Source: Paludibacter sp. | GTDB lineage: Bacteria; Bacteroidota; Bacteroidia; Bacteroidales; Paludibacteraceae | Direction of reading: 5' to 3' | Length of the DNA: 64,000 nt | Assembly: GCA_028692715.1 (NCBI GenBank) | Contig: JAQUWU010000002.1 | Coordinates: 23,437 to 87,436 of the forward strand | In this document: piece by piece, positions 1 to 64,000 of the stretch | Numbering within the stretch: the stretch's first letter is position 1 | Layout: every line of letters starts with the position of its first letter | The notes under the pieces: model-generated | Seen by the model: only the letters and a program-made list of their open reading frames with translations | What the model was told of the DNA's origin: nothing | The model's database searches: none | Program-made: the position numbers and the translations under genes

Positions 1-522
1 TAAGTTAGCCATAGGACTGTCACCGGACGAAGTAATGTATTCCACCCACTTAGCCAGTTCTTCCACCGTCCCACTTCCTACATTGCCACTTAAATAGGGT
101 TCACAACCTAATATCTCACATAAATTGAAAAATTCATTTGTTCCAAAACTGTTATCTTCAACAACTCCACCCCAGTTATTATTAACCATTTTGGGACGTT
201 TATCTTTTGGCCCAATACCATCCATCCAATGATATTCATCTGCAAAACAACCTCCCGGCCAACGTAAAACCGGAATTTGCAATTTCTTCAATGCTTCAAG
301 CACATCGTTTCGGTAACCTTTCGTGTTTGGAATTGGAGAATTTTCACCAACCCATATTCCACCGTAAATACAAGTCCCAAGATGTTCGGCAAACTGACCA
401 TATATTTCTTTATTGATTACGTTTTTACCCTGTTCGGCATGAATAGTGATTTTTGAGGTTGTGGTTTGTGCTGCCAAAGTCATTGAACCAATAAACAGGA
501 TTGTAAAAAGTGCTTTCTTCAT
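1..522 (-). CDS. alpha-L-arabinofuranosidase, GH51 family (N-terminal part; gene runs off window start). Has signal peptide.
   Basis: Reverse-strand translation from ATG at 520-522 gives [19 protein letters not shown]...[34 protein letters not shown]...[21 protein letters not shown], the typical GH51 AbfA N-terminus. No stop before position 1. Confidence 0.8.
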
Positions 523-540
523 TTTTTTTTATAATTTGAC

Positions 541-602
541 CCTTAACCCCTAAGGGGAATAAGAGTTGTTCGTTTTATTCTATTGTTCCCCTTTAGGGGT
601 TG
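541..602. repeat. pair of inverted GC-clamp hairpins (AACCCCTAAGGGGAA ... TTCCCCTTTAGGGGTT) between abf and araD. Terminator-like or REP-like element.
   Basis: Two short palindromes with CCCC/GGGG stems and TAA/TTTA loops. Each is the reverse complement of the other. They sit in the 82-bp gap between two minus-strand genes. Confidence 0.5.
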
Positions 603-604
603 TC

Positions 605-1288
605 TTATTGTCCATAATATGCTCCCGGACCGTGTTTCCTATAAAAATGCTTTGTAATTAAATGCTTATTCATGGTTAAATTTGGATTTATACCATAAGC
701 TATATAGGCCATTTTACCTACTTGTTCCATAACTACTGCGTTATGAACTGCATCATGAGCATTTTTTCCCCACGAAAATGGACCGTGATTTTTCACCAAA
801 ACACCCGGAATGAAATCAGGATTTTTACCGTTGAAACAATCTACTATAACATTTCCTGTTTCAAGTTCGTATTCACCCTCCACTTCTGCCTGAGTCATAT
901 CGCGTGTACAGGGAATTGCATCGCTGAAATAATCGGCATGGGTTGTTCCAATGTTAGGAATATCGCATCCGGCTTGTGCCCATGCAGTGGCATAAGTTGA
1001 GTGGGTGTGAACTATGCCTCCAATATTGGGGAATGCTTTATAAATTATAAGATGAGTAGCTGTATCTGACGAAGGTTTTAATTTCCCTTCAATTATTTTT
1101 CCATCCAAATCTATAACTACCATATCTTCAGCTTTCATCTCATCGTATGATATACCCGAAGGTTTGATTACTACTAATCCTGATGCACGGTCGATAGCGC
1201 TTACATTTCCCCATGTAAATATAACCAATCCGTGTTTTACTAAATCGAGATTAGCCTGAAATACTTCTTTCTTTAAAGTTTCTAACAT
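605..1288 (-). CDS. araD: L-ribulose-5-phosphate 4-epimerase
   Basis: 227 aa. Class II aldolase/epimerase motifs ([12 protein letters not shown]...). Full-length similarity to the AraD family. Adjacent to an arabinofuranosidase. Confidence 0.9.
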
Positions 1289-1428
1289 TTTTTTATTTAC
1301 TATTTTATCAGTTACTAATTTTTTTTTAATGCAAATAATCTGGTGTTTATTAATAAGCGTTATAATTACACTTAATCAATAAAAAAAATATACAGTTTAT
1401 TTAACCGCTAAGGAACTTTGGGGTTATT

Positions 1429-2121
1429 CTAGAGTGAGAAATGCATTCCCTGTTGAATTAGTTGATCGTATTTTTCTTTATTGAATTTATAATAAAACGC
1501 TCCTTTTTTGGAAGAACCTTTGTCTTTTTCGTCCAGTTTTTCCAAAATATCCATGGTCATTAATTTTTTTCTGAAATTTCGTTTATCTATTGCTTCCTGA
1601 TAAATAGATTCGTACAGACTTTGTAATGTGGGTAAAGTAAATTGCTCACCTAACAAATTAAATCCGATGGGTTTAACAGCAGCTTTACGTTGAAGGATAT
1701 TAATAGTATCCTTTACCATTTTATTATGGTCGAAAACTAATTCCGGTAACTGAGTCAGTCTGACCCATCTTGCATCGTATTTTTCAGCTAATGTAGTGTC
1801 AAACAATTCAATATCAACCAGCGCAAAATAAGCAATAGAAATTACACGCTCTCCAAGATCACGATTAATTTCGCCATAAGCACCTATCTGTTCCATGAAA
1901 ATATCCTCAATTCCTGTGAATTCTCCCAACACTCTGGCGGCAGCTTCATTTATACTTTCCACTGAGTTGACAAAACCTCCCATTAATGACCAACCACCTT
2001 TCAGTGGTTCAAAAGGTCTACGGGCAATCAGAATATTCAATTCGTTCTCCCTGAATCCCATGATGATACAATCAACAGCAATCAGAAACGAATCTTTATT
2101 TTGATAAAAGGCAGAAGTCAT
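1429..2121 (-). CDS. NUDIX-hydrolase-family transcriptional regulator (NrtR/AraR-like). N-terminal Nudix fold plus C-terminal winged-helix domain.
   Basis: 230 aa. Nudix box-like GGWSLMGGFVNSVESINEAAARVLGEFTGI. Sits inside the arabinose cluster, as does the Nudix-type AraR of Bacteroides. Confidence 0.7.
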   Translation of the reverse strand: MTSAFYQNKDSFLIAVDCIIMGFRENELNILIARRPFEPLKGGWSLMGGFVNSVESINEAAARVLGEFTGIEDIFMEQIGAYGEINRDLGERVISIAYFALVDIELFDTTLAEKYDARWVRLTQLPELVFDHNKMVKDTINILQRKAAVKPIGFNLLGEQFTLPTLQSLYESIYQEAIDKRNFRKKLMTMDILEKLDEKDKGSSKKGAFYYKFNKEKYDQLIQQGMHFSL

Positions 2122-2360
2122 TGATTTTATCGTTCTAATTATAAAATTTTATTGATTGTGTAAGATTAACTAAATCAGCAATTTAAATGATATTATATTT
2201 GCCTGTAAAATGTTCTTTATAACAAGTGTAAAGAAAACACTTGTTTTTTGAAATTCAAACCTAAAAAACATGTTATACAACATTTTTTGATAAAAAAACT
2301 TCCAATCATTATGACCGGAAGTTTTAAAATAAAATAGAAATAGAAATTCAGAACCGGTCA

Positions 2361-4172
2361 CTACTTATATTGTTCTTTTAACTCCTCGTACCATTTTTTC
2401 ATAACGAAAAATGCTTTTTTCTTTTCTCCTTTATCTGATATCAACCCTTTACGATTAAAATCGTCCTGAATATCACGAAGTTGTCGACGAGGAGAAAGAA
2501 AATCTTTCAGAATCCAGGGTGTAGTTCCGGCAAGACCTGGCATTCGTTTCAGCATATTTATGTTGTGAACATATAGATCTTCTTGAAATTCTTCGGTAAA
2601 ACGTTCGGTTTTATCACCATGGAAGCCATAAAGTGCTCCACCTCCGAATTCGCTGACAATAACTGGTTTATCTGCCGAAAATGTCCAGTTTACACGATCG
2701 CATTTTTCGGGTAAGCCATCGTACCAACCAACATACTGATTGAAACTCATTACATCCATAACTTTGACTAACTCATCTTTTACGGTCATAAGTCCCGGTT
2801 TTACTTCATCCTTTTCCATGGCAGCGCCCACCAATCTTACCGGGTCAAGTTCACGGGTTTTGTTTGCTAGTCGTGTAAGAAAATTTAATCGGGCATCACT
2901 ATGTGGCGTTTCGTTTGCAATGGACCAGATAATGATATTACAACGGTTTTTATCACGTGTAATCATATCGGTCAATTGATTTTCTGCATTTTTGTAGGTT
3001 TCTGGGTTTTCCCATTGTATTGTCCAGTAAACCGGAATTTCAGACCAAACCATTAAACCCATGCGCTCTGCTTGACGCACCATTTGTTCGTTGTGAGGAT
3101 AATGTGCTAACCGAACAAAATTACAACCCATATCTTTTGCCCATTGTAATAAGGTAATATCTTCTTCTTTTGAGAAAACTCGTCCCTGACGGAAGGCGGC
3201 TTCTTCATGAATGCTGATTCCGCGGCAAAAAATAGGTTTCTCGTTTAACAATATTTGAGTTCCCTTTGTTTCAATGGTTCTCAATCCTATTTCATCATTA
3301 AGAATGTCATTGTCAAGAGCGATATTGAGCTTGTATAATTTTGGATTTTCAGGTGTCCAGTAAGTTGGTTTTACTTTACATTCAAAAGCAGCATATCCTT
3401 TTTCGTCAGTTGTAAGGGTTTGATTTATTTTTAATTCAGGGATGTTGATTTTTACGGTTTTATTTAATTGTTTCCCATCTAACTGAACCCATCCAGAAAG
3501 AGTGTTTTTTTCTCCCTTTTTAAGTTGCACGTAATAATCACGTACAAAGGTTACTGGTGTCTCAATTAAGGTTACCTGACGGGTAATTCCACCATAATTC
3601 CACCAATCAAAATTAACCGTTGGTACTGCATCAAAAGCTCTTTTGTTATCTACTTTTACAACCAATGAATTTTCACCGCTTTTGAGCAGGTTTGTTACTT
3701 CAAAATTGAATGGAGTAAAACCACCTATATGTTTTCCGATTTCTTTTCCATTTACAAAAACGATAGCTTCATAATTTACAGCTCCAAAACGAAGAAAAAC
3801 TCTTTTATCTTCTTTCGATTTGTACAGAAACCGATTTCGATACCATACTGTACCTTCATAATAATAAAGTTCTGGGCGTTGAGTGTTCCAGTCACCCGGC
3901 ACCATTAATGTTTTATCGGTAGAGAAGTTATATTCTTGTAACGCACTTTTATTAGTATTTACTTTGTCTTCTCCATACCCATTTTTCATAGGATTACGGC
4001 GATAATCGTAATAGCCGTTTTCAAATGGATCTATTATAGTTCGCCAAAGTCCATCTAACGAAATAACTTCGCGTGATTCAGCATTAATAATTTGTGGAGT
4101 GGTTTGTGCAGAAAAAAAAACCGGACTTGAAATTGCTAAAAACAAAAGAATGTGTTTTAAAAATCTTTGCAT
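2361..4172 (-). CDS. glycoside hydrolase family 2 protein (beta-galactosidase/beta-glucuronidase-like), secreted
   Basis: 603 aa. N-terminal signal peptide. GH2 sugar-binding and TIM-barrel signatures (WSIANE..., NETPH acid/base region). Confidence 0.8.
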   Translation of the reverse strand: MQRFLKHILLFLAISSPVFFSAQTTPQIINAESREVISLDGLWRTIIDPFENGYYDYRRNPMKNGYGEDKVNTNKSALQEYNFSTDKTLMVPGDWNTQRPELYYYEGTVWYRNRFLYKSKEDKRVFLRFGAVNYEAIVFVNGKEIGKHIGGFTPFNFEVTNLLKSGENSLVVKVDNKRAFDAVPTVNFDWWNYGGITRQVTLIETPVTFVRDYYVQLKKGEKNTLSGWVQLDGKQLNKTVKINIPELKINQTLTTDEKGYAAFECKVKPTYWTPENPKLYKLNIALDNDILNDEIGLRTIETKGTQILLNEKPIFCRGISIHEEAAFRQGRVFSKEEDITLLQWAKDMGCNFVRLAHYPHNEQMVRQAERMGLMVWSEIPVYWTIQWENPETYKNAENQLTDMITRDKNRCNIIIWSIANETPHSDARLNFLTRLANKTRELDPVRLVGAAMEKDEVKPGLMTVKDELVKVMDVMSFNQYVGWYDGLPEKCDRVNWTFSADKPVIVSEFGGGALYGFHGDKTERFTEEFQEDLYVHNINMLKRMPGLAGTTPWILKDFLSPRRQLRDIQDDFNRKGLISDKGEKKKAFFVMKKWYEELKEQYK

Positions 4173-4607
4173 GATGAAGTATTAAATGAGATGTGTTGAA
4201 AATTTGAATAAACAAGTTGTTGACAAAGTTACTAAATATGAAGTGGATAAGCAATATAGGGAAAATATATTCGAGTTCAATGAATATATGACAATATAGA
4301 AAATATAAGTTTAAATAATAGATATTCAATGCAATACAATTCTTAATGCCTTGAAGAAAGATGGTTTCGACTCAAAATGTGACAATCTTTAGTCCTTATT
4401 TGAACTAATTTTTACCTACTGTTATTCCTCACTAACTAGTTGCAAATAATGAGTTACAATTATGTATAAGCTCAAAATTGTTGTATTCTCCTAGAATAAC
4501 TTTCAACTGTTTAAATAAACCTTGAATATATTTTCCTGTCACACATTCTTCATACCAATAACACATAAGCATAACCTTCCGGTAACTTATTTGTAATATC
4601 CGACCTC

Positions 4608-4615
4608 TACTTTTG
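4608..4615 (+). promoter_or_regulatory. Bacteroides-type -7 promoter box TACTTTTG upstream of the TonB-dependent receptor
   Basis: Matches the TAnnTTTG consensus of the Bacteroidetes sigma-A -7 element, about 40 nt upstream of the ATG. Confidence 0.4.
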
Positions 4616-4653
4616 CATCGAGTTATTTAGTAAAGAACGAACTAATTTTTTTG

Positions 4654-7395
4654 ATGAAAAGACTTTCGACATTAGTACATAAGAAAATTGCTTTAACGAA
4701 ATCTGTATTTTCTTTGATTTTTATTTTATCTGCCACTTTTGTTTTTGCACAAAATGGTACAATAAAAGGTAAGATTTCAGATGCAAACAACAAAGAACCA
4801 CTTATTGGTGCAGCAGCCCTGATCAAAGGAACTTCGATAGGCAGTGCTTCCGATTTTGATGGGAATTATAGTATAACCAATTTAAGACCCGGAAAATATA
4901 CTATCACCAGCAGTTATATTTCATACAAACCCATTGCAAAAGAAAATATAATTGTAGAAGCCGGAAAAGAAACAATCGTTGATCTGGAATTGGAATCGGC
5001 TAATATAAATCTGAAAGAAGTAGAGTTGGTAGCAAAATTCAACAGAGAAAGTGAAAACATCCTACTTATGGAGCAGAAGCAATCTCTGCTAGCTACACAA
5101 GCCGTTGGAGCAAAAGAAATGTCGCGCAAAGGAATTAGTAATGCCGAAGCTGCTGTGGCACAAGTTTCAGGTGTATCTAAACAAGATGGCGTTAAAAACG
5201 TATTCGTACGTGGACTTGGTGATCGTTATAATTTCACAACCCTCAATGGTTTTCCAATTCCTTCGGAAGACCCTGAATATAAGAATATTTCATTAGATTT
5301 TTTTTGCTCAGATATAATTCAAAATATTGGTGTAAGTAAAGTGTTCTCCGCAAATAATTATAATGATGCTGGTGGAGCTGTTATCAACATTACATCAAAA
5401 GAACTAGTTGGTGATAAAGATTTAAGTATTGATATTTCCGGGGGATATAACACACAGGGATTGGGGGCGGAGTTCTTAAAGATGGATGGAGTTAATTATT
5501 GGGGGATATCAAAAAATGTAGTTCCCGATAATTATAAAACTGAATATAGCTATGGGAATAGCATGAACCCTTTAAAAACGGATATGCCAATGAATTATAG
5601 TTATGGTTTTTCTGGTGGAAAAAGTTATAAAATTGGTAAAAACAATAGTCCCCTATCATTCTATCTAGTTGGATCGTATAGTTCTGGAGCTTCATTTACT
5701 TCAGAAAAAAGTACAGATGCTACTACTAGTGGAACAGAATATGATATTAAAAATGGCGAAAAATCATCAGAAAGTATCAACCAATTATTATTAGGAAATT
5801 TGAGCTATTTAATCAACAATAAACATCAACTGGATTATAACTTTATGCTTATACATGACAACAGTCAATATGTAGGAGAATATTATATTACAAACTCAAG
5901 TGATTTTAATAACGATTCAGGTAGTGGATTTATGCTAAGGCAACAGTCAAATGATAATTTGCTGTTGATTAATCAGCTAAATTCGAATATAAAATTAAAT
6001 GGAAAAAATATATTGGATATAGGTTTATCTTACAATAAAGTTATTGGTACAGAGCCTGACCGCCGGAGCGACGTGTTGTTTTTGAACACAAATAATAATT
6101 ATCTTCTATATCCAAGTGAAGATGCGCATATTAGAAACTTCTCTCAATTAATTGAAAACGATTTTAATGCTAAAGCTTCATATACTCACGATTTGCCTAA
6201 AAAATTCAAAACAGATAATTCAGAATTTAGCCTAGGTATAGTTAGTCGTTACTTAACAGATAATTTTGACGCAACACAGTATTTTTTCAATGTGTCAGGG
6301 TTTTCTGAAACTACAACCATAGAAAATCTAAATTTAGATAATTGGCTTAACCAAAGTAATTTAACTAGTGGATTAATTGTCCCTGGAGCCCGCATCAGTT
6401 CTTATGAAGTTGTAAAAGCCGTTAATAAAGGGTATGCAAGTTTAAATTATCAGTTTTCAAAGGACTTTTCGGGTAATTTAGGATTGAGTGCTGAACAGGT
6501 TTACCTTTATATCAATTATAATATTAAAGGTGGAGGTGAAGCAAAAGATGACAATACATTAAACCCTTTTTATCTGCTTCCGAATTTAAATTTCAAATAT
6601 AATTTAAATGACAAAAATACTTTACGTTTAAGTGCAAGTAAAACATATACACTGCCACAGTCAAAAGAGATTTCACCATATCAGTATCTTGGTCTGTCTT
6701 TCAAAAGTCAGGGTAATCCGGACTTGTTACCTTCAGACAATTACAATCTAGATTTAAAGTGGGATTATTACATGAGTCCATCTGAATTAATATCACTTAC
6801 TGGTTTTTATAAATACATAAAAAATCCAATTGCCAGAATATATAAATTTAATGCTGCAGGTTATTTCACCTACGATAACATTAGCAATTCTGCAACAGCT
6901 ACTGGTCTTGAGTTTGAAGCACGTAAGAATATCATCAATTATTTAAATAACAGCACAAAGAAATCTACTAAGTTATCAGCAGGTTTAAATGCATCATATA
7001 TTTATACAAACACTAAAGTAGATATTAATAATGGCAGAGATTCTGGGCTTGAAGGTGCAGCTCCCTACATTGTGAATTTAGATATGACATTCGATTATTC
7101 CTACAAACACACCTCATTCGTAAACTCATTTGTATTCAACTATTCAAGTGATAGAATTTACTCCATTGGTGTTGGCGATTTTCAAAATACAATCGAAACA
7201 GGAATTCCTACTTTGAACTTTATATCAGAATACAAATCCAGTAATCATTTAAGCTTTAAACTTAAAGCAAAAAATATATTGAATCCTACTTATACACTTT
7301 CAAGAAATATTATAAACACTGAACGTTACATCACACTGGAATCTTATAAAAAAGGTATCGATGTAAGTTTAGGTATTAGTTATAACTTTTATTAA
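4654..7395 (+). CDS. TonB-dependent outer-membrane receptor with N-terminal carboxypeptidase-regulatory-like domain
   Basis: About 913 aa. Signal peptide, a CarbopepD_reg motif (NGTIKGKISDANNKEPLIGAAALIKGTSIGSASDFDGNYSI), a plug domain, a long beta-barrel and a terminal aromatic (NFY). Confidence 0.85.
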   Translation: MKRLSTLVHKKIALTKSVFSLIFILSATFVFAQNGTIKGKISDANNKEPLIGAAALIKGTSIGSASDFDGNYSITNLRPGKYTITSSYISYKPIAKENIIVEAGKETIVDLELESANINLKEVELVAKFNRESENILLMEQKQSLLATQAVGAKEMSRKGISNAEAAVAQVSGVSKQDGVKNVFVRGLGDRYNFTTLNGFPIPSEDPEYKNISLDFFCSDIIQNIGVSKVFSANNYNDAGGAVINITSKELVGDKDLSIDISGGYNTQGLGAEFLKMDGVNYWGISKNVVPDNYKTEYSYGNSMNPLKTDMPMNYSYGFSGGKSYKIGKNNSPLSFYLVGSYSSGASFTSEKSTDATTSGTEYDIKNGEKSSESINQLLLGNLSYLINNKHQLDYNFMLIHDNSQYVGEYYITNSSDFNNDSGSGFMLRQQSNDNLLLINQLNSNIKLNGKNILDIGLSYNKVIGTEPDRRSDVLFLNTNNNYLLYPSEDAHIRNFSQLIENDFNAKASYTHDLPKKFKTDNSEFSLGIVSRYLTDNFDATQYFFNVSGFSETTTIENLNLDNWLNQSNLTSGLIVPGARISSYEVVKAVNKGYASLNYQFSKDFSGNLGLSAEQVYLYINYNIKGGGEAKDDNTLNPFYLLPNLNFKYNLNDKNTLRLSASKTYTLPQSKEISPYQYLGLSFKSQGNPDLLPSDNYNLDLKWDYYMSPSELISLTGFYKYIKNPIARIYKFNAAGYFTYDNISNSATATGLEFEARKNIINYLNNSTKKSTKLSAGLNASYIYTNTKVDINNGRDSGLEGAAPYIVNLDMTFDYSYKHTSFVNSFVFNYSSDRIYSIGVGDFQNTIETGIPTLNFISEYKSSNHLSFKLKAKNILNPTYTLSRNIINTERYITLESYKKGIDVSLGISYNFY

Positions 7396-7420
7396 AACAA
7401 ATCAATTAAATTTTAAAAAA

Positions 7421-8614
7421 ATGAGAAAACAATTATTTAACATTATTGCAGCTACTGCAGTGGTATTTTCAATGACATTTACTTCTTGTACAACTACAGA
7501 AGAAGTAAAAACAGGAGTCGATGTTCTTATTGAAGAAGGTGTTTTATATGGTGAACTTGACCATGAAGCTACTTTAGATGCTTCAGTAACTTACAATCTT
7601 ACAGGTACATTTATAGTAGAAGATGGTGCAGTTTTAAACATTCCTGCTGGTACAAGAATTGAGGCTTCTGAAGGTTTTGGTTCGTATATTATCGTTGCTC
7701 AGGGCGGTAAAATAAACGTAAATGGAACTTCCGCAAACCCAGTAATAATGACAGCTAAAAACGAAGATGAGGCTAGTTCAGGCTATTGGGGAGGTTTAAT
7801 TATTAATGGAAAAGCTAAGATTTCTGGTACTTCTGGAACAACAGCAACTTCATCGTGCGAGATGAATGCCGATTTCATTTATGGAGGCTCTGATGATGCA
7901 GATAATTCTGGGTCAATCACTTACTTAATGATTAAATATGCAGGTGCACGTTCAAGTGCTGAGGTTGAGCATAATGGTTTAACTTTGGATGCAGTTGGTA
8001 GTGGTACAACCATTGAAAACGTATTCATTCTTGAAAGTGCTGACGATGGTGTTGAATTTTTTGGTGGAACAGTAAATATAAAAAACTTCTTAGTAGTAAA
8101 CTCAGATGATGACTGTTTTGACAACACACAAGGTTACCGTGGTAGCTGGACAAATATGTACGGAATTTGGGAAAATGGATATACAAGTAGCGAATCTGAT
8201 CCACGTGGTATCGAATCAGATGGTAATTTGGATGGTATAAATTCAACAGATGAAAATCAAACTGATTTTACTGTAACTAACCTTACGATATCTCTTCAAC
8301 TAGATTCGGTAAATACTACAACTAATCAAGCAAAATTCATGCAAGATGTTTTAAAAATCCGTCGTGGTGCAAAAGCTACTATAACAAATGCACTTGTAAC
8401 CGGAATCGGTTCTGCACAAGATTTAGTTGATTGTACTGATAGTAAGGGAGATGCAGCTGCCGGTACAGTTATAAGTCTAACAAATTCATTAACTTACCCA
8501 TTCTTAGGCTCTGAATCAAAATCAGGTGCTAATGCTGCTTCAATTACCGTTGCTGCAGGTAATACAGGTTGTTCTTCAAGTCTTTTTGCTTGGACAGGTT
8601 ATACAGGATTTTAA
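7421..8614 (+). CDS. hypothetical lipoprotein (G/S/T/D-rich, possible beta-helix), co-transcribed with the TonB receptor
   Basis: 397 aa. Lipobox FTSC after the signal peptide. 25-nt gap after the receptor gene. No recognisable SusD/TPR features. Confidence 0.6.
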   Translation: MRKQLFNIIAATAVVFSMTFTSCTTTEEVKTGVDVLIEEGVLYGELDHEATLDASVTYNLTGTFIVEDGAVLNIPAGTRIEASEGFGSYIIVAQGGKINVNGTSANPVIMTAKNEDEASSGYWGGLIINGKAKISGTSGTTATSSCEMNADFIYGGSDDADNSGSITYLMIKYAGARSSAEVEHNGLTLDAVGSGTTIENVFILESADDGVEFFGGTVNIKNFLVVNSDDDCFDNTQGYRGSWTNMYGIWENGYTSSESDPRGIESDGNLDGINSTDENQTDFTVTNLTISLQLDSVNTTTNQAKFMQDVLKIRRGAKATITNALVTGIGSAQDLVDCTDSKGDAAAGTVISLTNSLTYPFLGSESKSGANAASITVAAGNTGCSSSLFAWTGYTGF

Positions 8615-8654
8615 TGTCATAATTCTGTTAATATAAAACAAACACTTATTTTTG

Positions 8655-8690
8655 AAAGGCATTTCAGCTTACTGAGATGCCTTTCATTTT
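8655..8690 (+). terminator. rho-independent terminator after the lipoprotein gene
   Basis: Hairpin AAGGCATTTCAG...CTGAGATGCCTT followed by TTTCATTTT. Confidence 0.5.
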
Positions 8691-8878
8691 GAAAATCTCA
8701 TCAAAAACTTATGGCAGATTTGATAATATCTTAAAATTATTATCATTTGTAACACATATTAAATCTTTATCTATAGGGGTTCAACTGGCATTAAAGTTGC
8801 TTCTATGTTTGTATCTTTGTTTTTATGAGATATTTCAAGTATATTTTACTTTTGTTTTACGTTCTAATATATTTAAAA

Positions 8879-9355
8879 ATGAAAAATATTTTATTACCTA
8901 TTTTGCTGGTTGTGCTAACTGCTACTGCATTGGCTCAAAATCACACACCCGGTATTGTTGAAAGCAACGGATTGTATTTTACAGACGCTTCTCAATCAAA
9001 ATTCTATACCGGCGAATACAAGGAGTTTTACCCATCAGGTGAACTAAAAGTGGAAATGAACCTGAAAGATGGAAAACCCGAAGGATCTTATATTGTATAC
9101 TTTGCCAATGGGAAACCAAACGAAGTACGAGCCTACAGAAATGGTCAATTCCATGGTGTATGGAGGACTTATAATGAAGCAGGCATGCTAATTTCGGAAG
9201 CAGAATATCGTAACGATAAAAAAACAGGCACCTGGCACGTTTGGGACGATTCTGGGATTATGCGTTACGAAATGCAATACGACAACGGGAAGAAAACCGG
9301 AATCTGGTATATGTGGGATGAAAAAGGAAAATTGATTTCTGAAAAGAAATATTAA
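8879..9355 (+). CDS. MORN-repeat protein (YwqK-like, annotated in databases as toxin-antitoxin YwqK-family antitoxin), secreted
   Basis: Signal peptide MKNILLPILLVVLTATALAQ. Then repeated G.Y..Y..G motifs (GEYKEFYPSGELK, GSYIVYFANGKP, GVWRTYNEAGML, GTWHVWDDSGIM, GIWYMWDEKGKL). Confidence 0.6.
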   Translation: MKNILLPILLVVLTATALAQNHTPGIVESNGLYFTDASQSKFYTGEYKEFYPSGELKVEMNLKDGKPEGSYIVYFANGKPNEVRAYRNGQFHGVWRTYNEAGMLISEAEYRNDKKTGTWHVWDDSGIMRYEMQYDNGKKTGIWYMWDEKGKLISEKKY

Positions 9356-9485
9356 TTCCGTCTAATCTTTCAGAAAAATTAAAAATTCATATCACTGTAT
9401 ATTGTTTGTAACGAGCTTGTAACATTTATATAGTTATTTTGCACTGTAATTAAAACACAAAACAAACAATTAAAAATATACAGTT

Positions 9486-9830
9486 ATGAAAAAGTTTTTA
9501 TCATTAACCATTGTAACATTACTTTTCGTTGCATTTCAACTTTCAGCTGAACCAAAACCCGCTCCTGTAGCGTCAACCAATGTAGAAATACAAAACAATT
9601 CTGTAAAAGGATTAATTTTGGATAAACTTACAAAAGAAACACTTGCTGGAGCTGTTATTACTGCTAACGGACAAAAAGTGTATTCCGATTTAGATGGCAA
9701 TTTCTCCCTTTCAAATTTATGTGATGGTAAATGTCAGTTAAAAGTAAGTATGATTTCGTATCAGGATCAAATGATTGAAATTGACACTAACAATCAAAAT
9801 AAACTTGAAATAAGACTTCAACAAAGGTGA
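9486..9830 (+). CDS. small secreted protein with carboxypeptidase-regulatory-like (CarbopepD_reg_2) domain
   Basis: 114 aa. Signal peptide. VKGLILDKLTKETLAGAVITANGQKVYSDLDGNFSLSNL matches a CarbopepD-like beta-sandwich. Confidence 0.5.
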   Translation: MKKFLSLTIVTLLFVAFQLSAEPKPAPVASTNVEIQNNSVKGLILDKLTKETLAGAVITANGQKVYSDLDGNFSLSNLCDGKCQLKVSMISYQDQMIEIDTNNQNKLEIRLQQR

Positions 9831-9858
9831 AACTTTAAAGTATAAAAATGAACTTATA

Positions 9859-9893
9859 AAAAAGCAAGTCAGATAAATGATTTGCTTTTTTTG
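9859..9893 (+). terminator. rho-independent terminator
   Basis: AAAAAAGCAAGTCAGATAAATGATTTGCTTTTTTT. Confidence 0.5.
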
Positions 9894-10035
9894 TGTAAAT
9901 AATAATAGGATTGTAATACCAATAAAATGATTTTGTAATCTGTTTTTTGTTATTTTGTTTAGTTATTTTATTGTTAATATTGTATGCGAAATTTTTTAAA
10001 TGTTATCTCTAATCGTTAGAAATTGATTTTAGCTT

Positions 10036-10722
10036 ATGAATACCTATCATATATTAGTAGTTGATGATGAACCGGATTTGTGTGAGATTCTACAATTTAA
10101 TCTTGAAAATGAGGGTTATATTGTTGATGTTGCCTATTCTGCCGAGGATGCATTAAAAAAGGATTTATCACATTACTGCTTGCTTTTATTGGACGTAATG
10201 ATGGGTGATATTTCAGGTTTTAAAATGGCTAGAATGGTTCACGAAAATCCAAAAACAGCATCAATACCAATCATTTTCCTAACCGCTAAAACCAGTGAAA
10301 ATGACCGCCTGACGGGATTTGCTTTAGGTGCTGATGATTATATTCAAAAGCCATTTTCAATACGTGAAGTAGCGGCTCGTATCAATGCCGTAATTCGCAG
10401 GGTAGAGACTACAAAAAAAGGGAATAAAAAGGAGATGATAGCTTACGATACGCTTGAGATGAATCCAGTGAATAAAAAAGTATTAGTTAATAGTGAAGAA
10501 GTCTCACTAACAAAAAAAGAATTTGAATTATTAAAGCTTTTTTTGGAAAATAGAAACCGTGTTTTTTCCCGCGAAGAAATCCTCACAATGGTGTGGTCCG
10601 ATGAAGATGGTGTGCTAAACAGAACCATTGACGTGAATATTACTCGATTGCGAAAAAAAATTGGACAATACGAACATAATATTGTTACCCGTTTGGGGTA
10701 TGGCTATTGTTTTGAGGAATAA
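10036..10722 (+). CDS. OmpR-family response regulator (REC + winged-helix), orphan (no adjacent kinase)
   Basis: 228 aa. ILVVDDEPDL...LLLLDVMM (phosphoacceptor Asp) and the Trans_reg_C motif LTKKEFELLKLF...VWSDE...RTIDVNITRLRKKI. Confidence 0.85.
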   Translation: MNTYHILVVDDEPDLCEILQFNLENEGYIVDVAYSAEDALKKDLSHYCLLLLDVMMGDISGFKMARMVHENPKTASIPIIFLTAKTSENDRLTGFALGADDYIQKPFSIREVAARINAVIRRVETTKKGNKKEMIAYDTLEMNPVNKKVLVNSEEVSLTKKEFELLKLFLENRNRVFSREEILTMVWSDEDGVLNRTIDVNITRLRKKIGQYEHNIVTRLGYGYCFEE

Positions 10723-11040
10723 ATTAAGTTCCTTTTAATTCTCCAAAAGTGGAGTTTTATCTGACTCTGTTTTCGTTTAAACTATTTATGTATAACTCAT
10801 ATAATTAGTGAGTTATATGAAAGGATAGGATTCTTCTTAACTGCCCGCCATAGTGCAGATCAGTAATCTGCGACAACTTCAACTACTCTTTTTTTTGTTC
10901 TATTATAAATTGGTGCGATTACAAATCTGCGCCAGTGGATAATTAATACTCCCAACAAAGTTTATTAAAAACAATAAAAGCCGTCTACTAACAGACAGCT
11001 TTTACTTTCAGAGAAAAGGTTTAGAAACGAAAACGCAAAT

Positions 11041-12144
11041 TTAAAAGGTTGCAAGAATATTAGTTGGTTCAAATTCAATTTTGGTGAGTTCATTTAAAAA
11101 CAGTGATTCTGCCGTATGAGCCCAAAATTTAAATTCAAGAGTTTTGTTGTAATGAGGTATAAATTCGAGTAAAGTATCAATATTAAATTCATTTTCAGTA
11201 ATACCCACATTGGAACACATTGCATCAATAGCATTACATTCCTGTTCAATGTGAGTAGGAATCATTAATATGGGTTTTTGCATATACATAGCTTCACAAA
11301 CCGATTCAAATCCGGCCGTAGTGGCATAAGCTTTTGAGTCCGCCATATAATTCAGAAATTCGCAGTCGCTTAAGGTATGCATCGTAAGTGAACGTGTAAG
11401 CAGAGTTGTTTTATTTGCACCCTTTTTGTCCCAGAAAAAATGAAGTGTTTGTTCCGGATTGTTTAAACTCCAATTCCGTAACTCTTTGGCATAACCGCTA
11501 TTCAGTAAATATCCATGAATATATTCACCCGTTTTCGTTTTTTTGTTAATCACTTCTTTTCGTAATAATGGGGGAACAACATAAATATTCCCATATTGTA
11601 ACCCATTTTCGTCACGAAAAGAAAGAGCCAAAACTTTTAACGCATTCATAGCGGTAAGTCGTGAATAGAAGTTCAACAAACGAAACTGAAAATTATTATT
11701 CCCGGAATAATGAAATGCCTGTGTCAGAAAATAATACTGATGAGCAATACTTATCATGGGTGTTTCAGGATTAAAAAGTCCATAAGTAATTCCACAGAGC
11801 AACTCATAGAAATTAATTACCACATCTGCTTGCTTTACTTTCAAAGTTCTCTTAATACTGATTAAACTTGCAAAATACACCGGTAATAAAAGAAGGTTGT
11901 AAATAATACTTCCAACTAAAGATGAACTTTTACCTTTGGGTGTTGGCAAAAAGTTCGGACTTTGAAACTGTATAATTTCAGCATCTATTTTTTGAGTAAA
12001 GAAATCAGGTAATTTACGTTTGGCACTGGTTCCAACCATAACAGCCACCACTTCGTGACCATTATTTTCAAGCATATTTTTAAGACTCAATGCTTGCGTG
12101 TAATGTCCTCTTCCTTCGCCCTGTACCACAAATAAATATTTCAT
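11041..12144 (-). CDS. glycosyltransferase (GT-B fold, MurG/GT28-like)
   Basis: 367 aa. N-terminal GEGRGH motif typical of the MurG/MGT-type UDP-sugar transferases. Forms an operon with the LpxH-like gene. Confidence 0.55.
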   Translation of the reverse strand: MKYLFVVQGEGRGHYTQALSLKNMLENNGHEVVAVMVGTSAKRKLPDFFTQKIDAEIIQFQSPNFLPTPKGKSSSLVGSIIYNLLLLPVYFASLISIKRTLKVKQADVVINFYELLCGITYGLFNPETPMISIAHQYYFLTQAFHYSGNNNFQFRLLNFYSRLTAMNALKVLALSFRDENGLQYGNIYVVPPLLRKEVINKKTKTGEYIHGYLLNSGYAKELRNWSLNNPEQTLHFFWDKKGANKTTLLTRSLTMHTLSDCEFLNYMADSKAYATTAGFESVCEAMYMQKPILMIPTHIEQECNAIDAMCSNVGITENEFNIDTLLEFIPHYNKTLEFKFWAHTAESLFLNELTKIEFEPTNILATF

Positions 12145-12159
12145 CCCAGAACTGTAAAG

Positions 12160-13002
12160 TTAGAAAAAATGATTATAAATATTGTTTGAAAATGCCACTC
12201 TTAGAAGTTGTTTGTTTGCTTGATCAAACTCAACTATTTCAACCGGTTGGGGCTGATTTTTCGCATCATTATGCAGATACACTTCCCAAGTGCCATCTTC
12301 GTGTTCCAATAATGCCGACATGGTTTCTACCCAATCACCTGAATTAAGGTAATGAATCCCATTTATCATACGGTCAGCCGGTTGGTGAATGTGTCCGCAA
12401 ATTATTCCATCGGCATGACGGGCTTTTGCTAATGTTACCAATTCTTCTTCATAATCGGAAATATACGACACTGCTGTTTTGACTTTTTGCTTAATCCTTT
12501 GAGATAAAGAATAATACGGAAGTCCTTTTTTAATCCTATAATTATTGTAGATCCTGTTTACCCACAATAAAAATGTGTAACCTATATCGCCAAGTTTAGC
12601 AAACCAAACCATTTTAGACGTAATATTATCAAACACATCTCCATGTGTTACATAATAAGTTTTACCATTTTTTTTGTGAATATAATCTTTTACAATCTCC
12701 ACATTGTTAAATGAAAAAGGTGCAATTTGATCAATAAAATCATCGTGGTTTCCACGCACATAAATCACTTTTGTGTTGTGGTTTTCCATCATCTTCATAA
12801 TGATTTTAATCAAATCGGTGTGTTCTTTTTTCCATTTTCCTCCTTTTTGCAAATGCCAGCCATCAATAATGTCACCATTCATAATCAAGGTATTGCAGTT
12901 TACTGTGCGGAGGAAATCTGCTAGTTCACGTGTTTTTGAGTGCTCGGTTCCGAGATGAATATCGGAAATGACAATGGTTGGATAAAATTTCTGGTTGTAC
13001 AT
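12160..13002 (-). CDS. UDP-2,3-diacylglucosamine diphosphatase-like calcineurin-type metallophosphoesterase
   Basis: 280 aa. SDIHLG...NGDIIDGW...VRGNHDD phosphoesterase motifs of the LpxH family. Confidence 0.65.
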   Translation of the reverse strand: MYNQKFYPTIVISDIHLGTEHSKTRELADFLRTVNCNTLIMNGDIIDGWHLQKGGKWKKEHTDLIKIIMKMMENHNTKVIYVRGNHDDFIDQIAPFSFNNVEIVKDYIHKKNGKTYYVTHGDVFDNITSKMVWFAKLGDIGYTFLLWVNRIYNNYRIKKGLPYYSLSQRIKQKVKTAVSYISDYEEELVTLAKARHADGIICGHIHQPADRMINGIHYLNSGDWVETMSALLEHEDGTWEVYLHNDAKNQPQPVEIVEFDQANKQLLRVAFSNNIYNHFF

Positions 13003-13172
13003 AATTTTGTTGTTTTATGTATGCAAAGAAAGGGATGTTTTATTGCATGACTAAAACAGAATTATGAAAAGAGTATGACAAAAGAGACAAGCCTATTCGG
13101 ATATCAGTAATGCACTAAAAAAGGCTGCCCAATAATGGACAGCCTTTCTGGTATTTTGAAACGAATCAATTT

Positions 13173-13856
13173 CTATCTTCTACTTCCGCCCATAAATATT
13201 AAAATATAATATACCAATGTGGCTAACGAACCAAGTGCAGCCACTACATAAGTGTAAGCGGCGGTTTTAAGGGCATCTTTTGCCAAATCATGGGTTTCGT
13301 AATTGGTAATGCCGGCAGTATTTAACCATGCTAATGCACGGGCACTTGCATTAATTTCCACCGGTAAGGTCACAAAACTAAACAATGTGGTGGTGGCAAA
13401 AAGGATAATTCCAGCTAATAATAATTGTGGAAATGAATTTACAAAGATTATCCCTGCCAACAATACCCATTGCATCCAGTTGGAAGCAAAACTTACAATT
13501 GGAACAAGTTTAGACCGTAATGTAAGTGGAGCATAAGCAAATGCATGTTGTACGGCATGACCACACTCGTGCGCGGCAATGGCTGCTGCAGCAACGCTAC
13601 TGGAAGCATATACGTTTTCGCTCAAATTTACTGTTTTCGTCGCAGGATTATAGTGGTCGGTAAGATGACCATTGGTTGAAATTACCTGAACATCAAAGAT
13701 TCCGCTGTCGCGCAACATTTTTTCAGCTACATCTTTCCCTGTCATTCCACGAGGAATAGGAATTTTAGAATACTTTTTAAATTTTGACTTTAAATTGCTT
13801 TGAATTAGCCAACTTATCAGTGCAAAAACTCCGAAGATTACATATCCGAATAACAT
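13173..13856 (-). CDS. membrane-associated neutral zinc metallopeptidase (Zn_peptidase_2 family)
   Basis: 227 aa. HECGHAVQH (HExxH) motif. N- and C-terminal TM helices. Confidence 0.7.
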   Translation of the reverse strand: MLFGYVIFGVFALISWLIQSNLKSKFKKYSKIPIPRGMTGKDVAEKMLRDSGIFDVQVISTNGHLTDHYNPATKTVNLSENVYASSSVAAAAIAAHECGHAVQHAFAYAPLTLRSKLVPIVSFASNWMQWVLLAGIIFVNSFPQLLLAGIILFATTTLFSFVTLPVEINASARALAWLNTAGITNYETHDLAKDALKTAAYTYVVAALGSLATLVYYILIFMGGSRR

Positions 13857-13947
13857 ATCTATTATTTTTTAATTGTTTGTGTTTTGTTTTTCTCAAAATC
13901 CTTGCCAATTGACATATTGGCAGATGTTTATCAAAATCTTATCCTAT

Positions 13948-13985
13948 AAAAAAACAACATCTAAACAGATGTTGTTTTTTTTATT
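13948..13985. terminator. bidirectional-looking terminator hairpin downstream of purA
   Basis: AAAAAAACAACATCTAAACAGATGTTGTTTTTTTT. Confidence 0.55.
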
Positions 13986-14006
13986 ACAATATTTTATTTG
14001 AATTTA

Positions 14007-15275
14007 TTATTCAGCGTATCGAATAATTGTCTGAGCCCTGTCCGGACCTACCGAAACGATTTTAATAGGAACTTCTAGTTCTTCTTCCAGAAAGTTGATA
14101 TAAGCGTTGAACTCTTCAGGAAATTCGTCTTCGCTTTGCATTTTTGTCATATCGGTTTTCCAGCCTGGCAATTCAACATAAACAGGCTCAGCGCCATCGT
14201 TTAAGTCGTACGGAAATTGTTCCACTTCCACACCATTAATATTATAGGCAACACAAGCTTTAATTGTCTCAAATGTGTCCATTACATCACTTTTCATCAT
14301 GATGAGTTGAGTTACGCCATTAATCATTACTGCATATTTCAATGCCACCAAATCAACCCAGCCACAGCGGCGTGGACGACCAGTTACAGAGCCGAATTCG
14401 TTGCCAATCTTACGCATTTCGTCACCTGATTCATCAAATAATTCAGTAGGAAATGGTCCGCTACCAACGCGTGTACAATAGGCTTTGAAAATCCCATATA
14501 CTTCTCCTATATTACGTGGAGCAACTCCCAAGCCTGTACATGCTCCTGCACAAATTGTGTTTGATGAAGTTACAAATGGATATGAACCGAAATCAATGTC
14601 CAACATTGTACCCTGAGCACCTTCTGCCAATACTTTTTTGCCTGTTTTCAGCGCGTCGTTTACAAAATGTTCGCTGTCAATCAATTCAAATCGTTTTATA
14701 CATTCAATGCCTTCCATCCATTCTTTTTCAAGTTCAGTCAAATCGTATTCAAAATTGTACTGACTCAAAATCTCTTTGTGACGGGCAATGGCTGTGTTGT
14801 ATTTTTCTTCAAAATTATGTAGAATATCTCCTACACGAACGCCGTTACGACTTATTTTGTCGGTGTAAGTTGGACCGATTCCTTTTCCGGTAGTGCCAAT
14901 TTTGCTACTTCCTTTGGCCGATTCGTAGGCTGCATCCAATAAGCGATGTGTTGGAAGTATCAAGTGTGCTTTTTTTGAAATTTTCAAACGTTCAGTCAAC
15001 GGATGACCGCTTTTTTCGAGGGCATCTACTTCTCCTTTGAACAATGCCGGATCAAGTACCACACCATTTCCAATTACATTGATTTTATCTCCTTGAAAAA
15101 TACCTGAAGGAATGGAGCGTAAAACAAACTTTTTTCCTTCGAATTCTAATGTGTGACCAGCATTTGGTCCTCCCTGAAATCGTGTAATAAGGTCGTATCC
15201 CGGAGTTAGTACATCCACAACTTTACCTTTTCCTTCATCCCCCCATTGGAGACCTAATAAGACATCTACTTTCAT
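14007..15275 (-). CDS. purA: adenylosuccinate synthase
   Basis: 422 aa. MKVDVLLGLQWGDEGKGKVVD P-loop and full-length PurA similarity. Confidence 0.95.
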   Translation of the reverse strand: MKVDVLLGLQWGDEGKGKVVDVLTPGYDLITRFQGGPNAGHTLEFEGKKFVLRSIPSGIFQGDKINVIGNGVVLDPALFKGEVDALEKSGHPLTERLKISKKAHLILPTHRLLDAAYESAKGSSKIGTTGKGIGPTYTDKISRNGVRVGDILHNFEEKYNTAIARHKEILSQYNFEYDLTELEKEWMEGIECIKRFELIDSEHFVNDALKTGKKVLAEGAQGTMLDIDFGSYPFVTSSNTICAGACTGLGVAPRNIGEVYGIFKAYCTRVGSGPFPTELFDESGDEMRKIGNEFGSVTGRPRRCGWVDLVALKYAVMINGVTQLIMMKSDVMDTFETIKACVAYNINGVEVEQFPYDLNDGAEPVYVELPGWKTDMTKMQSEDEFPEEFNAYINFLEEELEVPIKIVSVGPDRAQTIIRYAE

Positions 15276-15318
15276 TTAGTTCTTTAAAATATATATTATT
15301 AATTATTTATTTCAATAT

Positions 15319-15780
15319 TCATGACTTAGTTTTCTTCATTTCGTCTATACATTTGCTGCAGAGTCCGAATAGATACAAAGAATAGTGTGAAGTCTGAAAA
15401 TGTGCAAATTGACGAGACTGAATGGCGACACGGATTTGTTTGTCGGAAAATTCTTTTACTTTTCCACAGTTGGTACAAATTAAATGATGATGCGTAGCGG
15501 TGCCAAATGCTTTTTCGTATTGTGCAAACTGTCCACCCAATTGATGTTTAATAATCAATTTGCAGGCCTGTAGTAATTCGAGTGTGTTGTACACAGTTGC
15601 CAGACTCACGCGATAATCACTTTTCATGCCGTTAAAGAGGACGTCAGCATTAAAATGACCTTGATACGAATATATTTGTTGCAATATTGCATATCGTTCG
15701 GGAGTTTTCCGATGATGATGCTTGCGTAGATATTCAGTAAATATCTCCTTTATTTCTTCGTATGAGACTTCTTCCTTCAT
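15319..15780 (-). CDS. fur: Fur-family transcriptional repressor
   Basis: 153 aa. HHHLICTNCGKV...C metal-binding motifs. Winged-helix N-terminus. Confidence 0.8.
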   Translation of the reverse strand: MKEEVSYEEIKEIFTEYLRKHHHRKTPERYAILQQIYSYQGHFNADVLFNGMKSDYRVSLATVYNTLELLQACKLIIKHQLGGQFAQYEKAFGTATHHHLICTNCGKVKEFSDKQIRVAIQSRQFAHFQTSHYSLYLFGLCSKCIDEMKKTKS

Positions 15781-15829
15781 TTTATAAAAAATCTGACCAA
15801 CAAAAGTACAACTTTTACATTATTTAATG

Positions 15830-16516
15830 CTATAAAATATCCAAAAATAATATTTCTTGTTTTACTTCATTAAAAATAAATTGCTGTGAATGAATTGGGC
15901 TATTTGATAAAATTTCTGTTTTAGTTTGGATTAACATAGCGGTTTCTTTATCAATTCGGCAAAATCGACTTAAGCAAAGAGCAATGGATTTATAAAGATG
16001 TAAATTGTCGGTTTTTGATAAATCTAGTCCTTTTTCAATGATTTTAACCACCGTATTTTTATCAAAATTTCCGAAAGCGCGGGCAGAAAGGATAAAACCG
16101 GTAATTTGTTCCCAATAATTTTCAGATTGAACCCATTCTACTGCCAATCTGTTTGAGAACGAAAGCCTACTAAACAAATTCATAGTGGATTGTTCGATAA
16201 TTTCTATTTGATTGAAATCTTTCACCCATTGCTGTGCCAGCTCGTATGTGAATTTTTCGGCAGGTTCAATCAATGTTGCTAAAATCATGGTTTCACGTAT
16301 GCCGAGACTCCATAAACGTTGTGCCAAATCATGATTTTGGGTATAATCCTTTGCCAATTCTTTCAACCGGGGAATGGAAACGCCAAAATTTTTTTTATAA
16401 ATAATTCCACTATTTATCATCTGATCCGACACCACTCCGTTCATCGAAAGTCGTATTTTTATTTTAATTTCCTTTATTTTTGAATCAATTTCGGGGTTTG
16501 AAAGGTAGTATTCCAT
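15830..16516 (-). CDS. DNA alkylation repair protein (AlkD/AlkC-like HEAT-repeat)
   Basis: 228 aa, all-helical repeat protein. Similarity judged only from the general pattern, so confidence is moderate. Confidence 0.45.
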   Translation of the reverse strand: MEYYLSNPEIDSKIKEIKIKIRLSMNGVVSDQMINSGIIYKKNFGVSIPRLKELAKDYTQNHDLAQRLWSLGIRETMILATLIEPAEKFTYELAQQWVKDFNQIEIIEQSTMNLFSRLSFSNRLAVEWVQSENYWEQITGFILSARAFGNFDKNTVVKIIEKGLDLSKTDNLHLYKSIALCLSRFCRIDKETAMLIQTKTEILSNSPIHSQQFIFNEVKQEILFLDIL

Positions 16517-16608
16517 TTATTTCATGATTTTAAACGTTGGTAACTAGCTTATTGAGAAATAAGCTGTAATTTTAAAAAAAAATAGTTGCACAAAATCAAT
16601 TGCTGTAT

Positions 16609-16616
16609 TATCTTTG
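16609..16616 (+). promoter_or_regulatory. -7 promoter box TATCTTTG (with TTG about 20 nt upstream) for tRNA-His
   Basis: TAnnTTTG consensus. Ends 16 nt before the tRNA 5' end. Confidence 0.5.
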
Positions 16617-16631
16617 CACTCGCAAAACATG

Positions 16632-16708
<77 letters not shown>

Positions 16709-16736
16709 ATTTTTTAAGTTTAAAAGGAAGAGCAAA

Positions 16737-19319
16737 TTAGTTCTTCCTTTTTTGTTTTTTATTCTCTTGTAACTGATTGTTTTTGTCAACCATGTCGGTA
16801 GCACGATACAAATCAATAAAGTCGTATCCCAGTTTTGATAATTCAATTAACAATGAATATAAACGTGGGTAAAATTTATCGGGTCGTTTTTTGTCAGTTC
16901 CTAAATGAAACAACATAATATTCCCGTTCAATCCTTCTTTCGATTCCGTATCCAGAATTTTGTTATAAATCTCAATACTCGAAAAATAATTTGCTCTCAT
17001 CTCCGGAACGGTATTATCTGCACTTGTCAGCGTTCCGGGAGTATTACTTATCAGCTGTAAACCCACTTCTTTCGACCATTTGCTTATACTGTCGTTATAC
17101 CATTCGTAGGGTGGCAAAAAGAAGGGCGAGTCTTTTTTCTTTAGGTCAAATTTTTCCATGGCTTTGAAACTCGCTTTCAAATCATTCAGAAAATCAGCTT
17201 TGCTTATAAACATTGAATCCCGATTTTGAAAAGAACAGTATAAAAGATTTTTATTGGAACTTGGGCCTAAATAATGTCCATCTTTTTTTAAGCTTTTTAT
17301 GATTCTTGCAAATTTTCTTTTTCGATAAAAGTCTCCGGTAAAAAAGAAGGAGGCTTTAATATTTAATTTTTTCAGTGTTTTATTTATTTTTTTATAGCCA
17401 TCGGCATATTCGTTGCCGGTAAAAACAAGCGCAATCTGCTTTTTACTGATATCAGTTCGTGTAATCCCGCCATATTTATACAGATTTTTGTTTGCAGCCT
17501 TTTCAGGAACACCATCTTTTTGCTTCCCGGATAGGAGATAAGTCAATGATGCAGTACCATCCAGTGTTGTTTCGTTTGTTGTGAAATCAACATTGTCATC
17601 ATGATATACAGCCCAATCAGATTGAAAATGCTCGTATTCGTCCGACTTCGAAGATTTTGAATCCATAACTGCATTAAAAACGCTTTTTTGTACCGGTCCA
17701 TTAATTAAACCGCCATTATGAATCTGTGTTTTTTTGTTTTCCGAATTATAAACCTGCTTTGGTGTGTTTCCATAATCAGGTAGCCCCACAATCATACTTG
17801 TTCCCCATGGGTTTTTGCCAAACATCCAATCAATCAGTGAAGTTTCCAAGTCAAGATAACTTGAATCGTTGGTAATTGTTCTGTAAAGCCTGCATTGCGT
17901 TGCTAAAGCAGTAACGAGGTTGTTCGAACCCTGTATTAATGGCACACCAATATTAAACGGATTTTCGGCGGCACGTAAATTCATGCGTTCAATTCCGTTT
18001 AACAGGTTTTGCAAAAATTCTTTTTGATAACGTGGATTTTCAACATTAGCCAGCATATAATGACCGATGTTTATGAATGGAAACCACTGATAATGTTTTG
18101 CAGTGTCAGAGCAAAGCCAGGGAGTTATGGGTTCCATTCGACCGTAATCCGCTGCGTCTCTTAAAAAGCTTCCTTTGTAGGTTAACCGATAAAGTTCTGT
18201 GGCAGCCAGCTCCATGTCATCTGACCAGTTATCTTCTTCTAAACAGATGTTTGATTTCGTTGGAACGCTTTGACATACACCCGGATTCTCTTTCCCTAAT
18301 TGGTAGGCTTCAAAGGCCTTCTGACTTAAAGTGTCGGCAAAAGCGGGGTAAAGCTTGCTAAATGAATTCGCACCTAAAGCAAAGGCAGAAGCATATTTCC
18401 CGGCAATGGATGCAATTCCGGTAGATCGATTTTTGATATTTGAGAGTCCCTGTGGAGTGCCATTTGCCAAAAAGACAGATCGCTCATTGTTTTCAATAGG
18501 AATATTATCTCCTTTTTCGTCACAAACCTGAAATAATAACGAGTCTTTTGATGGATACATTTTTAACAGCCAATTCAATCCCCATTTGGCTTCGTCAAGA
18601 ATATCCGGAATGCCGTTCGGGTTTCGTTTTCCCGTTGCATCATAAGCATCCGTGAATGCTGAAGGATTTAATTGGTAAGATAAAAGCAGTTGGAAAACAG
18701 CATTTGCAGAGGTAGAACCGTATTGTATATTCGTTGAATTTTCTTTCCATCCACCTTGTACGTCAATTGTTTTTGGTAGTGGTTTCGTTGGAGTGATAGC
18801 ATTTGCCGATTTTTTATTTCGGGTTCCAGAGTTATATTTTGTTTCAATAGGAGTAAAAACTTCAAAATGTTCATCGTCATTAATCACAATTCCATTTTGT
18901 TTAGCAATAGCTGAATCGGGAGTTATTCTACTTTGTCGCATATAATTCAACAAAAAATCGGCTGTTCCTAAATAAATATTTTTGTTGATATAAATGGTTG
19001 GAGAATAGATTAAACCCGCTTTAATGTAAAATGCACCTTGGAGCGTAAAGTTGGAAAAATCAAGAATATAAGTGCTTTTAAAATCCTGAAAATCACCTTT
19101 ATTCAGAATATTTGTGTAATTTGCCAATTCTTCATTGGTTAGTGCGTCGTGAATGCTGAATTGAGTAAGCGCACGTGGGGTTTTACTTATGAAAACGGCT
19201 TTCTTTTGGGCAGAAGGCAAGTATCCAAGTTGATTTATACGAATCCATGCATCTATGCCGTAAGTGTAAATACTTATGCATAAAATGAAAAATAGTACTG
19301 AAAAAATCCTTTTTGACAT
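16737..19319 (-). CDS. secreted two-domain enzyme: glycoside hydrolase family 9 (with N-terminal CelD Ig-like domain) fused to a C-terminal polysaccharide deacetylase (CE4/NodB)
   Basis: 860 aa. Signal peptide. IRINQLGYLP Ig-like motif. GH9-like DDMELAATELYRLT and NPWGTSMIVG blocks. C-terminal NodB-homology region (ALVFTGNE...HLGTDKK). Confidence 0.65.
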   Translation of the reverse strand: MSKRIFSVLFFILCISIYTYGIDAWIRINQLGYLPSAQKKAVFISKTPRALTQFSIHDALTNEELANYTNILNKGDFQDFKSTYILDFSNFTLQGAFYIKAGLIYSPTIYINKNIYLGTADFLLNYMRQSRITPDSAIAKQNGIVINDDEHFEVFTPIETKYNSGTRNKKSANAITPTKPLPKTIDVQGGWKENSTNIQYGSTSANAVFQLLLSYQLNPSAFTDAYDATGKRNPNGIPDILDEAKWGLNWLLKMYPSKDSLLFQVCDEKGDNIPIENNERSVFLANGTPQGLSNIKNRSTGIASIAGKYASAFALGANSFSKLYPAFADTLSQKAFEAYQLGKENPGVCQSVPTKSNICLEEDNWSDDMELAATELYRLTYKGSFLRDAADYGRMEPITPWLCSDTAKHYQWFPFINIGHYMLANVENPRYQKEFLQNLLNGIERMNLRAAENPFNIGVPLIQGSNNLVTALATQCRLYRTITNDSSYLDLETSLIDWMFGKNPWGTSMIVGLPDYGNTPKQVYNSENKKTQIHNGGLINGPVQKSVFNAVMDSKSSKSDEYEHFQSDWAVYHDDNVDFTTNETTLDGTASLTYLLSGKQKDGVPEKAANKNLYKYGGITRTDISKKQIALVFTGNEYADGYKKINKTLKKLNIKASFFFTGDFYRKRKFARIIKSLKKDGHYLGPSSNKNLLYCSFQNRDSMFISKADFLNDLKASFKAMEKFDLKKKDSPFFLPPYEWYNDSISKWSKEVGLQLISNTPGTLTSADNTVPEMRANYFSSIEIYNKILDTESKEGLNGNIMLFHLGTDKKRPDKFYPRLYSLLIELSKLGYDFIDLYRATDMVDKNNQLQENKKQKRKN

Positions 19320-19446
19320 TAATTGAAGGCTTTATTTTGCAAATGTAGCGGAAAATATCGAAAATACAAATGAAAAATTATTGAGAAAAAAATATTACTT
19401 TTGTGACTAATTTTATTTTGTCAATTTACAATATAACACGAAACAA

Positions 19447-20760
19447 ATGAAAGTATTAAAATTTGGTGGGACGTCCGTAGGTTCAGCCGCTCGCATGAAA
19501 GATGTTGCTAAACTGATTTGTGATGGTGATCAAAAGATTGTTGTTTTGTCTGCAATGTCAGGTACAACAAACAGTTTGGTGGAAATTTCCGATTATTTAT
19601 ATAAAAACAATACAGCCGGTGCATTGGAGCGAATTAATGCATTGGAAAAAAGGTATTACGATGTAACGGAAGAGTTGTATGCAACGGTTGAATACAAAGT
19701 AGAGGCAACAACAGTTTTGAAATCACATTTCGAATACCTGCGCTCTTTTTCAAAATCAATATTTACTTTGTTTGAAGAAAAAGCTATTTTGGCTGAAGGT
19801 GAATTGCTTTCTACTACAATATTTCAACTTTATTTGAAAGAAAAAGGTGAAAGTAGCGCGTTGCTTCCTGCATTAGAATTCATGCGAATTGATAAAAATG
19901 CCGAACCCGATACTTCTTTTATTGCTGGAAGCTTGGCAAAACAACTTATTGCTCAGCCTGATAAGGTTATTTATATCACTCAGGGTTTTATTTGCCGTAA
20001 CTTTTATGGTGAAATTGATAACCTGCAACGTGGTGGTAGTGACTATTCCGCTTCGCTGATTGGAGCTGCTGTTAAAGCTACTGAAATTCAGATTTGGACG
20101 GATATAGATGGAATGCACAACAACGATCCACGTTTTGTGGAAGGAACAAAACCAGTTCCGGTACTTCATTTTGAAGAGGCTGCTGAGTTGGCCTATTTTG
20201 GTGCGAAGATTCTTCACCCAACCTGTATTTTGCCTGCAAAGTTAAATAATATTCCAGTTCGATTGCTGAACACTATGGAGCCTAAAGCTCCCGGTACTTT
20301 AATTTCTACTCAGAGCAAAAAAGGAAAAATAGAAGCCGTAGCTGCAAAAGATGGTATTACGGCTATTAAAATAAAATCGGGTAGAATGTTGTTGGCGCAT
20401 GGCTTTTTGCGTAAAGTGTTTGAGATTTTCGAATCGTATCACACCCCTATCGATATGGTAACTACTTCTGAAGTTGGAGTATCTGTTTCGATTGACAATG
20501 CAAAGCGTTTGGACGAAATTGTGAATGAATTAAAAAAATTCGGGACAGTTTCAGTGGATAAAGAAATGGTGATAGTTTGTGTTGTGGGCGATATGCATTT
20601 CGATAATGTTGGTTTTCAGGCAAAAGTAGTAGGTGCAATGAGTGAAATTCCAATTAGAATGATTTCGTATGGTGGTAGTAACTATAATATCTCGTTTCTG
20701 ATTAAAGCAAAAGATAAAAAACGCGCCTTAAATTCGTTGAGTAAAGCGTTATTTAATTAA
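19447..20760 (+). CDS. lysC: aspartate kinase
   Basis: 437 aa. MKVLKFGGTSVGSA amino-acid kinase N-terminus. C-terminal ACT domains. Confidence 0.9.
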   Translation: MKVLKFGGTSVGSAARMKDVAKLICDGDQKIVVLSAMSGTTNSLVEISDYLYKNNTAGALERINALEKRYYDVTEELYATVEYKVEATTVLKSHFEYLRSFSKSIFTLFEEKAILAEGELLSTTIFQLYLKEKGESSALLPALEFMRIDKNAEPDTSFIAGSLAKQLIAQPDKVIYITQGFICRNFYGEIDNLQRGGSDYSASLIGAAVKATEIQIWTDIDGMHNNDPRFVEGTKPVPVLHFEEAAELAYFGAKILHPTCILPAKLNNIPVRLLNTMEPKAPGTLISTQSKKGKIEAVAAKDGITAIKIKSGRMLLAHGFLRKVFEIFESYHTPIDMVTTSEVGVSVSIDNAKRLDEIVNELKKFGTVSVDKEMVIVCVVGDMHFDNVGFQAKVVGAMSEIPIRMISYGGSNYNISFLIKAKDKKRALNSLSKALFN

Positions 20761-20790
20761 GACTCCAAACCCCTAAAGGGGCATTAAGAT
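20761..20790. repeat. GC-clamp hairpin AACCCCTAAAGGGGCA directly after the lysC stop
   Basis: Same CCCC-TAAA-GGGG motif family as at 541-602 and 22039-22068. Confidence 0.45.
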
Positions 20791-20877
20791 CTTAATACAC
20801 GTATAAATTTAAAGTATTATAAATTATATAAACTTGGTCTTCATTCTCTTTAGAGCTATGGGGTCGTCCTTTTTATT

Positions 20878-22038
20878 ATGATAAAAGCAAAATATCCAGT
20901 AGCAAAATTTAGCGAAATTCAAACTCCATTTTATTATTATGATTTGGAAGTTCTTCGTGAAACACTTTCAGAAATAAATGCTCAGGCAAACAAAAATAAA
21001 TTTCATGTCCATTATGCCATGAAAGCAAATGCGAATCCGGGCGTTCTCGAAGTAATTAAAAATGCAGGTTTTGGTGCCGATTGTGTGAGCGGTGGAGAAG
21101 TGGAAGCAGCATTAAAAGCTGGAGTTCCCGCAACAAAAGTCGTTTTTGCAGGTGTTGGAAAAGCCGACTGGGAAATCAATCTGGGATTAGAAAATGATAT
21201 TTTTTGTTTTAATGTAGAGTCAGTTCCCGAACTTGAAGTAATTAATGAACTGGCTGCTGCAAAAGGGAAAGTGGCAAATGTGGCGTTGCGTATTAATCCA
21301 AATGTAAGTGCTCATACGCATCATTATATTACGACAGGTTTGAGTGAAAATAAGTTTGGAATTAATATGGAAGATTTAGACCTTGTGGTGGATTTATTTC
21401 CTTCGTTGAAACATGTAAAACTTATTGGAATACATTTTCATATTGGTTCGCAAATCACCGACATGACTTCGTTTCAGGGGTTGTGTGTTCGTATAAATGA
21501 ATTGCAACAGTATTTTTTATTAAAAAATGTTCGTTTGGAACATATCAATGTTGGTGGCGGATTAGGAATCAATTACGAACATCCGAATCATTTTCCTATT
21601 CCCGATTTCGAAGCATATTTCAATGTTTTTCGTGACCATTTGGAATTGAAGGAGCATCAAACACTTCATTTCGAATTGGGAAGAGCTGTTGTCGCACAAT
21701 GTGGAAGCTTAATTTCGAGAGTGTTGTATGTAAAACAAAGTGGCTCGAAAAAATTTGCTATTCTCGATGCCGGATTTACTGAATTAATTCGTCCGGCTTT
21801 GTATCAGGCATATCATCGCATCGAAAACTTATCATCTGAACTTCCAACCGAAAAATATGATGTTGTTGGTCCTATTTGCGAATCATCCGATACATTTGCA
21901 AAAGGATTTGAGCTGAATCAAACAAAACGCGGTGACATCATTGCATTGAGATCAGCCGGTGCTTATGGTGAAATTATGGCTTCGCAATACAATCTGCGTA
22001 AATTGCCAAAGGCATATAACTCAGATGAACTAATTTAA
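20878..22038 (+). CDS. lysA: diaminopimelate decarboxylase
   Basis: 386 aa. PLP-dependent Orn/DAP decarboxylase fold (HVHYAMKAN, GGGLGI, ICESSD). Confidence 0.9.
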   Translation: MIKAKYPVAKFSEIQTPFYYYDLEVLRETLSEINAQANKNKFHVHYAMKANANPGVLEVIKNAGFGADCVSGGEVEAALKAGVPATKVVFAGVGKADWEINLGLENDIFCFNVESVPELEVINELAAAKGKVANVALRINPNVSAHTHHYITTGLSENKFGINMEDLDLVVDLFPSLKHVKLIGIHFHIGSQITDMTSFQGLCVRINELQQYFLLKNVRLEHINVGGGLGINYEHPNHFPIPDFEAYFNVFRDHLELKEHQTLHFELGRAVVAQCGSLISRVLYVKQSGSKKFAILDAGFTELIRPALYQAYHRIENLSSELPTEKYDVVGPICESSDTFAKGFELNQTKRGDIIALRSAGAYGEIMASQYNLRKLPKAYNSDELI

Positions 22039-22179
22039 GAGACCACTAACCTCTAAAGGGAAATGAAAATTACATTATTAATAAGTGATAGTAAATATAT
22101 TTAACAAATAAAAAAACAACTTTAATCCCCTGCAATTTATCCTGATTTATCGGGAGGGGTTAGGGGTAAATCATATCGT

Positions 22180-23346
22180 ATGGAAATTTACGGTTTCTCT
22201 TTTTCTTTGGTCGAATTAATTTGTATAGGAGTTTTATTCCTTACATTCTTTTATCAGCTTTATTTTTATTTCAGATATATGAACGGAGTTCTGCGACTTC
22301 GTACTAAGATAAATAAAAAGAATGTCACTTTTCTAAATGAACAGCCACCGGTATCAGTAATTATTTGTGCAAAAGACGAATCTGAAAATCTGAAAAAATA
22401 CCTGCCCTTTGTTCTTCATCAGGATTATCCTGAATTTGAGGTAATTGTCATTAATGACGGGTCAACCGATGATACGGAAAATTTACTCAACAACTTGTGT
22501 GTGGAATATCCTAATCTCAAAACTACCTTTGTTCCGGTAGGGGCTAATAATGTTAGTACAAAGAAATTGGGTTTAACTCTTGGTGTAAAAGCTTCAAAGT
22601 ATGATTTATTGCTTTTTACTGATGCCGATTGTATGCCCGAAGATAAAACCTGGATTGCTCGTATAGCCCGCAATTTTTCTAAAGAAACAGAATTTGTACT
22701 TGGATATGGTGCTTATCTTAATAAAAAAGGATTTCTGAATCGGCTCATTACTTTCGATACTCTTTTTATAGCCTTACAATACCTTGGAATGGCAGCTGCA
22801 CATAAACCCTACATGGGTGTAGGCCGAAATCTTGCTTATCGTAAGGAAACATTTTTCGCCCAAAAAGGCTTTGCCTCTACTTTACAATTAAGCTCGGGAG
22901 ACGATGATTTGATGGTAAACAAAGCTTGTACACATAATAATACCAAAATAGAAATATCTCCTGAAAGTGTAACATGGTCAGAACCCAATATAACATTTAG
23001 AAATTGGCTATTTCAGAAAGCGCGACATCTTTCAGTTTCCGGATTTTATAAACCCTCCAGTAAACTACAACTGGCAATTGAACCTACAACTCGTGGATTC
23101 TTTTATTTATCTTTGATTTTGTCGTTTGTTTTTGGAAATTTAATTACCATTATTACTGCCGTAGCATTGTATTTGATTCGTTTTGTTGTTCAAACGACTA
23201 TCATTAATAGTTCGGCAAAACATTTCGGCGAAAGAAAATACTTTTTTTCACTCCCTATATTAGATATCTATTTACCCTTACTAAGCTTGTACATTCTTAC
23301 TTTTAGAAGAATGACTTCGAAAGGTAAATCGATAAGATGGAAATAA
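22180..23346 (+). CDS. glycosyltransferase family 2, membrane-bound
   Basis: 388 aa. N-terminal TM. VSVIICAKDE...INDGSTDDT...DADC GT2 motifs. C-terminal TM helices. Confidence 0.75.
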   Translation: MEIYGFSFSLVELICIGVLFLTFFYQLYFYFRYMNGVLRLRTKINKKNVTFLNEQPPVSVIICAKDESENLKKYLPFVLHQDYPEFEVIVINDGSTDDTENLLNNLCVEYPNLKTTFVPVGANNVSTKKLGLTLGVKASKYDLLLFTDADCMPEDKTWIARIARNFSKETEFVLGYGAYLNKKGFLNRLITFDTLFIALQYLGMAAAHKPYMGVGRNLAYRKETFFAQKGFASTLQLSSGDDDLMVNKACTHNNTKIEISPESVTWSEPNITFRNWLFQKARHLSVSGFYKPSSKLQLAIEPTTRGFFYLSLILSFVFGNLITIITAVALYLIRFVVQTTIINSSAKHFGERKYFFSLPILDIYLPLLSLYILTFRRMTSKGKSIRWK

Positions 23347-23422
23347 TATCCTTCTGTTGCAATATCCGCGATTAGTAAATGCTCATCGTTTTCAGCTAAT
23401 TTTTATCCACACAATTTTAATG

Positions 23423-23473
23423 ACCCGTATTCACACTTCCTAAAAGGAGTAAGAATATGGGTCGTTTTTTTTT
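23423..23473 (+). terminator. long imperfect hairpin + T9 run after the GT2 gene
   Basis: ACCCGTATTC...GAATATGGGTCG followed by TTTTTTTTT. Confidence 0.5.
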
Positions 23474-23742
23474 AGTTATATAAAAAGTGTAAAAATAAAT
23501 TCAAATTATAATAATACGCAAAATAAAAATTAATATTTTCTGTTTGTGACAATAATATTAATATAAATTCGTTTATCATGCAGTAAATTTGAATTTGAAA
23601 GTTAAATAACTTGTTTGTTGCTTCGTCTAATTAACTTCATATGTGAATATATGTTATTGAAATATATTTTAATTGAACTTTTTAGCTCAAATTTCGTTAA
23701 ACTATCATTCACAATTTTATTTTATATAAATTTGCCAACGTT

Positions 23743-25281
23743 ATGAAAAAAAGGACTATCTGGATACTTATTGTTTCTATGTTATTGACATTTGTGGGGC
23801 TTATTGCTTTGCAAGCCCGTTATGTACGTATAAATGCCGAAATGATAGAAAGTCAGTTTAGCGATAATGTTCAGCAAAGCTTGTTTCAAACCGTAAGTAT
23901 GGTTGAAGAAAACGAAGCACTCGAATATCTGGGTCAGACTCTTGACGGTAATGATTATCATGACAATAAAAATAAATTGTTGAGCCTAAATGATCAAAAT
24001 AAAAGTTACGGGAATGATATTGATACCGTTGGTAATCAGTTGAAAATTTCGTCCGAACAGCTTAATCGTCCAAGCATCCGACTTTCAACACGTCATGGCA
24101 AAGCAACTATTGAAGAAACGTCGAGATATTTACAGGAAAAATTTCAACAGAATTTTTCACGCTCTAAAACAATTTTGGATCAAGCAGTTTTCAGATGGAT
24201 GAAAGAATCTGATGATAAAGAAATCAGTGAGCGAGTAAATTTTGATGATTTGGATGGAATTCTTGAAAAAGTATTTGTAAATAATGGAGTGACATTGCCT
24301 TTTTACTATTCAGTAGTTGATAAACAGGGAAAGGTTATTTATAGATGTCACAAGAGTATTCATGAAGATGAAGTTAACTCCCAAAATAATGTTTACACGC
24401 AAAAACTGTTTCCTTTGGAGGAATCAAACCATCCGGCGTATTTGCAGGTGATTTTTCCAACAAAACAAAATTATATTTTAAGCTCGATGAACTTGCTATT
24501 TCCTTCAATAGCCCTCATCCTGATTATTTTGGTAATTTTTATTGTTGCTATTATTATCATTTTCAGACAGAAGCAACTGAACAATATGAAAAACGATTTT
24601 GTTAATAATATGACGCATGAATTTAAAACACCAATATCAACCATTTCGTTAGCATCGCAAATGTTGCAGGATACAGGAGTTGGTAAAACTCCGGAGTCAT
24701 TGAAACAAATTTCAAACGTCATTCGCGATGAAACAAAAAGATTGAGTTTTCAGGTTGAGAAAGTGCTTCAGATGGCTATTTTCGAGCGAGAAAAGTCTAC
24801 GTTAAAATTTAACGAGATGCAAATTAATTCTCTTATCAATGATATTATCAATAATTTCTCACTTAAAGTAACAAATAAAGGCGGAAAAATAACTTCTAAT
24901 CTGAATGCCGAAAATGATGTTGCATTAATTGATGAAGTTCATTTTACCAACGTGATTTTCAATCTAATGGATAATGCATTAAAGTATTGTGAAAAACCCT
25001 TGTTGTTAACCGTTGAAACATGGAATGAAAAGGAAAATTTGTTGATTAGTATTGAAGATAACGGAATAGGAATCAGTAAAGAAGATTTAAAACGTGTTTT
25101 TGAGAAATTCTATCGTGTATCAACCGGCAATTTACACAATGTGAAAGGTTTTGGATTGGGCTTAGCGTATGTAAAAAAAATAATACAGGAACATCGTGGA
25201 ACCATTAAAGTGGAAAGCGAATTAAATATAGGAACCAAATTTATTATAACAACACCAACACTTAAAAACTACAAATTATGA
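23743..25281 (+). CDS. sensor histidine kinase (two TM segments, periplasmic domain, HisKA + HATPase_c). RprX-like.
   Basis: 512 aa. H-box MTHEFKTPISTISLASQML. N/G boxes NLMDNALKY, GFGLGLAYV. Confidence 0.85.
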   Translation: MKKRTIWILIVSMLLTFVGLIALQARYVRINAEMIESQFSDNVQQSLFQTVSMVEENEALEYLGQTLDGNDYHDNKNKLLSLNDQNKSYGNDIDTVGNQLKISSEQLNRPSIRLSTRHGKATIEETSRYLQEKFQQNFSRSKTILDQAVFRWMKESDDKEISERVNFDDLDGILEKVFVNNGVTLPFYYSVVDKQGKVIYRCHKSIHEDEVNSQNNVYTQKLFPLEESNHPAYLQVIFPTKQNYILSSMNLLFPSIALILIILVIFIVAIIIIFRQKQLNNMKNDFVNNMTHEFKTPISTISLASQMLQDTGVGKTPESLKQISNVIRDETKRLSFQVEKVLQMAIFEREKSTLKFNEMQINSLINDIINNFSLKVTNKGGKITSNLNAENDVALIDEVHFTNVIFNLMDNALKYCEKPLLLTVETWNEKENLLISIEDNGIGISKEDLKRVFEKFYRVSTGNLHNVKGFGLGLAYVKKIIQEHRGTIKVESELNIGTKFIITTPTLKNYKL

Positions 25282-25985
25282 CTGACGAAAAAGTAAAAAT
25301 TTTATTGTGCGAAGATGATGAAAATCTTGGCATGCTTCTCAGAGAGTATTTAATTACTAAAGGATATGATGCAGACTTGCAACCCGACGGCGAAGCCGGA
25401 TACAAAGCTTTTTCACGTAATAAATACGACTTGTGTGTATTTGATGTAATGATGCCTAAAAAAGACGGATTTGCATTAGCTGCCGATGTACGTTCTATGA
25501 ACTCTGAAGTTCCTATCGTTTTTCTTACTGCAAAATCAATGAAAGAAGATATTTTGCAAGGCTTCAAGTTAGGTGCTGACGATTATTTATCGAAACCTTT
25601 CAGCATGGAAGAATTATTGTATCGTATCGAATCTATTTTACGTCGCGTTAAAGGGAAAAAGGCAAAAGATGTGATTATTTATAACATCGGTGATTTTATT
25701 TTCGATGCCCAAAAACAAATGTTGACGTACAACGGTGAAACTAAAAAGTTGACCACTAAAGAATCAGAGTTGCTTAATCTTTTGGCTGCTAATGCCAATA
25801 GTATTTTAGAACGTAATTTTGCTTTGAAAACTATTTGGGTTGACGATAACTATTTCAATGCACGTAGTATGGACGTTTATATCACTAAATTGCGTAAATT
25901 GTTGAAAGACGATCAGAATGTAGCAATTATCAACATTCACGGAAAAGGTTATAAGCTGATTACTCCTCAGGTAAAAGAAGATTAA
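25278..25985 (+). CDS. OmpR-family response regulator, translationally coupled to the kinase (ATGA overlap). RprY-like.
   Basis: 235 aa. ILLCEDDENL...LCVFDVMMP REC domain and a winged-helix output domain. Confidence 0.9.
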   Translation: MTDEKVKILLCEDDENLGMLLREYLITKGYDADLQPDGEAGYKAFSRNKYDLCVFDVMMPKKDGFALAADVRSMNSEVPIVFLTAKSMKEDILQGFKLGADDYLSKPFSMEELLYRIESILRRVKGKKAKDVIIYNIGDFIFDAQKQMLTYNGETKKLTTKESELLNLLAANANSILERNFALKTIWVDDNYFNARSMDVYITKLRKLLKDDQNVAIINIHGKGYKLITPQVKED

Positions 25986-26019
25986 TAGATTTTAATTATA
26001 ACTGCATTACAATAAATAA

Positions 26020-26053
26020 AAAAAAATCGCTCGTTAGGGCGGTTTTTTTTGTT
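26020..26053 (+). terminator. rho-independent terminator after the two-component operon
   Basis: AAAAAAAAATCGCTCGTTAGGGCGGTTTTTTTT. Confidence 0.5.
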
Positions 26054-26125
26054 TAAAAAATATTGAGATGGCACAGTTTATTTGTACCTTTACACGTACC
26101 TAAATGTAATACTAAAACATACGAA

Positions 26126-26906
26126 TATGAAGAGAACGGTTTTAATAACAGGTGCTTCCGGGGGGATTGGTCTTGAACTGGCTCATATTTTTGCCTCAAA
26201 AGGTGCTAATTTAGTCCTTGTTGCACGAAGTAAAGATAAGCTTGATACATTTAAGCTTAAAATCGGGAAAAAATATGGTGTGACAATTTACAATATTGGA
26301 AAAGATCTTACCAACCTTGATGCTGCTCGTGAAGTTTTTGATGAAATCTCAAAGAAACAAATTCATATTGATTTCTTAATAAATAATGCCGGATTTGGAG
26401 ATTTTGGTCACTTTGCCAAGTCCAGTTACGAAAAACAATTGCAGATGATAAATCTGAATGTCACCACTCTGACCTTATTAACGCATTTGTTCCTTCCCGA
26501 TATGATTAAAGCCGGCTATGGAAAAATTCTGAATGTGGCTTCAACGGCAGCTTTTCAACCCGGTCCTACAATGTCGGTGTATTTTGCGACAAAAGCTTAT
26601 GTCCTCAGTTTTTCTGAAGCAATTGCTCACGAATTGAGTAAAACCGGAGTTACAGTTACAGTGTTATGTCCGGGAGCGACAGAAACCGGATTTAAAGATG
26701 CTGCTGATCTGGAGCAAAGTCAACTTTTTAAAAACAAGAATGTAGCAACTGCTAAGCAAGTTGCAGAATTTGGATTTAAAAAAATGATGAAAGGAGATGT
26801 TGTCGTTATTCACGGTTTTAAAAATAAATTAATGGCGAAATCTGCTCGTCTTGCACCCCGAAAATTAGTAGTTGCAATTGCAAAAATGACATTAAGAAAA
26901 AAATGA
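26126..26906 (+). CDS. short-chain dehydrogenase/reductase (SDR)
   Basis: About 260 aa. TGASGGIG Rossmann motif, NNAG, catalytic YxxxK (YFATKAY). Confidence 0.85.
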
Positions 26907-27093
26907 GTTTGTTTTATTGTTTTATTGGCTAAAAATGAATAAAATATATTTTAGTTAATTTGCTTGTATTCTGATAAATACTATTGGATTATTTAAAAAT
27001 GACAATTATTTTGAATAATTCTGCGAAAAATCGTTGGTTTATAATTATATAAGATTATCTTTGCAGGACATTAAATAATAATAAATATCAACA

Positions 27094-27285
27094 ATGAGTA
27101 AAGGAACAGTAAAATTCTTCAATGAATCTAAAGGTTTTGGATTTATTAGTGAAGAAGGTTCAAACAAAGAACATTTCGTACACATTTCAGGTTTAATTGA
27201 TCAAATTCGTGAAGGTGATACCGTAGAATTTGACTTGCAAGAAGGCAAAAAAGGATTAAATGCTGTAAATGTAAAAGTAATTTAG
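27094..27285 (+). CDS. cspA: cold-shock protein (CspA family)
   Basis: 63 aa. GTVKFFNESKGFGFI RNP-1 motif. Confidence 0.9.
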   Translation: MSKGTVKFFNESKGFGFISEEGSNKEHFVHISGLIDQIREGDTVEFDLQEGKKGLNAVNVKVI

Positions 27286-27320
27286 TATATACTATTTGAC
27301 TTTTGTCACTGCTTAAAAGT

Positions 27321-27350
27321 CTATCATTCTTTATTGATAGGCTTTTTTTT
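27321..27350 (+). terminator. csp terminator
   Basis: CTATCATTCTTTATTGATAGG followed by CTTTTTTTT. Confidence 0.6.
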
Positions 27351-27911
27351 GTGTCCTATATTTACTATTATCCTATTTTATTCCAACTGTAGACATTTAA
27401 AATTACCCAATCATTTTGAATGTCTAGAGTTGTTAAGTAATCGTAATTAGTTATTGATACGTTTGTTAAACACATAGTGCACAATAGATGTAGAATAAAA
27501 AAATAAGACTCAGAATACATAGCTTAATCACATTTTGGGATTAAGAATACTCTAAAACTTGAATATCGAAAGATATTCAATCTATGTGAACTAAGTCTTT
27601 TGTCCAAATTAGTCTATGTGCCTACCTGCTGTAGGCAAGTCCTATTGTGGCAAAAACATATCATTAAATCTTTTTTTCTACTTAATACCGATATTTACGA
27701 ACAAATTGAACAATAAGATGACCTTGCTTGCAATAGGCAGGGGCGAAATTGAGCTATATTGTTTGTACGATCAGTATTATTTCTTATAAACGGGTTGTTA
27801 ATTAGTTTTTTTTCATAGTTTTGTAGCTTGTTTTTAGTAGAGCATTAAACCTCTTAAGTAAAAACAAGTCTTTTTATTATGTCATTTTTCATAATGTAAC
27901 AACACTTTATC

Positions 27912-30557
27912 ATGAAAAAATCTTACCGATTAATAATAAGTAGTTTTTTTATTCTTATTTCAAGCTCAATTTTTTCTGTAAGCAATGAAGCTCCTAATTT
28001 CAGTCAGTTGGTTTCCTCCCGCTTTTATCGGCAATGGGCTAAAATTACTCAGGAAAAGGCATACATTCAAACCGATAAACCTTATTACAATGCCGGAGAA
28101 GATATCTGGTTCAAAGGATATGTACTAAATGCTGCAACGCACATTCCAAATTCGGTTAGCAGGTTTTTGTATGTCGAATTGCTAGACAAATCCGACTCGG
28201 TTATCAGTAGAGTAAAAATACGGAAAGATTCACTTGGATTTTATGGAAACATAAAGCTTAACCCGGAATTACAACCCGGAATGTTTGCTATAAGAGCGTA
28301 TACGTATTATATGCAAAATGTATCTTCAGATTTTTTCTTCTCCAAAAATATTTACATTGGTAACAGTATCGACGATCGGGTTAATTGTAATATAGTATAT
28401 GGAAAAACGATTAATAATACTATCCCTGTTTTTTTAGAATTTAAAAATACATTTAAAAGTCCTATTGTTGATCGAAGAGTTAAAATTACTTACAACGGCA
28501 GCGAAAAAAGTTATAAATCTACATTTTTACAAACAAACAAAGACGGGCGAATTGCATGGTTGATTCCGTACGACAGTTTGTTGACAAACAAATATATTGA
28601 AGTCAGAATTGCTGATGATGACATGAAATATAGTAAGAAATTCTTTATTCCGGATTTTAGGAACGACTTTGATCTTCAGTTTTTTCCCGAAAGTGGCGTT
28701 TTTCTGAATAATATTTTGCAAACAATTGCTTTTAAAGCTATCGGGACTAACGGATTATCTACCGAAATAACCGGAGTTTTATACAATTCGAAAGGAGAGG
28801 AAATCTCTGATATTAATTCCGTGAACAAAGGAATGGGCAAATTTACTTTAGTTGCTTCTGAAAATGAAACTTACTATGTAATCGTAAAAAATGCGAAAGG
28901 GATTCAGAAACGTTTTGAATTGTCGAACAATAAATCTGTTGGTATTGGCCTTCATATGGGCAAAAATCGAGGGAAAATATACTATCAGGTTTTTAATAAC
29001 ACCATTTTGCCTACAAATGAATACTATTTACTAATTCATTCACGAGGAATTCCATTTGTTGTTCAGAAAATAAATAAAACTGAAGGCATTATCCCCGAAG
29101 AATTATTGCCGTCTGGTATAGTCTCTTTTGCGGTGTTGGATTCATTGGGAAATACTTATTGCGAAAGATTGATGTTTATACAGAATAACGACCAGCCCAT
29201 TATTACAATGAAAAGTGATAAAACAAATTATGCTAAACGTGAACCCGTACAACTTGATTTTAATATTAAATCTTTACGACAGAAACCTGTTGATGGCAGT
29301 TTTTCCATTAGTGTAACCGACAGTAAAATAGTGAAACAAGATACATTAGGGAATAATATTTTGAGCTATTTTTTATTATCATCTGATATTAAGGGTTATA
29401 TTGAGGACCCTGGAAGTTATTTCGATGAAGATCAACGGATTTCGAACGAAAAAATTGATGTTCTTTTGTTGACTCAGGGTTGGCGAAGGTTTAGTACTGA
29501 TGATATTGCAAAGGGAAAATTTAATGTTCAAAAATATTATGCCGAAGTAGGCCAGGCAATAACAGGAAAAGTGACAAATATATTCGGAAAACCCAATGTA
29601 AATTCTGAAATTATTATGTTGTTAGGTTATAAAAATCAGATATCCACGACCAAAACGGATAGCGCCGGAAATTATTTAATTGATGGCATTGAGTTTCCTG
29701 ATAGTACAAATATTGTTTTAAAAGCCAAGAAATATAAAAATTTAGCAGACGTAGAAATTACACCCGATGCCGATGTTTTTCCCGAAACAAATATGTTTAT
29801 TCCGGAATCAACCGACAAAAGCGATTTACCCCCTGATGATTATTTCCTCCAAACTAAGGAAAAGTATTATACCGATGGCGGAATGTTGGTAATAAATTTG
29901 CATGAATTAACCGTTAAAGCTGAAAAGAAAAAAGATAATTTTGATACGGATATTTATTCAGGGATGGCATCTACTCAGATTAAATCGGATGATTTAGAAA
30001 AATATCCCGGCATGTCAGTGCTGGATATTTTATCTACTGTTCCGGGAGTCACAGTTATGGGCGATGAGGTCTCCATAAGAGGAAGTTCTCATAATCCACT
30101 TTTTATGATTGATGGAATCGAAACACAGGAAATGCAGGACTTGACCTATCTTACTTCAACTGATATTGAAAGTATTTCGGTGTTTAAAGGTGCCGATGCA
30201 GCCATTTTTGGTTCGAAGGGAGGAAGTGGAGCAGTTACCATAACGCTAAAAAAAGGTGCTTCTATACAACAAATTACACCTTCAAGTTTAGCGCTTATTA
30301 AGCCATTAGGTTATCAGAAACCTTCAGAGTTTTATGTCCCGAAATATGATGTCGACAGTATTCTTATAAGCACGAAACCCGATTTGAGAACTACTATTTA
30401 CTGGAATCCAACGTTGGTTGCCGATAGTACAGGTAATGTTCATGTCCAATTTTATACTGCTGATAAAGCCTCGAATTATACCCTCGTTTTTGAGGGAATA
30501 ACCGATAAAGGTGAAATATGCAGATTTAAGGGAAGTATCAGAAGAGAAGGTTTTTAA
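27912..30557 (+). CDS. large secreted protein with C-terminal TonB-dependent-receptor plug domain but no beta-barrel
   Basis: 881 aa. Signal peptide. Near the C-terminus a complete plug (LDILSTVPGVTV...SIRGSS...IDGIE...ISVFKGADAAIFGSKGGSGAVTI) followed by only about 100 residues. Confidence 0.6.
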   Translation: MKKSYRLIISSFFILISSSIFSVSNEAPNFSQLVSSRFYRQWAKITQEKAYIQTDKPYYNAGEDIWFKGYVLNAATHIPNSVSRFLYVELLDKSDSVISRVKIRKDSLGFYGNIKLNPELQPGMFAIRAYTYYMQNVSSDFFFSKNIYIGNSIDDRVNCNIVYGKTINNTIPVFLEFKNTFKSPIVDRRVKITYNGSEKSYKSTFLQTNKDGRIAWLIPYDSLLTNKYIEVRIADDDMKYSKKFFIPDFRNDFDLQFFPESGVFLNNILQTIAFKAIGTNGLSTEITGVLYNSKGEEISDINSVNKGMGKFTLVASENETYYVIVKNAKGIQKRFELSNNKSVGIGLHMGKNRGKIYYQVFNNTILPTNEYYLLIHSRGIPFVVQKINKTEGIIPEELLPSGIVSFAVLDSLGNTYCERLMFIQNNDQPIITMKSDKTNYAKREPVQLDFNIKSLRQKPVDGSFSISVTDSKIVKQDTLGNNILSYFLLSSDIKGYIEDPGSYFDEDQRISNEKIDVLLLTQGWRRFSTDDIAKGKFNVQKYYAEVGQAITGKVTNIFGKPNVNSEIIMLLGYKNQISTTKTDSAGNYLIDGIEFPDSTNIVLKAKKYKNLADVEITPDADVFPETNMFIPESTDKSDLPPDDYFLQTKEKYYTDGGMLVINLHELTVKAEKKKDNFDTDIYSGMASTQIKSDDLEKYPGMSVLDILSTVPGVTVMGDEVSIRGSSHNPLFMIDGIETQEMQDLTYLTSTDIESISVFKGADAAIFGSKGGSGAVTITLKKGASIQQITPSSLALIKPLGYQKPSEFYVPKYDVDSILISTKPDLRTTIYWNPTLVADSTGNVHVQFYTADKASNYTLVFEGITDKGEICRFKGSIRREGF

Positions 30558-30651
30558 AATAATGCATTTATATTTTGTTAAATCAAACCTTTTTTAATAG
30601 ATTTGCAAAGAATTGATATTGCTTGCAATTATTAAATAAAAACACAGTATT

Positions 30652-31218
30652 ATGGAAGTTTTTCAAAATTTGGATCCTTTATTGAGGATGTTTTGGTTTA
30701 TCGCTCTTCCCGCAAGTGCAATTTTTATTGTACAAACAATAATGACTTTTATTGGTGCCGATGCATCCGATGGACTCAATGCCGATTTTGATGGCGATAT
30801 GAGTGGTGGTGATGCACCATTTCAATTGTTCTCGCTTCGAAACCTTGTTAATTTCTTACTTGGTTTTGGGTGGACGGGTGTGTCCTGTTTTCGTTCTATC
30901 GAAAACAAAACAATTCTTCTTTTTGTTGCGGTAATTGTAGGGATAGTATTCGTTTTTATGTTTTTTGTTATCATACGTCAGATTCAAAAATTGGCTGAAG
31001 ATAATTCTTTTAAACTTTCTAGCACATTAAACAAAACAGCCGATGTTTATCTCGCAATTCCAGAAAAGAAATCAGGAAAAGGGAAAATAATGATCAGTAT
31101 TAATGGCTCATATCATGAACTTGATGCTATGACAGAAAATGAAAGAATACCAACAGGAGCTGTTGTAAAAATTGTAAAAATTGAAAATTCAGATATCTTA
31201 ATTGTAGAACTCATTTAA
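30652..31218 (+). CDS. NfeD-family membrane protein (YqiJ-like), partner of flotillin
   Basis: 188 aa. Multiple TM helices plus a C-terminal beta/OB-like segment. 11-nt gap to the flotillin gene. Confidence 0.6.
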   Translation: MEVFQNLDPLLRMFWFIALPASAIFIVQTIMTFIGADASDGLNADFDGDMSGGDAPFQLFSLRNLVNFLLGFGWTGVSCFRSIENKTILLFVAVIVGIVFVFMFFVIIRQIQKLAEDNSFKLSSTLNKTADVYLAIPEKKSGKGKIMISINGSYHELDAMTENERIPTGAVVKIVKIENSDILIVELI

Positions 31219-31229
31219 AACCCACTTAC

Positions 31230-32771
31230 ATGTCAGCAGATTTATTTATGTCGCCCATCTTTATCATAATTGTTGCGGCAATTGTTCTTTTTGTTACTAT
31301 TTCGGCATTAGTTGCCAGGTATAAACGTTGTCCTTCTGATAAGATTTTAGTAATCTACGGAAGAACAGGAGGTACATCAGCAAGATGTGTTCATGGAGGT
31401 GGAGCATTTATTTGGCCGGTTATTCAAGATTATGCTTTCCTTGATTTGAAACCTTTGTCTATTGAAGCCAATTTGACCAATGCATTGAGTCGTCAGAATA
31501 TCCGTGTTGACGTTCCCTGTCGTTTTACGATAGCCATTTCTACCGAAGCTGAAAATATGAATACAGCTGCTGAACGTTTATTGGGTTTGAATTCTGAGCA
31601 AATACAGGATTTGGCTAAAGATATACTTTTCGGTCAATTACGTTTGGTTATTGCTACTATGACGATTGAGGAAATTAATTCCGACCGCGATAAATTTCTT
31701 GATAATATTTCGAAAAACGTTGACAGTGAATTGAAAAAAATCGGTTTGAAACTGATTAACGTAAACGTAACAGATATTAGAGATGAATCCGGTTATATCG
31801 AAGCATTAGGGAAAGAAGCTGCTGCAAAAGCCATCAACGAAGCAAAAGTAAGTGTTGCTGAACAGGAGAAAATTGGTGAGACCGGAAAAGCAATGGCCGA
31901 TAGGGAAAAGGATACGCAGATTGCAGAAACCCATCGTGACCGTGATGTGAAAATTGCTGTTACGCAAAAAGATCGTGAAGTAAGTATTGCTGCTGCAGCA
32001 AAAGATGAATCGATTGGAAAAGCTGAAGCTGAAAGAGATAGACGTATTAAAACTTCCGAAGCTAATGCATTAGCAGTTAAAGGTGAAAACGAAGCGAAAA
32101 TATCCATTGCACAATCGGATGCTCTTCGTAGAGAACGGGAGGCTGAAGCTTCCAGAATGGCTATTGCAGCGGAGAAAGTTCAGCAGGCAAATGCATTAGA
32201 AGAATCATATCACGCTGAGCAAGCTGCCGAAAATGCCCGTGCCGAACGTGAACGTTCTACCCAAAATGCAAATATTGTTATTCCTGCTGAAATTGCTAAA
32301 CAACGTGCCATTATCGAAGCGCAGGCAAATGCCGAAAAAATACGTGTCAATGCAAAAGGGGAGGCAGATGCTATATTTGCTAAAATGGATGCGGAAGCGA
32401 GAGGTTTGTTTGAAATACTTACCAAACAGGCCGAGGGTTACAAGGATGTTGTTGCTGCTGCTGGTGGTGACCCAACCAAAGCATTCCAGTTGTTGCTACT
32501 TGAAAAATTACCTGAACTGGTTCGTACGCAGGTTGAGGCGGTTAAAAATATCAAGATTGACAAAATTACTGTTTGGGATTCAGGAAATAACGCCGAAAAC
32601 GGAAATGGCTCAACAGCCAACTTTGTAGCAGGAATGATGAAAACTGTTCCACCTCTAAACGATTTGTTTAATATGGCTGGTTTAAATCTTCCTACTTATT
32701 TGAAAGGTGCAGAACAAGCTGAAGAAACCGAGTCGGAAGAAATTAAAGAAGATAAAAAGGCAAAAAAATAA
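31230..32771 (+). CDS. flotillin-like SPFH/band-7 protein (YqiK/FloA-like) with long Ala/Glu-rich coiled coil
   Basis: 513 aa. N-terminal TM. SPFH domain. Extended EA-repeat coiled coil (AEAERDRRIKTSEANALAVKGENEAK...). Confidence 0.8.
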   Translation: MSADLFMSPIFIIIVAAIVLFVTISALVARYKRCPSDKILVIYGRTGGTSARCVHGGGAFIWPVIQDYAFLDLKPLSIEANLTNALSRQNIRVDVPCRFTIAISTEAENMNTAAERLLGLNSEQIQDLAKDILFGQLRLVIATMTIEEINSDRDKFLDNISKNVDSELKKIGLKLINVNVTDIRDESGYIEALGKEAAAKAINEAKVSVAEQEKIGETGKAMADREKDTQIAETHRDRDVKIAVTQKDREVSIAAAAKDESIGKAEAERDRRIKTSEANALAVKGENEAKISIAQSDALRREREAEASRMAIAAEKVQQANALEESYHAEQAAENARAERERSTQNANIVIPAEIAKQRAIIEAQANAEKIRVNAKGEADAIFAKMDAEARGLFEILTKQAEGYKDVVAAAGGDPTKAFQLLLLEKLPELVRTQVEAVKNIKIDKITVWDSGNNAENGNGSTANFVAGMMKTVPPLNDLFNMAGLNLPTYLKGAEQAEETESEEIKEDKKAKK

Positions 32772-32792
32772 ATTGGTTAAAAATAGAGTAAT

Positions 32793-32830
32793 AAAAAAAA
32801 CTCAGGAAATTATTTTCCTGAGTTTTTTTT
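32793..32830. terminator. bidirectional terminator between convergent flotillin and GNAT genes
   Basis: AAAAAAAACTCAGGAAATTATTTTCCTGAGTTTTTTTT. Confidence 0.7.
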
Positions 32831-33356
32831 ATTTGTCATCTGTTGGATTTGTGGGCGTTTTCAAAATCAGTTGGTAAAAAGCCGCATCCAGCCATTTTCC
32901 AAATTTAAAACCAATCTCTTTTATAATTCCGTTTTGCATAAAACCTTCATTTTCATGAAGTTTTATGCTGACTGTATTGGCTGTGTCAATAACTCCGACT
33001 AAAACGTGAAAATTTTGTTCTTCAGCTTTTTTGATAATTGTCTGCAATAATATTTTCCCAAGTCCTAAGCCTCTTTTATCAGCCCGAACATAAACTGAAT
33101 GTTCCACTGTGTATTTATTAGCCGGTCGAGCCCGAAACATTCCGTAAGTGGCAAATCCAAGTAAAATATTGTTTTCATCAAATGCTCCTATAATGGGATA
33201 TTTATCTTCTTTTTTATCTGCATACCATGCTTCCATTATTTTCATATTTCTGACTTTATAATCATACAAAGCAGTAGAGTTTAATATCGCATGATTAAAA
33301 ATATCCAGTATCTCAGGAAATTGTTGCTCGGTGCAGGGACTAAGAGTAATATTCAT
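32829..33356 (-). CDS. GNAT-family N-acetyltransferase
   Basis: 175 aa. Acetyl-CoA binding motif RGLGLGKILLQ. Confidence 0.8.
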   Translation of the reverse strand: MNITLSPCTEQQFPEILDIFNHAILNSTALYDYKVRNMKIMEAWYADKKEDKYPIIGAFDENNILLGFATYGMFRARPANKYTVEHSVYVRADKRGLGLGKILLQTIIKKAEEQNFHVLVGVIDTANTVSIKLHENEGFMQNGIIKEIGFKFGKWLDAAFYQLILKTPTNPTDDK

Positions 33357-33455
33357 ACGTAAATATTGATTGAGTTAAGCTGCAAAAGTAAATAAAAGTC
33401 TGAAAATCTACTAATTCTTTCTTACCTTTGTTGATTGATTTTTAAAACATTTATT

Positions 33456-34148
33456 ATGAAAAAAATAGTTGTATTGACTGGAGCCGGTATGAGTGCAGAA
33501 AGTGGGTTAAGTACTTTTCGCGGTTCTGATGGCTTATGGGCAAATTACCATATTGAAGATGTTGCAACTCCAAATGCATGGAGAAAAAATCCGGCTTTAG
33601 TTCTTGATTTTTATAATCAACTGCGTAAACAGTTATTTGACGTTGAACCAAATCCCGGCCATATTGCGTTAGCCGATCTTGAAAAGCATTTTGATGTGCA
33701 GATTATCACTCAAAATGTAGATAATCTTCATGAACGGGCAGGAAGTACAAATGTTTTACATTTGCACGGTGAGCTAATGAAAATGCGGTCAACAGGTAGC
33801 GGTGAAGAAGTAATTGATGTGTTACCTGATAAAATTGAATTTTTTATTGGTGACCTTTGTCCGAAAGGCTTTCAGCTTAGACCACATATTGTTTGGTTTG
33901 GTGAAGCCGTACCCAAAATAGAAAATGCAATTAAGATAGTAGAAAAGGCTGATATTTTAGTTGTGATAGGAACTTCCTTGAAAGTGTATCCTGCTGCCGG
34001 TTTAATTCATAATGTCAAACAAGGAACACCTATCTATCTTATTGATCCAAATGAGATTGACTCCCTACCTTCAAATATTGTAGTTATAAAGAAAGGTGGA
34101 AATGATGGATTGCAGGAATTAAGGGAAAAGTACCTGAAGCTTAAATAG
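33456..34148 (+). CDS. cobB: NAD-dependent protein deacylase, Sir2 family
   Basis: About 230 aa. GAGMSAESGLSTFRG...QNVDNLHERAG...GTSLKVYPAA sirtuin motifs. The ATG at 33456 is preferred over the TTG at 33435. Confidence 0.85.
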   Translation: MKKIVVLTGAGMSAESGLSTFRGSDGLWANYHIEDVATPNAWRKNPALVLDFYNQLRKQLFDVEPNPGHIALADLEKHFDVQIITQNVDNLHERAGSTNVLHLHGELMKMRSTGSGEEVIDVLPDKIEFFIGDLCPKGFQLRPHIVWFGEAVPKIENAIKIVEKADILVVIGTSLKVYPAAGLIHNVKQGTPIYLIDPNEIDSLPSNIVVIKKGGNDGLQELREKYLKLK

Positions 34149-34226
34149 AATAGAATTTCGTTAAACACAAATTAAAAGTGAATTTTTTTGATATTTTTGC
34201 ACTCTAATTTTTAAAAGATTACAAAT

Positions 34227-34633
34227 GTGAATTTAAATGATTTGCTTTCCAACATACACTGGATTTCTGCTATTTTGTTGACCATTCTTTCCTTTGTTAT
34301 TGGATATGCTTGGCATCAACCTCTTTTATTTGGAAAAATTTGGAAAAAAGAAAATATTCCTACTAATGCTGAAATTTAAATTAATGCGCCTTTAGTCTTT
34401 GGTGGAACTGCTTTTATGTATTTGTTGCAAGAGTCGGTTTAAGTGCCGTTTGCTCAGGAAAAGGTGCGATTACAGGCTTATTGAGTGCCCTATTGATTTT
34501 AATTGTATGGGTTTTTCCGACTGTTGCCGGTACTTATTTATTTGCCAATCTGTCGCTAAAATTATTGGCAATTGATGCGGGAATGGATGTCGTTTTATTT
34601 GCTTTATCGGGTTTGATATTTGGAATTTCGTGA
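34227..34633 (+). pseudogene. disrupted DUF1761-family small membrane protein gene (in-frame TAA at 34377-34379 and a frameshift near 34430-34445)
   Basis: Frame 0 reads VNLNDLLSNIHWISAILLTILSFVIGYAWHQPLLFGKIWKKENIPTNAEI*INAPLVFGGTAFMYLLQESV. A different frame then continues AVCSGKGAITGLLSALLILIVWVFPTVAGTYLFANLSLKLLAIDAGMDVVLFALSGLIFGIS*. Together these cover a full DUF1761-like protein. Confidence 0.45.
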
Positions 34634-34682
34634 TTTTATTATTAACTTTGGTAAAACTCAATGTTAAAATATTAATAAATTT

Positions 34683-36212
34683 ATGAGTATAGAAGAAAAA
34701 GAAAATGTTGTATTTGATTATTTTCAACCTGAAGATTACCCTGATTTTAAAGAAGCCATGATTCTGGCGTATCCAACTATGCCCGATGCTTATTGGAAAG
34801 AAAATCAAATTAATATATTGTTAGATAAATTTCCGGAAGGTCAGGTTACAATAAAAGTGGATGGCAAATTTGCCGGATGTGCTTTATCTATTATTGTTGA
34901 TTCAAAATCGTTGGGTAAAAATCATAACTATAAACAAGTTACCGGAAATTATACTTTTGATACGCATACAAATAACGGAGATACGCTTTATGGAATTGAA
35001 GTATTTATTACTCCTGAATTTCGTGGTCTTCGTTTAGGTCGTAGATTATATGATTACCGAAAAGAACTTTGCGAAAAACTAAACTTAAAAGGGATCACAT
35101 TTGGCGGTCGAATCCCGAATTTTCATACCTATTCTGATCAGATGTCGCCAAAAACATACATCGAAAAAGTTAAGACAAAGGAAATTAATGATCCGGTATT
35201 GAATTTTCAGATTTCAAACGATTTTCACCCGACAAAGGTATTAAAAGGTTATTTGGAGGGCGATGATGCTTCGAATGAATATGCTGTTTTGTTGGAATGG
35301 GACAATATTTATTATGAGCAACCAAATTTACAAGCTACAACTATTAAAAAATATGTTCGTCTGGGACTTATTCAGTGGCAAATGCGACTTTATAATGGAC
35401 TTGACGAATTATTGCAACAGGCGGAATATTTTATTGATGCTGTTTCTGGTTACAGATCGGACTTTGCCCTTTTCCCTGAGTTTTTCAATGCTCCGTTAAT
35501 GGCTGAAAACAATCATATGTCCGAAGCCGATGCAATAAAAGAGTTAGCCAAATACACCCCTTTAATTGTTAGTAAATTTTCCGAATTTTCCATATCTTAT
35601 AATATCAATATTATCACGGGTAGTATGCCAGAGCTAAAGGATGGAAAATTATACAATGCGGGATATTTGTGTAAGCGTGACGGTTCTATAGAACGATACG
35701 AAAAAATACATGTTACGCCTGATGAAGCTAAAGTTTGGGGTATGGTAGGAGGTTCGGAATTGAGAACCTTTGATACGGACTGTGGTAAAATTGGGATTCT
35801 TATTTGTTACGATTCGGAATTTCCTGAATTGAGCCGTTTGCTGGCTGAAGAAGGAATGGAAATCCTTTTTGTACCTTTCCTTACCGATACTCAAAATGGC
35901 TATTCGCGTGTACGTATTTGTTCGCAGGCTCGTGCTATCGAAAATGAATGTTATGTAGCCATAGCAGGAAGCGTTGGAAACTTGCCCAAAGTGCATAATA
36001 TGGATATTCAATATGCCCAGTCGATGGTTTTTACACCTTGTGATTTTGCTTTCCCTATGAATGGGATAAAGGCTGAAGCGACGACAAATACCGAAATGAT
36101 TCTTATTGCTGATGTTGATGTTGATTTGCTAAGGGAACTTCATCATACGGGTAGCGTACGAAATTTAAGTGATAGAAGAAAAGATGTTTATCATCTAAAG
36201 AAAAAAAATTGA
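34683..36212 (+). CDS. bifunctional GNAT acetyltransferase / carbon-nitrogen hydrolase (nitrilase-superfamily) protein
   Basis: 509 aa. N-terminal GNAT (FRGLRLGRRLY). C-terminal CN-hydrolase with catalytic ILICYDSEFPE (Cys) block. Confidence 0.8.
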   Translation: MSIEEKENVVFDYFQPEDYPDFKEAMILAYPTMPDAYWKENQINILLDKFPEGQVTIKVDGKFAGCALSIIVDSKSLGKNHNYKQVTGNYTFDTHTNNGDTLYGIEVFITPEFRGLRLGRRLYDYRKELCEKLNLKGITFGGRIPNFHTYSDQMSPKTYIEKVKTKEINDPVLNFQISNDFHPTKVLKGYLEGDDASNEYAVLLEWDNIYYEQPNLQATTIKKYVRLGLIQWQMRLYNGLDELLQQAEYFIDAVSGYRSDFALFPEFFNAPLMAENNHMSEADAIKELAKYTPLIVSKFSEFSISYNINIITGSMPELKDGKLYNAGYLCKRDGSIERYEKIHVTPDEAKVWGMVGGSELRTFDTDCGKIGILICYDSEFPELSRLLAEEGMEILFVPFLTDTQNGYSRVRICSQARAIENECYVAIAGSVGNLPKVHNMDIQYAQSMVFTPCDFAFPMNGIKAEATTNTEMILIADVDVDLLRELHHTGSVRNLSDRRKDVYHLKKKN

Positions 36213-36291
36213 TAATTACCTTATAATGAAGCTGAAATAATGTCTTGGAAATAAAAAGAAAGAAAATATTGGAAATTCCAAAATGATTATC

Positions 36292-36299
36292 TATCTTTG
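36292..36299 (+). promoter_or_regulatory. -7 promoter box TATCTTTG upstream of rpsU
   Basis: TAnnTTTG consensus about 50 nt upstream of the rpsU ATG. Confidence 0.45.
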
Positions 36300-36347
36300 C
36301 AGTCCAATTTTAGAATTCAAAATAAACAGTTTAAATAATTAATAATT

Positions 36348-36539
36348 ATGATCGTAGTTCCAGTTAAAGAAGGCGAAAACATTGAAAGAGCATTGAAAAA
36401 ATTCAAACGTAAATTCGAAAAAACAGGTGTTGTAAAAGAATTACGCCGTCGTCAATGTTTTGACAGACCTTCAATTGTAGATCGCGAAGAAAAAATGCAT
36501 GCGATTTACGTTCAGAAAATGCAATTGCGCGAAGAATAG
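36348..36539 (+). CDS. rpsU: 30S ribosomal protein S21
   Basis: 63 aa. MIVVPVKEGENIERALKKFKRKFEKTGV... canonical S21. Confidence 0.9.
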   Translation: MIVVPVKEGENIERALKKFKRKFEKTGVVKELRRRQCFDRPSIVDREEKMHAIYVQKMQLREE

Positions 36540-36613
36540 TAAATAAATATCAGGAAAATCTTGTTTCCCTGATTTATTTGTGTTATTTTCGTTGCAGATT
36601 TGAGCAAACGGTT

Positions 36614-37495
36614 ATGATAAACGAATTTCTGCAATACTTACAGTATGAGAAGAATTACTCCTCTCATACTGTTTTGTCGTATAAAAGCGATTTGCTTCAA
36701 TTTTGCAATTTTATTGAAATCACTCCCAATCAGTTACTCCCAAAGCTGATTACTTCACAACAAATACAACAATGGATATTAACCTTGATGTCATCTGACA
36801 TTACCGCAAGAACATTATCAAGGAAAATATCAACACTAAAATCATTTTGGCGGTTTTTGCTAACCCGAGGTTATGTAAACTCAAACCCAACGTTAAAAAT
36901 CATTTTGCCTAAAACAAAGAAACCCCTTCCGGCGTTTTTTAAGGAAAGCGAGATGGTAAAAGTTTTGTCAAATCAAAATATCCCTGATAGTTTTGAACCC
37001 GTTCGCAATCAGTTAATCCTGAAAGTATTTTATTTGACCGGTATACGACTGTCGGAACTAATGAATATTAAATATTCAGATGTTGATTTGACCCAGGGTA
37101 ACCTAAGGGTTATTGGTAAACGGAATAAAGAACGTATGATTCCCATTGGAAGTGATTTGTGTGAAGATATAGAGCATTATTTGCTTATACGGGATAGGGA
37201 AGTAGAAATACAAGAGAATTATCTTTTTCTTAGAATTAATGGTAAGAAAATGTATCCAAAGCTGTTGTACACATTAGTACATAACAGTATGTCGGAGGTA
37301 AGCAGTTTACACAAAAGAAGTCCGCATGTGTTGAGACATACATTTGCAACTGGAATGCTGAATGGTGGTGCTGATATTAACGCAGTGAAAGAATTATTGG
37401 GACATAGCAGTCTGGCGGCAACACAGGTTTATACTCATACGAGCTTCGAAGAATTACATAATATATATAAACATGCTCATCCACGGGCAAAATAA
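36614..37495 (+). CDS. xerC: tyrosine site-specific recombinase XerC/XerD-like (the conserved Bacteroidetes integrase between rpsU and hpf)
   Basis: About 293 aa. Core-binding domain (LQYEKNYSSHTV) and catalytic R...HxLRH...Y (HVLRHTFAT, TQVYTH). Confidence 0.8.
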   Translation: MINEFLQYLQYEKNYSSHTVLSYKSDLLQFCNFIEITPNQLLPKLITSQQIQQWILTLMSSDITARTLSRKISTLKSFWRFLLTRGYVNSNPTLKIILPKTKKPLPAFFKESEMVKVLSNQNIPDSFEPVRNQLILKVFYLTGIRLSELMNIKYSDVDLTQGNLRVIGKRNKERMIPIGSDLCEDIEHYLLIRDREVEIQENYLFLRINGKKMYPKLLYTLVHNSMSEVSSLHKRSPHVLRHTFATGMLNGGADINAVKELLGHSSLAATQVYTHTSFEELHNIYKHAHPRAK

Positions 37496-37509
37496 AAAAA
37501 GGAGGAATT

Positions 37510-37809
37510 ATGAAACTACGGATTCAATCTATCAATTTTGATTCAACTGAAGCGTTGGAATCTTACATCAACAAAAAGGCGATGAAGTTAGAGAAGTTTT
37601 TTGATGAAATTATTAATGTTGAGGTCTATTTAAAGGTTGTAAAACCCGAAGCGGCTACGAATAAGGAAGCTGAAATTAAGGTTTCAATGCCAAATGTTGA
37701 TTTTTTTGCATCTAAAACCTGCGATTCTTTCGAAGAGGCTGTTGACTTAACTCTCGAAGCCTTAGATAAACAGATCAGAAAACACAAAGAAAAAGTCATT
37801 AAAAAATAA
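37510..37809 (+). CDS. hpf: ribosome hibernation-promoting factor / RaiA
   Basis: 99 aa. YfiA/HPF fold (MKLRIQSINFDSTEALESYI...). Confidence 0.85.
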   Translation: MKLRIQSINFDSTEALESYINKKAMKLEKFFDEIINVEVYLKVVKPEAATNKEAEIKVSMPNVDFFASKTCDSFEEAVDLTLEALDKQIRKHKEKVIKK

Positions 37810-37859
37810 AATTTCGCGAGAAATGTTTTGTAGTCCAAAATATATTCGTACATTTGCAA

Positions 37860-37892
37860 GCCGTTTGAATAGCAGTATTTAAACGGCTTTTT
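37860..37892 (+). terminator. hpf terminator
   Basis: GCCGTTTGAATAGCAGTATTTAAACGGC followed by TTTTT. Confidence 0.6.
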
Positions 37893-37923
37893 CAACGGTG
37901 AAAACCTTATGAAATAGCACTTT

Positions 37924-37997
37924 GCCTCTTTAGCTCAGTTGGCCAGAGCACGTGATTTGTAATCTCGGGGTCGTTGGTTCGAATCCGACAAGAGGCT
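37924..37997 (+). tRNA. tRNA-Thr (anticodon TGT)
   Basis: Acceptor GCCTCTT/AAGAGGC. Anticodon loop TTTGTAA. T-loop TTCGAAT. One T-T mismatch in the anticodon stem. Confidence 0.75.
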
Positions 37998-38113
37998 CAA
38001 AACTAATTGATAATTGATAATTTATAATTAAAAACAGCGGTTTTTATATTATAAATTATGTCTGTAAGAAACATAATTATTAATTAAGTATTATCAATTT
38101 CTAATTAAAATTT

Positions 38114-38196
38114 GGGTAGTTACCAAAGTGGCCAACTGGGGCTGACTGTAACTCAGCTGTCATTCGACTTCGGAGGTTCGAATCCTTCACTGCCCA
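38114..38196 (+). tRNA. tRNA-Tyr (anticodon GTA), long variable arm
   Basis: Anticodon stem-loop GCTGA-CTGTAAC-TCAGC. 14-nt variable arm. T-arm GGAGGTTCGAATCCTTC. Confidence 0.85.
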
Positions 38197-38277
38197 CAAA
38201 ACGATGAGATGATGTGTTGATATGATGATTGTTTTAATTATCACATTTTCAAATTATCACATTATCACATCAAAATT

Positions 38278-38350
38278 GCGAAAGTAGCTCAGTTGATAGA
38301 GCATTAGCCTTCCAAGCTGAGGGTCGCGGGTTTGAGTCCCGTCTTTCGCT
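38278..38350 (+). tRNA. tRNA-Gly (anticodon TCC)
   Basis: Acceptor GCGAAAG/CTTTCGC. Anticodon loop CTTCCAA. Confidence 0.85.
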
Positions 38351-38400
38351 CTTAAAAGGAACGATAAAATGGTAATATAAGTTTTACCGCTACTTTTTTT

Positions 38401-38472
<72 letters not shown>

Positions 38473-38530
38473 CAACTTTGTAAGCTTTTTATAAAACATA
38501 TTAAATTAATTATTAAATAATCTTTGAGTT

Positions 38531-39718
38531 ATGGCAAAAGAAAAATTTGACAGGTCAAAACTCCACGTTAACGTAGGTACCATTGGACACGTTGACCACG
38601 GTAAAACTACCTTGACCGCTGCAATTACAACTGTACTTGCAAAAAAAGGACTTTCTGAATTGCGTTCATTCGATTCTATCGATAATGCACCTGAAGAAAA
38701 AGAACGTGGTATTACTATTAACACTGCTCACGTAGAATATCAAACAGCTTTACGTCACTATGCACACGTTGACTGTCCGGGTCATGCTGACTACGTTAAG
38801 AACATGGTAACTGGTGCTGCTCAAATGGACGGTGCAATCATTGTAGTTGCTGCAACTGATGGTCCTATGCCACAAACACGCGAGCACATTCTTTTAGCTC
38901 GTCAGGTAAACGTTCCTCGTTTAGTTATCTTTATGAACAAATGTGATCAGGTAGATGACGAAGAAATGTTAGAATTGGTAGAAATGGAAATGCGTGAATT
39001 GCTTTCATTCTATGATTTTGATGGTGACAATACTCCTGTAATTCGCGGTTCTGCTCTTGGAGCATTGAACGGTGAACCTGAATGGGAAGATAAAGTAATG
39101 GAATTGATGGATGCTGTTGATAGCTGGATTTTATTACCAGAACGTGCTGTTGATAAACCATTCTTGATGCCGGTTGAAGATGTATTCTCTATCACTGGTC
39201 GTGGTACAGTTGCTACAGGTCGTATCGAAACAGGTAAGATCAAAACAGGTGAAGAAGTTCAAATCATTGGATTAGGTGCTGGTGCTATCAAATCTGTTGT
39301 AACAGGTGTTGAAATGTTCCGTAAAATTCTTGATGATGGACAAGCTGGTGATAACGTAGGTTTATTGCTTCGTGGTATTGATAAAGAACAAATCAAACGT
39401 GGTATGGTTATTACACACCCGGGAAAAGTTACACCTCATACTACATTCAAGGCAGCAGTTTATATCTTGAAAAAAGAAGAAGGTGGTCGTCATACTCCAT
39501 TCCATAACCGTTATCGTCCACAATTTTACATTCGTACATTGGATGTAACTGGTGAAATTACTTTGCCAGAAGGAACAGAAATGGTAATGCCAGGTGACAA
39601 CCTTGAATTAACTGTTACTTTAATCTATCCGGTAGCTTGTAACGTAGGTTTACGTTTCGCAATCCGTGAAGGTGGTCGTACAGTAGGTTCAGGACAGATT
39701 ACTGAATTGTTAGACTAA
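38531..39718 (+). CDS. tuf: translation elongation factor Tu
   Basis: 395 aa. [23 protein letters not shown]-domain motifs. Confidence 0.97.
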
Positions 39719-39724
39719 TCAATA

Positions 39725-39800
39725 GTAAACAAGTATACGAGTAAACGAGTAAACGGTATAAATACCTGCCTCGTTTACTTGTTAACTTTTTACTCGTTTA
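39725..39800 (+). terminator. complex tuf terminator (nested hairpins built from GTAAACGAG repeats, then A/T runs)
   Basis: AACAAGTATACGAGTAAACGAGTAAACGG...CCTCGTTTACTTGTT...TACTCGTTTACTT. Confidence 0.5.
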
Positions 39801-39815
39801 CTTAAAAAAAAATAC

Positions 39816-39888
39816 ACGGGCGTAGCTCAGTTGGTAGAGCACTGGTCTCCAAAACCAGGTGTCGGGAGTTCGAGCCTCTCTGCCCGTG
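39816..39888 (+). tRNA. tRNA-Trp (anticodon CCA)
   Basis: Anticodon stem-loop CTGGT-CTCCAAA-ACCAG. Acceptor ACGGGCG/TGCCCGT with a G-U pair. Confidence 0.85.
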
Positions 39889-39904
39889 CAAATTCTATTT
39901 TTAT

Positions 39905-40096
39905 ATGAAGATTATAAACTATATCAAAGAGTCTTATACAGAACTTGTTCAGAAAGTATCCTGGCCTTCTAGGACAGAACTTACTAACAGTGCAGTAGTG
40001 GTATTAATTGCTTCCATCATTATTGCGTTGATAGTATGGCTTATGGATGTTAGTTTTGAAAATATCATGACATTCATTTACGGAAAATTGTTATAA
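39905..40096 (+). CDS. secE: preprotein translocase subunit SecE
   Basis: 63 aa. Single C-terminal TM. Conserved position between tRNA-Trp and nusG. Confidence 0.85.
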   Translation: MKIINYIKESYTELVQKVSWPSRTELTNSAVVVLIASIIIALIVWLMDVSFENIMTFIYGKLL

Positions 40097-40105
40097 ACTA
40101 AATCA

Positions 40106-40669
40106 ATGGAGGTCAACAAAGTGTCTGAGTCAACAAATTTTAAATGGTACGTAATGCGTGCTATTAGTGGAAAAGAGAACAAGGTAAAAGAGTATATTGA
40201 TGCAGAAGTCAAAAATTCAGATCTTGGTCAATATGTTGCGCAGGTATTGATCCCAACTGAAAAAGTATATCAAATCCGTAACGGTAAAAAAATTACAAAA
40301 GAACGTAGTTGCATGCCGGGGTATGTATTGATAGAAGCTCATCTTGTCGGAGAAATTTCTCATCGTTTACGAAACACTCCTAACGTTATTGGTTTTCTTG
40401 AAGAAAAAAGCCATGAACCAATTCCAATTCGTCCTTCGGAAGTGAATCGGATTTTGGGAACCATGGACGAACTTCAGGAGACTGAAGAAGAAATGCTAAC
40501 GCCTTTCTTTGTTGGAGAAAATGTAAAAGTCATTTTTGGACCTTTTACAGGATTTAGTGGCGTAATAGAGGAAGTAAATTCCGAAAAGAAGAAACTCAAA
40601 GTTATGGTTATGATTTTCGGTCGGAAAACACCGCTCGAACTCAGCTTCACACAAGTAGAAAAGGAATAG
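40106..40669 (+). CDS. nusG: transcription termination/antitermination factor NusG
   Basis: 187 aa. NGN domain (WYVMRAISGKENKV) plus C-terminal KOW. Confidence 0.95.
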   Translation: MEVNKVSESTNFKWYVMRAISGKENKVKEYIDAEVKNSDLGQYVAQVLIPTEKVYQIRNGKKITKERSCMPGYVLIEAHLVGEISHRLRNTPNVIGFLEEKSHEPIPIRPSEVNRILGTMDELQETEEEMLTPFFVGENVKVIFGPFTGFSGVIEEVNSEKKKLKVMVMIFGRKTPLELSFTQVEKE

Positions 40670-40726
40670 TCGGTTGCTGTTACAAACCGGACTTTCCACT
40701 TTTTAACATCAAAAATTAATATTATT

Positions 40727-41170
40727 ATGGCTAAAGAGATTGCTGGACTTATTAAATTACAGATTAAAGGAGGGGCTGCAAACCCATCTCCCCCAGTAGG
40801 GCCTGCATTGGGTTCTAAAGGGATCAATATTATGGAGTTTTGCAAACAATTTAATGCCAGAACCCAAGACAAACCGGGAAAAATTTTACCGGCAGTCATC
40901 ACCTATTATACAGACAAATCATTTGACTTCGTTGTAAAAACTCCACCGGTTGCTATCCAATTATTGGAAGTAGCAAAGCTGAAAAGCGGATCGGCAGAGC
41001 CAAACCGTAAAAAAGTAGCTGAAATTACCTGGGAACAGGTTCAGACAATTGCTTCGGACAAAATGGTCGATTTGAATTGTTTCGAATTAGACGCAGCCAT
41101 GAAAATGGTTGCCGGTACAGCAAGAAGTATGGGTATCACTGTAAAAGGTGAATTTCCAAGTAAAAATTAA
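40727..41170 (+). CDS. rplK: 50S ribosomal protein L11
   Basis: 147 aa canonical L11. Confidence 0.97.
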
Positions 41171-41185
41171 TAATCTTCAATTAAA

Positions 41186-41881
41186 ATGAGTAAACTGACA
41201 AAAAATCAAAGGTTAGCTTTAGAAAAAATTGAAGCAGGAAAAACCTATTCTCTAAAAGAAGCAGCTTCATTAGTAAAAGAAATTACTAATACTAAATTTG
41301 ACGCTTCTGTAGATATTGATGTACGATTGGGTGTTGACCCTCGTAAAGCAAACCAAATGGTACGCGGCGTTGTGTCGTTGCCAAACGGAACCGGAAAACA
41401 AGTAAAGGTTCTTGCGTTATGTACTCCCGAACAGGAAGCAGCGGCTAAAGAAGCCGGAGCTGACTATGTAGGACTCGATGAATATATCGAAAAAATCAAA
41501 GGTGGCTGGACAGATGTAGATGTAATTATCACTATGCCTGCTATTATGGGTAAACTAGGTGCTTTAGGACGTATTTTAGGCCCTCGTGGTTTGATGCCGA
41601 ATCCAAAAAGTGGTACAGTAACCAACGAGGTTGGAAAAGCTGTAAAAGAAGTAAAACAAGGTAAAATCGACTTTAAAGTTGATAAATATGGTATAATACA
41701 CACTTCGGTAGGAAAAGTTTCTTTTACTACTGAACAAATTGTGGAAAATACCAGAGAATTTGTTTCTACTTTGATGAAACTGAAACCCACGTCCTCAAAA
41801 GGTACTTATGTAAAGAGCATTTATCTTTCTAGCACAATGAGTATGGGAATTAAAATTGAACCCAAATCAATTGAAGAATAA
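41186..41881 (+). CDS. rplA: 50S ribosomal protein L1
   Basis: 231 aa canonical L1. Confidence 0.97.
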
Positions 41882-41892
41882 AATAAAAGTTT

Positions 41893-42420
41893 ATGAAAAA
41901 GGAAGATAAAAGCGCTATTATAAAACAACTTGAGTCAACTCTCAATGAGTACGCTCACTTCTATTTAACTGATATAGGCGGTTTAAATTCAGCCCAAACC
42001 AGTGATTTAAGAAGAGCATGCTACAAAGAAGATGTAAGACTTGTGGTTGTGAAAAATACATTGCTACAAAAAGCACTTGAAAGCTCATCAATTGATTTTA
42101 GTGAACTTTATGGATCTCTTAAAGGTGAAACGTCATTAATGCTTTCGAATCAGGCTAATGTGCCTGCGAAACTTATTAGTGATTTCAGTAAACAAAAAAG
42201 CAACAAGCTTAAGAAACCTATTCTGAAAGCTGCTTATGTTGAAGAAAGTTTCTACATTGGAGAGAACTATCTGGAAGCACTTATCCACGTGAAGAGCAAA
42301 AACGAACTTCTTGGCGAAATTATCGGATTGTTACAATCCCCTGCTAAGAATGTTATATCCGCACTCCAAACTGGAGGAACTACAATTCATGGCGTGTTGA
42401 AAACACTGTCGGAAAGATAA
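41893..42420 (+). CDS. rplJ: 50S ribosomal protein L10
   Basis: 175 aa. Confidence 0.95.
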   Translation: MKKEDKSAIIKQLESTLNEYAHFYLTDIGGLNSAQTSDLRRACYKEDVRLVVVKNTLLQKALESSSIDFSELYGSLKGETSLMLSNQANVPAKLISDFSKQKSNKLKKPILKAAYVEESFYIGENYLEALIHVKSKNELLGEIIGLLQSPAKNVISALQTGGTTIHGVLKTLSER

Positions 42421-42466
42421 TTTATCGTATTAATAAAAAAAACAAAATTATAAAAAAATAAGTAAA

Positions 42467-42841
42467 ATGGCAGATTTGAAAGCTTTTGCAGAACAATTGG
42501 TTAACTTAACAGTTAAAGAAGTAAATGAGTTAGCTCAAATTTTGAAAGATGAATATGGTATTGAACCAGCTGCTGCAGCTGTTGCTGTTGCTGCAGGTCC
42601 TGCAGCTGCTGCTGAAGTAGCAGAAGAAAAAACATCTTTCGATGTAGTATTGAAAGCAGCCGGTCCTAATAAATTGGCAATTGTTAAATTAGTAAAAGAA
42701 TTAACTGGTCTTGGCTTGAAAGAAGCTAAAGATATGGTAGATGCTGCTCCTTCAGTAATTAAAGAAGGTGTAACTAAAGACGAAGCTGAAGCCTTGAAAA
42801 AACAACTCGTAGAAGGCGGAGCTGAAGTTGAACTTAAATAA
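42467..42841 (+). CDS. rplL: 50S ribosomal protein L7/L12
   Basis: 124 aa. Ala-rich hinge [21 protein letters not shown]. Confidence 0.97.
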
Positions 42842-42846
42842 TAAAT

Positions 42847-42910
42847 CCTGATTATCAGGTCTTTGGTTTAGATTCCCTCATGATGAGGGATTCTAAACCT
42901 TTTTCTGTCT
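42847..42910 (+). promoter_or_regulatory. rplL-rpoB intergenic attenuator: short hairpin CCTGATTATCAGG, then a 16-bp-stem hairpin GGTTTAGATTCCCTCAT/ATGAGGGATTCTAAACC + T5
   Basis: Strong stem-loop followed by a T-run in the classical L7/L12-rpoB attenuator position. Confidence 0.6.
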
Positions 42911-42953
42911 ATAAAATAATTGAGTTCATCGCACCCAAATAACCTCTTTGAAA

Positions 42954-45900
42954 ATGTCTTCAATAACAAAAGCTCAAAGAATAAATTTTGCTTCTATTAA
43001 AAATCAGTTAGAATATCCTGATTTTTTGGAAGTTCAATTAAAATCTTTCCATGACTTTTTTCAAATGGACACTGCTCCAGAAAAAAGAAAATCAGAAGGT
43101 TTGTATAAGGTCTTTTCCGAAAACTTTCCTATCGCTGATACCCGAAATAATTTCATCCTCGAATTTCTTGATTATTACGTTGACCCACCACGTTATTCGA
43201 TTGATGAATGTGTTGAACGCGGATTAACTTACAGCGTTCCATTAAAAGCTAAATTAAAACTATATTGTACCGACCCAGATCACGAAGATTTTGATACAGT
43301 GATTCAGGATGTATATTTGGGACCTATTCCTTATATGACTGCAAAAGGTACATTTGTTATTAATGGTGCTGAACGTGTTATTGTATCTCAATTACACCGT
43401 TCACCTGGTGTGTTCTTTGGTCAGAGCATACATGCCAATGGTACTAAACTTTATTCAGCCCGTATTATTCCTTTTAGAGGATCGTGGATTGAATTTGCAA
43501 CGGACATCAACAATGTGATGTACGCATATATCGATCGTAAGAAAAAACTTCCGGTAACTACTTTGCTTCGTGCTATTGGCTTCGAAAGCGATAAAGATAT
43601 TTTGGAAATTTTCAATCTTGCCGAAGAAATAAAAGTAAATAAAACAAGTCTTAAAAAAGCCATCGGTCAAAAACTGGCTGCCCGCGTTTTGAAAACTTGG
43701 GTGGAAGATTTTGTAGATGAAGATACCGGTGAGGTGGTGACTATCGAACGTAATGAAGTAGTCATCGACCGTGAAACCATTATTGAAGCCAGTCATATCG
43801 ACGAAATTCTTGAATCCGGTACGGCAACAATTTTACTTCACAAAACTGATGCAAATCAAAGCGATTATGCCATCATTTATAATACGCTTCAGAAAGACCC
43901 TAGTAACTCTGAGAAAGAAGCTGTATTGTATATTTATCGTCAGCTGCGTAATGCAGTTCCTGCCGATGATTCTACAGCACGTGAAGTTATCAATAACTTA
44001 TTTTTCTCCGAAAAACGTTACGATTTAGGTGATGTAGGTCGTTTCCGTATTAATCGGAAATTAAATCTCAATACAAGTCCGGATATTAAAGTATTAACAA
44101 AAGAAGATATTATTGAAATTATCAAATATCTTATTGAGTTAATCAACTCTAAAGCCGATGTGGATGATATTGACCACTTAAGTAACCGTCGTGTACGTAC
44201 AGTAGGCGAACAACTATATAATCAGTTTGGTGTTGGTTTATCACGTATGGCACGTACAATTCGTGAACGTATGAATGTGCGCGATAACGAGGTATTTACA
44301 CCAATTGATCTGATCAATGCAAAAAGTATTTCTTCTGTAATCAATTCCTTCTTCGGAACGAATGCTCTTTCTCAGTTTATGGATCAACAAAACCCATTGG
44401 CTGAGATTACTCACAAACGTCGTATGTCTGCACTCGGGCCTGGCGGTTTATCACGTGAGCGTGCAGGTTTCGAAGTACGTGACGTACACTATACGCACTA
44501 CGGTCGTTTGTGTCCGATTGAAACTCCTGAAGGACCAAATATCGGTTTGATTTCTTCTTTGTGTATTTATGCAAAGATCAATGAACTTGGATTTATTGAA
44601 ACACCATATCGGAAAGTAAATGATTCAGTAGTAGATATTTCGGAAAATGGAATAGAATACTTTACTGCTGAAGAAGAAGAAAATTTAATTATTGCTCAAG
44701 GTAATGCTCCTTTGGACGAAAAAGGTAAATTTATTCGTTCAAAAGTGAAATCACGTAAAGGTGCTGATTTTCCAGTAATTGGACCAGAGGAAGTTGATTT
44801 AATGGATGTTTCTCCATCTCAAATTGCTTCTATCGCAGCAGCCTTGATTCCTTTCCTTGAACATGATGATGCGAACCGTGCTTTGATGGGCTCGAACATG
44901 ATGCGCCAAGCAGTGCCTTTGTTGCGTTGCGAAGCTCCTATTGTTGGTACCGGTATTGAAGCGCAGTTAATTCGGGATTCACGCACACAGATTGCCGCTG
45001 AAGGTGAAGGTGTTGTTGAATTTGTAGATGCAACTTGTATAAAAATTCTTTACGAACGTACCGAAGAAGAAGAATTTGTAAGCTTCGATACAGCTGTAAA
45101 AGAATATAAATTACCAAAATTCCAGAAAACCAACCAAAATACAACCATCGACTTACGTCCAATTGTTGGAAGAGGTGAAGTTGTTCATGCCGGTCAAATT
45201 CTGACAGAAGGTTATGCAACTCAAAATGGTGAATTGGCTATTGGTAAAAACCTGAAAGTGGCTTTCATGCCTTGGAAAGGTTATAACTTTGAGGATGCGA
45301 TTGTAATTAACGAACGTGTGGTACGTGAAGATATCTTTACTTCTATCCATGTGGTTGAACAATTGTTGGATGTTCGCGAAACAAAACGTGGTGTGGAAGA
45401 ATTTACTTCTGACATTCCTAATGTTAGTGAAGAAGCAACTAAAGATCTTGACGAAAACGGTATTATCCGTATCGGTGCACGCATTGAGCCGGGCGATATC
45501 ATTATTGGTAAGATTACTCCAAAAGGAGAATCGGATCCATCACCGGAAGAAAAATTGCTTCGCGCCATTTTTGGTGATAAAGCAGGAGATGTGAAAGATG
45601 CTTCGTTGAAAGCAACTCCATCGTTATCCGGAGTCGTTATCGGAAAACGGTTGTTCTCTAAAGCTCAGAAAAATCGTAAATCGAAACTGGCTGATAAAGC
45701 TGTTCTTCCAAAATTAGACGAAGAATTTGAAAACCAGGCAGCTATTTTACGGAATACTTTGGTTGAAAAACTGATTGAACTTCTTGGAGACAAAACCTCG
45801 GCCGGAGTGAAAGATTTCTTAGGAACTGATATCATTTCCCGTAATAGCAAGTTCACTATCGAGCGTTTACGCGAAATTGATTATTCTGCCGTTCAGCTTA

Positions 45901-46766
45901 GCAAATGGACTACCGATTCACATAAAAATGACTTGGTAAAACAATTGATAATGAACTATCTGAGAAAATACAAAGAATTAGATGCTCAAATCAAGCGTCA
46001 GAAATTCAATATCACTATTGGGGATGAACTTCCAAACGGAATTGTTCAGATAGCAAAGGTATATATTGCCAAAAAACGTAAAATCCGTGTTGGTGATAAA
46101 ATGGCAGGACGTCATGGTAACAAAGGTATTGTTTCGCGTATCGTTCGTCAGGAAGATATGCCATTCCTTGAAGACGGAACTCCTGTTGATATCGTGTTGA
46201 ACCCGCTTGGTGTACCTTCCCGTATGAACCTTGGACAGATTTTCGAAACTGTATTGGGTTGGGCAGGAAAAGAATTGGGTGTTACTTTTGCAACTCCAAT
46301 TTTTGATGGTGCCGTAATGGAAGATTTAGATATTTGGACCGAAAAAGCAGGCGTTCCCAATTATGGAAAGACCTATTTATATGATGGTGGAACAGGAGAG
46401 CGCTTCGACCAAACTGCAACTGTAGGGGTAATTTATATGTTGAAATTAGGCCACATGGTTGAAGATAAAATGCACGCTCGTTCTATCGGACCTTACTCAT
46501 TGATTACGCAACAGCCTCTTGGTGGTAAAGCACAATTTGGTGGTCAGCGTTTTGGAGAAATGGAGGTTTGGGCACTCGAAGCATTTGGTGCTGCTCATAT
46601 CTTGCAGGAAATCCTTACTGTGAAATCGGATGATGTTATGGGACGTGCCCGTACATACGAAGCAATAGTAAAAGGTGATCCAATGCCTGCACCGGGAATC
46701 CCTGAATCGCTCAACGTATTGTTGCACGAACTTCGTGGATTAGGATTGAGTATTAGTTTGGATTAA
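42954..46766 (+). CDS. rpoB: DNA-directed RNA polymerase subunit beta
   Basis: About 1270 aa. ATG at 42954 (the track's TTG at 42948 is 2 codons upstream). Confidence 0.98.
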
Positions 46767-46851
46767 ATATATCAAAATTCCTTACGGGAACTTGAAATCT
46801 TTTATTCCAATTGTAAATTATCAATTGTAAATTGTAAATCAAAAAAAAGTT

Positions 46852-49800
46852 ATGGCTTTTAAAAATGATAATAAGGTAAAGAGTAGTTTTAATAAAATTT
46901 CTATCGGTCTTGCATCGCCCGAAGAAATATTAAAATTATCGAGTGGTGAGGTTCTCAAACCTGAAACCATTAATTACCGTACATATAAACCCGAACGCGA
47001 TGGTTTGTTTTGCGAACGCATTTTTGGTCCTACCAAGGATTTCGAATGTCATTGCGGAAAATACAAACGTATCCGTTACAAAGGCATTGTCTGCGACCGT
47101 TGTGGAGTAGAAGTGACCGAGAAAAAAGTTCGTCGTGAACGTATGGGACACATTCAGTTGGTAGTTCCTGTAGCTCACATTTGGTATTTCCGTTCATTAC
47201 CGAATAAAATCGGTTATCTATTGGGGATGCCTACTAAAAAGCTTGATTCAATTATTTATTACGAAAAATACGTGATTATTCAGGGTGGAATTCTTGAAAA
47301 CGGAGAAAATATCACCTTGGGTGAATTACTTTCCGAAGATGAATACTTGGATATTCTGGAAGCACTTCCACGCGAAAATCAACTGTTGGATGACACTGAT
47401 CCTGAAAAATTCATTGCGAAAATGGGTGCGGATGCTATTCATGATTTGTTGAGCCGTTTGGATTTGGATGCTTTATCGTACGATTTGCGTCACAAAGCAA
47501 ACAACGATACATCACAGCAACGTAAAAACGAAGCATTGAAACGTCTACAAATAGTTGAGTCGTTCCGTGCATCGAAATTACGCAACAAGCCGGAATGGAT
47601 GATTATTAAAATCGTTCCTGTAATTCCACCGGAATTACGTCCGTTAGTACCATTGGATGGTGGCCGTTTTGCTACTTCCGATTTGAACGATTTGTATCGT
47701 AGGGTAATTATTCGTAATAACCGTTTGAAACGATTAATTGAAATTAAAGCTCCTGAAGTAATCTTACGTAACGAAAAACGTATGTTACAGGAGTCGGTAG
47801 ATTCTTTGTTCGACAATTCACGTAAATCGAGTGCTGTGAAAACTGACGCAAACCGTCCGTTAAAATCACTTTCCGATTCGTTGAAAGGTAAACAAGGTCG
47901 TTTCCGTCAGAATTTGTTAGGAAAACGTGTGGATTATTCGGCTCGTTCGGTAATCGTTGTCGGTCCTGAATTGAAAATGCACGAATGCGGTATACCAAAA
48001 GATATGGCCGCAGAACTATACAAACCCTTTGTTATTCGTAAACTGATTGAACGTGGAATTGTAAAAACAGTAAAATCAGCGAAAAAAATTGTTGATCGCA
48101 AAGATCCTGTAATTTGGGATATCTTAGAGTATGTAATGAGAGGTCATCCTGTATTACTAAACCGTGCTCCAACACTTCACCGTTTAGGTATTCAGGCATT
48201 CCAGCCAAAAATGATAGAAGGAAAAGCTATTCAGCTTCACCCACTTGCATGTACCGCTTTCAATGCCGACTTTGATGGTGACCAGATGGCAGTTCACTTA
48301 CCACTTGGTAATGAGGCAATTCTAGAAGCACAAATGTTGATGCTTGCTTCACATAATATTTTGAATCCGGCCAATGGTGCTCCTATTACCGTTCCTTCAC
48401 AGGACATGGTTCTTGGTTTGTATTATATTACAAAGCCACGTAAAGGTGTAGTGGGCGAAGGTTTGGTTTTCTATTCACCTGAAGAGGCTGAAATTGCATA
48501 CAACGAGAAGAAAGTTTCACTGCATGCATGGATCAAAGTAAGAACGTTGGATTTGAATAAAGAAGGTAATCTTGAATTGCAACTAATAGAAACTACTGTC
48601 GGTCGTATATTATTTAATAAATGTGTTCCACCGGAAGTAGGTTATATCAATGAATTACTTTCAAAAAAATCATTGCGTGATATTATCGGTAACGTAATTG
48701 ATATTTGCGGAGTAGCTCGTACAGCTGCTTTTCTTGATGATATTAAGGATTTAGGTTACTATATGGCTTTCAAAGGTGGATTATCATTCAATCTGAATGA
48801 CGTTATTATCCCACCTGAAAAAGAAATATTGGTAAAAGAAGGTAATGCTGAAGTGGAAGAAATTTTGAATAACTATAATATGGGATTCATTACTTTCAAC
48901 GAACGTTACAATCAGATTATCGATACATGGACACACGTAAACTCTAAGTTGTCGAACATTTTGATGAAACAACTTTCTACAGATAATCAGGGATTCAACT
49001 CTGTATACATGATGTTGGATTCGGGAGCTCGTGGATCTAAAGAACAGATTCGTCAGTTGTCCGGTATGCGTGGTTTGATGGCAAAACCTCAAAAGTCAGG
49101 AGCTGAAGGTGGTCAGATTATTGAAAACCCTATTCTTTCGAACTTTAAAGAAGGACTTTCGGTGTTGGAATACTTTATTTCAACTCACGGTGCTCGTAAA
49201 GGTTTGGCGGATACGGCTTTGAAAACGGCTGATGCAGGTTACTTAACCCGTCGTTTGGTGGATGTATCACAGGATGTGATCATTAACGAAGACGACTGTG
49301 GTACATTACGTGGTTTGATAGCTACAGAAATGAAAAACAACGAAGACGTAATTTCTTCACTTTACGAACGTATTTTGGGTCGTGTTTCTGTACACGATAT
49401 TCAAAATCCGCTTACCGGTGAACATATTGTATCTTCCGGAGAACAGATAACAGAAACATTAGCCAGAAAGATTCAGGATTCACCGATCGAACGTGTTGAA
49501 ATTCGCTCGGTATTAACCTGTGAGTCGAAAAAAGGTGTTTGTGCAAAGTGTTACGGACGTAACCTTGCTACCGGTAAAATGGTACATCTGGGCGAAGCGG
49601 TTGGTGTTATTGCTGCTCAGTCAATTGGTGAGCCGGGAACACAGCTGACTCTTCGTACATTCCACGTCGGTGGTATTGCGTCGAACATTGCTGCAGAATC
49701 AAAAATCTTATTGCGTTATGATGGCCGTCTGGAATTTGATGAACTTCGTACAGTAGATGCAATAGATGAAGAAAAGACAACTCACCAGGTGGTAGTAAGC

Positions 49801-51147
49801 CGTTTGGCTGAAATGCGTGTGATTGATACAAATACCGGTATTGCACTTACCACTCAGAATATCCCTTACGGATCGAAATTATACGTAAAAGAAGGTGATC
49901 TTGGAACAAAAGGTCAGTTGGTCTGCGAATGGGATCCTTTTAATGCCGTAATTATTTCTGAAACAGAAGGTAAAATTGAATTCGAAGATGTAGTTGAAAA
50001 TCAGACATTCAAAACTGAAACTGATGAAGCAACCGGATTGCTTGAGAAAATTATTGTTGAGTCAAAAGACCGTAATAGAATGCCGAGCGCGCACATTGTT
50101 TCAAAAGATGGATCTATTCTTCGTACCTATAACTTACCAGTGGGTGCTCACCTTGTATTAGATAACGGTGACAAAATCAAAACAGGACAGATGTTGGTAA
50201 AAATCCCGCGTGCCGTAGGAAAAGCAGGTGATATTACCGGTGGTCTTCCACGTGTAACTGAATTGTTCGAAGCTCGTAACCCATCGAATCCAGCTGTAGT
50301 TGCCGAAATTGATGGTGAAGTAACCTTCGGGAAAATTAAACGTGGTAACCGCGAATTGATTGTGACTTCGAAAACGGGTGAAATAAAGAAATATATGATT
50401 GCTCTTTCGAAACAAATTCTTGTACAAGAAAATGACTTCGTTCGTGCAGGAACACCACTTTCAGAAGGTGCAACCACTCCATCGGATATTTTATTGATTA
50501 AAGGACCTACAGCAGTTCAGGATTATATCGTGAACGAAGTACAGGACGTGTATCGTCTGCAGGGTGTGAAAATCAATGATAAACACTTCGAAGTTATTGT
50601 ACGTCAGATGATGCGTAAAGTAGAAATACTTGACCAGGGTGATACCCGTTTCCTTGAAAAACAAATCGTTGATAAAAATGATTTTATGGAAGAAAATGAT
50701 CGTATATGGGGCAAAAAGGTGATTTTAGATGCCGGTGATTCTGTAACAATGAAACCGGGTCAGATTATCACTCCACGTAAACTCCGTGATGAAAACAGTA
50801 TGCTGAAACGTCGTGATATGAAACTTGTTTCTACTCGCGATGCAATAGCTGCTACTTCAAATCAGATTCTACAGGGAATTACCCGTGCTGCATTACAAAC
50901 TACCAGCTTCTTCTCGGCTGCTTCGTTCCAGGAAACTACAAAAGTACTGAACGATGCTGCTATCAATGGAAAAGTTGACAAGCTGGAAGGCTTGAAAGAA
51001 AATGTAATCTGTGGTCACTTAATTCCAGCAGGTACCGGACAACGTGAATTCGATAAAATTGTGGTTTACTCGCGTGACGAGTACGACAAAAAAGTGGATG
51101 CACGTCGAAATGTATTGGATATGGATAGCGAAGGTTCGGAAGAATGA
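46852..51147 (+). CDS. rpoC: DNA-directed RNA polymerase subunit beta'
   Basis: 1431 aa. Zn-finger [20 protein letters not shown]. Catalytic NADFDGD. Confidence 0.98.
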
Positions 51148-51162
51148 AACGAACATTATAAC

Positions 51163-51207
51163 TCAAAAAAAACCGGATAACTTGTAACAGTTATTCGGTT
51201 TTTTTAG
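51163..51207 (+). terminator. rpoC terminator
   Basis: AAAAAAAACCGGATAACTTGTAACAGTTATTCGGTTTTTTT. Confidence 0.7.
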
Positions 51208-51240
51208 TATTACTATTAAATCGTCAAAGGGAATATTATT

Positions 51241-51609
51241 GTAAGCATCCCAAATCAACCGTATTGTTTTGCACAAAAAAAAACGGACTATCATTAGAAT
51301 TTCTCTAGATAGTCCGTTTTATATTTTTGGTTATAGTTTCGGTAGAAACTCCTCCCAGTTTATTGGAGTTCTCAGTTTAGGAATTTTCTCCAGTGTTGTA
51401 GTTAACCATTTGTGTGGTTCAACACCAGCTTGCAGGCAGCTGCCTAATAGTGTGTAGAAAATGCAATTATCTTCCGCACCGCTGTCATTGCCTGAGAACA
51501 GGTAATTCTTTCGACCGAGTGTGATTGGTCGAATGGAATTTTCTACACCATTGTTGTCGATATTGAAATATCCTTCTGTACCTACATGAGGACTTTTGTG
51601 AGTTATCAC
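51241..51609 (-). mobile_element. IS66-family element remnant: 3' end of the transposase (TnpC C-terminal about 90 aa), plus downstream hairpin and putative terminal repeat (GTAAGCATCC at 51241)
   Basis: Minus-strand ORF 51331-51609 reads ...GTEGYFNIDNNGVENSIRPITLGRKNYLFSGNDSGAEDNCIFYTLLGSCLQAGVEPHKWLTTTLEKIPKLRTPINWEEFLP. This matches the conserved IS66 TnpC C-terminus (IDNN..AEN.IRP...GRKN(W/Y)LF...YSLI.T.K.NG..P..YL..VL..I). The upstream part of the gene is absent. Confidence 0.7.
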
Positions 51610-52100
51610 TATCGTTGGAACGAGGAAGAGGCTTACAAGTTATTAAAGTGCAGAATTGAGTTAGAAGATTTCTCGGATAAAAGAGCCAAAGCAGTGAAGC
51701 AAGACTTTTTTGCAAAAGTCTTTTTAATGACACTTTGTGCAGCTTACACTTACCCGATTGACGAAAAGGTTCGGAAGGAATATAAAGCTGATGAGAACAG
51801 GAAACACGATCAAAAGATAAATAGGACAAATGCAATAGCAATGACAAAAGACATTTTGATTGCAGTATTTATCCTAAAAGAATATAAAAAAGCATTAGAG
51901 GCATTCGATGACGTTGTTTCCAAGACAAGAGAAATCATTCGACCAGGAAGATCCGTGGACAGAAATCATCGACCGAAAAAGCTTTACTCTATGAATTACA
52001 AAAAGTTATAGCTTATTACTAACTAAACGACATTGATATACAAATGATATACAAAAAAATAGAAATAGCCTGCTGCAGGCAGGTTCTATTTCTTTTGTCA
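51586..52100 (+). mobile_element. IS4/IS5-superfamily (DDE_Tnp_1) transposase C-terminal fragment abutting the IS66 remnant, with downstream hairpin
   Basis: Plus-strand ORF 51586-52011 reads ...VSYHYRWNEEEAYKLLKCRIELEDFSDKRAKAVKQDFFAKVFLMTLCAA. This is the characteristic Y..RW.IEE.F+.LK block carrying the DDE glutamate. It overlaps the IS66 fragment by about 20 bp on the opposite strand. Terminal hairpin AATAGAAATAGCCTGCTGCAGGCAGGTTCTATTTCT at about 52053-52090. Confidence 0.65.
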
Positions 52101-52330
52101 TGAAAAAGAATTTAACCAATAAACATCTTTTGTTCATTTAATACCGATTGGACAACCAATCTAGCTCAACTTTGATCCTGTCTTCTGCACTTGCCTGCGG
52201 CAAGCAGGGGCAAGTTTGTCTAATTGTTTTTACTACAATTTAATTGTTGTTAAAACATTGAACGTTTTTGAATCCTTAAAATTTAAAGTTGTTATCTTCG
52301 CAGATTCATAAACTTACTATAACAAAGCAA

Positions 52331-54053
52331 ATGGAAACTAAATTCTTTAAGACCTTTAATTCAAAAGGTTGCACACTTTTTTTTCTCGTTATTTTCCTCT
52401 TTTTTATTGATATAAACCTATCGGCAAGTCGGTTTAAAAAAAATACGGTGTACGTTATTAATTTGTCAGGGACTTTAATTGAAAACAAAGAACCGGATAA
52501 ATTTTCAGACATGCTACTGAAGATTATTGGACTGAAACCAAAGAATGAAATAGGTTTAAACGAAGTTTTAAAGAACCTGAAAATAGCTGCAGACGATCCG
52601 AAAGTCATTGGTATTTACCTCAAAAATGGTGATTTAAAGGCTGGTTATAGCGAACTTAAAGAGATCAGAGACGAATTGTTGAATTTTAAAAAAAACAGGG
52701 AAATTTATAGTCGCTTATGCCGATTTTTACAATCAAAATAACTATTATCTTGTTTCGTTGGCAGATAAAATTATGCTTAATCCCATTGGTTCAATCGATA
52801 TTAAAGGGTTATCAAGCACAACTCGGTTCTATAAAAATGCGGCTGATAAATTAGGTGTAGAAATGCAAGTGCTAAAAGTAGGAACTTATAAATCGGCTGT
52901 AGAACCATACCTATATACAAATATGAGTGAACCCAACCGCCAACAAGTTCAGGTTTTTCTTAACTCTATTTGGGGGAATGTGTCTGGTGAAATTGCTAAA
53001 GCAAGAAATTTGAATATCGACAGTTTAAATAAAATAGCTAATGAATTTAATGGGCTAAAACCTAGCGAAACGCTTATTCAAAAGCACTTGACCGACACGC
53101 TTGTATATATCGATGAAATAGATAGCATATTAAATCATTATGTCCCAGATAAAATTAAAATTGTAAAAGTAGATCACAATACTTTTAGTTCTAAAAACAG
53201 AAGAAGTAAAAGAAATAAAAATAAGATTGCGATAATTTATGCTGATGGAGAAATAGCGAAAGATGGTCCGGTAAACGCTAAAAATATGATTGTAATGTGC
53301 AACGAACTCGAAAGAAATGCATCGATCAAAGCCGTAGTCTTACGTGTGAATTCGCCAGGAGGAAGTGCTTTCGAATCGGAGAAAATATGGCGCGCGCTAA
53401 GTAAACTGAAAGAAAAAAAGCCTTTGGTGGTTTCAATGGCCAATTATGCCGCTTCAGGCGGTTATTATATTTCGTGCATGGCAAATGAAATTGTTGCACA
53501 ACCAACCACTATAACCGGTTCAATAGGTATTTTTGCTATTATTCCTAATATAAATAAGTTGAACGATAAAATAGGGTTGACTTACGATGGAGTAAGAACA
53601 AATGAGTTGAGCGATGGCTTTACAACTAACAGAGCACTTAGCGAAGTAGAACGAAATATGATGCAGCAGAATATAAATAGAGGATACAATCTGTTCGTGA
53701 AACGCTGTGCTGAAGGTCGGAAAATGACTGTTGATGAGATTGATACGATTGCTCAAGGTCGTGTGTGGACTGGCGAAGATGCATTGAAAATTGGATTGGT
53801 TGACAAATTGGGAGGTGTTAATGAGGCTTTTGCTGAAGCAGCAAAACTTGCAAAACTTGAGAACTTCCAAATTGTGAAAACTAAAATTAGAGGAGACGGA
53901 AATTCAGTAAGTTTGTCAAAAGTAAAATTGAATTTAGAGCAGGAGATGCTAAATAATAAATTAGGAGAATATTATCAATTATTTAAGGACATGAATGAAT
54001 TAGAATCAAAAGATAAAATTCAAGCTAAACTTATGTTTGATCTCGACAATTAA
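52331..54053 (+). pseudogene. sppA: signal peptide peptidase SppA (67K type, two ClpP-like domains) carrying a +1/-1 frameshift in an A8 homopolymer at 52688-52695. Either a genuine pseudogene/slippage site or a sequencing error.
   Basis: ORF track splits the gene (52289-52741 and 52758-54053). In the shifted frame the sequence reads continuously as NFKKTGKFIVAYADFYNQNNYYLVSLADKIMLNPIGSIDIKGL, the conserved SppA region. Removing one A restores a protein of about 574 aa. Confidence 0.6.
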
Positions 54054-54417
54054 CGTAGACTTAATTTTGAGTGTACTCCGAAAAGTTATTTCCGAATCTA
54101 CTTGATGTCAGACAGGTCTAAATTACACAATTGTCACAAATATACACAAAAATAAGTTTAGATATTACGTTGAAATATAGGCGTCTATGTCTTTGTGTCT
54201 TTCTGTGTTATTTGTGTCCTGTTTTTCTTCGGTGCGGACTCAATTTTGGAATTATAAAAAAGTTATTAACCTGAGAAAGTAAGCATAATTTTGTTTCCCA
54301 TGACGAAATTAACCCTTATTTTTTGTTATTCTATCATTTGGTGTACTCAAAAAAACGCAGTATCTTAGTGCAATATTTTAAAGGAATAAATAAAGTATCA
54401 CGATAACAAATAAAACT

Positions 54418-55491
54418 ATGGAACATGATTATTGTATAATAATGGCTGGTGGCGTTGGAAGTCGCTTTTGGCCATTTAGTCGGAACAATCGCCCCAAGCA
54501 ATTTCTTGACTTTTTTGGAACCGGCCGTTCGCTTTTACAAATGACATTTGATAGAATGCGTCACTTGGTACCTGCAGAAAATATATTGATAGTATCTAAT
54601 GTCATTTATAAGGATTTGATTTTGGAACAATTACCCGAAATTAAAGCTAATCAGGTACTTCTTGAACCAAATCGTAGAAATACAGCACCTTGTATTGCAT
54701 ATGCAGTGAATAGAATTAAGTCCATTACCAATAAAGCCAATATTATTGTTGCTCCATCGGATCATTTGATATTGAAAGAAGTTGACTTTTTGGAAACAAT
54801 TAAAATTGGAATCGATTTTGTCGAAAATAATGATAGTCTTTTGACGCTGGGTATTAAGCCAAGTAGACCGGAAACAGGATATGGTTATATTCAAATAGAT
54901 GAAGGTGATTCAGCTTTACGCAGAGTAAAAACCTTTACCGAGAAACCAAATGCCGAATTAGCACAAATTTTCTATGAAACGGGAGAATTCTTCTGGAATT
55001 CAGGCATTTTCCTATGGAATCTACAAACAATTGTTAAAGCTTTTGATGAACTTTTACCCGAAGTGGCAACTAAATTCAACAGCGGAAAAGAATTTTTCAA
55101 TACTGATAAAGAACAGGCTTTTGTCGATGATATGTATCAATCTTGTCCAAATATTTCCATCGATTACGGAATTATGGAAAAAGCATCGAATGTACATGTG
55201 TTGTGTTCCGATTTTGGTTGGACTGATTTGGGAACATGGGGCTCACTATACGAAATGTCGCCAAAAGATGAACATGAAAATGTAACCCTGAAATGTAAAA
55301 CCGTTTTTTACGAAAGTGAAAATAATATTGTGGCATTACCAAACCAGAAATTAGCGGTGATTCAGGATTTGAATGGCTATATTGTGGCCGAATCCGATAA
55401 TGTGTTATTGATTTGCAAATTGGAAGATGAACAAAAAATTCGCCAGTATGTGAATGATATTAATGTGAAGTTTGATGGGAAATACAGTTGA
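54418..55491 (+). CDS. manC: mannose-1-phosphate guanylyltransferase
   Basis: 357 aa. MAGGVGSRFWP nucleotidyl-transferase motif and a GDP-mannose pyrophosphorylase-like body. Confidence 0.85.
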   Translation: MEHDYCIIMAGGVGSRFWPFSRNNRPKQFLDFFGTGRSLLQMTFDRMRHLVPAENILIVSNVIYKDLILEQLPEIKANQVLLEPNRRNTAPCIAYAVNRIKSITNKANIIVAPSDHLILKEVDFLETIKIGIDFVENNDSLLTLGIKPSRPETGYGYIQIDEGDSALRRVKTFTEKPNAELAQIFYETGEFFWNSGIFLWNLQTIVKAFDELLPEVATKFNSGKEFFNTDKEQAFVDDMYQSCPNISIDYGIMEKASNVHVLCSDFGWTDLGTWGSLYEMSPKDEHENVTLKCKTVFYESENNIVALPNQKLAVIQDLNGYIVAESDNVLLICKLEDEQKIRQYVNDINVKFDGKYS

Positions 55492-55548
55492 CAGTTAACA
55501 GTTAACAGTTATCAGTTAACAGTTATCAGTTTACAGTAATCAGTGATT
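55486..55548 (+). repeat. tandem heptamer array, about 9 units of (A/T)CAGTTA, starting at the manC stop codon
   Basis: ACAGTTG ACAGTTA ACAGTTA ACAGTTA TCAGTTA ACAGTTA TCAGTTT ACAGTAA TCAGTGA. Confidence 0.85.
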
Positions 55549-55605
55549 CGTTTGTAAGTGGTCATTGTTTGGATGATCTGAATTGTTTCTATTATTGTTT
55601 AAAAA

Positions 55606-55613
55606 TATATTTG
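55606..55613 (+). promoter_or_regulatory. -7-like box TATATTTG immediately upstream of the four-helix-bundle mini-gene
   Basis: TAnnTTTG match only 5 nt before the ATG, implying a leaderless or very short-leader transcript if it is used. Confidence 0.25.
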
Positions 55614-55617
55614 TATT

Positions 55618-55977
55618 ATGATTGAAGGTAGCTTGGTTTATAAGAAGGCATATTCATTTGCAATAAGAATTGTGAAAGCGTATCAATTTCTTCAAACTGA
55701 GAAAAAGGAATTTGTAATTTCTAAACAGATTCTAAGATGTGGCACTTCAATAGGTTCAAACATTGCAGAAGCAAATGGTGGAATTTCAATGAGTGATTTT
55801 TCTGCAAAAATGAGTATCGCTTATAAGGAATGTTTGTAAACAAAATATTGGCTTTCACTTTTGAAAGATACAAATTACATTGAAGAAAATACTTATAAAA
55901 CGATGTATAACGATGCTGATGAAATTGCTAAAATGTTATTTTCAATTTTAAAATCGACTCGAATAAATAAAAAATAG
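55618..55977 (+). pseudogene. four-helix-bundle protein gene (PF05635, 23S rRNA intervening-sequence protein / Avd-like) interrupted by an in-frame TAA at 55837-55839
   Basis: MIEGSLVYKKAYSFAIRIVKAYQFLQTEKKEFVISKQILRCGTSIGSNIAEANGGISMSDFSAKMSIAYKECL*TKYWLSLLKDTNYIEENTYKTMYNDADEIAKMLFSILKSTRINKK. The SIGSNIAEA core and the E(T)-YWL..L block match the family. The stop sits where Glu (GAA) is expected. Confidence 0.6.
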
Positions 55978-55980
55978 AAT

Positions 55981-56062
55981 TAACAACTAATCACAGCTAA
56001 CTGCTAACTGTTAACTGTTAACTGCTAACTGCTAACTGCTAACTGCTAACTGCTAACTGATT
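55981..56062 (+). repeat. tandem heptamer array, 9-11 units of TG(C/T)TAAC. This is the reverse complement of the 55486-55548 array (GTTAACA/GTTAGCA).
   Basis: ...AGCTAAC TGCTAAC TGTTAAC TGTTAAC TGCTAAC TGCTAAC TGCTAAC TGCTAAC TGCTAAC TGATTAT. It ends 9 nt before the next ATG. Confidence 0.85.
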
Positions 56063-56071
56063 ATTGAAATT

Positions 56072-56344
56072 ATGGGATTTTTCAAATTATATAAACCACG
56101 CAAATACGACTACCGTTATATTTATTACGACTCCAAAAAGGAGGCGCAGAAGGATCGTGAAAAACGTTTAGCTGAAGAGGGTGAGAATGGGGCTGAATTT
56201 AGATCTACCATTAAAAGAGGAACTTTTCGGGCTGAAGCGGCAAAGAATAAGAGCTCACGTAGTCGTGAAATAGGAAAATCGAATATCCGATTAGTACTTA
56301 TAATATTCTTTTTGTTGCTGTTAGCCTATTACTTGTTGAAATAA
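56072..56344 (+). CDS. small hypothetical protein with basic N-terminal region and C-terminal transmembrane helix, immediately upstream of mutL
   Basis: 90 aa (MGFFKLYKPRKYDYRYIYYDSKKEAQKDREKR...RLVLIIFFLLLLAYYLLK). 9-nt gap to mutL. No family recognised. Confidence 0.4.
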   Translation: MGFFKLYKPRKYDYRYIYYDSKKEAQKDREKRLAEEGENGAEFRSTIKRGTFRAEAAKNKSSRSREIGKSNIRLVLIIFFLLLLAYYLLK

Positions 56345-56353
56345 AAAACTTAC

Positions 56354-58186
56354 ATGAGCGATATTATTCATTTGTTACCCGATTCGGTAGCCAATCAAAT
56401 AGCAGCCGGCGAGGTAATCCAACGTCCGGCTTCTGTTTTGAAAGAATTAGTTGAAAATGCTATTGATGCGGGAGCAACGAATATTAAAATAGTGATAAAG
56501 GATGCCGGTCGAACACTGATTCAAGTGATTGATAACGGAAAAGGAATGAGCGAAACGGATGCCCGAATGGCTTTCGAGCGTCATGCCACGTCAAAAATTT
56601 CCAGTGCCGACGACTTGTTCACCATTCGTACTATGGGTTTTCGTGGCGAAGCACTGGCTTCAATAGCTGCAGTGGCTCAGGTTGAACTTCGTACGCGAAG
56701 AGAAGATGACGAGCTTGGAGTTTTGATTGAAATTGCGGGAACGCGCGTGTTCAAGCAGGAATCTGTACAATGCGACAGTGGAACTTCATTTCAGGTGAAA
56801 AATTTATTCTTTAATGTGCCTGCACGTCGTCGTTTTCTGAAAAGTGATAATGTAGAGAAAGGTCATTTGCTGAATGAATTTTACCGGATTGTATTGGTTA
56901 ACACCGAAGTATCCTTTTCGTTTTATGATGGAGACGATGAAATTTTTCAACTTTCGGCTTCCAATATAAAAATACGAATAGAGAATATTTTTGGAAAAAA
57001 CAGCAAAAAACGCTGGCAACAACAGTTGCTTAATATCGAAACATCTACCAACCTGATTAATATAACAGGTTATGTGGGAAAACCTGAATTCGCTCAAAAA
57101 TCAGCTGTACAATATTTCTTTGTCAATGGGCGATATATGCGTCATCCTTATTTCCACAAGGCGGTTATGTTGGCTTATAGCCAAATGATTCAGGCAACGG
57201 AGAGTCCAAACTATTTCATTTATTTCGAAGTTGATCCGCAAACTATCGACATTAATATTCACCCTACAAAAACCGAGATTAAATTCGAAAACGAACAGGC
57301 AATTTGGTCTATTCTTTCGGCTGCTGTAAAAGAATCGTTAGGTAAATTTAATGTTGTTCCGTCCATTGATTTCGATCAGGAAGGTGCCATTGATATTCCT
57401 TCGAATGTAAATGTCGAGAATGTACGTCCTCCACAAACAAATTTTAATCCGAATTATAATCCATTTACAACGAGTTACAAAAGACCCACATTGGACTGGG
57501 AACAGTTGTATGGTGGGTTTGAAAAGAAAAAGGAAGAGCCTGATTCACCTTCTGAAGGACAACCGTTTCAGAGTTCAATGTCTATTGAAAGCAATGATCA
57601 GCAACAAACTTTCGAAAATATTGAATCACGTTCAGAGAATTTTCAGTTTAAAAACCGTTATATTCTTACTGGAATTAAATCGGGGATGTTAATGATTGAT
57701 CAACAGCGTGCTCACACCCGTGTTTTGTTCGATTTATTTATGATTCAAATGGAGAACAGAAAAGCGGTTTCTCAACAGATTCTTTTCCCGGAAACGCTTG
57801 AACTGACTCCCGACGATGCATTGATTTTCGAACAAATGATGCCCGATTTAAACCGACTGGGATTTGAATTTGAAAAGATGGAATTAAACTCCTATAGCGT
57901 AAAAGGAGTTTCGTCACATGTGGGAACAGCAAGTGTGGTGAATTTATTGCTGGAAATGCTTGATAAAACCAAAAATACCGCTGAAGATATATCCGCCAGT
58001 CTGCATGAAACAATTGCATTGACTCTTGCCGAAACGGCTTCTCTTAAATCGGGTCAACGACTTACTTCCGAAGAAATGAGTGACCTTATTGATCGACTTT
58101 TTGCGAGTGCTAACCATAATTTCACTCCGGATGGGAAGAAAATTATGACCATTTTTACCGGCGAAGAATTGGATAAAAGGTTTTAA
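56354..58186 (+). CDS. mutL: DNA mismatch repair protein MutL
   Basis: 610 aa. GHKL ATPase motifs (VKELVENAIDAGA, DNGKGM, GFRGEAL) and a C-terminal dimerisation domain. Confidence 0.95.
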   Translation: MSDIIHLLPDSVANQIAAGEVIQRPASVLKELVENAIDAGATNIKIVIKDAGRTLIQVIDNGKGMSETDARMAFERHATSKISSADDLFTIRTMGFRGEALASIAAVAQVELRTRREDDELGVLIEIAGTRVFKQESVQCDSGTSFQVKNLFFNVPARRRFLKSDNVEKGHLLNEFYRIVLVNTEVSFSFYDGDDEIFQLSASNIKIRIENIFGKNSKKRWQQQLLNIETSTNLINITGYVGKPEFAQKSAVQYFFVNGRYMRHPYFHKAVMLAYSQMIQATESPNYFIYFEVDPQTIDINIHPTKTEIKFENEQAIWSILSAAVKESLGKFNVVPSIDFDQEGAIDIPSNVNVENVRPPQTNFNPNYNPFTTSYKRPTLDWEQLYGGFEKKKEEPDSPSEGQPFQSSMSIESNDQQQTFENIESRSENFQFKNRYILTGIKSGMLMIDQQRAHTRVLFDLFMIQMENRKAVSQQILFPETLELTPDDALIFEQMMPDLNRLGFEFEKMELNSYSVKGVSSHVGTASVVNLLLEMLDKTKNTAEDISASLHETIALTLAETASLKSGQRLTSEEMSDLIDRLFASANHNFTPDGKKIMTIFTGEELDKRF

Positions 58187-58325
58187 AATCTAACTTCTAG
58201 TTGTCGAGGAACGAGACACTAAAACGTTAATCTTTAAAGATCTATTATTTACACATGAAATACCCATGTACAAAATAGCAATTTTGGACACACAAGGGCT
58301 TCCGATAGTTATCGGGATATAAAAA

Positions 58326-58414
58326 TACAAAACACTTTCTGTTCCCTCTCTTATTCCCCCTCTTTCTCCCTCTCCTTTTGGAGATGGTTGGGGTGAGGTC
58401 AGGGTTAGGGGCAG
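58326..58414. other. GC-rich mirror-like segment: 32-nt pyrimidine tract (CCCTCTCTTATTCCCCCTCTTTCTCCCTCTCC), then TTTT, then a purine/G-rich tract (GGAGATGGTTGGGGTGAGGTCAGGGTTAGGGGCAG)
   Basis: Strong strand-asymmetric composition, atypical for this AT-rich genome. Contains the TCTCC-TTTT-GGAGA hairpin and a GGGTTAGGGG motif. Lies 20 nt upstream of the HAD gene start. Confidence 0.5.
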
Positions 58415-58433
58415 ATTAATCCAATTATAAACA

Positions 58434-59087
58434 ATGAAATCCCTACTAATATTTGACCTTGATGGTACTTTATTGGACACAGTTGCCGATTTGGCAGTTA
58501 GTACCAATTACGCACTGAATTTTTGTGGTTTCCCTTCGCACGAAATAGAGGCTTATCGCAAATTTATAGGTAATGGCATTAATAATTTATTTGAACGGGC
58601 TTTGCCAATAGGACAAAAAACACAGGAAAATGTGTTGAAAATTAGAAAGCCTTTCTTGGAGTATTATGGTGAGCATAGTTCTGAACTAACCGTACCTTAT
58701 CCCGGAATGTCTCAGTTGTTAAAGCAAATTCAGTCGGCGGGGTTAAAAATAGCAGTTGCTTCCAATAAATATCAGTTGGGCACCGAAACACTGATTCATC
58801 GCTTTTTCCCGGAAATAAATTTTACGGCAGTATTTGGTCAGCGTGATGGAATTCCTATAAAACCGGATGCGCAAATAGTGTATGATATTCTCACAATTGC
58901 AGGTGTTGATAAATCAGAAGCATTTTATGTAGGAGATTCGGGTGTTGATATGCAAACTGCCATAAATGCCGGTGTTGAAACTATAGCAGTAACCTGGGGT
59001 TTTCGCCCTGTGGCAGAATTAGAAGCTTACCATCCAAAATATATGGTAGATAAAGCAGAAGAAATATGGGAAATATTAAACGCATAA
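58434..59087 (+). CDS. HAD-superfamily hydrolase (phosphoglycolate phosphatase-like)
   Basis: 217 aa. DLDGTLLDT motif I. Later motifs SN..., GDSGVD. Confidence 0.85.
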   Translation: MKSLLIFDLDGTLLDTVADLAVSTNYALNFCGFPSHEIEAYRKFIGNGINNLFERALPIGQKTQENVLKIRKPFLEYYGEHSSELTVPYPGMSQLLKQIQSAGLKIAVASNKYQLGTETLIHRFFPEINFTAVFGQRDGIPIKPDAQIVYDILTIAGVDKSEAFYVGDSGVDMQTAINAGVETIAVTWGFRPVAELEAYHPKYMVDKAEEIWEILNA

Positions 59088-59090
59088 AAC

Positions 59091-59120
59091 AAAAAAACCG
59101 CTTATTAAGCGGTTTTTTTG
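59091..59120. terminator. bidirectional terminator between HAD hydrolase and acyl-CoA dehydrogenase
   Basis: AAAAAAACCGCTTATTAAGCGGTTTTTTT. Confidence 0.7.
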
Positions 59121-59139
59121 TTTCTTATTCTCAAAAAGT

Positions 59140-60852
59140 TTATTGAACTTTATAAACATCAATTTTATCTACATCAAATTTTTTGATAAATGCAGCGTGT
59201 CGACGAACTTCCACTTCGCCAAAGTTCAAGTAAACTTCAGCTGATTTACGGAACAGATCTTCTTTGTCGCGAGAAGCATCAATCAACAACAAATATCCCA
59301 TAATGATATGGCCAGCCATTTCCACCATACGACGTGCTTGAAAATCAATATATTCATTGTTTTTCGTTTCGTTTACTCTGGCAACTGTTGTTTCAAACAA
59401 ATTTGTCATAATTTGTAAGCGTTTGCGTAAGGAAGTAAATTCAGGATTGATAGCTTGATTGTCGTAATCACGAATCATTTTCAGATAATTTCCTGTAGTT
59501 ACAAAGCGAATAGCTGCAACAACTTGAAGTTGCGAAGTTCCTTCATAAATTGTCATGATACGAGCATCACGGAAATGACGTTCGCAGGCATAATCTTTCA
59601 TAAATCCAGAACCGCCATGAACCTGAATAGAATCATAAGCATTTTGATTCGCATATTCGCTGGTAAACATTTTCAGCATTGGAGTTAATGCATCTGCCAA
59701 TTTTGAATATTCTTTGTATTCTGCTTTTTCTTCAGGAGTTAGCTTTCTTTCCGCTTCAATAGCTTCGTAAGCTTTGTAAATATCAACAAAACGAGTAGTT
59801 TCGTACAATAATGCACGTGAAGCATCGAGTTTAGCTTTTATTACCGAAACCAATTCGTAAACAGCAGGGAATTCGATAATTGCTTTTCCAAATTGTTTAC
59901 GGTCACGGGCGTAATTTAAAGCCTCGGTATAAGCAGCCGACGAAAGTCCAACCGATTGAGCACCAATACCCAAACGAGCACCGTTCATCAACGACATTAC
60001 ATATTTAATCAAACCCATACGGCGGGTTCCGACTAATTGTGCAGGAGTATTATTGAAAACGAGTTCACAAGTTGGTGAACCTTTAATTCCTAATTTATTT
60101 TCTATACGGCGAACTAACACAGTATGATCATGTTTGTTGTCAGCTACAAAATAGGACAACCCTCTACCGTCATTTGTGCCTTCTTCCGAACGAGCTAAAA
60201 CCAGTTTGATTTGAGCATCACCATTTGTAATGAAACGTTTCACTCCGTTCAGATACCATATACCATCTTTTTCATTGAAAGTAGCTTTCAACTGTACGGC
60301 TTGCAAATCCGAACCTGCATCAGGTTCCGTGAGATCCATTGAGCAGGTAGCACCTTCACAAACGCGAGGCAAATATTCATTTTTTATTTCATCTGAAGCA
60401 AATTCTGCAATCGTTTCGGCACAATCCTGCAGCCCCCAGATGTTAGCAAAGCCGGCATCGGCACGGGCAACCATTTCGCCTGACATTACATAAGCAATAA
60501 AAGGAAAATTCAAACCGCCGTATTGACGAGGTAAGGTAATTCCGTAAACTCCGGCTTGCATCAATGCTTCGTGATTTTCCTGAGTTCCACGAGCGTAAAT
60601 TACGCGGCTGTTTTCAACCTGTGGCCCCTCGTGATCAACACTTTCTGCATTTGGTGCAATAATATCATTACAAATTCCCCCGATAATTTCGAGAACTTTT
60701 TCGTAATTGTCAACTGCATCTTCAAAATCGCGGGATGCATAATCATATTTATCTTTATCAGCAAAGTTGCGCTCTTTGAGGTCAACAATTTTCTTCATCA
60801 AGGGATGCGAAAGCTGAAATTTTATGGCAGGATTGTCGTTATAAAAGTTCAT
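59140..60852 (-). CDS. acyl-CoA dehydrogenase (long form with C-terminal extension)
   Basis: 570 aa. ACAD N/M/C domains (catalytic-base region YEGTSQLQ...). Downstream of etfBA. Confidence 0.85.
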   Translation of the reverse strand: MNFYNDNPAIKFQLSHPLMKKIVDLKERNFADKDKYDYASRDFEDAVDNYEKVLEIIGGICNDIIAPNAESVDHEGPQVENSRVIYARGTQENHEALMQAGVYGITLPRQYGGLNFPFIAYVMSGEMVARADAGFANIWGLQDCAETIAEFASDEIKNEYLPRVCEGATCSMDLTEPDAGSDLQAVQLKATFNEKDGIWYLNGVKRFITNGDAQIKLVLARSEEGTNDGRGLSYFVADNKHDHTVLVRRIENKLGIKGSPTCELVFNNTPAQLVGTRRMGLIKYVMSLMNGARLGIGAQSVGLSSAAYTEALNYARDRKQFGKAIIEFPAVYELVSVIKAKLDASRALLYETTRFVDIYKAYEAIEAERKLTPEEKAEYKEYSKLADALTPMLKMFTSEYANQNAYDSIQVHGGSGFMKDYACERHFRDARIMTIYEGTSQLQVVAAIRFVTTGNYLKMIRDYDNQAINPEFTSLRKRLQIMTNLFETTVARVNETKNNEYIDFQARRMVEMAGHIIMGYLLLIDASRDKEDLFRKSAEVYLNFGEVEVRRHAAFIKKFDVDKIDVYKVQ

Positions 60853-60912
60853 AATATTTTTCTTTTTGAAGTTACAGTAGTTATAGAAGTAATGTTGAAG
60901 TTATGTTTGCTA

Positions 60913-61287
60913 TTATTTTTCATTTTTATCAGTAAGAATCTTTTCACAATAATTATTTAAAGACTTACTAGTTTCTTCTAATAGTTGATTCAATTTTTCA
61001 GAATTAACGTTATCAGTATATTTTAAATCTTTTGAAAGAATAATATAGTATCTGCATTCTTCAAGACTTGCTTGAGCTATATTGAAAAATCTTAATTTCT
61101 CTGTTTTGCTCAATCTTTTATATCCTTCTGCAATATTTGCAGGAATAGATATTGAGGCTCTGCGAAATTGTGATACTAAGCCGAAAAGTTCATTTTTAGG
61201 ATAATTTGCGGTGAGATTATACATCTCTAAAACAAAACGGTGTGCTTGTTGCCACATTCTTAAATCAATAAATGAACTTGTTGCCAT
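60913..61287 (-). CDS. four-helix-bundle protein (PF05635, 23S-IVS/Avd-like), intact copy, inserted between etfA and acd
   Basis: 124 aa. MATSSFIDLRMWQQAHRFVLEMYNLTANYPKNELFGLVSQFRRASISIPANIAEGYKRLSKTEKLRFFNIAQASLEECRYYIILSKDLKY... Confidence 0.8.
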   Translation of the reverse strand: MATSSFIDLRMWQQAHRFVLEMYNLTANYPKNELFGLVSQFRRASISIPANIAEGYKRLSKTEKLRFFNIAQASLEECRYYIILSKDLKYTDNVNSEKLNQLLEETSKSLNNYCEKILTDKNEK

Positions 61288-61313
61288 AACTTCTTAACTT
61301 CAATAACGTCTCT

Positions 61314-62333
61314 TTACTTCGAGTTTTTCTTATAGTATTTAATCATTTTTGGTAATACCTCTTCAATATTTCCGGTTATTACATAATCGGCAATTGCGTT
61401 GATAGGCGCTTTAGGGTCATTGTTAATAGCAATAATCATGGCACTCTCTTGCATTCCTGCAATGTGTTGGATTTGACCCGAAATACCACATGCAATATAC
61501 AGTTTTGGACGAACGGTTGTTCCAGTTTGACCAATTTGACGTTCGTGTTCTGTAAAACCGGCATCTACAGCAGCACGTGAAGCACCCACTTCGCCACCTA
61601 ATGTTTCAGCTAAATCATGTAATAATTTAAAGTTTTCAGCACTTCCAACACCGTAACCACCCGAAACAATAATGGGTGAACCTTTAATGTTTAGTTTCGA
61701 TTTTTCCATGTGGCGTTCGATAACTTCCACAACGAAATCGGTATCGGCAACATATTTTGAAACGTCTAGCTTGTGCGTTTTACCAGTAAATTTAGCATCT
61801 AGAATTTCCTTTTTCATTACTCCCTCACGAACGGTTGCCATTTGTGGGCGACAATCCGGATTTACAATGGTGGCAACAATGTTACCCCCAAAAGCAGGAC
61901 GAATTTGATAAAGTAAGTTTTCGTAGATTTTTCCTTGTTTTTTGTCTTCGTAAGTTCCAATTTCCAGGGAAGTACAATCAGCAGTTAAACCACTAAATAA
62001 AGCAGAAGAAACACGAGGACCTAAATCGCGGCCAATAGAAGTAGCTCCCATCAAAGCAACTTGTGGTTTTTCTTCTTTAAAAATATTCACCAATAAAGAA
62101 GTATGTGGTAATGTAGTGTAAGGAGCAAGGCGTTTGTCATCGGCAATATGCAGAACATCAACGCCAAAAGGGAAAACCTGAGCACCAACTCCATCTAATT
62201 TATAGCCAGCAGCAACTGCTTCCAGTTTACAGTTTAATTGTTTTGCAAGGCTACGACCTTTCGTAAGTAATTCTAAGCTAACATCGCCTACAATGCCATC
62301 TTCAATTTCGAGATATACAAATATATTGTTCAT
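61314..62333 (-). CDS. etfA: electron transfer flavoprotein subunit alpha
   Basis: 339 aa. FAD-binding C-terminal domain (RPKLYIACGISGQIQHIAGM). Confidence 0.93.
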   Translation of the reverse strand: MNNIFVYLEIEDGIVGDVSLELLTKGRSLAKQLNCKLEAVAAGYKLDGVGAQVFPFGVDVLHIADDKRLAPYTTLPHTSLLVNIFKEEKPQVALMGATSIGRDLGPRVSSALFSGLTADCTSLEIGTYEDKKQGKIYENLLYQIRPAFGGNIVATIVNPDCRPQMATVREGVMKKEILDAKFTGKTHKLDVSKYVADTDFVVEVIERHMEKSKLNIKGSPIIVSGGYGVGSAENFKLLHDLAETLGGEVGASRAAVDAGFTEHERQIGQTGTTVRPKLYIACGISGQIQHIAGMQESAMIIAINNDPKAPINAIADYVITGNIEEVLPKMIKYYKKNSK

Positions 62334-62339
62334 GGTAAA

Positions 62340-63212
62340 TTATCCTATCGTGTGGTTAGCAATTAATTCTATCATTAAGTCTTCAATTTCAACATTCGAT
62401 GCTGTAAGATGTTTGCTTTCTTTGGCTGTAAACACTACATTTTCGATTTGTTTAACCTTGGTAGGTGAACCGCTGAGACCCAACCATTGAACATCATGTT
62501 CGATGTCGTTAACGCCCCACTCGGTAATATTAAGGTAAGAATGATTGTCGTAAAAATTAGTATAATCATCACCGGCTTCCTGTCTTTCCGAAGGAGTAGC
62601 GGCACGTTTATATTTCATGGTGAGTTTTGCGTGACGAGGACGACATTCTGCTGCTGATCCATTTACTGTTACAACTAATGGAAGAGGAGCTTTTACTATT
62701 TCAATACCACGTTCAAGGCGGCGTTTTACCGTAATATTGTTGTTCGATAAATCCAGGATTTCTTCTGCATACGTAATTTGATTTAATCCAAGTTTTTCGG
62801 CTACCTGTGGACCAACCTGAGCTGTATCACCATCAATTGCCTGACGACCGCAAATAATTAGGTCGATTTTTCCCATTTTACGGATGGCACAAGCCAACGC
62901 ATAAGATGTTGCAAGTGTATCAGACCCGGCGAATTCACGTCCGCTTAATAAAAAACCACCATCTGCACCCCGATACATACTTTCGCGAATAATTTCGGCA
63001 GCTCGAGCAGGTCCCATGGTAAGAATATGAACTGTAGCGCCTTTAATTTTACTTTTTAAGCGGAGCGCCTGTTCCAACGCATTCAAATCTTCAGGGTTAT
63101 AAATGGCAGGAAGCGCAGCACGGTTTACCGTTCCATCAGCTTTCATTGCGTCTTTACCCACATTGCGTGTATCGGGTACTTGCTTTGCAAGAACAACAAT
63201 TTTAAAACTCAT
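62340..63212 (-). CDS. etfB: electron transfer flavoprotein subunit beta
   Basis: 290 aa. MSFKIVVLAKQVPDT N-terminus typical of EtfB. Confidence 0.93.
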   Translation of the reverse strand: MSFKIVVLAKQVPDTRNVGKDAMKADGTVNRAALPAIYNPEDLNALEQALRLKSKIKGATVHILTMGPARAAEIIRESMYRGADGGFLLSGREFAGSDTLATSYALACAIRKMGKIDLIICGRQAIDGDTAQVGPQVAEKLGLNQITYAEEILDLSNNNITVKRRLERGIEIVKAPLPLVVTVNGSAAECRPRHAKLTMKYKRAATPSERQEAGDDYTNFYDNHSYLNITEWGVNDIEHDVQWLGLSGSPTKVKQIENVVFTAKESKHLTASNVEIEDLMIELIANHTIG

Positions 63213-63403
63213 TTTTTATCAATTATAATTAGTATTTCGATTGAATAATTTTGTTTGCGGAGCTTTTTTCTGCTGTTTTGAGAAAAGAACATTTATGATT
63301 CAAGCTTAGAAAAAAGACTCGCAAAAATAGCAATTTTTATTTAAGTTTCAACTTTTTTACTGCACAAAATTCTAAAAATGTGCATAAAATTTATGTAGTT
63401 ACA

Positions 63404-63440
63404 TAAAAAAAACGTAAGACTTTTCACAAAGTCTTACGTT
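63404..63440. promoter_or_regulatory. strong 11-bp-stem hairpin (ACGTAAGACTTTT-CAC-AAAGTCTTACGT) flanked by A- and T-runs, inside the divergent promoter region upstream of etfB
   Basis: Perfect inverted repeat. Preceded by the ATGTA-GT-TACAT palindrome at about 63384-63395. Confidence 0.4.
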
Positions 63441-63817
63441 TAAATAGGTATTAGTTTTTTTAAGGTATAAAAAAGATTGTGTTGTTTAGTTAACGATGCA
63501 AATAAACGGCTTAAAATGTAGTTGCACAAGTCAAAAAACATGTTTTACAACCTGTTTTTCGATGTTTTTGTCGTAAACTCCTCTTTTCTTGTGGGTGAAA
63601 TCAATGTTAAATGTAACATAATCAGTGTTATATGATTCATTTGTGGTGTTTCGCTAAAAAAAGCTAAAAAAACCATTTTTGTTCAGTATTTATCTCCGAA
63701 AATTAACTGGGATGTTTTTTTACTTAAAATATCTTACAAATTTAAAATATTTTATCTGATTATTTTTGTAAAAAATAAAGTAAAATATTAACGTTTGTCA
63801 AAAACAATGAAAAGTTT

Positions 63818-63825
63818 TATCTTTG
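63818..63825 (+). promoter_or_regulatory. -7 promoter box TATCTTTG for the downstream plus-strand gene
   Basis: TAnnTTTG consensus about 80 nt upstream of the ATG at 63907. Confidence 0.4.
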
Positions 63826-63906
63826 CAATCATAAATCTTTAATAACAAGAAATCATACTTTCTGTTGAAAAGTAGGTTTCAATAATCAACTAAAAAAATA
63901 TTACAA

Positions 63907-64000
63907 ATGAAAAAGACCGGACTTCTATTCGTTATTATTTTATTTACAACAGGTATGATGGCTCAAAACCTTCAAGTGCATTATGATTTTGGAAAAGATC
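63907..64000 (+). CDS. 5' end of a secreted hypothetical protein (signal peptide); gene continues beyond window
   Basis: MKKTGLLFVIILFTTGMMAQNLQVHYDFGKD... No stop before the window end. Confidence 0.4.
   Translation, partial: MKKTGLLFVIILFTTGMMAQNLQVHYDFGKD

Follow-up and report, generated by a model that had tools for sequence, protein, structure and literature searches.

A four-helix-bundle gene between inverted heptamer arrays in the manC-orf90 spacer of Paludibacter: comparison with intervening sequences of 23S rRNA

Intervening sequences and tandem heptamer repeats

Intervening sequences (IVSs) of 23S rRNA are inserted in helix 9, 25 or 45 of this molecule. The S23p/IVS proteins, which form the family PF05635, are very abundant and structures have been solved (2RLD, 2GSC), and to our knowledge no function has been assigned to them outside the Avd proteins of DGRs; nor do we know of any catalytic motif in PF05635 proteins. 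Avd is a pentamer that binds nucleic acids and the reverse transcriptase (RT). The family may be related to HEPN, a relationship that plays no part in our argument. Tandem heptamer repeats have been known from cyanobacteria since the 1990s. A small gene framed by repeats is also found in the REPtron, where a RAYT gene is flanked by inverted REPs that are additionally dispersed over the genome.

The architecture of the 23S rRNA IVS has been published as an S23p ORF between two inverted repeats, and such elements were called selfish and possibly mobile (PMC4990558). An example is presented with Coxiella: inverted repeats form a stem whose loop contains the S23p ORF, cleavage by RNase III was located within this stem, and two to three GACAGAT heptamers, whose number varies between strains, are located upstream of the ORF, which is decaying (PMC4990558). 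Excision by RNase III is known experimentally only for the IVSs of Coxiella, Leptospira and Salmonella (PMC4990558). A sequence-only reading of the DNA discussed here had taken a self-inserting mini-element carrying such a gene to be undescribed, a view that does not hold against this published architecture.

Arrays of the TAACTGA type occupy some 170 sites of one Beggiatoaceae genome, and their hosts include Paludibacter, besides Cyanobacteria, Beggiatoaceae and Bacteroidetes (PMC4679880). As to how these repeats spread, 'no mechanism is evident', and a factor that binds them was postulated but not identified (PMC4679880; bioRxiv 10.1101/2022.06.06.494920). In Nostoc, GAC(C/T)AAT repeats, rotating to CAATGAC, abut start codons (bioRxiv 10.1101/2022.06.06.494920). 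The terms 'intervening sequence', 'four helix' and 'S23' do not occur in the text of PMC4679880.

The cassette in the manC-orf90 spacer

The window, i.e. the whole 64-kb stretch of Paludibacter DNA that was analysed, contains a 576-bp accessory cassette at positions 55484-56059. It is situated in the spacer between manC and a 90-aa ORF (orf90), in intergenic DNA between protein-coding genes and outside rRNA (Table 1). Two heptamer arrays had been noticed from the sequence, and Tandem Repeats Finder returned both of them as the two best-scoring arrays of the window, the left one with period 7 and also with periods 14 and 21. The right-array unit is the reverse complement of CAGTTA(G/A). With at most one mismatch, CAGTTANCAGTTA occurs 14 times in the window, every time within the two arrays, compared with 0.33 occurrences in shuffled sequences. 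That the arrays form an imperfect inverted repeat was likewise borne out: over 73 nt the ungapped score is 32, whereas 389 random window positions gave a mean of 6.7 (sd 1.1) and a maximum of 11. In the minimum-free-energy fold of the RNA from 55470 to 56080 the arms are paired (-149 kcal/mol, z -4.1), apart from about one mismatch in each heptamer; at the variable position, with A/T in the left arm and C in the right arm, the bases are mostly not complementary. Repeat search and RNA fold thus give the arrangement of an IVS, with flanking inverted repeats and an ORF in the loop that is in sense orientation to its neighbours.

Table 1. Coordinates of the cassette features and of the neighbouring genes in the window
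Feature	Position	Strand	Description
manC (mannose-1-phosphate guanylyltransferase)	54418..55491	+	Pfam; protein 100% identical to Paludibacter sp. MAG protein
Left arm	55484..55544	+	about 8.7 heptamers ACAGTT(A/G)/TCAGTTA, i.e. sense CAGTTA(A/T) units; Tandem Repeats Finder
Left half of inverted repeat	55485..55557		pairs with 55980-56052; 73 nt, 81% complementary
Spacer from left arm to ATG	55545..55617	+	73 nt; contains TATATTTG; one base differs in L091
PF05635/TIGR02436 gene (S23p/IVS-protein family, Avd-like)	55618..55977	+	119 codons; TAA at codon 74
Degenerate inner units of right arm	55980..55995	+	TTAACAA CTAATCA CA; counted in inverted-repeat arm
Right arm	55996..56059	+	9.1 heptamers GCTAACT/GTTAACT, i.e. 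TAACTG(C/T); Tandem Repeats Finder score 114, 96% match
orf90 (flanking 90-aa ORF)	56072..56344	+	hydrophobic C-terminus; outside cassette; true downstream neighbour
mutL	56354-58186		same strand as manC, orf90 and the four-helix-bundle gene

The sole enclosed gene belongs to PF05635, as had been supposed. Read through its TAA, it matches the Pfam profile over residues 6-108 (E 8.6e-31, 106.8 bits, cutoff 33.8) and the NCBIfam profile TIGR02436 (E 1e-31, 109.4 bits, cutoff 24), and PDB entry 2RLD, with five chains, matches the protein at E 1.3e-31. No further Pfam or NCBIfam family scored above its cutoff, and there was no PADLOC match that would assign the gene to a defence system. The in-frame TAA (55837-55839) does replace a conserved Glu codon, since it aligns with Glu74, which is invariant in 24 homologues. 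The ORF is therefore not intact in the window. An intact 119-aa ORF with GAA at codon 74 is found in L091, a metagenome contig of the same species that contains the same cassette with 99% identity across it and whose right arm aligns with 8 units instead of 9. From the GAA and the missing heptamer in L091 it follows that the stop arose recently by a nonsense change and that the array length is polymorphic. Judged by its reading frame, the gene in the window is a recent pseudogene with a nonsense mutation at the strain level. Read-through or recoding of the stop codon was ruled out by the GAA in L091 and the Glu in all homologues.

Both arrays had been described as abutting the adjacent genes, the left one as starting at the manC stop codon. 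The overlap on the left is real, and the TGA (55489-55491) falls inside the first units of the array; on the right, the neighbour is orf90 and not mutL, and the array ends 12 nt 5′ of the orf90 start codon. For orf90 no match was obtained in Pfam, NCBIfam or PADLOC, and some of the relatives have a conserved counterpart (tblastn matches in L081, L082, L084, L089 and L091). The 3′ end of manC, ...AAATACAGTTGA, is kept in three cassette-free relatives, namely L081, L090 and L087 (one substitution).

A promoter box of its own had also been proposed for the enclosed gene. The box TATATTTG exists at 55606-55613, only 4 nt from the ATG, and no -33 TTTG was found 17-21 nt from it. Upstream of the gene in 80 homologous loci TATATTTG is absent and no promoter motif is conserved, and a sigma-70 scan yielded no more sites than were obtained in shuffled sequences. 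The box was therefore rejected as evidence for autonomous transcription. In the homologous loci the heptamer arrays often reach right up to the ATG, and the upstream neighbour is on the same strand as the gene in 61 of 76 loci, the downstream neighbour in 60 of 76. Since a convincing promoter is missing and the gene is co-oriented with its neighbours, it is probably transcribed by read-through from manC.

The gene is absent from 12 relatives with manC-(orf90)-mutL synteny and ManC identities of 65-95%. The window and L091, two independent contigs, contain the cassette in the same orientation. The view of a discrete cassette with a presence/absence polymorphism is supported by this distribution, and we show that the cassette is lineage-specific and replaces a hypervariable manC-orf90 spacer. 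The orthologous spacers differ in every lineage. In the closest cassette-free relative (L081, ManC 95%) a wholly different spacer of 118 nt contains a 9-mer array and AACTAnn heptamers, and L083, L085 and L086 have gene-less heptamer hairpins (z-scores of -5.1 to -7.3) in the orthologous position. The proposed search for an empty manC-mutL site revealed relatives without the gene; a target-site duplication or a clean empty site was not definable among the 12 spacers, because the whole spacer is unlike that of every relative. Comparison with L081 does not reveal the boundaries of the insertion. A second genomic copy of this cassette was not found, so that the copy in the window is only putatively mobile.

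Heptamer arrays at homologous loci

The survey comprised 80 homologous PF05635 loci from more than 10 phyla. Arrays of period 7 adjoin the gene in 75 of them (both sides in 52, one side in 23, none in 5), whereas random placements had both arms in 0.1%, one arm in 10% and none in 90% of the cases. Up to 300 nt from PF05635 genes, arrays of period 7 or 14 have a density of 1.5 per kb, compared with 0.064 elsewhere in the same loci, an enrichment of about 23-fold. Periods 5, 6 and 8-11 were not enriched and provided both arms in at most one of the 80 loci. The co-occurrence of arrays and PF05635 genes, which had been suggested as a check, is thus found for period 7 only. However, arrays also occur without the gene, which, by the refuting condition set in the sequence-only reading, weakens the idea that they are private ends of the element. 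Gene-less heptamer hairpins follow manC in loci of gut Bacteroidales and are present at many other loci, and altogether heptamer arrays and hairpins are far commoner without the gene than with it.

The arms are inverted and have the core [C/G]A[G/A]T, which in the window is CAGT, with CAGTTAN units in the upstream arm and their reverse complement in the downstream one, and in 43 of the 52 loci with both arms the 4-nt core is common to both. They reach more than 20 heptamers in other loci, compared with 8-9 here. Within a core class the two arms agree at position 5 in 29 of 43 loci (21.5 in shuffled data) and at position 7 in 21 of 43 (15.6), and core class tracks protein identity to a degree reached by 0 of 2000 permutations; both tests are confounded by shared ancestry. 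Position 2 is A and position 4 is T in at least 95% of the arrays, percentages that are inflated by the choice of phase, which favoured these two positions. The table of position frequencies is biased in the same way and valid only for variability within arrays, where positions 5 and 7 vary. Arms of GAATTAC units are found in Betaproteobacteria, Desulfobulbia, Pirellulaceae, Pontiella and Flavobacterium loci, with proteins 52-56% identical to the query. A single Planktothrix MAG has two cassettes, one with CAGTAAT/CAGTAAT and one with CAGTCAC/CAGTCAC arms, and a distant paralogue in L052 carries an arm class of its own. These comparisons show that heptamer class is linked to the clade of the protein and to the single element, and not to the host.

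Across Bacteroidota, Cyanobacteria, Thiotrichales and Desulfobacterota the protein retains 70-79% identity, whereas ManC reaches only about 60% in the nearest other relatives of a metagenome scan. Set against each other, these values are best read as horizontal spread of the cassette. A phage vector was rejected, because 2.9 million viral contigs contained just three homologues, all three with inverted heptamer arms. The Paludibacter protein P0033 was seen in a single context across 10 places, and the Nodularia protein P0048 shared one context in nearly every place, a single other context being the exception; neither distribution directly supports transposition within a genome. In the first 60 homologue loci (L001-L060) one tRNA gene was observed, about 1.7 kb from the four-helix-bundle gene. 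The sarcin-ricin motif of 23S rRNA is absent from all 164 loci examined for it, and none of the 80 homologous loci belongs to a 23S rRNA gene.

Possible origin and function of the cassette

The cassette is best read as an element of the same kind as the ORF-containing 23S IVSs of Coxiella, Leptospira, Brucella and Xanthomonas. It shares with them the S23p/PF05635 protein, the location of the ORF in the loop of a stem and its sense orientation, as well as a sporadic, horizontal-looking distribution, here with the cassette in the window and in L091 and not in 12 relatives. With the Coxiella IVS it also has in common the tandem heptamers beside the ORF and the decay of the latter. Unlike these IVSs, it is inserted not in an rRNA helix but in the spacer that separates manC from the small ORF preceding mutL, and its arms are long arrays of 8-9 heptamers, whereas the inverted repeat of an IVS is short and unique. 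Since 23S rRNA is not the site of any of the 164 loci, true IVSs are linked to the cassette by protein homology and by one published description. With a probability of about 0.55, we regard the cassette as an IVS-type, horizontally spread element that is carried on a read-through transcript and whose arms pair in RNA.

According to this proposal, transcription reading through from manC would include the cassette gene, and in the transcript the arms would pair over about 60-70 bp, the stem being interrupted by a mismatch in roughly every heptamer. By analogy with the rRNA IVSs, such a stem may be a substrate of RNase III, and it is by this analogy only that processing is predicted here. Cleavage would free the RNA of the ORF while the host messages on both sides stayed usable, and the insertion would thereby be tolerable. 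More speculatively, the cassette might spread via its arrays, when RecA-type or template-switch recombination takes place between its arms and resident heptamer hairpins in any register. Such recombination would account for the lack of target duplications, for arms of variable length and for their butting against the stop and start codons of the neighbours. The IVS-type proposal is weakened by the mismatches at nearly every seventh position of the stem and by the heptamer arrays and hairpins, which are far commoner without the gene, so that the arms may be pre-existing features of the host and not parts of the element.

The TAACTGA repeats (MacGregor 2015, PMC4679880) are the second system to which the locus can be compared, TAACTGA being the reverse complement of TCAGTTA. 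Like the TAACTGA and STRR repeats, the right arm is intergenic and ends a few nucleotides, namely 12, 5′ of a start codon (56059 to 56072). In contrast, these studies deal with stand-alone direct repeats, and paired inverted arrays around a PF05635 gene are not mentioned in them. Conservation of the CA[G/A]T core across phyla goes beyond what pairing alone explains, which suggests sequence-specific recognition by something. A tentative candidate, compatible with the IVS-type explanation, is the protein itself: in a manner resembling a REPtron or a regulon, the PF05635 pentamer may recognise the heptamers in RNA or single-stranded DNA. The gene would then be located between its own putative binding sites, allowing autoregulation or maintenance, the many gene-less arrays elsewhere, often located just 5′ of start codons, would be targets in trans, and the protein may also promote the spread of arrays. 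Several observations are consistent with such a binder. The core (A2, T4) is retained, whereas variation within arrays falls on positions 5 and 7, with the percentages inflated as stated, and core class follows protein clade across host phyla, as with the GAATTAC arms, while paralogues of one genome differ in arm class. The hosts of the closest homologues (relatives of Beggiatoaceae, Cyanobacteria, Bernardetia and Paludibacter) correspond to the published range of TAACTGA (PMC4679880), and the homologous Avd binds nucleic acids and RT as a pentamer (in part PMC10053308). On the other side, the ORF is dispensable and decaying both here, by its TAA, and in Coxiella (PMC4990558), and the co-variation is explained as well by co-inheritance of arms and gene.

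Extended to many bacterial phyla, the idea would be that PF05635 proteins and heptamer arrays are one system, in which the toroidal pentamer binds repeats of the STRR/TAACTGA type and possibly helps to propagate them, each protein clade has a heptamer 'code' of its own (CAGT, CAAT, GAAT, CATT and others), and the 23S IVS is a special case that landed in an rRNA helix. We consider this extension rather unlikely. As to the REPtron, the locus seems to share with it a small gene between inverted short repeats that are also found many times without the gene. Membership was rejected, because the gene codes for a PF05635 four-helix bundle and not for an HUH/Y1 transposase and the repeats are tandem heptamers and not palindromic REPs; the likeness is architectural only.

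The arms could also belong to no element at all, if an ordinary host hairpin, such as a terminator, an RNA-stability or translation-leader element or a microsatellite, had received the gene in its loop by chance or by permissiveness. This idea is in keeping with the gene-less hairpins that occupy the site in L083, L085 and L086 or follow manC in gut Bacteroidales, with other tandem-repeat hairpins in the tRNA and tuf spacers of the window and with the conserved 3′ end of manC, whose ACAGTTGA already looks like one heptamer unit. It is nevertheless improbable in view of the roughly 23-fold enrichment of period-7 arrays by PF05635 genes and the presence of both arms in 52 of 80 loci against 0.1% at random. 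Moreover, arm class goes with protein clade and individual element and not with the host, and CAGTTAN arrays are found nowhere else in the 64-kb window.

Self-insertion, a function of the arrays as iterons and DNA inversion had all been considered from the sequence, and none of them is supported. Among the ORFs of the 50.5-64 kb region there is no recombinase, transposase or RT. Invertible promoters are common in Bacteroidales, the geometry of two inverted repeats around a segment would suit a switch in which the 60-80 bp arms flip the enclosed DNA, and the array length is polymorphic. We judge such a phase-variable cassette to be very improbable, as no recombinase is encoded in 50.5-64 kb, two independent contigs have one orientation, the arms are just 81% complementary, and gene and neighbours have a common orientation at about 80% of 76 loci, a bias that frequent flipping would erode.

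Avd has a homologous four-helix-bundle fold and also forms pentamers (PMC10053308; 2RLD with five chains), but the present gene has no RT nearby and scores far under the Avd cutoffs (NF033474: E 0.0018, 18.5 bits against 80; bAvd, PF22296: 16.8 against 40). With no RT within 50.5-64 kb and sub-threshold Avd scores, membership in a DGR was rejected; so was that in the IS or MITE elements, as there is no transposase nearby, a duplication is not definable and the arm length varies by whole heptamers. A classical transposon or MITE with the arms as terminal inverted repeats, or a DGR remnant with the gene as Avd, would fit the patchy, horizontally transferred distribution, the inverted ends and the weak match to NF033474 (E 0.0018), but is hardly credible given that neither transposase nor RT is present in the element or in 50.5-64 kb, that no target-site duplication is definable, that the arms vary by whole heptamers unlike fixed terminal repeats, that the scores are 18.5 against 80 and 16.8 against 40, and that only three homologues exist in 2.9 million viral contigs.

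For this locus the message is smaller: in a hypervariable spacer that precedes mutL, an accessory insert was acquired recently and is already in decay. For the family, two puzzles that have so far been handled apart, the IVS proteins and the tandem heptamer repeats, would be linked. A gene that is almost always bracketed by inverted period-7 arrays leads to a testable hypothesis, namely binding of the repeats by the protein and processing of the stem by RNase III. The IVSs of rRNA would thereby be recast as one landing site of a far more widespread intergenic cassette. If PF05635 proteins and heptamer arrays do form one system, the pentamer would turn out to be the partner that has long been sought for repeats of the STRR/TAACTGA type.

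Organisation of the cassette in the window

Of all tandem arrays in the 64-kb window, the two with the highest scores both fall between the manC stop codon and the next start codon, with a single gene between them (see the table). The sequence-only reading had described inverted heptamer arrays around a PF05635 gene, which the arrays, their inverted repeat and the PF05635/TIGR02436 matches confirm with slightly corrected coordinates. As a pair, the arrays make up an inverted repeat of 73 nt with 81% complementarity, which reaches an ungapped score of 32 compared to 6.7 ± 1.1 (maximum 11) for equally spaced random window positions. All 14 occurrences of CAGTTANCAGTTA in the window lie within the arms, at a chance expectation of 0.33. 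In the predicted RNA fold of 55470-56080 (-149 kcal/mol, z -4.1) the arms pair in a long stem with about one unpaired position per seven.

The manC stop codon is embedded in the first units of the left array, and 12 nt separate the end of the right array from the ATG of a 90-aa ORF. Since this ORF precedes mutL, the former assignment of mutL as downstream neighbour had to be corrected. The ORF, without a match in Pfam, NCBIfam or PADLOC, is kept in the relatives L081, L082, L084 and L089 and absent from L083, L085-L088 and L090, where mutL directly follows manC.

Features in the window (window positions)
Feature	Position	Description
Left array	55484-55544	~8.7 units ACAGTTA; sense strand CAGTTA(A/T)
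Enclosed gene	55618-55977	sole enclosed gene; PF05635 E 8.6e-31, TIGR02436 E 1e-31; in-frame TAA at codon 74 read through
Right array	55996-56059	9.1 units GCTAACT, reverse complement of CAGTTA(G/A)
TATATTTG	55606-55613	4 nt from ATG, no -33 element at usual spacing
90-aa ORF	56072-56344	basic N-terminal part, hydrophobic C-terminal helix; directly upstream of mutL
Gene-less hairpin	37999-38113	TAATTGA heptamers, between tRNA-Thr and tRNA-Tyr, z -3.3
Gene-less hairpin	38198-38277	GATGATGTG-type units, between tRNA-Tyr and tRNA-Gly, z -2.8
Gene-less hairpin	39716-39815	AGTAAACG 8-mers, between tuf and tRNA-Trp, z -5.7
Array without hairpin partner	46809-46839	(AATTGTA)4.4 in rpoB-rpoC spacer, ends ~13 nt ahead of rpoC start, z 0.0

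The product of the enclosed gene matches PDB 2RLD (five chains as deposited). A Paludibacter sp. MAG encodes a protein with 100% identity to ManC of the window. The cassette is also present, at 99% identity, on a JGI metagenome contig from the same species (L091). This contig differs from the window by Gln-Asn instead of Met-Ser at codons 58-59 and by eight instead of nine right-arm units; array length shows microsatellite-like behaviour. The TAA had been noticed at a conserved Glu codon, and Glu74 is indeed invariant in 24 homologues. However, L091 has GAA (Glu) at this codon within an intact 119-aa ORF, so that the TAA reflects not recoding but a nonsense mutation of very recent date (or else an error of assembly). 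The cassette is decaying in this strain.

The box TATATTTG had been taken as the gene's own promoter. Its position and the missing -33 element make this doubtful, as does the TAnnTTTG motif, which is not conserved at homologous loci, and we infer that the gene is probably transcribed by read-through from manC. In many homologous loci the upstream array reaches the ATG, and the nearest large ORFs lie on the same strand as the gene in 61 of 76 cases upstream and 60 of 76 downstream. A second, very compact cassette of the Paludibacter lineage (L174-L182, e.g. L174 2449-2885) recurs stably in 10 metagenomes, flanked by genes for a peptidase M16 and a methyltransferase. The order in this compact form is peptidase stop, CAGTGAG/CAGTCAA units, gene, TAG-ATG, next gene; the last codons of the gene enter the ACTGCTA units, and the protein end NTANC is encoded by right-arm heptamers.

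Heptamer arms around homologous genes

A scan with one genome per species gave at least 589 confirmed relatives. The best 80 loci were analysed, from Bacteroidota, Cyanobacteria, Acidobacteriota, Calditrichota, Desulfobacterota, Gemmatimonadota, Verrucomicrobiota, Planctomycetota, Firmicutes, Proteobacteria and others. Up to 300 nt from the gene, the density of period-7 arrays (the multiple 14 included) is 1.5 per kb, compared to 0.064 per kb in the rest of the same loci, and other periods are essentially absent. With a lenient detector, arrays stand on both sides in 52 loci, on one side in 23 and on neither in 5, compared to 0.1%, 10% and 90% for random placements in the same loci; periods 5, 6 and 8-11 give at most one locus with arrays on both sides. 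An association of PF05635 genes with inverted array pairs is thereby supported, and chance adjacency of gene and heptamer hairpin is unlikely. The layout of gene plus inverted heptamers is a conserved family property across phyla, and the finding is more general than could be seen from the window.

The upstream arm has the sense-strand pattern [C/G]A[G/A/T]T[T/G/A]A-N, and its reverse complement forms the downstream arm, with a common 4-nt core in 43 of the 52 loci. Positions 2 and 4 are almost invariant within arrays and variation at positions 5 and 7 affects 17-22% of units, a contrast not affected by the choice of phase, which does bias the base frequencies. Within a core class, agreement at these variable positions is more frequent between the arms of one locus than in shuffled pairs. 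Across host phyla, the core class tracks protein clade (0 of 2000 permutations): GAATTAC/GAATTAA arms occur with proteins of 52-57% identity in Betaproteobacteria, Desulfobulbia, Pirellulaceae, Pontiella and Flavobacterium, and CAAT arms are found in most Flavobacteriaceae loci (58-62% identity). Arm class can also differ between elements of one genome. One Planktothrix MAG holds two cassettes, with CAGTAAT/CAGTAAT and CAGTCAC/CAGTCAC arms, and in L052 two distant paralogues ~2 kb apart (534-833, 3001-3354) have TTGGCnn/GCCAAnn and CAATTAA/GAATTAC arms. Arm class goes with the individual element. The closest proteins reach 70-79% identity across phyla, whereas ManC drops to ~60% in the nearest other relatives of the metagenome scan, which argues for horizontal transfer of the cassette.

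Among 2.9 million viral contigs only three homologues were found (L183-L185, IMG/VR; 46-52% identity), each between inverted arms of AGTTnnn-type heptamers; judged by eye in 160-nt flanks, L183 and L184 seem to share a pair of neighbouring genes. A tandem duplication in L069 (895-1570) comprises a full cassette gene and then a copy truncated at its 5' end; behind each stands a right arm (ATTATTC/ATTACTA) that is nearly identical in the two. In Nodularia spumigena (L166, CP007203.2, 2350-2900), (CAGTTAn)9, a loop and (TAACTGn) units run into the ATG of the four-helix-bundle gene, and (ACTGATA)4 behind it reaches the ATG of an MNT/HepT toxin-antitoxin pair, so that TAACTGA-type units precede both start codons. 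An identical copy of this protein occurs once in another gene context.

The manC-mutL spacer and gene-less arrays

None of 12 further syntenic relatives (ManC identity 65-95%) has a PF05635 gene at manC-(orf90)-mutL, so presence/absence polymorphism between these and the window and L091 is clear. However, the spacer is hypervariable. The 12 spacers have no alignable sequence in common, and neither a clean empty site nor a target duplication can be read from them. The cassette is accessory and lineage-specific, with length-polymorphic arms.

Arrays are not private to the gene. Gene-less heptamer hairpins (fold z -5.1 to -7.3) occupy the same spacer in L083 (CAGTTGA...), L085 (TAGTAGG.../AACTACC...) and L086 (CAGTAAG...). 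The L081 spacer contains a 9-mer array and AACTAnn heptamers, that of L089 TAGCGAA heptamers and that of L084 an ordinary terminator-like hairpin. The 3' end of manC, which is conserved (ACAGTTGA), is itself similar to a single heptamer unit. A conserved gene-less GAATTGA-class hairpin directly follows manC in L105, L107, L109, L110, L112 and L164 (e.g. L105 1394-1460: AATTAAG AATTGAG AATTGAG ... CTCAATT CTCAATT, z -6.8). These are Bacteroidales-like metagenome contigs, some labelled human gut, and hairpins of this kind are therefore not restricted to Paludibacter. In the window itself, the units of the three tRNA/tuf-spacer hairpins are unlike the CAGTTAN of the cassette, and the rpoB-rpoC array recalls heptamer repeats in RNA polymerase operon spacers of Beggiatoaceae (PMC4679880).

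Likeness to 23S rRNA intervening sequences

The protein family is named after ORFs within 23S rRNA intervening sequences (IVS). In the Coxiella IVS, the S23p ORF lies in the loop of an inverted-repeat stem in which RNase III cleavage was mapped, and two or three tandem GACAGAT heptamers, strain-variable in copy number, stand directly upstream of it; the ORF is in reductive evolution, and an old idea holds that the IVS is or was mobile (PMC4990558). GACAGAT belongs to the same unit class (CAGATGA) as the cassette heptamers. The architectures match point by point, except that the window cassette lies outside rRNA, as do all 80 homologous loci. The claim that such an element has no precedent therefore does not hold, and we rate the cassette as an IVS-type element outside rRNA with heptamer-array arms.

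From this likeness we consider it somewhat probable (about 0.55) that the cassette also works like an IVS. It would ride on the host transcript, its arms would pair, and RNase III would cut the stem, freeing the ORF RNA. Neighbouring genes would remain functional, which would make inserts tolerable in rRNA helices as well as between genes that point the same way. Compatible with this IVS-like mode, though rather improbable, is recognition of the repeat by the protein itself; arm pairing alone does not account for the conservation of the CA[G/A]T core across phyla, and this keeps the idea alive. Neither a DNA inversion switch nor a classical transposon or MITE nor a DGR remnant is likely, as the stretch 50.5-64 kb of the window codes for no recombinase, transposase or reverse transcriptase. 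Self-insertion, as proposed before, is unproven, given this lack of enzymes and of a readable target duplication. There was no match to a defence system. Speculatively, the cassette could move, and its arms be homogenised, when heptamer arrays recombine or a template switch occurs between them, with resident gene-less hairpins as landing pads; quasipalindrome correction is an established process.

Direct TAACTGA repeats, the reverse complement of the left-arm unit TCAGTTA, were described in Beggiatoaceae, Cyanobacteria and five Bacteroidetes including Paludibacter propionicigenes, mostly ending a few nucleotides upstream of start codons, with 'no mechanism evident' for their spread and an unknown binding factor postulated (PMC4679880). 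That paper mentions neither IVS nor four-helix-bundle proteins. A search of the open literature (without subscription journals) that combined the family (by name or accession) with heptamers or repeats gave the Coxiella paper as sole relevant full-text match; as far as this literature shows, the general association of PF05635 genes with heptamers was not previously described. Our finding brings the S23p/IVS family and the heptamer-repeat problem together, and both become experimentally approachable.

Follow-up and report, generated by a model that had tools for sequence, protein, structure and literature searches.

An intact four-helix-bundle (4HB) gene of the PF05635/TIGR02436 family lies between etfA and the acyl-CoA dehydrogenase gene (acd) in a Paludibacter sp. 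contig, enclosed by two short arrays of tandem repeats that are inverted relative to each other. Our analysis establishes this architecture, its recurrence in other genomes, the polarity of the arrays, the co-orientation of the gene with its neighbours, purifying selection on the gene and its patchy presence among relatives. The layout recurs in many bacteria and in a range of conserved operons. It does not seem to have been described: a literature search, for which subscription journals were mostly outside reach, returned no account of a PF05635 gene associated with inverted tandem arrays, and an earlier description is possible. On balance, we lean towards reading the unit as a promoterless cassette built like a 23S rRNA intervening sequence and placed in an intercistronic spacer, with arms that would loop it out of the operon transcript. 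Throughout, "the window" is the whole 64,000-nt stretch of DNA that was analysed, and coordinates refer to it.

A four-helix-bundle gene inside an etf operon

The gene occupies 60913-61287 on the minus strand and forms the loop of the cassette. Its 124-aa product matches PF05635 over positions 2-105 of the 106 in the profile (E 2.7e-36; 124.5 bits, cut-off 33.8) and also matches TIGR02436 (E 2.4e-34; 117.8 bits, cut-off 24). It thus carries the full domain with scores above the curated cut-offs, which confirms the intact PF05635 gene that an initial annotation of this DNA had placed between etfA and acd. The closest solved relatives of the protein are 2GSC and 2RLD, each deposited with five chains. 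A comparison with PADLOC gave no match, and a scan of viral contigs with the family alignment found no relatives. Against the orthologue in the relative L023, the gene has a dN/dS of 0.056, a ratio that points to purifying selection and by which we judge the cassette protein to be functional.

The host transcription unit, etfB-etfA-cassette-acd, spans 59140-63212 on the minus strand. Pfam matches identify etfB (62340-63212), etfA (61314-62333) and acd (59140-60852; 570 aa), all on that strand. A Bacteroidetes -7 motif, TAnnTTTG, is present upstream of etfB at 63322-63329 (minus strand), and the operon ends after acd in a bidirectional terminator at 59087-59123, a perfect 18-nt palindrome (17 pairs, 3-nt loop) with T runs on both strands. 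Promoter and terminator scans of the two spacers that flank the cassette gene (60853-60912 and 61288-61313) found no promoter-like or terminator-like sites. An intrinsic terminator within the arms was considered and rejected, as the arms have no T run.

Inverted tandem arrays flank the gene

The upstream arm fills the 26-nt spacer (61288-61313, minus strand) from the etfA stop codon (61314-61316) to the cassette ATG, and reads AGAGACGTTATTGAAGTTAAGAAGTT-ATG on the coding strand. The downstream arm fills the 60-nt spacer (60853-60912, minus strand) from the cassette stop codon (60913-60915) to the acd ATG (60850-60852), and its units on the coding strand are of the TAACTTC type. Together, these two short flanks contain four GAAGTTA units in inverted orientation, on the plus strand at 60868 and 60897 and on the minus strand at 61287-61293 and 61295-61301. 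The downstream arm holds further variants on its plus strand, GTAGTTA at 60877 and GAAGTAA at 60886. The unit nearest the gene overlaps the start codon (GAAGTT-ATG), and the last TAACTTC unit ends approximately 20 nt before the acd ATG. Inverted GAAGTTA motifs on both sides of the gene had been reported in the initial annotation and are borne out by these units; both of the flank strings that it quoted are present, with the left one 2 nt away from its assigned position, at 60868-60905, and the right one at 61286-61308.

We scored the 62-nt flanks of 48 genes of the window for gapped inverted repeats. The target ranks first (z = 4.7, shuffle p = 0.007), and the best gene from outside the family reaches z = 2.8. 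Perfect arms at the target do not exceed 9 nt (60895-60903 with 61295-61303, and 60897-60905 with 61285-61293). The predicted RNA duplex between the two flanks has an energy of -23.8 kcal/mol, compared to -12.0 +/- 3.0 for shuffled flanks. Each arm alone is unstructured, with a minimum free energy (MFE) of 0, and the MFE fold of the whole cassette is closed by the arm-arm stem (z = -4.2). An excess of GAAGTTA over the expectation from base composition, on which the initial annotation had staked its proposal, is found only locally. The whole window contains 16 copies, versus 11.6 +/- 3.6 expected, and this enrichment is not significant; four of the 16 are in the flanks of the target gene. The GAAGTTA signal is one of local clustering and not of global enrichment.

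The flank pattern exceeds chance, weakly at the target and very strongly at a second copy in the window. Compared with those of its relatives, the arms of the target represent the reduced end of a strong family pattern and are among the most reduced in their lineage. The stem that they form is short and broken by interruptions, with a duplex energy that ranks among the weaker ones of the family, and may no longer work.

A second cassette and gene-less hairpins in the window

The initial annotation had also reported another copy of the gene family with flanking repeats of its own, and this copy is real. It lies at 55618-55977 on the plus strand and matches PF05635 with an E of 1.5e-32 once the TAA at 55837-55839 is read as GAA; because this TAA is in frame, the gene is a pseudogene as assembled. 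Searches of the window with the target protein (tblastn and phmmer) found no paralogue, the second copy having no detectable protein similarity to the target, and it was spotted only through reading short ORFs in intergenic gaps. Its upstream arm consists of tandem (A/T)CAGTTA heptamers at 55484-55557 on the plus strand (Tandem Repeats Finder: ACAGTTA x7.7), and its downstream arm of TAACTG(C/T) x9 at 55980-56066 on the same strand (tandem repeat GCTAACT x9.1). The two arms are 81% complementary over 73 nt (55485-55557 with 55980-56052), and their stem closes the fold of the whole cassette (z = -8.3). The last unit of the downstream array is TAACTGA, which stops 12 nt short of the ATG at 56072 that opens the following ORF. 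Repeat units differ between the two copies in the window. A fragment of IS66 is located nearby, at 51331-51609.

Hairpins of similar design are also present where there is no 4HB gene. In the gap between tuf and tRNA-Trp, a hairpin at 39724-39803 (plus strand) has a cassette-like build, (GAGTAAAC)n, a loop and (GTTTACTC)n, with an MFE of -28.2 kcal/mol (z = -5.7). A weaker one with TAATTGA tandem arms occupies the gap between tRNA-Thr and tRNA-Tyr at 38004-38107 (plus strand; fold z = -2.9). A further short-period array or hairpin without a 4HB gene is found at 46809-46839.

The layout recurs across bacteria and operons

PF05635/TIGR02436 is a very large family, with 5,266 matches in one search. 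We examined 79 members with usable flanks, namely 71 of 80 metagenome loci, seven relatives and the target; as the alignment used to collect the metagenome loci consisted mostly of etf-slot sequences, this sample is not an unbiased census. Within this set, the flank inverted repeat reaches z >= 4 in 44 of 79 members and z >= 7 in 34, and the flank RNA duplex reaches z <= -3 in 41, with energies down to -107 kcal/mol. Detectable arms are absent in about 40% of the members sampled, and none of 20 array-less loci scanned for rRNA is in rRNA. Family arms have a median length of 30 nt and a maximum of 94 nt, and are built of 7-10-nt tandem units whose sequence depends on the lineage (GAAGTTA, GGAGTCA, AGTAGTC and others). 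They lie close to the ORF, with a median distance of 15.5 nt to the start codon and of 9.5 nt to the stop codon, and at 11 loci the first unit of the downstream array includes the stop codon.

Two regularities stand out. Purines predominate in the upstream arm at 44 of 44 loci (median 0.71), and the gene has the same orientation as both of its neighbours at 32 of 39 loci and the opposite orientation to both at none. Median spacers around the gene at these 39 loci are 55 and 66 nt. Host operons include sufB-sufC, trpB-trpA, livG-livF, tpiA, ssb and hbd-acd. All seven 4HB genes inside the etf operons of species-level relatives have purine-rich tandem units upstream and the complements downstream, and orthologues from the Paludibacter lineage carry from 2 to 12 GAAGTTA-type units in this layout. 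In the downstream arm, the number of units in orthologues is 3-12.

The arms bear no strand-specific RNA signature, whether in their mismatches (34 G.U-type and 40 A.C-type in the sense RNA, p = 0.56) or in their duplex energies, which are the same for sense and antisense (p = 0.51). Because there is no strand bias, complementarity could be maintained in the DNA itself and not through selection on RNA, and a mechanism at the RNA level is one that we infer. The purine polarity and the co-orientation point to a role at the level of the transcript.

Presence, absence and exchange in one slot

The gap between etfA and acd is shorter than 30 nt in 34 of 79 species-level relatives and 30-70 nt in a further seven. 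The cassette gene is absent from most of these genomes, and 27 of the 79 have a gene-less hairpin in the slot. With a gap below 70 nt in 41 of 79, the short spacing that the initial annotation expected of relatives is seen, and the comparison indicates that, measured against the usual state of the slot, the cassette gene has been inserted. Presence and absence are scattered within a single Paludibacter clade. For example, L034, which has a 98-nt hairpin, and L039, which has the gene, are 93% identical in the flanking genes and not alignable from the etfA stop to the acd ATG. In close relatives such as L152 and L021, for which EtfA identity is 90% (over a fragment of ~99 residues) and 85%, respectively, the slot is filled by a second gene lineage with an identity of only 50-54%.

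Among the window, L161 and L023, the cassette has a dS of 0.46-0.76 and a dN of 0.024-0.036, values that are two to four times smaller than those of the flanking genes (dS 1.3-2.8, dN 0.05-0.10). The raised identity between the window and L023 reaches into the 3' end of etfA. One cassette allele looks to have been exchanged laterally. Eight homologues with identities between 94% and 66% were located. All of them occupy the etfA-acd slot, and looking up these eight revealed no near-identical copy at another locus. Because they share the slot, the cassette gene can be regarded as its long-term resident, and this faithfulness led us to reject recent transposition. The cassette lineage in the etfA-acd slot of Paludibacter-like Bacteroidales is old, frequently lost and occasionally exchanged or replaced.

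No target-site duplication flanks the arms when filled sites (the window, L023 and L039) are compared with empty ones (L005, L011, L012 and L034). The flanks are not terminal repeats of the transposon type; they are tandem arrays of 7-10-nt units, and their sequence varies between cassette lineages. Movement within a genome is not supported. The "mobile mini-element" of the initial annotation therefore survives as an insertion that is patchy and exchanged, and fails in that no target duplication, conserved terminal repeat, transposase or copy elsewhere was found. The same annotation had held that its proposal would fall if relatives at all taxonomic depths carried the gene in the same place with unrelated flanks. 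The place is indeed shared, from 94% to 66% identity, but the flanks are related in architecture.

Relation to known systems

Intervening sequences in the 23S rRNA of Leptospira and Coxiella (PMC4990558) encode the same PF05635 or 'S23p' ORF family and have a similar size, of about 430-460 nt. Their complementary termini likewise pair into a stem with the ORF in its loop, their distribution is patchy and they lack a mobility gene. The Coxiella intervening sequence is 428 nt long, with the ORF in the loop of a 28-bp terminal stem that RNase III cuts in the middle (PMC4990558). Complementary termini also enclose our element, weakly at the target and strongly in the second copy and the family. 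However, intervening sequences sit in helix 25 or 45 of 23S rRNA, whereas the target cassette sits in the spacer of an mRNA operon; a location in 23S rRNA was rejected, as the cassette is between etfA and acd and there is no rRNA match in 55000-62000. Arms made of 7-10-nt tandem unit arrays are a build not met in descriptions of intervening sequences, and the strict purine-rich polarity of the upstream arm is a further feature of the cassettes that sets them apart.

Direct repeats of the heptamer TAACTGA have been described from intergenic DNA of Beggiatoaceae, Cyanobacteria and some Bacteroidetes, including Paludibacter propionicigenes (MacGregor 2015, PMC4679880). These tandem intergenic heptamers are in 'forward' orientation just upstream of start codons, like the downstream arm of the second cassette. 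Both cassettes in the window have tandem intergenic heptamers shortly before a start codon, TAACTG(C/T) in the second copy and the variant TAACTTC in the target. The repeats in that study are direct (one is indirect), and the S23, intervening-sequence or four-helix-bundle family is unmentioned there (PMC4679880); the cassette arrays, in contrast, are inverted pairs around a PF05635 gene with a unit that varies by lineage.

The Avd protein of diversity-generating retroelements (DGRs) has a homologous four-helix-bundle fold. The target matches the PHROG 'Avd protein of DGR' with an E of 7.7e-8 and NF033474 (Avd) with an E of 2.8e-8, the latter at 34 bits and below the cut-off of 80. The cassette gene is directly flanked by etfA and acd, so that no reverse transcriptase, template repeat or variable repeat adjoins it. 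We rejected a DGR remnant on the sub-threshold Avd score and the lack of an adjacent reverse transcriptase.

Correia elements of Neisseria, which are processed by RNase III, and enterobacterial ERIC sequences are inverted repeats in transcription units that act as RNA hairpins. Both have a conserved consensus and no ORF, and Correia elements come with target duplications. The gene-less hairpins of the etfA-acd slot and of 39724-39803 resemble these elements, while the cassette arms, as lineage-specific tandem arrays, differ from such consensus-bearing repeats. Integron cassettes are likewise small, promoterless, co-oriented ORFs, which depend for expression on a promoter further upstream and are accompanied by an imperfect palindrome. 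However, attC is a single palindrome 3' of the ORF, whereas two arms flank the ORF here, in conserved housekeeping operons, and neither an integrase nor an array of cassettes is apparent. An integron cassette was rejected on the flanking position of the arms, the absence of structure in each arm alone and the housekeeping neighbours.

A model for the cassette and its alternatives

In the model built on intervening sequences, a PF05635 four-helix-bundle ORF stands between two short-tandem-repeat arrays, the upstream one purine-rich (GAAGTTA here) and the downstream one its reverse complement (TAACTTC). Transcription of the cassette would depend entirely on read-through that starts at the etfB promoter. 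The arms of the RNA would not fold on themselves; they would pair with each other to form one long stem with the ORF looped out, and at the base of this stem the etfA stop would come to lie next to the acd start. Judging from 23S intervening sequences of the same ORF family, RNase III would most likely cut the stem, setting the cassette RNA free while the host cistrons stay usable. The insert would be tolerated for this reason. Loss of a cassette lineage would leave a hairpin or nothing, and exchange between lineages would probably occur through homologous recombination in the flanking genes. Co-transcription and formation of the stem in vivo are predictions of this model, cleavage of the cassette stem by RNase III is presumed from the rRNA case, and any role of the cassette protein is putative.

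Alternatively, the arrays could act as DNA. Their hairpins or cruciforms would be the substrate for insertion, excision and exchange, either in a MITE-like element with a passenger gene or by structure-specific recombination, and RNA pairing would be incidental. We consider this unlikely. It would account for the patchy presence among close relatives, the two gene lineages and the gene-less hairpins in one etfA-acd slot, the cassette allele of the window, L161 and L023 that is younger than its flanks, and the lack of a sense-strand wobble bias in the arms; the IS66 fragment at 51331-51609 is nearby. Yet filled and empty sites show no target-site duplication, the cassette has no transposase or integrase, and the lineage-specific sequences of the arms make a sequence-specific transposase unlikely. 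Homologues located between 94% and 66% identity are all in one slot, with no sign of a move to a new locus, and the raised identity of the window and L023, which continues into the 3' end of etfA, is more readily explained by homologous recombination than by transposition. Nor does a palindrome that acts purely as DNA account for the strict purine polarity or the co-orientation with the operon. A MITE or a terminal-inverted-repeat transposon in the usual sense was rejected, as neither a target-site duplication nor dispersed near-identical copies are found.

It is quite improbable, in our view, that the arrays are bound by a multimeric protein with affinity for nucleic acids, which might be the 4HB protein itself, given the five chains deposited for each of its solved relatives. 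Such binding would serve autoregulation of the cassette or tune downstream translation, much like the role that has been proposed for the TAACTGA repeats ahead of start codons. The homology of the family to Avd of DGRs, a protein that binds nucleic acid, would suit such a role. The GAAGTTA unit is constant across hosts with EtfA 75-95% identical while its copy number ranges from 2 to 12, a loose unit motif (R-R-A-G-T-Y-A) is common to the family, and the downstream array ends just before the next ATG, as it does for the TAACTGA repeats (PMC4679880). However, gene-less hairpins persist without a local 4HB gene, and binding alone does not explain a second array that is the reverse complement of the first.

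An ordinary accessory gene that stands by coincidence beside unrelated simple repeats, of a kind general in the intergenic DNA of these genomes, is very improbable and a poor fit to the data: arrays or hairpins without a 4HB gene do occur in the window (38004-38107, 39724-39803 and 46809-46839) and GAAGTTA is not enriched window-wide, but 44 of 79 loci, from unrelated samples, have arms that are always complementary, of fixed polarity and abutting the ORF, an association absent from the other window genes tested.

The model built on intervening sequences could be extended, as a speculation to which we give little credence, to PF05635 cassettes as widespread "mRNA intervening sequences", selfish or domesticated, that colonise operon junctions and 23S rRNA loops. 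Register-tolerant stems of tandem repeats would make such cassettes invisible to the host, either through excision by RNase III or through a stop codon placed beside a start codon, which would preserve translational coupling despite 400 nt of inserted sequence. The arrays might be recognised by their own Avd-like protein, which might also join in the copying or exchange of cassettes.

To our knowledge, where 23S rRNA intervening sequences and their conserved ORF come from, and what they are for, has been unsettled since the early 1990s, and we know of no function assigned to PF05635/TIGR02436 outside DGRs. Should the rRNA case be one example of a cassette design that is general (sufBC, trpBA, livGF, etfBA-acd), the question becomes testable in culturable Bacteroidetes. 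Such a design, if true, would also give a context to the unexplained TAACTGA-type heptamer arrays of Beggiatoaceae, Cyanobacteria and Bacteroidetes. Cassettes and leftover hairpins form fast-evolving, repeat-rich spacers in conserved operons, and can break assemblies and mislead the prediction of operons and terminators. In 55000-62000, no Rfam family reached its gathering score; sub-threshold matches lie around 59040-59170, at the terminator hairpin distal to acd, and one lies at 58745-58807.

A four-helix-bundle gene within the etfB-etfA-acd operon

The four-helix-bundle (4HB) gene at 60913-61287 on the minus strand encodes a full-length, 124-aa PF05635/TIGR02436 protein. It lies 26 nt past the etfA stop codon and 60 nt ahead of the ATG of acd, the gene for a 570-aa acyl-CoA dehydrogenase, with etfB upstream. 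The initial annotation described an intact gene between inverted GAAGTTA motifs at 60853-61313, and this observation is confirmed: both flank strings that it quoted are present in the window, the left one shifted by 2 nt. The protein has an exact counterpart (100% identity), named "four helix bundle protein", in a Paludibacter sp. metagenome-assembled genome, and it is under purifying selection (dN/dS = 0.056 against the orthologue of a relative, L023). It is homologous to the DGR protein Avd, but scores under the Avd family cut-off. The solved relatives 2GSC and 2RLD, with five chains deposited each, are structural-genomics entries without a function.

Our scan of the coding strand of the two spacers around the gene found no sigma-70-like promoter, Bacteroidetes -7 motif or terminator-like site. 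A TAnnTTTG motif is present upstream of etfB (63322-63329, minus strand), and a perfect bidirectional terminator follows acd (59087-59123). Together, these features place the gene inside the etfB-etfA-acd transcription unit, and it is likely co-transcribed with its neighbors.

Paired arms flank the target gene

Across the window, which has a G+C content of 35%, GAAGTTA is not enriched (16 copies observed, 11.6 expected). The copies cluster locally: 4 of the 16 fall in the two short spacers of the target, two per strand and inverted, the last overlapping the start codon. By gapped inverted-repeat score, the 62-nt flanks of the target rank first among 48 window genes (z 4.7, shuffle p 0.007). 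Neither arm has structure when folded singly (MFE 0). The arm-arm duplex reaches -23.8 kcal/mol versus -12.0 +/- 3.0 for shuffles, and the arm-arm stem closes the MFE fold of the 481-nt cassette RNA, that is, the gene with both arms (z -4.2). The inverted-repeat signal at this locus is real but modest. The array is among the shortest when compared with its GAAGTTA-type homologous loci, and the target is itself a reduced example of the cassette. Its worth is that it pointed to a general, apparently undescribed architecture.

All seven relatives with a 4HB gene in the etf operon carry purine-rich tandem units upstream (GAAGTTA, AGTAGTC, GGAGATA, GTAGTGA, GAAGTAAA or AGTAGAT) and the reverse complements of these units downstream. 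We took the closest homologues of the target from a collection of 5.8 billion proteins and located them on their contigs; the 8 of 8 looked up (94% down to 66% identity) occupy the etfA-acd slot. In the homologous loci of the target lineage that we inspected, GAAGTTA-type units precede the gene and TAACTTC-type units follow it, with copy numbers from 2 to 12. In Paludibacter sp. 221 (L175), a single operon, etfB-4HB-etfA-4HB-acd, includes two PF05635 cassettes (1018-1392 and 2501-2878), each with its own units: AAGAAAT/TATTTCT at the etfB-etfA junction and GAAGTTA/TAACTTC at the other. Arm lengths within one cassette can be very unequal. At locus L171 (2890-3043), the downstream arm has grown to about 12 alternating units, (TGTAACTTC / TGTAATTTC)n, and the upstream arm has only about 4.

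The second PF05635 gene of the window (55618-55977, plus strand) has a nucleotidyl-transferase gene on one side and, on the other, a small ORF that lies upstream of mutL. An in-frame TAA (55837-55839) interrupts it where the family motif suggests Glu; reading this codon as GAA gives a PF05635 match at E 1.5e-32. Its 73-nt arms are 81% complementary and consist of tandem heptamers, (A/T)CAGTTA x7.7 upstream and TAACTG(C/T) x9 downstream, and the cassette folds with z = -8.3. The two proteins are too diverged to match each other by phmmer. A Bacteroidetes -7 motif (TATATTTG) at 55606-55613 ends 5 nt ahead of the second-copy ATG and may be a chance occurrence, as there are 114 such motifs across the window.

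The architecture recurs across the family

A metagenome scan with a 15-member family alignment yielded 80 loci. We analyzed 79 loci, comprising metagenome loci, relatives and the target, whose flanks extended for at least 60 nt on each side. With shuffles, an imperfect null for low-complexity DNA, the best ungapped flank inverted repeat reached z >= 4 in 44 of 79 loci and z >= 7 in 34, and the flank RNA duplex reached z <= -3 in 41, with energies as strong as -60 to -107 kcal/mol. As a control, window genes outside the family had inverted-repeat scores of z 2.8 at most. Several lower-scoring loci have arrays on both sides by eye. Arms have a median length of 30 nt (maximum 94 nt) and adjoin the ORF, at a median of 15.5 nt from the start and 9.5 nt from the stop; in 11 cases, the first downstream unit includes the stop codon. 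The commonest array period is 7 nt (19 loci), followed by 8 (7 loci), 9 and 10 (5 loci each). In 44 of 44 loci, purines predominate in the upstream arm.

The 4HB gene is co-oriented with its upstream neighbor in 50 of 59 loci, with its downstream neighbor in 47 of 52, and with both in 32 of 39; in none of the 39 does it oppose both. The spacers on the two sides have medians of 55 and 66 nt. Among the host junctions are sufB-sufC (three loci), trpB-trpA, livG-livF, tpiA, ssb and hbd-acd. A further 13 loci are etfA-acd junctions of distant Bacteroidales, in a family sample that is biased because many sequences of the query alignment came from etf slots. Ten metagenome loci (L086, L090, L099, L102, L116, L117, L123, L124, L134 and L137) share a conserved, non-repetitive core at the ORF-side ends of the arrays, AAGGAC(A/G)ATAG ahead of the ATG and its complement past the stop, which hints at a sequence-specific site.

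The etfA-acd junction evolves rapidly

An EtfA scan using one genome per species returned 80 loci, 79 of which hold both etfA and acd. The genes are separated by less than 30 nt in 34 of 79 loci (down to 4-5 nt, as in TAA-C-ATG of L005) and by a short spacer of 30-70 nt in 7. The initial annotation held that etfA and acd are normally adjacent. This is so for about half of the relatives; in the rest, the gap is a gene-less spacer of 70-260 nt (27 of 79) or exceeds 260 nt and holds an inserted gene or a long spacer (11 of 79). Most 70-260-nt spacers form hairpins with better folds than their shuffled versions, and many have heptamer arms whose unit differs by genome (TAGTTTA, ATTTACG, GTAGTAG or a G+C-rich type). 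Six of the 11 long gaps contain a 4HB gene (L013, L021, L023, L025, L039 and L062), and the others contain unrelated genes or no ORF. In L057, the 4HB gene lies between etfB and etfA.

The junction is a fast-evolving site. In a neighbor-joining tree of EtfA and Acd, slot states are interleaved inside one Paludibacter clade. L034, with a 98-nt hairpin, and L039, with the gene, have flanking genes that are 93% identical, and no alignment of the two loci is possible between the etfA stop codon and a point a few bases ahead of the acd ATG. The slot is open to other inserts as well as 4HB cassettes. Four loci from more distant Bacteroidales (L038, L042, L050 and L068) have unrelated genes there, without arrays: ORFs of 249-278 aa (MORN / TonB-C-like by eye only) and a 170-aa membrane protein.

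Residence, loss and exchange of the cassette

Cassette decay is common, as in the frameshift of L013 and the nonsense codon of the second window copy. Within the Paludibacter lineage, 4HB identity declines roughly with host identity, a pattern consistent with vertical descent accompanied by many losses. Two observations go further than this. First, the slot is occupied by at least two gene lineages: the 4HB genes of L152, L021, L039, L025 and L062 are just 50-54% identical to the target (EtfA is about 90% identical over a fragment of about 99 residues and Acd 86% in L152; EtfA is 85% in L021), and L173, with EtfA at 75%, has a 4HB gene at 71%. The 4HB neighbor-joining tree, built from a 120-aa protein, is not robust.

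Second, the window, L161 and L023 carry a young cassette allele. Their cassettes differ by dS 0.46-0.76 and dN 0.024-0.036 and their flanking genes by dS 1.3-2.8 and dN 0.05-0.10, a contrast that is qualitative because flank dS is saturated; in other pairs, cassette dN equals or exceeds flank dN. The tract of raised identity extends into the final ~50 nt of etfA, which ends AAC-TCG-AAG-TAA in the window, L005, L008, L013 and L023 and AAC-AGT-AAA-TAG, for the same residues, in other relatives. This tract and the two endings suggest that homologous recombination within the flanking genes may have exchanged cassettes. The slot comparisons and the homologues looked up revealed no target duplication, no transposase and no copy at a new locus. 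The proposal of a mobile or formerly mobile mini-element is thus partly supported: the cassette is discrete and is gained, lost, replaced and laterally exchanged, but it shows no transposition machinery or hallmark, and the target lineage is a long-term resident of one slot.

A proposed role for the arms in the transcript

The lack of an own promoter, an orientation that follows the operon, the fixed polarity of the arms relative to the coding strand, their exclusively mutual pairing and a stem base flanked by the upstream stop and the downstream start point to a role at the transcript level. The closest precedent is the Coxiella 23S rRNA intervening sequence (IVS), a 428-nt element whose 28-bp terminal stem encloses, in its loop, an ORF of the same family; RNase III cleaves this stem mid-way, and the fragmented rRNA still works (PMC4990558). 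We therefore propose, as the most likely mechanism, that the ORF is looped out of the etfBA-acd transcript by the arms, and that the arm-arm stem is an RNase III substrate, which would allow the operon to tolerate the insert. With tandem units, many pairing registers would be available to the arms, so slippage would not destroy the stem.

These observations fall short of proving an RNA mechanism. On the sense strand, G.U mismatches are not favored in the arms (34 G.U versus 40 A.C), and sense and antisense arm duplexes are equally stable. Alternatively, arm complementarity could be kept at the DNA level by quasi-palindrome correction through template switching, which is a known process.

The searchable literature treats PF05635/TIGR02436 as Avd-like, intervening-sequence-associated or strain-variable. 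Tandem TAACTGA heptamers have been described upstream of start codons in Beggiatoaceae, Cyanobacteria and five Bacteroidetes including Paludibacter propionicigenes (PMC4679880); that paper does not mention the PF05635 family and reports a single indirect repeat. We found no description of inverted tandem arrays bracketing PF05635 genes in operon spacers in the searchable literature, whose coverage is incomplete and whose silence is not proof of novelty. The cassette is apparently an undescribed element of the intervening-sequence type, residing in mRNA operons and with stems made of tandem repeats.

Gene-less arrays and other features of the window

A gene-less hairpin between tuf and tRNA-Trp (39724-39803; MFE -28.2 kcal/mol, z -5.7) has tandem 8-mer arms, (GAGTAAAC)n and (GTTTACTC)n, and matches the cassette arms in build and purine polarity; the run that follows it consists of A rather than T. 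Between tRNA-Thr and tRNA-Tyr, there is an A+T-rich hairpin whose arms are TAATTGA tandems (38004-38107, fold z -2.9), and a ATTATCAC x4 array precedes tRNA-Gly (38237-38270). The rpoB-rpoC spacer holds an AATTGTA x4.4 array (46809-46839, fold z -0.9) without an obvious inverted partner. A G+C-rich, hairpin-like stretch with a C-tract and a G-tract, between mutL and a HAD-family hydrolase gene (58330-58415), resembles the G+C-rich hairpins of the etfA-acd spacer in L002, L010, L022 and L024. What looks like a decayed insertion sequence lies in the 1.6-kb gap after rpoC, which contains both a C-terminal fragment of an IS66-family transposase (51331-51609, minus strand; PF03050/PF13817) and, overlapping it, a 141-aa plus-strand ORF without a Pfam match (region 51331-52011).
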